Shown here piece by piece: positions 1 through 34,280 of a stretch of 34,280 nt of DNA. This DNA comes from an uncultured Ignavibacteriales bacterium (GTDB taxonomy: Bacteria > Zixibacteria > MSB-5A5 > GN15 > JAAZOE01), in the NCBI GenBank assembly GCA_964611355.1, contig CAZSYD010000025.1, forward strand, positions 1 to 34,280. The letters are read 5' to 3'. Numbering within the stretch: position 1 is the first letter of the stretch; every line of letters begins with the position of its first letter. The notes below the pieces were generated by a model, which worked only from the letters and a program-made list of their open reading frames with translations, was not told where the DNA came from and searched no databases. The position numbers were made by a program, and so were the translations under genes.

Positions 1-170
1 TCAAACAGCGACCAGTAATTGAACCCCCACGTATTATAACCCGGAAAGACAGAGCCGGCCATATGAATTATCGGGATGGCAAGAAAGGGAATGAGATAAA
101 TCAGAATCCTATATCTACCGCCGTCAGCGGATGAATCGGATATATATCTATTTTCTTTTCCGCCCTTCAT
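1..170 (-). CDS. Hypothetical membrane protein, 5' part only (runs off the window)
   Basis: Manual translation from ATG at 170: MKGGKENRYISDSSADGGRYRILILYLIPFLAIPIIHMAGSVFPGYNTWGFNYWSLF, open to position 1. Has a hydrophobic segment and starts 11 nt after the lyase stop. Confidence 0.55.
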   Translation of the reverse strand, partial: MKGGKENRYISDSSADGGRYRILIYLIPFLAIPIIHMAGSVFPGYNTWGFNYWSLF

Positions 171-181
171 ATGATCAATAT

Positions 182-1720
182 TCAATCATGTATAATCTTC
201 GCCAGAGGGCCGACGGCCTTTTCAACGTCCTCAAGGATTTCGCACGATTTGACCAGTTCTTTCATTCTGGTGTGATCCGCGTAGAGAGGCCGGTCTTTAT
301 CGAGGAAATCAACGTATCTACGGATAACTTCTCTGGCTTTTGTCACGCCTTTGCCGAATTTGTAATCGCGGAAATCCAAAGCCTGGGCGGCGGCCATAAG
401 CTCGATACCAAGGATACCGTATGCATTATCCAGAATCTGAAAATTCTTTATGGCCGTGTTCATTCCCATTGAGACAAAATCTTCCTGGTCGGCGGCGGCC
501 GGAATCGACTGTACTGACGCCGGTGTCGACAGGATTCGCTGTTCAACGATTAAAGAATCGGCGGTGTACTGGCTGAGCATCATCCCCGAAAACATTCCCG
601 CCCCTTTGGTTAAAAACGGTGGCAGGCCGACGCTTAAGGCTGGATTATTAAGCCGGTTCATCCGCCTTTCCGACATGACGCTGACCATTGTGATAGCCGC
701 GCCGGCCATATCCATCGGCAAAGAAACCGGCGATCCCTGGAAGTTGGCGCCTGATAATTGAAGATTTTCATCAGGGAAGAAAACCGGGTTGTCGCCGACG
801 CCGTTAAGTTCTATTTCCACCTGTGAGCGGGCGTATTCCAGGGCATCGTGAGCGGCGCCTATTACCTGGGGGGTAGAACGCATCGAGTAAGCGTCCTGAA
901 CCTTGCATTTAATTTTACCTTTGATCAGATCGCCGCCGGTAACCATTTTCAGAATGGCGTTGGCGCTTCTGACCGCGCCCTTAAAACCGCGAACCTCGTG
1001 AAGTTTGGCCGTGTAGGGCCGCATGTTGGCTTTTAACGCTTCCAGCGACATGGCCGCGGCTATTTCAGCCTGCTTCAGCCATCGGCCGGCGTCATAAAGA
1101 AAGAGAGCGCTCATGGCGGTCAGGAGATTGGAACCGTTTATCGTGGCCAGCCCGTCTCTGGCTTTCAGTCCGGGAATCTGAATGCCGGCTTTATCCATAG
1201 CTTTTTTGCCGTCCAGCAGTTCGCCGTCAAAATAGGCCTTCCCTTCGCCAAGCATCAAAAGGGCGATTTGCGACATCGGCGCCAGATCGCCGCAGGCGCC
1301 GACCGAACCTTTCTGGCAAACATACGGAGTCACGACTTGGTTGAGCATTTCCACCATTGTCTGCGTGATTTCAGGGCGGCAGCCGGAATTTCCGTGAGCG
1401 TGGACGTTGATTCGTGCCGCTATGGCGCCGCGCACATATTCAATCGGGGCCGGGTCGCCGATACCGGCCGAATGATTATATACCAAGTATCTCTGGAAAT
1501 CCTCGATCTGTTCGTCGTTGAGAATAACTTCCGAAAACTCGCCGATGCCGGTATTGACGCCATACATGATTTCTTTGGCTTTAATTTTTTGCTCCAGCAT
1601 GGCTCGGCATTTTTTTATTTTCTCAAGCGCCTCGGGGTGCAATTCGACTTTTTCATTATCCCGGGCAATGGCGACTATTTTTTCTATAGTCAGGTTCGAA
1701 CCGTCTAATGTAATGGCCAT
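182..1720 (-). CDS. hutH: Histidine/aromatic amino acid ammonia-lyase (HAL/PAL/TAL family), most likely histidase; MIO triad is Ala-Cys-Gly
   Basis: Motifs YGVNTG, NHSAG, GSVGACGDLAP, QDAYSMR, DNP, GANF and QEDFVSM. The HAL-type His and Glu are retained. AGGAG RBS upstream. Confidence 0.8.
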   Translation of the reverse strand: MAITLDGSNLTIEKIVAIARDNEKVELHPEALEKIKKCRAMLEQKIKAKEIMYGVNTGIGEFSEVILNDEQIEDFQRYLVYNHSAGIGDPAPIEYVRGAIAARINVHAHGNSGCRPEITQTMVEMLNQVVTPYVCQKGSVGACGDLAPMSQIALLMLGEGKAYFDGELLDGKKAMDKAGIQIPGLKARDGLATINGSNLLTAMSALFLYDAGRWLKQAEIAAAMSLEALKANMRPYTAKLHEVRGFKGAVRSANAILKMVTGGDLIKGKIKCKVQDAYSMRSTPQVIGAAHDALEYARSQVEIELNGVGDNPVFFPDENLQLSGANFQGSPVSLPMDMAGAAITMVSVMSERRMNRLNNPALSVGLPPFLTKGAGMFSGMMLSQYTADSLIVEQRILSTPASVQSIPAAADQEDFVSMGMNTAIKNFQILDNAYGILGIELMAAAQALDFRDYKFGKGVTKAREVIRRYVDFLDKDRPLYADHTRMKELVKSCEILEDVEKAVGPLAKIIHD

Positions 1721-1866
1721 ATTATATTGCTCCTGTTAGCTTATCAAAATTCAAAATCCTGTACGTTTCCTGTTTGGTACGGGATATATAATATCTCGCC
1801 GCCGATTTGACAATATGAGTCTCGATATTTTGCCTTGACACGCCAGAAGCCGGATTTGACTAACCT

Positions 1867-2727
1867 GTGAAAATTGCATATCTTAACAACATGATTGATG
1901 AACAGAAGATATTCATAGCTTTCGATACCGAGACTACCGGATTGACGGCAGTTGACGGCCGGATTGTCGAAATTGCGGCCCTGAAATTCGATCTCAATGG
2001 GAATATTCTCGACAGGTTCTCCGAGCTGGTCAACCCGCAGAAGAAAATCCCGGAGGACGTTATAAGGATACATCATATCACCGATGATATGGTGGCCGAC
2101 ATGCCGGGAATCGACGAAGTCCTGCCTCGATTCATCGCTTTTTTCGCAGGCGAAGAAAACATCCTGATCGCTCAGAATGCCATGTTTGACATCGGTTTCG
2201 TCAACCAGGAAGCTATCCGCAGCGATATAAAGCTTCCTCGCAATACCATAATTGACCAGATCGATCTGACCCGGAGGGTATATCCCAACCTGTTGACTTA
2301 TTCGCTGGAGAACACCTGCCGGAAATTTAATCTGACCGATACCCAGACTCACCGAGCCATGGCCGACGCGGTACTGGTAATGAAACTGTTTCTTCATTGC
2401 CTGAAACGGTTTGAAAACAAAGAGAAGACGTTAAACTCTCTCAATAGTCTTTATCATTACAGTTTCGGCGGGCCTATGGTGACAAGGATTGATGATACCA
2501 TGATGGGTATTGTCAGTCACGCGGTGGAAACGGGGGAGACACTCGAAATCGTCTATTCCGGAGGGTCGATGCGGGGTAAACCGCGGCGTATAATTCCTTC
2601 GATTATGTTCAACCGCGACGGAGTAACCTATCTTGTCGCCAAATGCCTGATCGCCAATTCAAATAAACAGTTCCGACTTGATCGCATAAAGGAATGCCGG
2701 CTGATAAACGAATCATTGCGGGTATGA
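1867..2727 (+). CDS. DnaQ-like DEDDh 3'-5' exonuclease fused to a C-terminal WYL domain
   Basis: ExoI FDTETTG, ExoII AQNAMFD, ExoIII HRAMADA. The C-terminus LEIVY..RRIIP..YLVAKC..FRLDRI is WYL-like. The start may be ATG 1891. Confidence 0.85.
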   Translation: MKIAYLNNMIDEQKIFIAFDTETTGLTAVDGRIVEIAALKFDLNGNILDRFSELVNPQKKIPEDVIRIHHITDDMVADMPGIDEVLPRFIAFFAGEENILIAQNAMFDIGFVNQEAIRSDIKLPRNTIIDQIDLTRRVYPNLLTYSLENTCRKFNLTDTQTHRAMADAVLVMKLFLHCLKRFENKEKTLNSLNSLYHYSFGGPMVTRIDDTMMGIVSHAVETGETLEIVYSGGSMRGKPRRIIPSIMFNRDGVTYLVAKCLIANSNKQFRLDRIKECRLINESLRV

Positions 2728-2794
2728 AACTCACCGGAATCGAAATTATGAGGTTTCGAACCGTTCTAAAAAAAAACTGACCAAATAGAAAAAT

Positions 2795-2827
2795 TTGCAT
2801 ACTAAAGGCTTGTTTGTCGTATATAAT
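2795..2827 (+). promoter_or_regulatory. Sigma70-like promoter
   Basis: Perfect TATAAT at 2822-2827 in an AT-rich context. TTGCAT at 2795 has a longer than canonical spacing. Confidence 0.4.
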
Positions 2828-2832
2828 AAAGT

Positions 2833-2917
2833 GGGCCGAGATTAAAGGTCTGTTGAAATGACCCCTCTCGTCCCCCCTCATTGGACCCGAAAAGCCCGCC
2901 TCCCCGGCGGGCTTTTT
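2833..2917 (+). ncRNA. Candidate small RNA or attenuator leader (no family recognised)
   Basis: Begins just after TATAAT. Extended hairpin GGGCCGAGA..GGTC/GACC..TCTCGTCCC, then a C-rich linker and an intrinsic terminator. Confidence 0.4.
2890..2917 (+). terminator. Intrinsic terminator (bidirectional-looking)
   Basis: AAAAGCCCGCC-TCCCC-GGCGGGCTTTTT perfect stem plus T-tract. Confidence 0.8.
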
Positions 2918-2994
2918 AAATATACAATGACGATAATTCAATTTTTCCTTTGGTTTTGTCAGATTTGTTTTTCTATTTTGGAGAAATGCTAAAG

Positions 2995-3867
2995 ATGAAA
3001 TGTAAAACAGCCTTGTTGTTTGGCGGTATATTTATATTCTTAGTCGTTTTTATTGCCGATGATGCCGCTTCGGCAATGGGGAAAATCCAAGAAACGGGGG
3101 AGAGTATGCAAGAAAATCATGACAGCACAGTCGCGCCTTTGATATCAAAGCTTGAAATGAGGATATTGTTTGATAACAATCCTTATGAGAAGGGATTGGA
3201 AGTTTCCTGGGGCTTTTCGTGCCTGATAAAGGGCGCCGAAAAAACGATACTTTTCGATACGGGCGGAGACGGATCGATCCTGATGGCCAATATCGAGAAG
3301 ATGGGTATAGATCCGTCTGAAATCGATCTTGTTGTTCTATCACACGACCATTTGGATCATACCGGCGGATTGTCGGCCTTTCTTGAGAAGAATAATAGCG
3401 TGCCGGTATATCTGCTTGGTTCATTCTCAGATGACCTTAAAAACAATGTGAAGGCGCGTGACGTCGAATTGAAAGAAATTTCGGCATCGACCGGTATATG
3501 CAAGAACGTTTACTCGACCGGCGAGATACGGAATAGAATAGAAGAGCAGGCGCTGGTCGTTAGAACAACCAAAGGGTGCGTGGTTATTACCGGTTGCGCT
3601 CATCCCGGAATTGTCTCAATAGTTGAGAACGCCAAAGAAATAACCGGCGACGAAATCCTCTTTGTCATGGGCGGGTTTCATTTGATTGACAAGAACCGAA
3701 AAGAGTTGGAATCAATCGTATCCGATTTCAGAGAACTCGGTGTCCGCTACGCGGCTCCCACGCATTGTTCCGGAGACGGGGCGCGGGAGATATTCAAAGA
3801 GACGTACAAGGAAAACTATGTCGAAGTCGGGGTCGGCAGAAGTATTACGCTGGATGATTTTAAGTAA
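2995..3867 (+). CDS. MBL-fold metallo-hydrolase (COG1237-like)
   Basis: WGFSCLI, ILFDTG, SHDHLDHTGG, ITGCAHPG, GGFHL and PTHCSG motifs. Start uncertain (2986, 2995 or 3106). Confidence 0.85.
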   Translation: MKCKTALLFGGIFIFLVVFIADDAASAMGKIQETGESMQENHDSTVAPLISKLEMRILFDNNPYEKGLEVSWGFSCLIKGAEKTILFDTGGDGSILMANIEKMGIDPSEIDLVVLSHDHLDHTGGLSAFLEKNNSVPVYLLGSFSDDLKNNVKARDVELKEISASTGICKNVYSTGEIRNRIEEQALVVRTTKGCVVITGCAHPGIVSIVENAKEITGDEILFVMGGFHLIDKNRKELESIVSDFRELGVRYAAPTHCSGDGAREIFKETYKENYVEVGVGRSITLDDFK

Positions 3868-3916
3868 GATTGCCGTATGTATAAACCGTTTCAGAAATCG
3901 CGAGAGCCTTTATTTT

Positions 3917-4237
3917 TTACTCATTCTCAACCACCACCGCCGTGCCGTAGCAGAGGAGTTCGGCGGCGCCCTGCATCATCGACGACGTCGTAAAACGGAT
4001 GGTGACTATGGCGTTGGCGCCCAGCTTTTCGGCCTCGGCAGTCATACGGTCAATGGCCTGCTCGCGCGATTCGGCGATCATCTTGGTATAGTCGGTTACC
4101 TCGCCCCCGATAATAGTGCGAAATTTGGCCAGCAAATCGTGTCCTATATGGCGTGCGCGAATTGTGTTGCCTTTTACCAGCCCCAGAACCCTGACGATCC
4201 GTTTACGGGGAATATCGTCCGATGTTACCATTATCAT
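3917..4237 (-). CDS. YbjQ/UPF0145 family protein
   Basis: GLVKG, IGGEV..Y, SREQA..RM..AEKLGANAIV..RF and YGTAV are family motifs. ATGA overlap with the anti-sigma gene. Confidence 0.9.
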   Translation of the reverse strand: MIMVTSDDIPRKRIVRVLGLVKGNTIRARHIGHDLLAKFRTIIGGEVTDYTKMIAESREQAIDRMTAEAEKLGANAIVTIRFTTSSMMQGAAELLCYGTAVVVENE

Positions 4238-4680
4238 CTCTGAACCTCCCGATACCTTTCGCGATGACAGGCGAATATACGTTCGCGGACTACCGAAACA
4301 AACAGGAAAACGCCGCCGACAATCAGGCCCCCGACGCCGATTTTCGGCAGGATAGCGACTGTCGGATCCATGAAGTAATCCCTGACAAGATAAAAAGCAC
4401 CGAGGCCAAGTATTATAATAGCGCCGATTGACGTGAAAATCCAGCCCAGGCCCCGTTCGATACGGCGATAGATACCCTGCCAGTATCCTTCCCAGATTTC
4501 CAAGGGCAAATCGTTGTATTTCACTTTGCCGGTAACCTCCTTGACTTTATCGAGTCGGGCCAGTTCATCGCGGCAGGCGGCGCAGTCGGCGAGATGTTTT
4601 TCGACCATCTCGAACTGATCCCGATCAAGTTCCCTGTCCTGATACCCGGCCAGAAGTTCTCTGATACGTTCACAATCCAT
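4234..4680 (-). CDS. Zinc-binding (zf-HC2/ZAS) anti-sigma factor with two TM helices
   Basis: MDC..L..Y.D.EL and HLADCAAC (HxxxCxxC) motifs, two C-terminal hydrophobic helices, directly downstream of the ECF sigma. Confidence 0.88.
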   Translation of the reverse strand: MDCERIRELLAGYQDRELDRDQFEMVEKHLADCAACRDELARLDKVKEVTGKVKYNDLPLEIWEGYWQGIYRRIERGLGWIFTSIGAIIILGLGAFYLVRDYFMDPTVAILPKIGVGGLIVGGVFLFVSVVRERIFACHRERYREVQR

Positions 4681-4687
4681 AAAGGAC

Positions 4688-5233
4688 CTAACCTTTTTCC
4701 ATCAAATTGGCCAGCCGTTTTCTGGCATAATAAAGGCGCGACATGACCGTCCCTTTGGGGATATCAAGAAGCATGGCGATTTCCTCGTAAGTCATCATGC
4801 GGAAATGATTGAGGTTGATTATTTCCCGGTCGGCGAAACTCAGTTTCCGCAACGCCAAAAACAGGCTTTTCTTTTCTTCGCGGCTCAAAAGTTCGCTCTC
4901 CGGCGTTTCCCGGTCAACCAGAAGGTGTTCAACTTCGGTCATATCGACCGTTCGCGCGCGGTTTATCTGCCGTTTACGCAGGAAATTGCGGCACAGGTTG
5001 GTTACTATGGAATAAAACCAGGGAAAGAACCGCTGCTTTTCATCGAATGTTTTGGCGGAACTGTAAACGCGCAAAAAAGCCTCCTGGGAAATATCATAGG
5101 CGTCATCGGAATTGCCGACCATACCCAGAGCCAGAAAATAGGCCTGCTTTTTATATTTTTCCACAAGGGCGGAAAGCGCCCTGACCCTGCCCCGCTTTAG
5201 CTGGGACATAAAAATGCTGTCTTCGTCGCTCAT
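4688..5233 (-). CDS. ECF RNA polymerase sigma factor (sigma-70 family)
   Basis: Region 2 DAYDISQEAFLRVY..FFPWFYSI..N and region 4 YEEIA..LDIPKGTVMSRLYYARK. Confidence 0.95.
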   Translation of the reverse strand: MSDEDSIFMSQLKRGRVRALSALVEKYKKQAYFLALGMVGNSDDAYDISQEAFLRVYSSAKTFDEKQRFFPWFYSIVTNLCRNFLRKRQINRARTVDMTEVEHLLVDRETPESELLSREEKKSLFLALRKLSFADREIINLNHFRMMTYEEIAMLLDIPKGTVMSRLYYARKRLANLMEKG

Positions 5234-5470
5234 AGGTTTCAGCTAATATACCGGAGGGGATAGATTTTATTCAATTGTTTTTCCGGCTGGGGGATAGGAC
5301 GATTTGGGTTCGTTTTGTCATTATTTCGGGGGCCCCAAACCGTATTCCCCCTGATTTGAGGCTTAGAGTTGTCGGCTCCCAATATGTATGAAGTATAAAC
5401 ATAAATCACCATAAATGCCGTTGTGGTCGGAATCAACTTAGATTTTGTAGTGATAGTGATTGCGGATAAA

Positions 5471-5554
5471 ACGCGCAGGTGCCCCGCCCATTCAGGGGTG
5501 GGGGAAGATTTCAATTAGACTAACCCCACGTCTAAAGACGTGGGGCACCCGCGT
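5471..5554. repeat. REP-doublet (REPIN-like) palindromic element, copy 1
   Basis: Two hairpins, CCCCGCCC-attcag-GGGTGGGG and CCCCACGTC-taaa-GACGTGGGG, inside inverted outer arms ACGCG..GGTGCCCC / GGGGCACC.CGCGT. Confidence 0.7.
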
Positions 5555-5577
5555 CCATCCGCTTGATTGCTTAAATA

Positions 5578-6036
5578 CTAAATGCCCAGAAGAGGCTTAA
5601 TCCACCACCCATGGATAAAGAAGAGACTATCATTCCAAAATCTAAATAGAGTGTAGGATATTATTGCAGCTGAGATTACCAGATAACCGACATATGTATT
5701 TTCTTTTTCAAGTGCTAAAATTGCTGAGATTGACAAAACGCAAGTTAAGAATCCAAGGAAGTAATAAAGGATATCAAAATCGATTTCTCTTGCAATTATA
5801 TAGATTTTTGTAAAAGAAACACAGATGGCTGCCCATGCAGAAACGACAAAGCAATTCCAAGTATTGGCTATAACCGCAGACACATAATATAATATTGGAC
5901 GCTTTATTTCGCCCGTATCGGAATTTAGAAGTAATGGGATGAATAATAACATTGGGCTTGTTAAAATCGCCAGTATGTATCGGACTATAAGACCTGCTAT
6001 TAAGGCAGTCAATAGATAGACTATTAAATTAACCAT
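5578..6036 (-). CDS. Hypothetical multi-pass membrane protein (~4 TM), AT-rich
   Basis: 152-aa ORF made mostly of hydrophobic helices. A sampled line (5701-5760) is about 33% GC. Confidence 0.7.
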   Translation of the reverse strand: MVNLIVYLLTALIAGLIVRYILAILTSPMLLFIPLLLNSDTGEIKRPILYYVSAVIANTWNCFVVSAWAAICVSFTKIYIIAREIDFDILYYFLGFLTCVLSISAILALEKENTYVGYLVISAAIISYTLFRFWNDSLFFIHGWWIKPLLGI

Positions 6037-6097
6037 ATTTCCGTCTTCCCAATATTGACTGGTACAACTTTATTGGTGAGATCTACGGACCACCCCA

Positions 6098-6168
6098 AGT
6101 GGCCACGTTTTTTGACGTGGGGTAAGTTCAATCGTCGATCCATCCCCAGCCCTGAAGGGGGGGATCCC
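6098..6168. repeat. REP-doublet (REPIN-like) element, degenerate copy 2, inverted relative to copy 1
   Basis: CCACGTTTTTTGACGTGGGGTAAGTTCAAT..TCCCCAGCCCTGAAGGGGGGGA aligns with the reverse complement of 5478-5549. Confidence 0.65.
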
Positions 6169-6188
6169 AGCTCTATTTTGTAAATCAC

Positions 6189-7028
6189 CTAATAAGCCAA
6201 TAGTTTCTTTAAGTTTTCCCAATTCCAACTATATAGGCGTCCTGCATTTGGTACCGGTGTGTAATTACCGTCTCTATACCCAATGACCTGTACAATGGGA
6301 ATGCGATTTCGGCGCGCCATTTCAACTTCCTTTAGGACACCTGCTGCCTTGTGGGTTTCAGGTCCGACCATTACGATGACAATATCAACTAATTTTATTC
6401 TTCTTTCTGCATCGGCCATCCAATTAGCTTGTGGTGCGGCTTCTTTCATTGAATAGTACGCAACCTCAAAGGGGGAATCGCCCTTCTTCGATTGACCAAT
6501 TAGAAAATGCTTCAACCGATTGTCGCTTTTGTAGTCAAAACTCAGGAAAATACGTTTCCTTAGAGTCGTGCGAGCAGAGCTTGGTGCGCGATTCTTAGCA
6601 GAAATGTCGTGGTTGAGTTTTTGTACAAAGAGTTTGGCTACCTTATCAGGAGGGGTGGCACCTTCTATATAGCCAATTGTATCCGGTATTTCAGGTATTG
6701 TCGTATCATCCAAACGAATTGGAAGAATATACTCTTTCATCTCATTGAGTGATGCTCTTTCATTAGCGAATTTCAACTCCATGCTAGTCCACATCTTCTC
6801 AGGATAGTATTTTGATATAAATACCATACAATAACGGGCAAGCACTCGGTAAACCTTGTCAAAGTAGGGCTGAAGATCCTTCCCCCAAAGAATGGATTGC
6901 TCATTCTGATCGTAGAAGACACTGATGTCGTGACGATCCAATTCGTTCGCGACAGATTCGGCGTAGTTTCTGTCCTCCCCCGCAAAAGATAGCACTACGT
7001 CGTATTCGTAATCGTTACCCTGATCCAT
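6189..7028 (-). CDS. Double TIR protein: N-terminal TIR_2-like domain plus C-terminal ThsB/DUF1863-like TIR
   Basis: N-terminal YDVVLSFAGEDR..VFYD..LWGKDL..FISKYY..WTSME..YILPIRLD. The C-terminal domain (6189-6563) reads RIFLSFDY..IVMVG..GVLKEV. Both keep a Glu at the catalytic position. Confidence 0.9.
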   Translation of the reverse strand: MDQGNDYEYDVVLSFAGEDRNYAESVANELDRHDISVFYDQNEQSILWGKDLQPYFDKVYRVLARYCMVFISKYYPEKMWTSMELKFANERASLNEMKEYILPIRLDDTTIPEIPDTIGYIEGATPPDKVAKLFVQKLNHDISAKNRAPSSARTTLRKRIFLSFDYKSDNRLKHFLIGQSKKGDSPFEVAYYSMKEAAPQANWMADAERRIKLVDIVIVMVGPETHKAAGVLKEVEMARRNRIPIVQVIGYRDGNYTPVPNAGRLYSWNWENLKKLLAY

Positions 7029-7052
7029 CTTTGATACTTCACCGCTTATGGT

Positions 7053-7424
7053 TCACTGAAGTAGTCCCTTCAAATTCTCCCAATTCCAACGGTATAGGTT
7101 ACCGGCGTTCGGAACGGCAGTATAGTTGCCATCCTTGTAGCCGATGAGCTGAACAATACGGATGTTATTCGCGCGTGCCATTTCAACTTCTTTCAGGACA
7201 CCCGGCGCACTGTGCGTCTTCGGGCCCACCATCACGATCACCAAATCGACCTTCTTGATTCGGTCTTCCGCGAATTGCTCCCAGTTGCGCTGTGGCGCAG
7301 CCTCTTTCATCGACCAGTCGGCCACGTCAAAGGGTGAATCGGGCAATCTCGACTGGCCAATAATAAAATCCTTCAACTTCTTGTCGTTGTCGAAGTCGAA
7401 GCTCACAAAAACACGCTTTTTCAT
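7053..7424 (-). CDS. ThsB-like (DUF1863/MTH538-type) TIR domain protein, 123 aa
   Basis: KRVFVSFDFDND..DWS.KE..RIKKVDLVIVMVG..T..GVLKEVEMA. ATG at 7424 has an AGGAG RBS and an ATGA overlap with the upstream TM gene. Confidence 0.85.
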   Translation of the reverse strand: MKKRVFVSFDFDNDKKLKDFIIGQSRLPDSPFDVADWSMKEAAPQRNWEQFAEDRIKKVDLVIVMVGPKTHSAPGVLKEVEMARANNIRIVQLIGYKDGNYTAVPNAGNLYRWNWENLKGLLQ

Positions 7425-7882
7425 AGTCCGAGTTCTCCTATGCATAGGGTCATGATTTTTCCAAGGCCTTTGAGCAACCTAAACACCATTGGAACAAGCC
7501 AAACGGCTGTAATGGTCAAGAGTATTGCGCCATGAAACCATCGCAAAGTTATGGACCAAGTCACCTTCAGCCATGAGACCACTTCGGCTTCCACTGGTGA
7601 TGTGTTCATGGAGAAATCAATGTCGTCCTCGCCCATTAACCTGACCTTGTCATAGAGTTTGCGGAACAATCGTTCCTGCCGAAGGAAATAACCGTCCAAG
7701 AGCCAGAACACAGTTGCCGGCAAATAAGCCAAGCAGGCGAGTTGTGATTTTGATTCGCCCGATGCCAAAGCGAAAATTGCCGACACTAAAACTACATTCC
7801 ATCCTTTTAGCAAGAAAGAATTCTTGGCCATTCTGCTAATGACAGCCTGTATCATTTCAAGATGCTTCAGTTTCTTTTCCAT
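7421..7882 (-). CDS. Conserved small 3-TM protein, putative defence effector
   Basis: HLEMIQAVISRMAKNSFLLKGW and FWLLDGYFLRQERLFRKLYD motifs, three hydrophobic segments, translationally coupled to the TIR gene. Confidence 0.8.
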   Translation of the reverse strand: MEKKLKHLEMIQAVISRMAKNSFLLKGWNVVLVSAIFALASGESKSQLACLAYLPATVFWLLDGYFLRQERLFRKLYDKVRLMGEDDIDFSMNTSPVEAEVVSWLKVTWSITLRWFHGAILLTITAVWLVPMVFRLLKGLGKIMTLCIGELGL

Positions 7883-8113
7883 CCCGATTCCCGCCCATCG
7901 ATTCTAGGCCACTCCGGGTTGCAAAATGTCTGGACATTATCAAAGCAGCCCATCCCAGCTTCGCCGGGATAGATCCCCGCTTTGTAATTGCCACTCATCC
8001 TCTGAATTCTCCTGCAGCGCGTTTTGTGATTAAAATCTAATCAATTCTGTTTCTTTTCGCAAGCCGTAAAATGCAATGATGTCATTTTTGCCAGCATAAA
8101 AAACAGCGGACTT

Positions 8114-8153
8114 GAGATTGCCACACCTAGACTTCGTCGAGGTTCGCAATGAC
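8114..8153. repeat. Palindromic repeat half-element of the GAGATTGC...GCAATGAC type
   Basis: GAGATTGCCACACCTAGACTTCGTCGAGGTTCGCAATGAC folds into a hairpin and matches a widespread REP/RPE-like repeat pattern. Confidence 0.55.
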
Positions 8154-8246
8154 GTCGGCCGCCGTGGATGGTGAGGGGAATGATTACAGTTAGTAGATAG
8201 TACGTTGGGTTCCAGACAAGCCCTGTAGGTATTGATCTACAAATAA

Positions 8247-10048
8247 TTATTTTTTCTCCCCGGTCATGCGGGCGAGTTCTTTTTTTAGTTCGGGGCCGGT
8301 GACTTTTTTTATGGAAATTATATTGCGTCCGTTTTTTAGCGATTTGGTAACCGCCAGATGGTGATCGGCTTTAGCCGCTATCGCAGGAAGATGGCTGATA
8401 GTGATAACCTGATGCTTTTTTGAGAGTTCTTTCAGCTTTTCCGCGAGTTTGATCGCCGTCCGTCCGCCGATGCCGGTATCGATCTCGTCGAAGATTATGG
8501 TTGGAAGCTTATACTTTCCGGCAATGACGGTCAGAAGCGCCAGCATAATGCGCGAAATCTCACCCCCGGAGGCGATCTTGATAAGCGGCCGGAGCGGCTC
8601 GTTGGGATTGGTGGAAATGAGAAATTCGATATTCTCAAGGCCGTGCGGAGAGGCTTTAATCTTTTCGCCGTCCAGATCAAAACCGTTCTCATCCGGTTCG
8701 TATTGAAAGTCGATTTTGAAACGGGCTTTCGNNNNNNNNNNNNNNNNNNNNNNNNNNNNNNNNNNNNNNNNNNNNNNNNNNNNNNNNNNNNNNNNNNNNN
8801 NNNNNNNNNNNNNNNNNNNNNNNNNNNNNNNTCAAAACCGTTCTCATCCGGTTCGTATTGAAAGTCGATTTTGAAACGGGCTTTCGCGATCGCCAGATCG
8901 GCCAGTTGTTCGACGACTTTTTTCTCAAGGCGGCCGGCGGCCTTTTTTCTTTTTTCGGAAACGGCAAGCGCAAGATTATGATAAGATGTTCGTGATTTGG
9001 TCAGTTTTTCGGTCAGACTTTTTATCAACATATTATAATCGCCGGCGCCCTGAGACTGATTCTTCAGTTCCTCAAGTTTGGCCGGCAGACCGGCTTCGTT
9101 GGTATTATATTTCTTCTTCAGCCGATAAAGCTCGGCCAACCTCGAATTGATAAATTCCAACCTTTCCGGATTATCTTCCAGACCGGAAAAATACGACTCC
9201 AGGTTCCGGGTCATCTCATTAAGATTTATGATGCTTTCGGTCAGCAGCGATGCCTCACCGGAGAGTTGCCTGTCAATTCCGGCCGCATTTTTAAGCTGTT
9301 TATCGAGCCGGGACAGAATAGACAGGACGCAATTATCGTTTTCGCTGACATCGTCTATAATCGTCCGTCCGGTATCCATCAATGTCTGGACCGATTCCAG
9401 CCGTTTCCGTTCGGACTCAAGTTTCTCTTCTTCGCCGATATGGATATTTGCTTTTGTTAGCTCGTCGATCTGGAAATTGATCAGTTCCAGTTTTTCCCGC
9501 ACGGCGGCGGCGTTGTTTCTGGCTTCGTTCAGTTGCTTGTTAAGCGAGGTAAAATCCGCAAACAATTCGGCCAGTTTCTCGACATCGTCGGAAAGCCCGG
9601 AAAAGCTGTCAAGGAAGTCGATATGTCTTTCCACCTCCAGCAAATGCCGGTGACCCTGCTGGGAATGAAAGTCGGCCAGAACGGATGCGGCCTGGCGAAT
9701 CTTTGAGATATTTTCCGGTCGGCCTTCGACATAACCTTTGGATAACCCGGTAGCCCAAACCTCGCGACTCAAAGACAGATTGGCATTAAGCGGTATTTCG
9801 AATTGTTCCTGAATACGACGCCTTAGAGGAGAGCCGGACAGGTCAAACTTGGCCTCGGCCGAGGCTTTTTTTTCGCCGTGCCTGATGAATTCCTTATCGG
9901 ACCGGCCACCGAGAGTTAAAAGAAGTCCGCCGATAATGACCGATTTCCCTGCGCCGGTTTCGCCGGTTAGGACGGTAAGCCCCAGACCGAAGTCAACTTC
10001 GATCTGATCGACCAGGGCGTAGTTTTTTAGGATCAGTTTCCTGAGCAA
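8247..10048 (-). CDS. recN: DNA repair protein RecN (intact, 548 aa, once the false gap is closed)
   Basis: Walker A GETGAGKS, signature ASGGE, Walker B IFDEIDTGIGG and ISHLP. Removing 100 N plus the 55-bp duplicate gives a 1647-nt in-frame ORF. Confidence 0.95.
8677..8886. other. Assembly gap (N 8732-8831) flanked by an identical 55-bp duplicate
   Basis: 8677-8731 is identical to 8832-8886. Confidence 0.95.
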
Positions 10049-10050
10049 GA

Positions 10051-10647
10051 TTAAATTTTGCTATTGAGATAAGTTTTACTGCGTACGGTTACGATATATC
10101 CGTCTCGCCGGGAGATCACCATACCTTCGTCCTTTAACTGAACCATACGTTTCCTGATATCTTCGTGCGCGGCGTTGAACTGTTTGGCGATCGCCAGCGA
10201 GTTTTTTGCTTTTTCCGCATCGAGGAACGCCAGTATCTCATCGCATCTTACGCCGATATCGTTCATCACGTCGATTTCAACCAGCCGTTCCATTATTCGG
10301 ATAAGTTCCCGTTCGTTGGGTTTTATTCTGCCGGCAGTGCGGTTTTCCAAACCGAGATAAGTATATTTGATTCGGATTACCCTGCCGGAACCGAAGTTAA
10401 ATCCGGGGTTGCGTTTGCGAAAGACCGCCTTAAAATCATCCAGATCGACAAATCCCGCCGCTTTCAGATCTTCCTCGGTAATCTTTTTGAAATCAATATA
10501 GCCGATTTCCTCTACGCGGACAAAACCCAGGTTAAACGATTTATACTCCTTGCCGGTTTCGACCCGAATTCGGTCCCAATCACGGAAGGTTACCGTTAAC
10601 TGCCCGGCCTTGATTCGATCATGTTCTTCTTTCGGAAAAAGCAGCAT
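10051..10647 (-). CDS. ASCH/PUA-like domain protein with a C-terminal winged-helix-like region
   Basis: MLLF..IKAGQLTVTFRDW..ITEEDLKAAGF is ASCH-like. The C-terminal IAKQF..IRKRMVQLKDEGMV..GYIVT is wHTH-like. GAGG RBS before ATG 10647. Confidence 0.7.
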   Translation of the reverse strand: MLLFPKEEHDRIKAGQLTVTFRDWDRIRVETGKEYKSFNLGFVRVEEIGYIDFKKITEEDLKAAGFVDLDDFKAVFRKRNPGFNFGSGRVIRIKYTYLGLENRTAGRIKPNERELIRIMERLVEIDVMNDIGVRCDEILAFLDAEKAKNSLAIAKQFNAAHEDIRKRMVQLKDEGMVISRRDGYIVTVRSKTYLNSKI

Positions 10648-10715
10648 CTGCAAACCTCGATTATCAATTTTGCCTTTTGTCCGGTTAATCCGATACGGAT
10701 AACAATTAAATCGAT

Positions 10716-12449
10716 TTATTTTTCTTTTACAAGCAGATATTTTATTTCGTCGGCCAGTTTGACGGCCAGTTCCCGGTCGCCGGTTTCTTCGGCCGTCTTT
10801 AATTTCTCTTTCAGGTCAGCCAGCCGGGCCTGGCGTTTCTGGTTGAGGATCATCCGCTTGTATTCCCTGACTACGCCGGCCGGATCGATGTCGCCCCATT
10901 CGATAGTCGCAATCAGCGACAGCGCCGACTTTTCGGTCTCGTCGCTGATCTCTTCTATCATCCGGTCGGGGTTTATCTGTCCGCTGTTTCGATACGATTC
11001 AATCATTCGGGCATAGATTGCACCGTGCCCGGGGCCTTTGAAATCGTCGGGCGATATTTCGTCCCGGGCCAGTTCAATAAGGAGCGGCTGACCGAGAAAC
11101 AACGACAGGAATTCCGATTCTATGACATTAAGATTCCGAGACCTTTCGGGTATCTTTGGCGTCGTTTTCGAATCGGGCCGACCCGGCTGAAAGTTATTCA
11201 CCGGTAATTTCATCATTGCCGCCGCGGAAGCGATAAAGATATCGCGTCTTATCGGTTCGTCTATTCCGCCGGCCAGCGACCTGATTTCGCGAACAACCTG
11301 TTCCTTTTCGCGCATGGTCATGGCATCGAAATCCATTCCTTCAAACCGAAATGCGAGATAGGGGAGACCCTTATCCAGAAGCTTTAAGACCCCGTCCGAG
11401 CCGAAGCCGCGGACATATGAATCGGGATCGGTCTTCGGCGGGGGAGTAACGATTATCGGTTCAATACCGGCGTTGAAAAAATATTCCACCGACCGCAAAG
11501 CGGCGCTTCGTCCCGCCGAATCGGCGTCAAAAAAGAGGTATGTTTTCCGGGCAAAGCGTGCCAGAAGCCGAGCCTGTTGCCGTGTAAAGGCGGTGCCCGA
11601 TACCGCCGCGACGTTGTGAAGACCGGCTTGATAAAGCGACAAGAAGTCAAAATATCCTTCCACCAGGATTACCGATTCGGTTTCCCTGATGGCGCCTTTG
11701 GAAAAGTTGAGGCCGTATAAGATAGTAGACTTGTTGTAAATCAGTGTTTCCGGTGAGTTCATGTATTTGGCCGACTCGGCTTTTCTTAGCGCCCGGCCGC
11801 CGAAGGCGACAATCTTTCCGGAAAGGCTGAATATCGGAAACATCAGGCGCAGCCGAAAACGGTCAAAATAGTCTCCGGTCTTTTCGGATTTTATGGCGAG
11901 GCCGGCTTCCGACAGTTCCTGCGGAGACAAATCTTTCTTTTGAGCATATTTCAGAAGCCCGTCCCAGTCTTCGGGCGCAAGACCGATTTGGAATTGTTCG
12001 ACCGTTTCGGAGGATAAACCGCGCGTTTGATAAAGGTAGCGTTCAATCTTCTCTCGGTATCTTGCGTTTTTCGCGCAAGCCCGGAAAAATTCGGCCGCCA
12101 CCTGATTTGCGTACTGTAAACGCTCGGTTTTGGCGTCTTCTTCGCGTTGATACCTTGGCAAAACAATGCCGTAGCGTTCGGCCAGAAGAGTAACCGACTC
12201 GATAAAAGATATCTTTTCGTACTCCATAAGGAAGGTGAAGACGTTGCCTCCTTTACCGCAGCCGAAACAATGGTAGATCTGCTTGTCCGGCGATACCGTA
12301 AAGGAAGGCGTCTTTTCATTGTGAAAAGGGCAGAGGGCAATGAAGTTCCGGCCCCGCCGCTTCAGGGGCACGTAACCGGATATGATTTCGACTATATCGG
12401 CCGCGATGCGGACTTCGTCGATTTTGCTTTCCGGTATGAGAGCCGCCAT
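10716..12449 (-). CDS. dnaG: DNA primase
   Basis: CPFHNEKTPSF..CFGCG zinc finger, KYMNSPET, VEGYFD and FDADSAG Toprim motifs. Confidence 0.98.
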   Translation of the reverse strand: MAALIPESKIDEVRIAADIVEIISGYVPLKRRGRNFIALCPFHNEKTPSFTVSPDKQIYHCFGCGKGGNVFTFLMEYEKISFIESVTLLAERYGIVLPRYQREEDAKTERLQYANQVAAEFFRACAKNARYREKIERYLYQTRGLSSETVEQFQIGLAPEDWDGLLKYAQKKDLSPQELSEAGLAIKSEKTGDYFDRFRLRLMFPIFSLSGKIVAFGGRALRKAESAKYMNSPETLIYNKSTILYGLNFSKGAIRETESVILVEGYFDFLSLYQAGLHNVAAVSGTAFTRQQARLLARFARKTYLFFDADSAGRSAALRSVEYFFNAGIEPIIVTPPPKTDPDSYVRGFGSDGVLKLLDKGLPYLAFRFEGMDFDAMTMREKEQVVREIRSLAGGIDEPIRRDIFIASAAAMMKLPVNNFQPGRPDSKTTPKIPERSRNLNVIESEFLSLFLGQPLLIELARDEISPDDFKGPGHGAIYARMIESYRNSGQINPDRMIEEISDETEKSALSLIATIEWGDIDPAGVVREYKRMILNQKRQARLADLKEKLKTAEETGDRELAVKLADEIKYLLVKEK

Positions 12450-14840
12450 TTATTCCTTCAAACGGGCGATGGTTACGCCATGCCCGCCCTCGTTCCAGTC
12501 GCCGATCCGGATCGATTTGATCGCTTTATGCCTTTGCAGATAACTCGACAGGCGCCGCCTGAGGGTACCGGTCCCCTTGCCGTGAATGATATAGACCTGG
12601 CCGATGCCGGCCACGACCGCGTCGTCAAGGAACTTGTCCAGCTTTTCAAGAGCCTCCTCGACCGTCATGCCCCGGAGCATGATCTCGGGATTAAACTCGC
12701 CCCGGGCGGCCGAAGCCCGGACGCCGGGGATACTTATCGGTATCGCTTTTTTTATATCCGACGACTTACTGTCTTTCCGGACCAGGTCTATGGTGTCGAT
12801 TATCATCGAGGCCGATCCGATAGCGATTCTGGCTTTTTTGTCGCTGACCATTTCAATCACTTCGGCTTCAGCATTGAATTTATCGATCCAGACTATATCT
12901 CCTTTTCTTAATATTCTGCCGTCAGTGATCTTCTTTGGCGCAATCGATTTTTTGATTTTAGAAATCTTGCCGGCCTGTTCCTTTAATACCTTCTGAGATT
13001 GCTTTATTTTCTTCGAGGCGGCCTGCGATTCGCGGATTTCTTTGACTAAACGGTTAATTTCTCTTTTCCCTTCTTCGAGCTGAACGTCGAAGTTTTCCGC
13101 AAACCGGCGGGCAAGTTCTTTTTCCTTATTCTCCATTTCAGTTTTGCGTGATTGGTAAAACTCTTCCAGCGTTTTCGCTTTGGCGAGACGATCTTCTAAT
13201 TGCCGGTTTTGCTCGTGCAGGCGCTTAAGGTCATAGTCCAGCTTCTCTATCAAACTATCGAGAGAACGCTCCTTCGATCCCAATAGGGTTGCCGCCTGAT
13301 CGGCCATGCCGCCCGGCAGGCCGAGTCGGCGGGCGATTTCGATGGCGTAACTTGAACCGGGATTGCCGATTCTCAGGCGGAAGGTCGGTTGCAGGTTCTC
13401 CCGATCGAATTCAAGGGAGGCGTTGACAAGCGTCGGCTGCTCCAGGGGAAGGGTTTTGAGCTGGGAATAATGAGTCGTTGCCACCAGGTTGCTGCCCCGG
13501 CCAAGAAGCGTCAGAATAATCACTTCGGCCAGCGCCGCGCCTTCTTTGGGATCTGTACCCGCGCCGATCTCGTCAAGAAGCACCAGGGTATTGTCGTCGG
13601 CCTCGTTTATGGCGGCAATTATGTTCCTGACGTGTGAAGAAAAGGTCGAAAGCGATAGTTCCAGAGACTGCTCGTCGCCGATATCGGCATATATTTTTCG
13701 ATAAATTCCTATTCTGCTCTTATGGTAGGCCGGTATCTCCAGCCCGGACATGGCCATGAGCGTCAAAAGGCCGATCGTTTTGACAGCCACTGTCTTGCCG
13801 CCGGTGTTGGGACCGGTTACGAGTACTCCCTGGTTATTACAGTTAAGAGTTATACTCAACGGGACTACCCCGTCTATCGAACCGGCTGCGTATATCAGCA
13901 AAGGGTGACGGGCGTCTATAAGGTCGAGGTCTCCGGACTCGGAAATAGACGGCGATACGGCGTCAACCTTGAGGGCAAAGGTTGCTCTGGCGTGAATGGC
14001 GTCAAGGAGGCCGTAGATGTCCTGGTCGGCGGTGATATCGTCGGCGGCTTCGCCCACTATGGCGGTAAGTTCGCGCAATATCCGGTCGATTTCCAGCTTT
14101 TCATCCTGCTGAAGCTGGCGCAGTTTGTTGTTAATCGAGATGGCCGAGGCGGGTTCAACATAGAGAGTCGCGCCACTTTGCGATTTATCATGAATTATCC
14201 CTTCGGAGGACTGGAATTCGCCCGAAAGCACGGGAATTACGTATCGTCCCTCGCGAATGGTTATGACATCGTCCTGCCAGCCGGCATGTTTCCTGCGCGA
14301 GCCCAGTATTTTGTTCAGATGCTGTTTCAGGCGGGCTTCGGTTTCGCCAAGTTCCCTTCTGATTCGGGTCAGCGTCCGTGACGCGTTGTCGATGATTTCG
14401 CCGGAAGAATCAATCGCTTTTCCAATCGCCGCCGAGATTTCACGTTTGGAGTGGAACTTCTTTAGAATATCTATGATATCAGGGAATTTTTCCGCTCTTT
14501 CGCCCGGTTTGCCGTAGGCGTTGAGACCGATGACGATATCGAGAAAAACCTTGATCTTCAAAAGCTGTTTGGCGTCCAGATGGATTCCCTCGACCCGGGA
14601 TTTGTCAATCAGTTCGGAGATATCTTCGGTTTTATCCAGAGGCATAGCCTCTTCAAACCGGATAATATCCCGCATCTGGGCCGATTGCCTGAGTTTTTTC
14701 TCTATTACTGTCTGGTCGAAAATAGGATGGATAGCCTCAATCCGGCGTTTGCCGTAAGGAGATAAGGTAAATCCGGCGATTATCTCCCTGACCCTGGGAA
14801 ATTCCAGGACAGCTATTGAATGGGCATCAATCTCAGGCAT
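12450..14840 (-). CDS. mutS2: Endonuclease MutS2
   Basis: TGPNTGGKT, DIGDEQS..SLSTFSSH, LLDEIGAGTDP and the C-terminal Smr domain IIHGKGTG..GGHGVT. Start ATG 14840 (or 14879). Confidence 0.97.
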   Translation of the reverse strand: MPEIDAHSIAVLEFPRVREIIAGFTLSPYGKRRIEAIHPIFDQTVIEKKLRQSAQMRDIIRFEEAMPLDKTEDISELIDKSRVEGIHLDAKQLLKIKVFLDIVIGLNAYGKPGERAEKFPDIIDILKKFHSKREISAAIGKAIDSSGEIIDNASRTLTRIRRELGETEARLKQHLNKILGSRRKHAGWQDDVITIREGRYVIPVLSGEFQSSEGIIHDKSQSGATLYVEPASAISINNKLRQLQQDEKLEIDRILRELTAIVGEAADDITADQDIYGLLDAIHARATFALKVDAVSPSISESGDLDLIDARHPLLIYAAGSIDGVVPLSITLNCNNQGVLVTGPNTGGKTVAVKTIGLLTLMAMSGLEIPAYHKSRIGIYRKIYADIGDEQSLELSLSTFSSHVRNIIAAINEADDNTLVLLDEIGAGTDPKEGAALAEVIILTLLGRGSNLVATTHYSQLKTLPLEQPTLVNASLEFDRENLQPTFRLRIGNPGSSYAIEIARRLGLPGGMADQAATLLGSKERSLDSLIEKLDYDLKRLHEQNRQLEDRLAKAKTLEEFYQSRKTEMENKEKELARRFAENFDVQLEEGKREINRLVKEIRESQAASKKIKQSQKVLKEQAGKISKIKKSIAPKKITDGRILRKGDIVWIDKFNAEAEVIEMVSDKKARIAIGSASMIIDTIDLVRKDSKSSDIKKAIPISIPGVRASAARGEFNPEIMLRGMTVEEALEKLDKFLDDAVVAGIGQVYIIHGKGTGTLRRRLSSYLQRHKAIKSIRIGDWNEGGHGVTIARLKE

Positions 14841-14912
14841 AAAAAAACCGACGACCTGTATCCAAGCCGACGGTAACATACGAAAATATTGGCTTAATTC
14901 AAATTATTTCGA

Positions 14913-15533
14913 TCAGGGGCTTTCGAGGTTAAAGAACCGATGTATCTGGTATAGAACCATATCGACGTCCGATCGATCATCTGACGGAATTCTTGAATCC
15001 GAACTTTTCAGGGTCAGGGCCGATTCCACCTTGGTGAAAAAGGAAGGGTTATTGGGATGAAACATGGAGCTTGACTCATACATCAGAGGAACCGTCTTAA
15101 TCACGGTTGGGCCAAAGAGGGAGTTTTCGACCGCAAGGTAGAAACTGGCCGGCATCGGAAGCAGAAACAACAGGAAAATCACGAACGAAATAACCACCCA
15201 GCCGCGGGCAAATCCGAGAAAGGCTCCGCCCATCTGATCCTTGCGGCTCTTACGTTGCAGGTGGATAATCCGGGCGATACCGATTCCGATCAGCTTGAAA
15301 GCGGCGTAGGCCAGGCCAAGCAAAAGGATGAAGCTGAGGAAAGTCACGACCATAGGGGAACCGCCGATCTTCTCATATACGAAAACCGAAAAGATATCCA
15401 TGAAGTTGATGGAGACGATAACGGCCGGTATGAGAGTGAAGAAGGCGGTTAATTCCCGGAGCAGCCCCTTCTTGGAACCGACGATAACCATTGCCAGCAA
15501 CAGACCCAGCAGGATATAATCGACAATGTTCAT
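14913..15533 (-). CDS. CvpA (colicin V production) family membrane protein
   Basis: MNIVD..GSKKGLLREL..DQMGGAFLGFARG. Conserved position upstream of mutS2. Confidence 0.88.
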   Translation of the reverse strand: MNIVDYILLGLLLAMVIVGSKKGLLRELTAFFTLIPAVIVSINFMDIFSVFVYEKIGGSPMVVTFLSFILLLGLAYAAFKLIGIGIARIIHLQRKSRKDQMGGAFLGFARGWVVISFVIFLLFLLPMPASFYLAVENSLFGPTVIKTVPLMYESSSMFHPNNPSFFTKVESALTLKSSDSRIPSDDRSDVDMVLYQIHRFFNLESP

Positions 15534-15611
15534 CCGCAACCTCTTCTTTAATTACCGCTCGGAAAATGATAAAATTGAAATCTTAAGGCAATAAAAAAAT
15601 CGCAGGCTGTA

Positions 15612-16061
15612 TTACGATGAAAGGAGCCGGGTGACCGTCTCTTTAACGATCTTCCCGTCGGTTTTTCCTTTGACTTTCGGCATGATAATTTTCATCACCC
15701 TGCCTATATCGGAAGGAACGGAGGCTTTTGCTTCGGTTATGGCCTCCCCGGCCATGGATTCGATTTCCTCTGGAGAAAATTGCTTTGGAAGATATTCTTT
15801 GATAATCTCCAGTTCGCGGGTTTCCTTGGCAACAAGATCGTCGCGACCCCCTGATTTGAACTGCTCGATGGAATCACGGCGTTTTTTGGCGGCTGAACTT
15901 AATACACCAATAATGTCGTCGTCTGTCAGCTTGTCCGGCCTTTTTTCTATCTGACGGTATTTAATATCAGATTTAAGGCCCCTGAGAGTGGTGACCTTAT
16001 CCTTATCACCACCCTTAAGGGCCTTTATCAAATCCTCGTCGATCTTTTTGAGTAAGGACAT
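15612..16061 (-). CDS. GatB/YqeY domain protein
   Basis: MSL..I..DL..ALK, KKRRDSIEQFKSGGRDDL, YLPKQ and GKTDGK motifs. Confidence 0.95.
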   Translation of the reverse strand: MSLLKKIDEDLIKALKGGDKDKVTTLRGLKSDIKYRQIEKRPDKLTDDDIIGVLSSAAKKRRDSIEQFKSGGRDDLVAKETRELEIIKEYLPKQFSPEEIESMAGEAITEAKASVPSDIGRVMKIIMPKVKGKTDGKIVKETVTRLLSS

Positions 16062-16259
16062 TTATTGCTGCTGTTCTCTTATTAGCTTGCGAAGTTTTCT
16101 TTTCGCCGCGTTCAGCTTGCGCTTTTTCCGATCGGATGGTTTCTCGAAATGCTGATGCTTTTTAATATCGGAGAGGATACCCATCTTCTCGCAGAATTTA
16201 TTAAATCGGCGCAGAGCCTTCTCGAAAGATTCATCGTTGCGAACCCTAACACCTGTCAT
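16062..16259 (-). CDS. rpsU: 30S ribosomal protein S21
   Basis: VRNDESFEKALRRF..HFEKPS..RK. Confidence 0.97.
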   Translation of the reverse strand: MTGVRVRNDESFEKALRRFNKFCEKMGILSDIKKHQHFEKPSDRKKRKLNAAKRKLRKLIREQQQ

Positions 16260-16366
16260 AGACCGTTAATCACCACCTTATATAAGAACAGGTTACCATT
16301 CAAATTGGCGCTAAGTTATGATACGGCATAAATCCATGTTAGTCAATAGAAACTTCCTTTTCTCCT

Positions 16367-16705
16367 CTAAAGATCGATTCTGTCACCGTCAAGCTTTTTA
16401 GTCCATGAGAGAAAATGGATATGGAGATGATAAACGATTTGGCCTGCCTGCGGACCGTTGTTTATCACTATCCTGAAACCATTCTTCACCTTCAGTTTTT
16501 CGGCCAGTTGGCGACAAATCTTGAAAAGGTAAGTGACCTCGTCTGCCGGCGCATCCATAAAAGTATCATAATGCGCCTTAGGACAGACCAACAGGTGAAT
16601 CCCGGCCTGGGGCCGGTGATCTTTGAAGACGATCACTCGATCATTTTCATACACGATTTCGGCCGGTAATTTCCGATCGATTATTTTGCAGAATTCACAA
16701 CCCAT
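16367..16705 (-). CDS. HIT family nucleotide-binding protein
   Basis: CEFCKII and GQIVYHLHIH histidine triad. Likely start is ATG 16705. Confidence 0.92.
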   Translation of the reverse strand: MGCEFCKIIDRKLPAEIVYENDRVIVFKDHRPQAGIHLLVCPKAHYDTFMDAPADEVTYLFKICRQLAEKLKVKNGFRIVINNGPQAGQIVYHLHIHFLSWTKKLDGDRIDL

Positions 16706-16943
16706 TATCGTTTTTCCATCCAAACCTGTGCGAATGGCGTTCTTACACTTCACGACAACTTTTCAAGCGCGGACGGACATATTACGAAATTTTGGCCGAA
16801 TTTCAAGCTAAATCGCCGAATGAAGAATTGTTTCCTTGTTGAAAAATATGGGAATCCGCCTTATATTGGTATTGCCAATCAATCCGCCATTGGGTAAAAT
16901 ATGTTAACTGATAAAATCGGGGTCTTTTCAATTCGGAGGCTTT

Positions 16944-17693
16944 ATGTCGGGTCATTCAAAATGGGCTACAATCAAGCGAAAAAAGGGCAAAACCGATGCC
17001 GCCCGCGGGCGGACATTTACCAAGCTAATAAAGGAAATCACCATCGCCGCCCGTCAAGGTGGAAGCGACCCTGATGCCAACCCCCGCCTGCGAACCGCGA
17101 TCGTTTCGGCAAAAGCCGCCAATATGCCGGCTGATAATATAAAAAAGGCTGTCCAGAAAGGTACCGGTGAACTGCCGGGCGTTACCTATGAAGAAACCTC
17201 TTTTGAGGGATACGGCCCGAACGGCGTGGCCATATTTATCGATATTCTCACTGATAACCGTAATCGCACGATAGCCGAGATAAGGCATATCTTTTCCAGA
17301 TACAACGGTAATCTGGGAGAAAACGGCTGTGTCGCCTGGATGTTTGACCGAAAGGGTATTATTACCATCAACAAAGAAGGTACCGATGAAGATACCCTGA
17401 TGGAGGTCGCCCTTGAAGCCGGAGCCACCGATATTCAGCCGCAGGAGGATGCCTTTGAAGTAATCATGGAGCCGACTGATATCGAAACGGTGCGTGAGGC
17501 TCTCCAAAAAGGTTCTTTCAACATTCTTGAGGCTGAAGTAAGAAGAATTCCTCAGAATACGGTCGATCTGGATCGGAAGGGGGCGGAGTCAATGATGAAG
17601 CTGTACGAAGCTCTCGACGAACACGACGACGTCCAGAAAATTTCAGCTAACTTCGACATCGACGACGAAATCCTGGAAGAGTTGTCGGCCTGA
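16944..17693 (+). CDS. yebC: YebC/PmpR family protein
   Basis: MSGHSKWATIKRKK, EGYGP and TDNRNRT motifs. GGAGG RBS. Confidence 0.97.
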   Translation: MSGHSKWATIKRKKGKTDAARGRTFTKLIKEITIAARQGGSDPDANPRLRTAIVSAKAANMPADNIKKAVQKGTGELPGVTYEETSFEGYGPNGVAIFIDILTDNRNRTIAEIRHIFSRYNGNLGENGCVAWMFDRKGIITINKEGTDEDTLMEVALEAGATDIQPQEDAFEVIMEPTDIETVREALQKGSFNILEAEVRRIPQNTVDLDRKGAESMMKLYEALDEHDDVQKISANFDIDDEILEELSA

Positions 17694-17694
17694 T

Positions 17695-18183
17695 ATGCTG
17701 GTGCTCGGCGTTGATCCCGGGCTGGCGACTACCGGCTACGGTCTGATACGATGCCGGTCGGGTCGATCGCAGTTGGTGGAGGGGGGAGTTATTCATTCGC
17801 AGGATTCAGACCCGATGGAAAAGCGGGTCGGCGCTATATTTTCCGGTATGATGGAAATTCTAAATGCCTTTAACCCTGATCTGCTTTCGATGGAAGATAT
17901 ATACTCTCATTACAATCATCCCAAAACGGCTATCATCATGGCGCATGCTCGAGGCGCCGTGTTGGCCGCCGCCGACCAGAAAAAGGTGCCGGTCAAAAGC
18001 TATCCCGCGACTACCGTAAAAAGTTCTATCACCGGCAACGGCCGGGCAGGGAAAGAACAGGTGCAAAGAATGGTTATCAATATGCTGGGTCTTTCCGCGC
18101 CGATGGAGCCTTATGATATCTCCGACGCGCTGGCGGCGGCGCTCTGTCACATTAATCAGAATATGAAAGCGACGGTATCATGA
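17695..18183 (+). CDS. ruvC: Holliday junction resolvase RuvC
   Basis: LGVDPG, ARG, GNGRAGKEQV and DISDALA motifs. Confidence 0.96.
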   Translation: MLVLGVDPGLATTGYGLIRCRSGRSQLVEGGVIHSQDSDPMEKRVGAIFSGMMEILNAFNPDLLSMEDIYSHYNHPKTAIIMAHARGAVLAAADQKKVPVKSYPATTVKSSITGNGRAGKEQVQRMVINMLGLSAPMEPYDISDALAAALCHINQNMKATVS

Positions 18184-18824
18184 TTCAGAAAATTTCCGGG
18201 AAAATAGACAGCGTCGGTGAGGAAACGATCACCCTTGAACTGAACGGCATCTATTACGAGATATTGATTCCATCGGGGTTGGCCGAACCTCTTCGAAATC
18301 AGGCCCGGGAGGGTTTATCGGTAACCCTTTACACCTATCATTACATCGAATCATCCGGCGGCTCGTCGAATCTGTTTCCCCGGCTGGTTGGTTTTACGGT
18401 TCCTTCCGACAGGGAATTTTTCCGGCTTTTTACGACCGTTTCCGGTATCGGGGTCCGCAAGGCGCTTCGCTGCCTGACGGTACCGGTGAGGGACATTGCG
18501 CGGTCGATTGAGAACAAGGATATCTCGCTGCTGAAAAAGCTGCCGGGTATCGGTCCCCGGATGGCCGAAAAGATTGTCGCCGAACTGTCGGGCAAGACCG
18601 CCCGATTCGCGCTTTCCCGGAGTGATCGACCGCTGGCAATACCGGAGAAAAAGAAGGTTGATTTTGAGGATGAGGTTTACGAGGTATTAACGCAATTGCA
18701 GTATAAGCCGGCCGAAATCGACGCTATGATCAGACGAGCGCTGGAAGTCAAACCCGATATCGGTTCCACCGAGGATATGGTGTCGGTTATCTTTTCCATG
18801 CAACGCGAGGCGTCGACCAAATGA
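18180..18824 (+). CDS. ruvA: Holliday junction branch migration protein RuvA
   Basis: HhH motifs VSGIG and LPGIGPRMAEKI. Lies between ruvC and ruvB. Confidence 0.94.
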   Translation: MIQKISGKIDSVGEETITLELNGIYYEILIPSGLAEPLRNQAREGLSVTLYTYHYIESSGGSSNLFPRLVGFTVPSDREFFRLFTTVSGIGVRKALRCLTVPVRDIARSIENKDISLLKKLPGIGPRMAEKIVAELSGKTARFALSRSDRPLAIPEKKKVDFEDEVYEVLTQLQYKPAEIDAMIRRALEVKPDIGSTEDMVSVIFSMQREASTK

Positions 18825-19852
18825 AACGCGAGAGAATATTAAGTCCCGAAGCGGTCAGCCGTGAAGAAGAAAAAAATCTTCGGTCGCTTCGCCCGACGAT
18901 GCTGGATGAATATGTCGGCCAGAAAGACCTCGTTGCCAAGCTTCGCCTTTCGATTGAAGCCGCCCGCAGACGGGGCGAACCCCACGAACATGTCCTTTTT
19001 TACGGCCCGCCGGGCCTGGGCAAGACGACCCTGGCGCATATCATCGCGCGGGAAATGGGGGCTGATATCGTTACCACGTCCGGGCCGACGTTGACCCGTT
19101 CCGGCGACCTGATGGGAGTTTTGACCAATCTCAAGCGGGGCGACGTTCTCTTCATAGATGAAATTCACCGCCTGAACCCGATAGTGGAAGAGTTTATCTA
19201 CCCGGCCATGGAGGATTTCAAGGTCGAGTTTCTTGTGGACAAGGGAGCCTTTGCGCGGGCGATCAATATGCCCCTGAAACAATTCACCCTGATCGGAGCG
19301 ACCACACGGGCCGGGCTTTTGACTGCGCCGATGCGGGATCGTTTCGGCATTTACCATCATATCGATTTTTATGAAGTCGAAGACCTCCGACAAATCGCGA
19401 AAAGATCAGCCGGATTGCTTAAGGTCGGAATTGACGATGAAGCGGCTTTGATTGTCGGGCAGCGCAGCCGGGGGACGCCGCGGATTGCAAACAGGCTCCT
19501 GAGGCGGGTACGCGATTATAGTGAAGTCAAAGCCGACGGCGAGATAACCGCCGACCTGGCCCGGAAAGCGTTGGAGATGGAAGGAATCGATGGAATTGGC
19601 CTCGATAAACTTGATCGCAGCTACCTGAAAGTTATAATCGACTACTATAACGGCGGGCCGGTCGGCCTGGAAACGATTGCCACCACACTTAACGAGGAAA
19701 GCGATACGCTGGTCGATATGGTTGAACCGTATTTGCTCAAGATCGGGTACGTTCAGCGTACGCGGCAGGGAAGAATTGCGACCGAAAGTTCCTATGAACA
19801 TCTTGGCATAAAAAAGGGAGGGACTTCCGGTCCCCAGGAATCGTTGTTTTAG
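18821..19852 (+). CDS. ruvB: Holliday junction branch migration helicase RuvB
   Basis: LRP..EYVGQ, GPPGLGKTTLA, LFIDEIHRL and SRGTPRIANRLL motifs. Confidence 0.98.
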   Translation: MKRERILSPEAVSREEEKNLRSLRPTMLDEYVGQKDLVAKLRLSIEAARRRGEPHEHVLFYGPPGLGKTTLAHIIAREMGADIVTTSGPTLTRSGDLMGVLTNLKRGDVLFIDEIHRLNPIVEEFIYPAMEDFKVEFLVDKGAFARAINMPLKQFTLIGATTRAGLLTAPMRDRFGIYHHIDFYEVEDLRQIAKRSAGLLKVGIDDEAALIVGQRSRGTPRIANRLLRRVRDYSEVKADGEITADLARKALEMEGIDGIGLDKLDRSYLKVIIDYYNGGPVGLETIATTLNEESDTLVDMVEPYLLKIGYVQRTRQGRIATESSYEHLGIKKGGTSGPQESLF

Positions 19853-19905
19853 GTCAGGGTGGGTATTTTCTCAATCGACAGGCGACCGCACCCGGTAATT
19901 TCCCC

Positions 19906-20136
19906 ATGAGCCAGTTTTCTTTACACAGTCTCGGCAGGTTTTTGATAATATTCGGCGGGCTGATTATTGTTCTTGGAATCGTGTTGTCGGTGGAAGGAAA
20001 GATACCGTATCTCGGCAATCTTCCGGGCGATATTCATATAAAAAGGGAAACCTTCTCTTTTCACTTCCCGGTCGTTACCTGTATTATTCTTTCGATTATT
20101 CTAACGGTCATTCTAAACCTTATATTCCGCAGATGA
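19906..20136 (+). CDS. DUF2905 family small membrane protein
   Basis: LGNLPGDI..F.FPVVTCIILSI. Usual position between ruvB and queA. Confidence 0.9.
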   Translation: MSQFSLHSLGRFLIIFGGLIIVLGIVLSVEGKIPYLGNLPGDIHIKRETFSFHFPVVTCIILSIILTVILNLIFRR

Positions 20137-21161
20137 AACTGTCGCTGTTTGATTATTATCTCCCTCCGGAGTTAATCGCTCAATATCCTGCCGGTAAACG
20201 GGCAGACTCGCGGATGCTGGTATTGAAACGAGAAAGCGGTGAAATCATCGACAGCTTCTTTAATCAATTGCCGGATTTTATTGATTCTTCATACTTTTTG
20301 GTTCTCAATAACAGTAAGGTATTCAAAGCCCGCCTTTTCGGCCGCCGCGCCACCGGCGGGAAGGTGGAGATATTCCTTGTTCGCCGCGCCGGGGGAAATA
20401 AATGGTTGGCGTTATTACGTCCGTCCCGGAGAATTAAAAAAGATGAACGACTGTTCTTCGATGCCGGGCATTATATTACCGTTTCGGATCAACCGGGCCC
20501 GATAGAGAGGGTTGTCTCGTTTCCGACCCGGCGCGACGAGGATTTTATCATCTCACGATACGGCAAAGTTCCCCTGCCGCCTTATATCAGGCGATCCCCT
20601 GAGCGGAAGGATATAACCCGCTATCAGACTATTTACGCGCAAAAAACCGGATCGGTGGCGGCGCCGACGGCCGGACTCCATTTTGACCGCCGGATGCTGG
20701 CCCGTTTAGATGAGAAAAAAATAGAAAGCGAAAGAATTACGCTCCATGTCGGGCCGGGGACGTTCAAGCCGGTGAAGGTCGATGATATTGAAGGTCATAT
20801 TGTCGATCCGGAATATGCTGAAATCTCAAAGAAAACAGCCGCTTCCATCAATCGCCGCAAGGCGGGAGGACAAAAACTACTTGGCGTCGGAACGACCACC
20901 GTCAGAACAATTGAATCGGCTTCAGACAAAAACGGAAATCTGCCTGCCGGCTCCAAGGGCATGGTTGACCTGTTTATATATCCGCCTTACGGATTTAAGA
21001 TGGTCGATGCCATGCTGACCAATTTTCATCTGCCCAAATCGTCGCTTCTGATGCTGACGGCGGCTTTCTGCGGAAGGGATTTAATCTTTGAGGCTTACCG
21101 GCAGGCAATTGACCGGAAATACCGCTTTTACAGCTATGGCGATTGCATGCTGATCCTGTGA
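20133..21161 (+). CDS. queA: S-adenosylmethionine:tRNA ribosyltransferase-isomerase
   Basis: FDYYLPPELIAQ, PLPPYI, GSVAAPTAGLHF, TNFHLPKS and YRFYSYGD motifs. Confidence 0.98.
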   Translation: MKLSLFDYYLPPELIAQYPAGKRADSRMLVLKRESGEIIDSFFNQLPDFIDSSYFLVLNNSKVFKARLFGRRATGGKVEIFLVRRAGGNKWLALLRPSRRIKKDERLFFDAGHYITVSDQPGPIERVVSFPTRRDEDFIISRYGKVPLPPYIRRSPERKDITRYQTIYAQKTGSVAAPTAGLHFDRRMLARLDEKKIESERITLHVGPGTFKPVKVDDIEGHIVDPEYAEISKKTAASINRRKAGGQKLLGVGTTTVRTIESASDKNGNLPAGSKGMVDLFIYPPYGFKMVDAMLTNFHLPKSSLLMLTAAFCGRDLIFEAYRQAIDRKYRFYSYGDCMLIL

Positions 21162-21209
21162 TTTTCTTTTCTCTTTACCTGAAGCATTAACTGCTTTAAC
21201 TTAAGCGGC

Positions 21210-21908
21210 ATGAAAACAATGGCGCTGATTGTCGCCGCCGGCAGCGGCAAACGATTCGGTGAGGATATTCCCAAGCAGTACCAACTGGTGGCCGGTCGAC
21301 CGCTTCTGTCATGGACTATTTCCCGATTCGAGGCGGCTTCCACTATCGATCAGATCGCCGTCATAGCAACCGAAGATTATCTGTTGTACGTGAATAACAG
21401 CGTTATTAATCCGTATCGATTCCGGAAGGTTCTCAAGGTTGTTCCGGGAGGCGAGACAAGAGCCGAGTCCGTTCTGCTGGGCATTGAATCGCTGCCGCTG
21501 TCAACGTCTTATGTGGCTATTCATGACGGCGTCAGGCCTCTGGTCAGGCCGTCCGATATCGACCTGACGGTTTTGGAAGCGCGAAATCACAGGGCTGCGA
21601 TCCTGGGGAGACCGGTTAATGATACGGTAAAAAGAGCGAAAGAAGGGATGATACTGGCGACGGTTGATCGCAACCATCTATTTCTGGCTGAAACTCCCCA
21701 GGTGTTTCAATACGACCTGATTAAAGAATCGTACATCAAGGGAATCGAGAAAGAGAAATCGACTACCGATGATGCGGCAATGGTCGAGGCGCTTGGATTC
21801 AAAGTCAAAATGGTTTGCTCAACCGGTCCCAACCCGAAACTAACGACTTCCGATGACCTTGAATTTATAAAAGCCATGCTGGAAAGGGAAAGCGGTGAAA
21901 GAGCATAG
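21210..21908 (+). CDS. ispD: 2-C-methyl-D-erythritol 4-phosphate cytidylyltransferase
   Basis: AAGSGKRF..PKQY, IHDGVRP, ETPQVF and TDDA motifs. Confidence 0.96.
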   Translation: MKTMALIVAAGSGKRFGEDIPKQYQLVAGRPLLSWTISRFEAASTIDQIAVIATEDYLLYVNNSVINPYRFRKVLKVVPGGETRAESVLLGIESLPLSTSYVAIHDGVRPLVRPSDIDLTVLEARNHRAAILGRPVNDTVKRAKEGMILATVDRNHLFLAETPQVFQYDLIKESYIKGIEKEKSTTDDAAMVEALGFKVKMVCSTGPNPKLTTSDDLEFIKAMLERESGERA

Positions 21909-22374
21909 GTGCGGCATAGGATTTGACGCTCACGCCTTCGCCGACGGCCGCAAACTGATGCTTGGCGGCGTGGAAATCGATTATCATCGAGGGCTGGAAG
22001 GGCATTCCGACGCCGACGTGCTGATACATGCCGTAATCGACGCTCTTCTCGGCGCGGCCGGTCTGGGAGATATCGGGCGGCATTATCCCGATACGGACCG
22101 GAAATACCGCCATATCAGTTCGCTTTTGCTTTTGGAATCGACCATGGAGAAACTGCGCGAGGTGGGTTGGGAGGTAGCCAACATTGACGCCACTCTTATC
22201 GCCCAGAAACCGAAACTGTCGGGATACATCGGCGTGATGCGGGGTACGCTGGCCAAATCGATGGAAATCGGTATTGATCGCATCAATATAAAGGCCACGA
22301 CAACCGAGGGGCTGGGCTTTGCCGGGCGCGAGGAAGGCATTGCCGCCATGGCGGTAGCGTCCATCTGCAAGTAA
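21895..22374 (+). CDS. ispF: 2-C-methyl-D-erythritol 2,4-cyclodiphosphate synthase
   Basis: GIGFDAH, GHSDADV..H, GDIG and KATTTEGLGF motifs. Confidence 0.97.
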   Translation: MKEHRCGIGFDAHAFADGRKLMLGGVEIDYHRGLEGHSDADVLIHAVIDALLGAAGLGDIGRHYPDTDRKYRHISSLLLLESTMEKLREVGWEVANIDATLIAQKPKLSGYIGVMRGTLAKSMEIGIDRINIKATTTEGLGFAGREEGIAAMAVASICK

Positions 22375-22379
22375 AACCG

Positions 22380-23018
22380 ATGATAGACTTTCTTACGGCC
22401 GGATTCAATGAACTGCTTCAGTTTGCGGACAACATCGAGCCGGGTTATATATATTTTTTCCTTTTTTCCATCGCTTTTCTCGAAAATATTTTTCCGCCGA
22501 TACCGGGCGATACTTTCACTATCGTTGGTGGTTACCTGGCCGCCTGCGGCAGGCTTGATTTGTTATCGACCTTTGCCGCCATTACGCTTGGCACCATCTC
22601 ATCGGTAATGATCATTTATTACTTTGGCTACCATGGCGGCCGCGATTATATCGTTCGCAAAAATCTCACGATTTTTTCGGTTAAAGATCTCGAACGGGTG
22701 CAAGGCTGGTTCGTCCGCCATGGGGCGTGGGTGCTTCTTTGCAGCCGCTTCATTGTCGGGGCCAGGGTGGCGGTCGCTTTCGGGGCGGGCTTGAGCAAAT
22801 TCCCACCCGTCCGGATGGCGCTGTACTCATATATTTCAAGCGCGTTGTTTCATGGTCTTCTTATGGCGTTGGCTTTTTTGATGTATGCCTATATCGAAAA
22901 ACTCGCCGAATGGTTCAACCTGTATAATAAAATAATCTTGGTTATCGTGGCGGCGCTGGTTATAATGTGGATTATTATTGTCGTGCGCAGATTCAAAAAT
23001 GAAAGAAAGAAAATTTGA
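22380..23018 (+). CDS. DedA family membrane protein
   Basis: LENIFPPIPGD and SRFIVGAR motifs. Confidence 0.92.
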   Translation: MIDFLTAGFNELLQFADNIEPGYIYFFLFSIAFLENIFPPIPGDTFTIVGGYLAACGRLDLLSTFAAITLGTISSVMIIYYFGYHGGRDYIVRKNLTIFSVKDLERVQGWFVRHGAWVLLCSRFIVGARVAVAFGAGLSKFPPVRMALYSYISSALFHGLLMALAFLMYAYIEKLAEWFNLYNKIILVIVAALVIMWIIIVVRRFKNERKKI

Positions 23019-24051
23019 TATTCTGGTTCTGGCGGGCGGGGAATCGGCGGAACGTGAAGTTTCGCTATCCTCGGCCCGGGCGGTGGCCGACTCGCTTTTG
23101 AAATCGGGCCACCGCGTTCGCGTTATCGATACATTCAACGGCAAATTCCTGACCGATCAATCAGGACGATTTATTGCCGATAGCGACAGCCCGGCTCATC
23201 GGGAAACCGCTCTGCCGATGCAAGTACGCCGCATGTACGACCCGGTTCTGGCCGGGGAACTGACAAAGGTGAAGCAGGGCGGCGTCGATCTGGTTTTCAA
23301 CGCTCTTCACGGCGGAGCTGGCGAGAACGGGATAATACAGGCGTTGCTTGATTTAATCGGCATACCATACACCGGTTCGCCGACAGCTGCTTCGGCCGTA
23401 GCCATGAACAAGGATATCTCCAAGCGGATAATGAAATCACTGAATATCCCCACCGCCGAATGGATACGATTCGACCGGCCTGAAGAAAAATCAATGAGCC
23501 GAATTTCCGAAGAAATCGGAAACGGGCCGATTCATCTGCCGCTGATAATCAAACCCTGCGATGGCGGTTCGACGGTCGGGCTGACATTGGTGGAAACGCC
23601 CGATCAATTATCTGAAGCGGTCGAAGCCGCCTTTGCCGTTTCTAATTCGATAATTATCGAAAGATATCTTAAAGGGCGCGAGATAACCATTGCCGTTCTC
23701 GACGGTCAGGCGCTTCCACCGGTCGAAATCAGGCCAAGCCATAAACTTTATGATTATACCTGTAAATACACCAGTGGGAAATCGCAATATATCTGCCCGG
23801 CCGAGATTGATGATAATATCGTGCGTAGTCTTTCCGATGATGCGGTGCTGTTTTACAAGACCATCGGTTGCCGGGGTTATGCCCGGGTTGATTTCATTGT
23901 TGCCTCTGATGGAGAATATATCTGTCTGGAACTAAACACTCTACCGGGCATGACCGAACTTTCCCTGTTTCCGATGGCCGCCCGCGCGGCCGGTCTTGAA
24001 TTTGACCAACTGCTGGAAAAACTGTGTCATCTGGCGCTGGAGGGAAAGTAG
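22999..24051 (+). CDS. ddl: D-alanine--D-alanine ligase
   Basis: GGESAEREVSL, NALHGGAGENG, YDYTCKY, RVDF and ELNTLPGMT motifs. ATG at 22999. Confidence 0.96.
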   Translation: MKERKFDILVLAGGESAEREVSLSSARAVADSLLKSGHRVRVIDTFNGKFLTDQSGRFIADSDSPAHRETALPMQVRRMYDPVLAGELTKVKQGGVDLVFNALHGGAGENGIIQALLDLIGIPYTGSPTAASAVAMNKDISKRIMKSLNIPTAEWIRFDRPEEKSMSRISEEIGNGPIHLPLIIKPCDGGSTVGLTLVETPDQLSEAVEAAFAVSNSIIIERYLKGREITIAVLDGQALPPVEIRPSHKLYDYTCKYTSGKSQYICPAEIDDNIVRSLSDDAVLFYKTIGCRGYARVDFIVASDGEYICLELNTLPGMTELSLFPMAARAAGLEFDQLLEKLCHLALEGK

Positions 24052-24789
24052 GTGTCGTTTTCCCATATCAAAGGCGTCATTTTCGATCTTGGTTCCACTC
24101 TGATTGAATATGAAAATCGTTCCTGGAAGGAAGTATCATACGACGGGCAAAAACTGGCTTATGGACAGTTGGAGAACCTTAACCATAATCTGCCTGATTT
24201 CGAGATGTTCAATAATCGTCTTGAAGAGATAAAGCAGAAATACCGCGACCATGCAATCGGGACCTTGAATGAATGGACAGTAACCGACGCCCCCGAAAAA
24301 CTGCTGACGGAACTTGGTCTGGATAACCCGAAAGAAGAAAGCCGCCGCTTTATCGATGCTTTCTATACAGTCGTCAGAGAGCAGCTAACGGAATGTGAAG
24401 GCGCTCGTGATACGCTTGAAGAATTACGTAACCGGGGATATAAATTAGGGTTGATCTCAAATACAATATTCCCCGGAAATCTTCACGAAACGGATCTGGA
24501 GAAGTTCGGTTTGATTCCTTATCTGGGATTCAGGATTTATTCCTGCGAATTCGGACTGCGGAAACCGCACCCCGATATATTCAGAGCGGGTCTGGAGAAA
24601 ATCGGCCTTACTTCAGCAGAAACGATATATGTCGGCGATCGTTACATAGAAGATATACAGGGTCCACACAGTATCGGGATGCCGGCCATACTGAAATACC
24701 GTAAAGGCCGAGATTATCCGGATCCGATTCCGGCGGGTTTTCCGATTATCGAAAAAATCTCGGAACTGCCGGATATTTTGCGAAAATAG
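24052..24789 (+). CDS. HAD family hydrolase
   Basis: IFDLGSTL, LISN, RKPHPDIF and VGDRYIEDI motifs. Confidence 0.9.
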   Translation: MSFSHIKGVIFDLGSTLIEYENRSWKEVSYDGQKLAYGQLENLNHNLPDFEMFNNRLEEIKQKYRDHAIGTLNEWTVTDAPEKLLTELGLDNPKEESRRFIDAFYTVVREQLTECEGARDTLEELRNRGYKLGLISNTIFPGNLHETDLEKFGLIPYLGFRIYSCEFGLRKPHPDIFRAGLEKIGLTSAETIYVGDRYIEDIQGPHSIGMPAILKYRKGRDYPDPIPAGFPIIEKISELPDILRK

Positions 24790-24818
24790 CGGTGATACCA
24801 TAGAAAGGGAGAAAACAA

Positions 24819-25889
24819 GTGGATTTTTCAGCAAAGCTTTTACAGGATTTGACCAACGCCAGCGGTACTTCCGGTCATGAGGAAGCGGCCACCGAGGTAA
24901 TGGCTTCGTATCTCAAAGGCATGGCCAAAATCGAGTACGATCGGCTTGGTTCTTTGATTGCGGAAAAGAAAGGAACCAGCGATGCGCCTCGAATACTGGT
25001 CGATTCGCATCTTGATGAGGTCGGCTTCATGGTCAAAGAAATTACCAAGCAGGGATTTATCAAGTTTTTGCCCCTGGGCGGCTGGTGGGGGCACGTCGCC
25101 CTGGGCCAGCGGATGAAAGTTATTACCAAAAAAGGCCAGGTGCTGGGCGTGGTCGGCAGTAAGCCGCCGCATATGCTCAAGGACGATGAACGCAAAAAAG
25201 TCATGGATTTTGACGACATGTTTATCGACGTCGGCGCCATGCAGAAATACGATGTTACCAAAAAGCTGGGAGTGGAGGTCGGCAATCCGATTGTTCCCGA
25301 TTCCCGGTTTACCGTCATGAACAACGCTCAACTGTACATGGCCAAGGCGTTCGATAACAGAGTGGCCTGTGCGCTGGTGGTTGATCTGATCCGTAAGCTT
25401 CAGCGGGTAAAACATCCCAATACCGTTTTCGGCAGCGGCTCGGTGCAGGAAGAGGTCGGCCTGCGCGGCGCCGCCACGGTGGCGCATATGACCAATCCCG
25501 ACGTGGCTATCATTGTTGACGTGGGGATTGCGTTTGATGTTCCCGGTTATGATGATCGCGCCGAAAAACTTGGGGCCGGACCTGCTATTCTGGTCTATGA
25601 TTCGGGTCTGATCCCCAATGTCCACCTGCGAGAACTGCTGATGGATATCGCTACGAAAAACAAAATCCCCTTTCATCTTTCTTACATGGCCAGAGGCATG
25701 GGCGACGGCGCGCGGATTCATATTACCCGTTCCGGGGTTCCATCAATTTACATCGGGCCGCCGACGCGCTATATTCACAGTCACAATTCAATTCTCTGTC
25801 GTAAGGATTATGACAATACGTTAAAACTGCTGTTTGAAGTGGTGAAAAGGCTCGATAAAAAGACGGTCGCATCACTGACGATGAGGTAG
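24819..25889 (+). CDS. M42 family (TET-like) metallo-aminopeptidase
   Basis: SHLDEVG, PLGGW, KAFDNR, QEEVGLRGA and RYIHSH motifs. Confidence 0.93.
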   Translation: MDFSAKLLQDLTNASGTSGHEEAATEVMASYLKGMAKIEYDRLGSLIAEKKGTSDAPRILVDSHLDEVGFMVKEITKQGFIKFLPLGGWWGHVALGQRMKVITKKGQVLGVVGSKPPHMLKDDERKKVMDFDDMFIDVGAMQKYDVTKKLGVEVGNPIVPDSRFTVMNNAQLYMAKAFDNRVACALVVDLIRKLQRVKHPNTVFGSGSVQEEVGLRGAATVAHMTNPDVAIIVDVGIAFDVPGYDDRAEKLGAGPAILVYDSGLIPNVHLRELLMDIATKNKIPFHLSYMARGMGDGARIHITRSGVPSIYIGPPTRYIHSHNSILCRKDYDNTLKLLFEVVKRLDKKTVASLTMR

Positions 25890-25891
25890 CT

Positions 25892-27289
25892 ATGGCTTTG
25901 CGGTTCTACAATACCATGACCCGGAGAAAGGAAGAATTTCTGCCGATTGAAGACGGTCACGTCCGGATGTATACCTGCGGCCCGACGGTTTATGGTTTTG
26001 CTCACATCGGGAACCTGCGAACCTTTATTTTCGAGGACCTCCTGAGGCGGTACCTCAAGTACAAAGGTTACCGGGTGAGGCAGGTGATGAACCTGACCGA
26101 CGTTGATGACAAGACGATCAAAGGTTCCCGGGAGAGGGGGATTTCGCTTCGTGAGTATACTGCCGAATATAAGAATGCTTTTTTCGAAGATATCGACGCC
26201 CTTGGTATCGAACGGGCCGAAATCTACCCCGAAGCGACGGCGCATATTCCGGAAATGGTGGAACTGGTAAAAAAGCTGAAAGATAAGGGGTTTGCTTACG
26301 AAACGGATGGCTCTGTTTACTACAAGATTTCCAGGTTTGCCGATTACGGGAAGCTATCCCGAATGAAAATGGACGCACTCAGGGCCGGCGCCCGCGTGGC
26401 TGCCGACGAGTATGAAAAGGAACAGGTTTCCGATTTTGCCCTGTGGAAGGGATGGGACGAGGATGACGGTGACGTCTTCTGGGAAACAGAACTTGGCAAA
26501 GGACGCCCCGGCTGGCATATCGAATGCTCGGCCATGTCCATGAAATATCTCGGCGAACAGTTTGACATCCATACCGGCGGAGTCGATAACATTTTCCCTC
26601 ACCACGAAAATGAAATCGCCCAGTCGGAAGCTGCGACCGGACACAGGTTCGCTAATTTCTGGCTTCATGCCGAACATCTGATAGTCGAAGGTCGCAAAAT
26701 GGCCAAATCATTCGGGAATTTCTATACCCTGCGCGACGTTCTGGCCAAAGGCTATTCTCCTCTGGCCATACGCTATCTTCTGATGGCGACCCATTATCGC
26801 CAGCAGCTTAATTTCACCTTCGAAGCTCTCGAAGCGGCTCACAATGGCCTGGAACGGTACCATGATTTCATCGCCAATATCGGCGATGTTACTCTCGAAA
26901 CCGACGGGGGAGAGGCGGACGGGTATATTGAAAAGGCCAAAAATGGATTCGAAGCCGCTCTGGATGATGATCTGAATATATCACCGGCTCTGGGCGAGGT
27001 ATTCAATTTCATCCGCGACATTAATCGGCTGAAGGCTGAAAACCGTCTGTCTAAAACAGAGGCAAAGCGGGTTCTCGAAACAATAAACCGATTCGATTCG
27101 GTACTCGGCCTGCAGAAAAAAGAAGAAATCTCTCTTGATTCCGAGATAGAGGCGATGATTCAGGCCCGCATCGAAGCCCGCAAAAACAAAAACTGGGTCG
27201 AAGCCGACCGCATCCGGGACGAGTTAATAAAAAAGGGTATTATTCTGGAGGATACCCCAACGGGTACAAAGTGGAAGAGGAAATTGTAA
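25892..27289 (+). CDS. cysS: Cysteine--tRNA ligase
   Basis: YTCGPTVY, HIGN, GRPGWHIECSAM and KMAKS motifs. Confidence 0.98.
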   Translation: MALRFYNTMTRRKEEFLPIEDGHVRMYTCGPTVYGFAHIGNLRTFIFEDLLRRYLKYKGYRVRQVMNLTDVDDKTIKGSRERGISLREYTAEYKNAFFEDIDALGIERAEIYPEATAHIPEMVELVKKLKDKGFAYETDGSVYYKISRFADYGKLSRMKMDALRAGARVAADEYEKEQVSDFALWKGWDEDDGDVFWETELGKGRPGWHIECSAMSMKYLGEQFDIHTGGVDNIFPHHENEIAQSEAATGHRFANFWLHAEHLIVEGRKMAKSFGNFYTLRDVLAKGYSPLAIRYLLMATHYRQQLNFTFEALEAAHNGLERYHDFIANIGDVTLETDGGEADGYIEKAKNGFEAALDDDLNISPALGEVFNFIRDINRLKAENRLSKTEAKRVLETINRFDSVLGLQKKEEISLDSEIEAMIQARIEARKNKNWVEADRIRDELIKKGIILEDTPTGTKWKRKL

Positions 27290-27361
27290 ACATAGACTTG
27301 CGCAACAAGCCTGATATGTCAGGTGTTTCCGATATTTGAGTGTTCGCATAAAGGTAACGAT

Positions 27362-27565
27362 ATGGATTGCAAACAGGAACAAAATATGAAAAAATGCAAT
27401 TGCACCTATGAGCCGTGCTCCCACAAGGGTATATGCTGCGATTGTATAAGCTATCATCTGAAAAGCCGGGAACTTCCGGCCTGCTGTTTTCCCGATGACG
27501 CCGAACGGACATTTGATCGGTCATTCGAGCATTTTGCCCGGCTGGTCGCTCAAAAAAAATTGTAG
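27362..27565 (+). CDS. Small Cys-rich protein (DUF6485-like)
   Basis: MDC..CNCTYEPC..KGICCDCISYH..ELPACCF, 9 Cys in 67 aa. Confidence 0.8.
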   Translation: MDCKQEQNMKKCNCTYEPCSHKGICCDCISYHLKSRELPACCFPDDAERTFDRSFEHFARLVAQKKL

Positions 27566-27714
27566 GGCGTAATGATCACACGGATCGGGAAACAGGACCT
27601 ACCTTGCCAAGACTAAAAAACGCTTGAGAATATAAAATCTGTTCCATATATTTAATCGCTGGCGAAAACTTTTGGATAAGTCCCGGAAAGTATGTAACCT
27701 GAAGGGTAAAAATT

Positions 27715-28854
27715 ATGAATTTAACAAGAGCTTCCATGTTATTGCTGTCGGCCATGCTGATTCTGTCATGTGGCGGCGATGATAGCGGCACCAACAGTGG
27801 AAACGGCAGTACGCCCGTTCAAAGCAGCATTGGCCCTGAAGGCGGGACGATCGAGATGACCGGAAAGGCGTCTCTGACGGTTCCGGCGGGTGCTCTTTCG
27901 GATACGGTGGATTTTAGTATCGAAATTAACGGTTCGCCCGATCCGCCGGGCGGATCGATGGGTTTCGTATCTTCCGCGTACACGATTGAACCGACGGGCA
28001 CTCAGTTTTCCACGCCTGCCGTTGTCAGGATAAACTATAACGAACAGGATCTCGGCGGCGGCGATGAGGATTCGGTCAAAATTTATACCAATGATGGCTC
28101 CGCCTGGGATCCCCTTTCCACGACCGTCAATGAAGTTACGAATCAAGCCACAACCGAGGTAACTCATCTTTCCGATTTCGCGGTAATGGTGGATACAACA
28201 TCATCTGTCAGTGAGGGGGTTTTTGCGGCCCTCGCCGTTGGCAGATCAATCATGGTTTTTGAAAAAAGTCCGAAGAGTATTCCATCCCGCATGGATGTTA
28301 TTGTGGCGCGATTTGACAGCACCTATGCCCCGTGCAGTCCGATTACGCCGTTGCAGGCGAATTCGGTAACCTGCAACGAGTACACTCTCACCTGGCAGTC
28401 GGTGTCGAACTTATACAGCTATTCGGATTGCATGAACCCGGAATTTATTGACCTGGGAGAAAAATATAGATTTAACGTTGTGGGCGGTGGTGCCGTCCCT
28501 TCCCTGGTTGATTCAATCGATTTCCCGACACTGGAGCCTTACATAACTGACCCGAGTATGAATGCCATATTGTCTCTTTCCGGATTCAGCGTTACCTGGA
28601 CAGGCACCGGCGACGGGGAAGTATATCTCATCCTGGTGGAGGAATCGGGGCAGGGAGATTCCTCTCTCTTTATTCAGACGCCGAATAACGGCAGTTATAC
28701 GTTCTCCGCGGCCCAGCTCAGCGGACTTGCGGCAGGTGAGTACGGAATGGTAATGGTCTATGAAAACTGGGATTATATAAATGTTGCCGGTTTTGATTCA
28801 CGGAGTTTCATCAGGGCAAGGGTGATTAATACGACGCTGATTGTACTTCAGTGA
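27715..28854 (+). CDS. Lipoprotein with ZU5-like and beta-rich domains
   Basis: Lipobox LILS-C. IGPEGGTI..LTVPAGAL..IEPTG..F..P..THLSDF is a ZU5-like pattern. Confidence 0.75.
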   Translation: MNLTRASMLLLSAMLILSCGGDDSGTNSGNGSTPVQSSIGPEGGTIEMTGKASLTVPAGALSDTVDFSIEINGSPDPPGGSMGFVSSAYTIEPTGTQFSTPAVVRINYNEQDLGGGDEDSVKIYTNDGSAWDPLSTTVNEVTNQATTEVTHLSDFAVMVDTTSSVSEGVFAALAVGRSIMVFEKSPKSIPSRMDVIVARFDSTYAPCSPITPLQANSVTCNEYTLTWQSVSNLYSYSDCMNPEFIDLGEKYRFNVVGGGAVPSLVDSIDFPTLEPYITDPSMNAILSLSGFSVTWTGTGDGEVYLILVEESGQGDSSLFIQTPNNGSYTFSAAQLSGLAAGEYGMVMVYENWDYINVAGFDSRSFIRARVINTTLIVLQ

Positions 28855-28944
28855 CGATAGATCCCGAATGCGGCAGGAGCTCGGTTGTTGCAGACTATCT
28901 CTTTGGTTTGATTGTCATATTTACCGGCCTGAGAGTAAATTAGC

Positions 28945-28972
28945 TTGACAGTATGACGATTTTGGATAAGTT
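28945..28972 (+). promoter_or_regulatory. Sigma70-like promoter for tRNA-Thr/Tyr
   Basis: TTGACA-N16-TAAGTT just upstream of the tRNA. Confidence 0.5.
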
Positions 28973-28989
28973 AATATGCTGTTATAAAA

Positions 28990-29062
28990 GCCGGCGTAAC
29001 TCAGTTGGTAGAGTAGCTGATTTGTAATCAGCCTGTCGGGGGTTCAAATCCTCTCGCCGGCT
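28990..29062 (+). tRNA. tRNA-Thr (TGT)
   Basis: Acceptor stem GCCGGCG/CGCCGGC, anticodon arm GCTGA-TT TGT AA-TCAGC, T-loop TTCAAAT. CCA not encoded. Confidence 0.96.
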
Positions 29063-29102
29063 AATTGAAAAGGCACTTACGGACGATGATATAGAAAAAC
29101 CA

Positions 29103-29187
29103 GGAGGGGTTCCCGAGCGGCCAAAGGGAACAGACTGTAAATCTGTCGGCGAAGCCTTCGGAGGTTCGAATCCTCCCCCCTCCACCA
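29103..29187 (+). tRNA. tRNA-Tyr (GTA)
   Basis: Acceptor stem GGAGGGG/CCCCTCC, anticodon arm ACAGA-CT GTA AA-TCTGT, long variable arm, CCA encoded. Confidence 0.97.
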
Positions 29188-29503
29188 TAACCTGTCCCCG
29201 GGCGTTTTATTATCCCCTTTTTCCTACCCAGTCGGCGATCCGGACTGTATATTCTTAGCCATGCCGGAAATCGATTTGACAGGTGCTGAAGCACTGTGAA
29301 GCATCGGATTCTATGTTATACTAACGTCCGGAACCTCGATTGAAACAATACCGGATCAATTATCGAATAATAAGGGAATGTTGGCAACCACCGGCAGGTT
29401 CAGAGGCTTTGCGAGATAATTACAAATTGCGATGTTATCCTCTGACAACAATTGATTTTAACGGACAAACAGGCGTTCGGACGCCGGGGAAGTCTAAAAC
29501 GGA

Positions 29504-30862
29504 TTGAAACCGCTCGCGCCGAAAGATCACACCGAAGGATCAATAATAAAATCGATTCTCAATATGGGCCTGCCGTCGATGGTCGGTTTTGGCATAGGCA
29601 ATATCTACGATTTGATCGATATGTACTGGCTCTCCCGGCTGGGACCGGAACCGGTGGCGGCCATCACCATCCTCGGCCCTTTCCTGTGGGTGATGTTTTC
29701 GGCCAATCAGGTGGTTGGAGTCGGTTCGGTGGCCGTCATTTCTCGCCGCTACGGCGAAAAAGAACGCCTGAAAACCGAACTGGCCATCAAGGAAACCGTT
29801 CTTCTGAAATGGCTGGCGGCGATATTGTTTGGAGCATTTGGTTTTCTCATTGCGCCGTTTATGTTGAAACTTCTCGGGGCGAAAGGGGAGGTACTCAGCC
29901 AGGGCATAACTTACAGCCGGATAATCTTTGCCGGATTGGGATTCAATTTTGCCACTTATTCGGTCTTTACGGCTCTCAGAGGAGTCGCCAATCCAAATAA
30001 GGCCATGTTTCTCATGATATCTTTGAGTGTTCTAAACCTTATCCTTGATCCTTTCCTGATTTTCGGCTGGTGGATATTCCCCCGGATGGGTATTGCCGGC
30101 GCCGCCTGGGCGTCGGTTATATCGTACATGGTCGCTTTTACGACCGGCATGATTATTTTTTATACCGGCGGCGCCAATGTTCGTCTTCATTTTCGCGGTA
30201 CCGGCCGGGTGGGCTGGTCAACCATGTGGCAGATGCTTAAAATAGGCGTTCCATCCGCGATTGGTTCCATATCGTTTTCCATGGCGCGGCTTGTGATTAT
30301 GCCGATGATCTCGTTTTTCGGCATGGGCGTGGTCGCCGCTTACGGCGTCAGCCAGCGGGTAGCGGCACTGGGGATAATGCTTCTGGTCGGAATCGGGCTG
30401 GGGATGTCGGCGCTGATCGGGCATAACCTGGGAGCGCGCAAATTGGAACGAGCACGGAAAACCGCCAACCAGTCGCTTGTGCTGGGAGTCGGAATAAAGG
30501 CGGTTATCGGAATCATCACCTTCGTCTTTGCCGGCTTGATTATGAATTTGTTTTTTGACGATCAGGAGATAATCGGATACGGGATAACCATGCTGAAGAT
30601 TTTTGCCGTCGGGCTTCCGTTTCTCGGCCTGTTTATTATGATTGAAAACGTCTATACCGGCGCGGGCGAAAACCGTCCGGCCATGTTTTTCAATATCTTT
30701 CACGCCTGGATTTTGGAAGTGCCGGCGGTATATGTTACCACGCAGATTCTCGGCTTAAGTCAGGATGCCGTCTGGTGGTCGATAACCGGCGCTACCGTGA
30801 TTTCAGCCACAGCTTATTATCTTTACTTCCGAAAAGGGGGTTGGCTACAGGTGAAGGTCTGA
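29504..30862 (+). CDS. MATE family efflux transporter
   Basis: About 12 TM with internal duplication. TEGSI, LRGVA..LNLILDPFLIFG..MGIAGAAWAS and IGHNLGA motifs. Confidence 0.93.
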   Translation: MKPLAPKDHTEGSIIKSILNMGLPSMVGFGIGNIYDLIDMYWLSRLGPEPVAAITILGPFLWVMFSANQVVGVGSVAVISRRYGEKERLKTELAIKETVLLKWLAAILFGAFGFLIAPFMLKLLGAKGEVLSQGITYSRIIFAGLGFNFATYSVFTALRGVANPNKAMFLMISLSVLNLILDPFLIFGWWIFPRMGIAGAAWASVISYMVAFTTGMIIFYTGGANVRLHFRGTGRVGWSTMWQMLKIGVPSAIGSISFSMARLVIMPMISFFGMGVVAAYGVSQRVAALGIMLLVGIGLGMSALIGHNLGARKLERARKTANQSLVLGVGIKAVIGIITFVFAGLIMNLFFDDQEIIGYGITMLKIFAVGLPFLGLFIMIENVYTGAGENRPAMFFNIFHAWILEVPAVYVTTQILGLSQDAVWWSITGATVISATAYYLYFRKGGWLQVKV

Positions 30863-30930
30863 AACGATAGGAAGTTTAAACTTCCGAGCCGGTTATTATA
30901 CAAAACCCTGCCGTTATCGACCGGTGCGCA

Positions 30931-32387
30931 TTAAGCCATAGAGACAAACTTCTTTTTATCCAACTCCTGTCGAACAGCCTGAGCGATCGACTTGAATGTC
31001 AGAGGCTTCCTGACGAACGCCCCGGCGCCCAGTTTTAGAACTTCGTGCACACGCTCGCTTTCGGCGTATCCGGATACGATTATTGCCTTCTGGGATGGGT
31101 TGATTTCAAGCACTTTTCTATATGTTTGGCCGCCATCAATCCCGCCGGGCATAATCATATCCAGAACCATCAGATCGACCGGCTTATGGCCGATATATTC
31201 GACGGCCTGCTCGCCGCTTTCAACCGTTTCCACCGTATAACCGAGTTTTTTCAGAAGGTTGCGGGCGACGTCCCTTTGTTGCGGATCATCGTCAACCACA
31301 AGGATGTTTTCGTCCCCGCCAATGATTTCGGCCGCTGTCGAAGGTTTTATGTCTTCCCCTGTAATGGGGAAATACAAGTAGAACGAGGTCCCTATACCGG
31401 GGACGCTTTCGCAGTCAATATAGCCGCCATGATCCTCCATGACGGCGTGCGTGATACTGAGGCCGAGGCCCGAACCTCTCTTTCTGTCTGTCTTCTTGGT
31501 GGTGAAGAAAGGATCGAAAATCTTGTTGAGAATATCCGCCGGAATGCCGCAGCCGGTATCCGAGACGGTGAGCTTTACGTACTCTCCCGTTGGAATCATC
31601 ACCAGCTTATAGTACGGTTCGTCAAGGTAATAATTCTCCGTCCTGATTGTCAGTTGTCCCACATTCTGCATGGCATCGCAGGCATTGGCGATCATGTTGC
31701 TGACAACCCGTAATATCTGGGATTCGCCGCCGCTAATGTTAAGCAGATTCGGGTTGAGATGTTTTTCGATTATCAGGGTCTCAGGAACGGGCCGAATCTG
31801 CCTTATGGCCTGTTCGGCGACCTCGTTCAGGTTCATCGGTTCAAGATTATAATGCCCTCGTCTTCCGAGGGTTAGAAGCTGCTGGTTAATCTCGGCCAAC
31901 TGCGTGGCCGCTTTTTCCATATCCTTGACCATCTGATAAATGGGGTTGTCGTCAGCGAGGTTCTCCATTATCAATTCCGGATATGCTATAAGCGGCCCGA
32001 GCAGGTTGTTGAAATCGTGAGCCACCTGTCCTGCTATCGTACCGGCCGCTTCCAGTCTTTGGGCACGCTCGGCAAGTTCCTGTAGCCGTTTTAATTCGGT
32101 AATATCGGTTGCTGTGGCAGCAATAAATATGACTTGGCCGCTTTTATCTTTAATGGTCATCCCGTTCATGAGCGTTGGGAATACAGATCCGTCTCTGTGC
32201 TTGTGCCACACCTCGATGGAATTGTAACTGCCGTTTTTCTTAAGTTCCTCATTTATTTTTCTGACGCTTTTTCCCTGCTTTTCAGTATGAAAAATACTTA
32301 AGTTTTGGCCGACAAGTTTCTCTGGCTTATAGCCATGCATACCGGCAAAACATTCGTTTATGTATGTTATATTACCGTTAGGGTCCG
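30931..32387 (-). CDS. Hybrid sensor histidine kinase, C-terminal part (PAS-HisKA-HATPase-REC)
   Basis: Frame stays open up to the gap (DPNGNITYINECFAGMHGY, PAS). H-box AHDFNNLL, DTGCGI, FDPFFTTK, GSGLGL, and receiver VVDDD..LDMIMP..KP. Confidence 0.92.
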
Positions 32388-32487
32388 NNNNNNNNNNNNN
32401 NNNNNNNNNNNNNNNNNNNNNNNNNNNNNNNNNNNNNNNNNNNNNNNNNNNNNNNNNNNNNNNNNNNNNNNNNNNNNNNNNNNNNNN
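32388..32487. other. Assembly gap (100 N) with no flank overlap
   Basis: N run within the PAS region. True length unknown. Confidence 0.95.
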
Positions 32488-34076
32488 TCTGCCTGCTTAC
32501 GCTCGGTGACGTCGGTGATGACGGAGGTAAATCCGATTACGCGACCTCCACTATTCCGTTTGTAGTTCCAGTCAACATGTTGATCGATGATTTTGCCGCT
32601 CTTTGTTCGATTCTTTTGCGTATAAGTGGTTGGCGGGGGCTGATCCTTGACCAGCATCGGCAGATAGGCGCGCAGTTTTTCACGCGCCTCGTCGGAGTCA
32701 AGTAAATCCAGAGTGGATTTTCCCAGCAATTCTTCCTCGGTATAACCGAGCATTTTCTGATAAGCAGGATTACTGTATGTTATGATACCGGAAACATTGA
32801 TTTCCTCGATACCGTAAGGAATGCCTTCAACGAGCGTTCGATACTTCTCTTCGCTTTCCCGCAGCGTTTTTTCCATCCGTTTTCGCTGGGCCAGTTCCTT
32901 CCTCTTTCCGGCCAGGGATTCCTGCAGCCTCTGGTTGAGTCGTCGCGTATGAAATGCGAACAGGATGATTAGAATTATTAATATAGCAGCGCCCAGCAGC
33001 CAGGGCAAGTATTGCCGAATCACGTCTCGGAAAGTTACTTTGCCATAGTCTTTGTACGGACCGACGCGAAGGTGTTTCAGGCAATCGTGCACCGACTGGT
33101 AGTTATGAGGAATTGTCCAACCCGCGCATACCGCCGCATGGGCGGCCGGGTTGTCGGGAGACATATTCATCAGAGCAATGGCGACCTTTTCGGCCAGTTC
33201 GTCGGATGTATGCCTGACTTTGGCAAATGTCCATTCCGGGTATGAGGGGGTTGAATGCAGAAAAGGCAGGTGTACTTTTCCGCCGCCGTGTTCGTGAAAC
33301 ACATGGAAATCCTCAAGACGGATCTTACCTTCCATCGCCATTCGCTCAAGCGCATCGGTTCGGACGGTGCCGGCGTCAACCTTGCCGTCTCGCACAGCAT
33401 AAACGACCGCGTCATGGGTGCCCCCGAAACTGAGACCCGCGAAGTCGCGGTAGGGGTCGATCTCATGTTCTTTAAGCTCCCGCCATGCCATCAGCCATCC
33501 GCCGAACGACCCTTCTTCAACGGCCATGAAAGTTTTGCCTTTCAGGTCGGCAAGACGATCCATATCCTTGCGGTCAGCCCTGCGGAAAATTACTCCACCG
33601 AAGACCGCGTACGCTCCGCCGGGGCGCAGGTTTTTCAGCGTTACCATCCGGCTTGCGCCATAGAACCGTTCCAGTCCAACGTAAAAGGATGGATTGGTCA
33701 GGATGAAATCCACATCTTCCCGTTCAACGGCCTGATAGATTTTGTTAAAATCGAGCGGCTCAATCGTGAAGGAATAGCCGGGGATTTCGTTCGTCAGGTA
33801 CTCGGCTGTCGGCCCCCACTTCTGCAGACATCGCTCGACGCCGCGCGTGGCCAGAACGCCGATTTTGATGGATCGGGAAGCTCCCTGCGGGGCTCCGAAA
33901 GATTCCCCGGAAAGAAGCAATAACAGGCTGAATCCCAGAATGAATCCAGCCATTACGTAAAACCGGTTTTTACTTGAATCTCCTATTGCTTTTCCTTCTT
34001 CGTAATATCCGGCTGTTTGACTGGACAATGGAAATCTGCCCCCGAATTTCTTTATTTTTTCATATAATGCAGTCAT
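32488..34076 (-). CDS. Sensor kinase N-terminal part: TtrS-like PhnD/SsuA-type substrate-binding domain, TM helix and PAS
   Basis: IGVLATRG..W.P..YL..VDFILTNP..SFGGW..THDAVV..YPEW, then a TM helix and a PAS domain ending DVTERKQA at the gap. Start uncertain (34076 or 33953). Confidence 0.85.
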
Positions 34077-34195
34077 ATCTTCCGTTTGGCCGGGAATGCC
34101 GCGTCAACTCCAATGGTCAGCATTCATTCTTGTCTTATATCGACTATTATGTTCGTATATTAAGGCAAAAGCCGGGTCAATCGCACAATAGCCCC

Positions 34196-34224
34196 TTGCA
34201 TCCCTGATTTGAATATCGTAATTT
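34196..34224 (+). promoter_or_regulatory. Sigma70-like promoter for tRNA-Leu
   Basis: TTGCAT-N17-TAATTT upstream of the tRNA. Confidence 0.5.
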
Positions 34225-34241
34225 ATAACCTTGCAGATATC

Positions 34242-34280
34242 GCCGGAGTGGTGGAATTGGTAGACACCAGGGACTTAAAA
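34242..34280 (+). tRNA. tRNA-Leu (TAA), truncated by the window end
   Basis: GCCGGAGTGGTGGAATTGGTAGACACCAGGGACT-TAA-AA: Leu-type D arm and anticodon loop. Confidence 0.9.

Follow-up and report, generated by a model that had tools for sequence, protein, structure and literature searches.

The window (the whole stretch of 34,280 nucleotides analysed here) carries a cassette of three genes that is likely a self-contained, horizontally acquired abortive-infection system of the Thoeris type, similar in kind to the PADLOC candidate PDC-M50 and to type V Thoeris. It represents a known kind of system in an unusual form. Its gene structure, domain identities, fold, conserved glutamates, the linkage of the transmembrane (TM) and TIR genes and the insertion at a conserved site were established in this analysis.

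The three genes are co-directional on the minus strand of the ORF listing and encode a protein with three TM helices (3-TM protein), a ThsB-like TIR protein (hereafter mini-TIR, gene 2) and a fusion of a TIR_2 domain with a ThsB-TIR domain (gene 3; Table 1). The TGA stop codon of the TM gene (7423-7421) is overlapped by the ATG of gene 2 (7424-7422) as ATGA, and genes 2 and 3 are separated by a 24-nt gap (7029-7052), in agreement with the operon proposed in the preliminary description. Read from the internal ATG at 7424, the ORF of gene 2 (7053..7445) encodes a 123-aa protein starting with MKKRVF. The insertion is bounded by the recN stop at 8247 and the start of the ECF sigma factor gene at 5233. 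The gap between recN and the ECF sigma / anti-sigma / YbjQ genes is 131-228 nt in four of eleven related genomes vs 3013 nt in the window, which confirms the accessory island described earlier at this place. The GC content of the insertion is 0.443 vs 0.493 for the window. Only positions 6205-7890 of the insertion are common to other cassettes, and the same gene trio is present in a metagenome locus (L101) that is 82% identical to the window over 1688 nt spanning exactly the three genes (blastn). Besides this three-gene relative, a two-gene one (L007) is available for comparison. No tRNA was found at the insertion boundary, the nearest tRNAs being at 28989 and 29103, and no direct repeat was found to flank the island. 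A promoter and terminator scan of positions 5200-8400 yielded counts not above those for shuffled sequence.

Table 1. Positions of the insertion, the cassette genes and the TIR domains in the window
Feature	Position	Strand	Details
Insertion between recN and ECF sigma factor gene	5234..8246		~3 kb; site empty in 4 of 11 relatives
TIR_2 + mini-TIR fusion, 279 aa (gene 3)	6189..7028	-	Pfam TIR_2 1.4e-18, ThsB_TIR 9.4e-6
ThsB_TIR domain of the fusion, residues 161-248	6285..6548	-	Glu234 (GVLKEV), codon 6327-6329
TIR_2 domain of the fusion, residues 11-124	6657..6998	-	Glu84 (WTSMEL), codon 6777-6779
ThsB-like mini-TIR, 123 aa (gene 2)	7053..7424	-	Pfam ThsB_TIR 3e-7; Glu79, codon 7188-7190
Small 3-TM membrane protein, 153 aa, putative effector	7421..7882	-	PDC-M50A family (PDLC04686)

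Pfam and PADLOC profiles detected neither SIR2, SLOG or Macro domains nor caspase, CD-NTase or nuclease domains among the four island ORFs, as had been noted before. ThsA, represented by a single model (PDLC00407), had no match at E<=0.01 in the whole genome, which is 96% complete, and in the same genome the TIR_2 and ThsB_TIR matches are limited to the three domains of the cassette. The remaining island ORF, orf152 (5578-6036), was considered as a fourth component and rejected: it has no family match in Pfam, PADLOC or NCBIfam, its recognition in the ESM Atlas was below the mark, and tblastn did not find it in any of the other fetched loci.

The catalytic Glu is present in all three TIR domains of the cassette, and the three domains with their motifs, GVLKEV twice and WTSME once, had been correctly recognized earlier, as Pfam and the alignments demonstrate. 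The GVLKEV motif occurs in gene 2 (E79) and in the C-terminal domain of gene 3 (E234), and KEVE of the window is aligned with YEIE of chain 8wcf, titled EcThsB. E79 is retained in 43 of 43 aligned mini-TIR sequences. The WTSMEL motif of gene 3 (E84) is aligned with WTNYEL of the AbTIR chains 7uwg and 8g83; we take the Glu of the latter motif to be the AbTIR catalytic residue. The AF2 model of the mini-TIR (pLDDT 89.4) had its best Foldseek matches in the B. cereus TIR 8fz9 (E 1.2e-6, TMq 0.76) and in EcThsB (8wcf), and matched the SARM1 TIR as well. The model also resembles DNPH1/MilB N-glycosidases. PADLOC profiles matched the mini-TIR with E-values of 3e-8 (ThsB1) and 5.6e-6 (PDC-M50B). At 123 aa, it is shorter than the ThsB-type partners in the other loci examined (147-270 aa). 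Judging by sequence, it is a short, divergent subtype and unusual as a partner; to our knowledge, no member of this subtype has been tested experimentally.

The C-terminal half of gene 3 shares 86 of 122 residues (70% identity) with gene 2. On the poorly resolved tree of mini-TIR domains, gene 2 groups with gene 2 of the metagenome locus (98/99), apart from the fusion domain of the window, and therefore the duplication would be older than the split between these two loci. The N-terminal half of the fusion is matched by the PADLOC profile PDC-S66 (7.6e-17). NCBIfam yielded a sole match among the cassette proteins, to a TIR model in gene 3, and its score lies below the threshold (39.6 bits vs the cut-off of 600). 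Only four full-length homologues of the fusion were found among 601 matches, and on these sequence grounds the TIR-TIR fusion is an unusual feature of the cassette.

The TM protein matches the PDC-M50A model PDLC04686 with 169 bits, its residues 1-129 being aligned to model positions 1-130 of 134, so that 129 of the 134 positions are covered; the remaining three PDC-M50A models match it at 4e-39 to 2.1e-23. It has no Pfam match (E<=0.1) and no NCBIfam match. Hydropathy places the hydrophobic segments at about residues 28-44, 47-63 and 115-138, and the AF2 model (pLDDT 95.9) consists of three long helices; taken together, they define three membrane-spanning helices and no other domain. The conserved polar residues of the family are H7, Q12, R17, S22, K26, W60, D63, E70, R74, Y77, S110 and T112, in segments that appear to face the cytoplasm. 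Foldseek of the model against PDB produced nothing at E<=0.001, and a wide structure search (VIA) was uninformative, all its hits being generic helical hairpins with a best Z of 9.2, below the caution level of about 13 for helical proteins. Prediction of a four-copy complex gave scores of 0.06 and 0.25 vs the mark of 0.42 and is silent on oligomerisation. The nearest named clusters in the ESM Atlas are DUF3278-like (0.91) and 8xMP (0.84), which are leads only.

The TM family is large (1813 matches; at least 4176 representatives at 50% identity, E<=1e-3) and patchy, being present in 6 of 61 related genomes, the window's own included. It occurs in 7 of 401 Bacillales and 7 of 301 Bacteroidota genomes, each count including the centre genome chosen for carrying the family. 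The preliminary description had suggested measuring the linkage between the TM family and TIR genes, and the counts bear this linkage out: in 51 of 85 loci the TM gene has a Pfam TIR gene no more than 300 bp away, and a TM homologue is carried by 38 of 80 mini-TIR loci. No recognised TIR was found within this distance in the other 34 of the 85 TM-family loci, and only two of the seven Bacteroidota loci have one. The TIR partners vary (ThsB_TIR, TIR_2, CAP12-PCTIR_TIR), and the TM protein is constant; in one locus (L014) a SLOG gene neighbours the TM homologue, and one family member (P0136) is a SLOG-TM fusion. Such a pattern is expected of an effector module with exchangeable sensor or synthase partners. 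In three loci (L088, L093 and L193) the TM protein is paired with a type I-like ThsB of full length (PADLOC ThsB1 4.8e-88, 1.5e-81 and 4.7e-48, respectively). Other loci of the family have restriction-modification genes, DndB and a STAND NTPase as defence neighbours.

The pairing of such TM and TIR proteins is already catalogued in PADLOC-DB v2.0.0 (2023) as PDC-M50, a computational candidate with a small TM protein as component A and a TIR-like protein as component B. The matches reported here come from a direct search with the PADLOC-DB profiles. The TM protein of the window matches all four PDC-M50A models, and the TIR gene is adjacent to it on the same strand, the two genes being joined by the ATGA overlap. 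The cassette differs from PDC-M50 in that its TIR partner is shorter and matches PDC-M50B (PDLC04688) only weakly (24.7 bits, 96 of 162 model positions, 59%), and in that it has a third gene, the TIR_2 + mini-TIR fusion. The name PDC-M50 occurs in no paper found by the literature search. A figure legend in the preprint by Payne et al. (10.1101/2024.01.29.577857) mentions TIR.

A similar pair has been validated. According to the December 2025 preprint by Yirmiya et al. (bioRxiv 10.64898/2025.12.03.692087), ThsB and a small three-TM effector, ThsF ("DUF2270"), constitute type V Thoeris, which protects against phage and signals with 3'cADPR, although the response to 3'cADPR was absent in one of two type V systems. 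The same text locates basic pockets between the protomers in AF3 models of ThsF, names B. thuringiensis DAR 81934 and Bacillus sp. 1NLA3E as the sources of validated ThsF, gives a frequency of 1.2%, and places the DUF2270-linked TIRs in one cluster with type I ThsB. It was the only relevant paper found by the literature search for DUF2270 and ThsF. The window likewise combines a TIR gene with a small effector having three membrane helices and no other domain, and its adjacent TIR keeps the catalytic Glu. Relatives of its TM protein pair with type I-like ThsB, which fits the clustering described in the preprint, and the frequency of the TM family is of the same order as the 1.2% given there. 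The differences are that the TM protein of the window is not a Pfam DUF2270 member and that the TIRs encoded beside it fall outside the type I ThsB group.

A formal DUF2270 assignment was rejected on the basis of Pfam and hhalign, a weak likeness being kept. DUF2270 (PF10028) has no match in the TM protein at E<=0.1 or at E<=10, and weak matches were found in 16 of 91 relatives. One relative (P0143), 58% identical to the TM protein of the window and matching PDC-M50A at 2.8e-49, scores 25.2 bits for DUF2270, the cut-off being 25. Comparison of the TM family with 46 genuine DUF2270 proteins by hhalign gave a probability of 9.1% (E 0.0036, 53 columns), and with one DUF2270 protein, 0.9%. PF10028 was found in none of 285 genomes of the window's phylum and in none of four genomes that carry the TM family; above the cut-off it occurs in one of 301 Bacteroidota genomes, in a copy that is not TIR-linked, and in none of 401 Bacilli. 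ThsF and PDC-M50A, likened here by the description of ThsF and its Pfam label and not by ThsF sequences, are nevertheless probably the same family, because P0143 passes the DUF2270 threshold and relatives of the TM protein pair with type I-like ThsB. An alternative that we regard as unlikely is that PDC-M50A is not ThsF and the mini-TIR / 3-TM pairing is a separate Thoeris type with its own signal; the fusion could then perform a two-step synthesis, a canonical TIR_2 producing an ADPR derivative that the mini-TIR, with its likeness to N-glycosidases, modifies, and the ligand being read directly by the 3-TM protein, which lacks a known sensor domain.

Given the full-length PDC-M50A match (E 1.5e-50) and the precedent of type V Thoeris, the view of the cassette as a candidate new system is not upheld, since it largely matches one already described. 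What stands of that view is a Thoeris-like module that lacks ThsA and has the 3-TM protein as its only plausible effector; its assignment to an uncharacterised type does not. Compared to other types, the operon differs from type I Thoeris by the absence of the ThsA (SIR2-SLOG) effector. It is similar to type II, ThsB with a Macro-TM effector and His-ADPR, in that a TIR signal would act on a membrane-spanning effector, but no island ORF has a Macro match and the effector of the window has no soluble sensor domain. Type VII (ThsB with the SLATT effector ThsH and canonical cADPR) and the CBASS SLATT systems share with the window a small helical TM effector next to TIR or SLOG genes, and the SLOG-TM fusion of the window's TM family adds to this likeness. 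However, the TM protein has no Pfam SLATT match at E<=10 and is not assigned to SLATT on this basis, although remote kinship can escape HMMER and the structure searches produced generic helical matches only; SLATT is absent from the 25 families listed of the 48 in 91 scanned TM-family members. Several thsB genes per Thoeris locus are common, according to bioRxiv 10.1101/2021.01.06.425286.

In the mechanism that we propose, the phage sensors and signal synthases would be the two TIR proteins, the mini-TIR and the fusion with its two TIR domains, in both of which the catalytic Glu is intact. Upon infection they would convert NAD+ into an ADPR-derived second messenger, for which 3'cADPR is a precedent. 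The messenger may bind a conserved, partly basic pocket at the presumably cytoplasmic face of the 3-TM protein, which we presume to be oligomeric, and the activated protein would breach or depolarise the membrane, stopping phage replication by abortive infection. The fusion gene, as two further TIR sensors, would probably extend recognition to more phages. What we infer is the signal, the binding of a ligand to the TM protein, the oligomerisation of this protein and the defence phenotype.

The division of labour could also be reversed, the TIR domains being toxic NAD+-depleting effectors and the TM protein a sensor, anchor or regulator, with no diffusible signal. The preprint on type V allows for an NAD-depleting TIR in unverified types (bioRxiv 10.64898/2025.12.03.692087), in two loci (L054 and L071) the TM gene adjoins CAP12/Pycsar effector-type TIR proteins, and relatives of the mini-TIR carry a fused segment that is Gly-rich and membrane-like. 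Yet it is the TIR or SLOG partner that changes from locus to locus and the TM protein that is constant, full-length type I-like ThsB proteins are the partners in three other loci, and a TIR of 123 aa has no sensor domain that would couple it to a membrane protein; moreover, the same text reports a ThsB with a three-TM effector that signals via 3'cADPR (bioRxiv 10.64898/2025.12.03.692087). We therefore consider this reversal improbable. Direct contact, an alternative raised in the preliminary description, in which the TIRs bind and open the TM protein on phage sensing without a second messenger, would suit the tight translational coupling of the two genes and a TM protein with no recognised ligand-binding domain. 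An apparent single chain of TM and ThsB_TIR (P0238) would suit it too, but may be a gene-calling artefact. Direct contact seems quite improbable: the invariant Glu of the mini-TIRs suggests that they act as enzymes and not simply as adaptors, and a specific interface is hard to fit to a TM family that pairs with at least three TIR families and SLOG.

A role outside immunity, such as a membrane-stress, toxin-antitoxin-like or holin-like lysis function on mobile DNA, would accommodate the family members with no TIR linkage, one next to genes for a GH25 muramidase and a MazG-like protein (L194) and another beside AbiGi (L198). It is very improbable for a cassette with three TIR domains retaining catalytic residues, whose relatives sit among defence genes (restriction-modification, DndB, STAND), whose TM family PADLOC includes among its defence candidates, and whose like pair is validated according to bioRxiv 10.64898/2025.12.03.692087.

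The core pairing of TIR and PDC-M50A-type proteins has been catalogued before and has probably been validated as well, so that the locus contributes one more member but no new principle. For annotators it matters that the "DUF2270" label on ThsF is not transferable by Pfam to most of the TM family. The value of the cassette is that of a compact variant, in which three TIR domains of two kinds are combined with one effector. It is suited to the questions of whether the several TIRs of a locus all produce one signal and of how this signal is read by a 3-TM protein that has no known sensor domain.

The 153-aa protein encoded by the first gene of the cassette (the TM gene) is a full-length match to the candidate family PDC-M50A (E 1.5e-50; PADLOC-DB v2.0.0). 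The preliminary description had proposed a new Thoeris-like system with a 3-TM effector, a ThsB-like TIR protein and a TIR-TIR fusion. The kind of system, TIR proteins with a membrane effector, is upheld, but the claim of novelty is not, given that the family is already catalogued in PADLOC. The genes themselves had been described correctly in every particular checked (ORFs, overlap and spacing, TIR domains and Glu residues).

Coordinates of the cassette and neighboring features (forward-strand positions)
Feature	Position	Strand	Remarks
3-TM protein gene	7421-7882	-	153 aa; first of three closely packed genes
mini-TIR gene	7053-7424	-	123 aa; start codon shares ATGA with the stop codon (TGA) of the 3-TM gene
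TIR_2 + mini-TIR fusion gene	6189-7028	-	279 aa; 24-nt gap after the mini-TIR gene
Orphan hydrophobic ORF	5578-6036	-	152 aa; downstream of the cassette
Inverted repeats	5514-5543, 6103-6132		30 nt each; 83% complementary
recN (two ORFs)	8247-8546, 8531-10048		
Runs of exactly 100 N	8732-8831, 32388-32487		first run inside recN

No Pfam match was found for the 153-aa protein. Three segments of it are hydrophobic, and its N-terminal helix is basic and amphipathic; the model has very high confidence (pLDDT 95.9), and fold searches with it returned generic helical matches only. The mini-TIR matches ThsB_TIR in Pfam (3e-7), and ThsB1 (3e-8) and PDC-M50B (5.6e-6, 96/162 positions) in PADLOC. Its AlphaFold2 model (pLDDT 89.4) is structurally similar to the Bacillus cereus TIR 8fz9 (E 1.2e-6, TMq 0.76), EcThsB and the SARM1 TIR, and also resembles the related DNPH1/MilB N-glycosidases. 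The mini-TIR KEVE motif is aligned to YEIE in EcThsB (8wcf), with Glu79 invariant in all 43 aligned relatives. The fusion contains TIR_2 (1.4e-18, residues 11-124) and ThsB_TIR (9.4e-6, residues 161-248) domains. WTSMEL of the former is aligned to WTNYEL in AbTIR chains, and the C-terminal half is 70% identical (86/122) to the mini-TIR.

The TIR partner of this cassette belongs to a short, 123-aa subtype. Most of its relatives are longer, about 198 aa, with a Cys...Cys...Cys..His motif near the N terminus and a hydrophobic segment rich in Gly. Examples of the longer proteins (P0473, P0460, P0430, P0401) come from Burkholderia, Limnohabitans and Rhodoferax, and many adjoin a TM-family gene (loci L103-L180). 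The fusion is rare, being full-length in only 4 of 601 matches (66-79% identity). Two metagenome loci, L101 and L102, contain it. L101 carries the same trio; of the stretch inserted after recN in the window it shares only 6205-7890, which coincides with the three genes (82% identity over 1688 nt). In L102 (1224-5092) the mini-TIR and fusion genes are found with no 3-TM gene, downstream of a gene for a multi-TM protein of 614 aa that matches no PADLOC family and could be an alternative effector. The TIR_2 half of the fusion shares 46% identity with the TIR_2 in locus L074, itself upstream of another TM + ThsB pair. The closest relative from a genome, L007 (uncultured Nitrospiraceae), lacks the fusion and consists of the TM gene and mini-TIR alone (77% identity over 825 nt), so the fusion is an addition to a two-gene core. 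In the poorly resolved tree of mini-TIR domains, the second gene of the cassette groups with its L101 counterpart (98/99) rather than with the domain of its own fusion, and hence the mini-TIR duplication is older than the split between the window and L101. Several divergent thsB genes per locus are a known pattern in Thoeris, hypothesized to widen phage recognition (bioRxiv 10.1101/2021.01.06.425286).

The ECF sigma, anti-sigma and YbjQ-like genes that border the locus in the window also lie next to recN in four of 11 related genomes (L183, L189, L190, L192), 131-228 nt downstream of it; in the window, 3013 nt separate recN from the ECF sigma gene. The remaining seven genomes have other, unmatched genes downstream of recN. 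The GC content of the inserted stretch is 0.443 vs 0.493 in the window. Two relatives, G008 (L004, L183) and G010 (L002, L189), have an empty recN-sigma junction yet bear TM-TIR pairs of their own elsewhere in the genome; the cassette has thus been gained independently, at more than one site, in a single bacterial family. In the window's genome as a whole (96% complete), searches gave no match to ThsA1 and none to TIR_2 or ThsB_TIR beyond those of the cassette. The appearance of recN as two ORFs is due to the run of Ns inside it. The orphan ORF (local GC 0.413) is bracketed by the inverted repeats, each arm of which contains a hairpin of its own; it had no Pfam, PADLOC or NCBIfam match and no homolog in the fetched loci.

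The TM family is very large and widespread. We obtained 1813 matches (E<=0.001) and, at 50% identity, 4176 representatives (E<=0.001), 2181 of them with E<=1e-10. At least 555 loci were confirmed in species-representative genomes, and the 80 retained loci span, judging by their record titles, many bacterial phyla and some archaea. Among relatives the distribution is patchy (6 of 61 genomes, including the window's own). Homologs were present on 142 plasmid records, 84 of these plasmids being predicted conjugative, with hosts including Klebsiella, Escherichia, Campylobacter and Priestia; among the 25 plasmid matches listed (H1-H25), the matching feature is a "hypothetical protein" in 23 and absent in two. 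The 378-aa protein P0136 combines SLOG cluster2 and the TM domain in a single chain, and in L014 (4433-5131) a SLOG cluster3 gene adjoins the TM gene; thus the TM module also partners SLOG in place of TIR.

Linkage was assessed in 85 loci (L002-L086), where ORFs were called by a simple script and those within 300 bp of the TM gene were submitted to Pfam (135 of 139; four very long ones, two from L026 and one each from L057 and L082, were omitted). A TIR-family neighbor (ThsB_TIR, TIR_2, TIR or CAP12-PCTIR_TIR) was observed in 51 loci, in five of them (L002, L025, L029, L071, L074) on both sides of the TM gene. The other 34, some of which are cut by a contig end, had no recognized TIR. Other neighbors include restriction-modification genes, DndB, a STAND NTPase, integrases and a prophage tape-measure gene. 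Conversely, a TM homolog was found in 38 of 80 metagenome loci retrieved with the fusion as query, mostly via its mini-TIR half. In Bacteroidota the linkage is weaker (ThsB neighbor in two of seven loci), and strong PDC-M50A members occur there without a TIR neighbor (L194:1486-3349, L198:717-1929). The L194 gene lies beside GH25 muramidase and MazG-like genes, which may constitute a lysis cassette, and the L198 gene lies beside AbiGi. Overall, TM-TIR linkage is strong but not universal.

A recent preprint by Yirmiya et al. annotates 29 putative Thoeris types and verifies seven new ones; its type V consists of ThsB and ThsF, the latter annotated as PF10028 (DUF2270) and predicted to have three membrane-spanning helices (bioRxiv 10.64898/2025.12.03.692087). 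AF3 models ThsF as a heptamer that forms a channel-like ring, with basic pockets where protomers meet, and 3'cADPR activates ThsF in one of two tested systems; the authors warn of noise in the effector annotations, which are based on representatives (same preprint). We consider it likely that PDC-M50A and ThsF are the same family. Against this, the 3-TM protein has no DUF2270 match in Pfam, and the family profile compared with 46 genuine DUF2270 proteins gave a probability of only 9.1%. Moreover, among the matches listed, TM-family members from JGI are "hypothetical proteins" lacking any precomputed Pfam domain, whereas PF10028 is assigned to the DUF2270 proteins from JGI. In favor, weak DUF2270 matches occur in 16 of 91 TM-family members, and P0143, 58% identical to the 3-TM protein (PDC-M50A 2.8e-49), passes the 25-bit Pfam threshold with 25.2. 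True DUF2270 exceeded the cut-off in none of 401 Bacilli and one of 301 Bacteroidota, the latter without TIR linkage. PDC-M50A was found in 7/401 Bacillales and 7/301 Bacteroidota, each count including the center genome chosen as a carrier; the 1.2% given for type V Thoeris in the preprint is of the same order. Of four weak DUF2270 matches in Bacilli, two were examined: in L088 a ThsB gene comes after a PDC-M50A gene, and L091 showed neither a TM-family nor a TIR ORF. In L088, L093 and L193 the TIR paired with the TM protein is a full-length, type I-like ThsB (4.8e-88, 1.5e-81, 4.7e-48), in agreement with the remark in the preprint that DUF2270-linked TIRs cluster with type I ThsB.

Thoeris-type signaling is the mechanism we favor with reasonable confidence. 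The TIR proteins would detect infection and produce an ADPR-derived messenger that would bind the 3-TM protein on its inferred cytoplasmic side, where H7, Q12, R17, S22, K26, D63, E70, R74 and Y77 are conserved; the messenger-bound protein would then harm the membrane. That a TIR is itself the effector, acting as an NADase, seems unlikely, direct contact between TIR and the TM protein somewhat more so, and a non-immune role of the cassette is the most improbable of all. The cassette, read as a signaling system of the Thoeris type, is a variant of a catalogued defense combining TIR proteins with a membrane effector, and that defense has probably been validated already.
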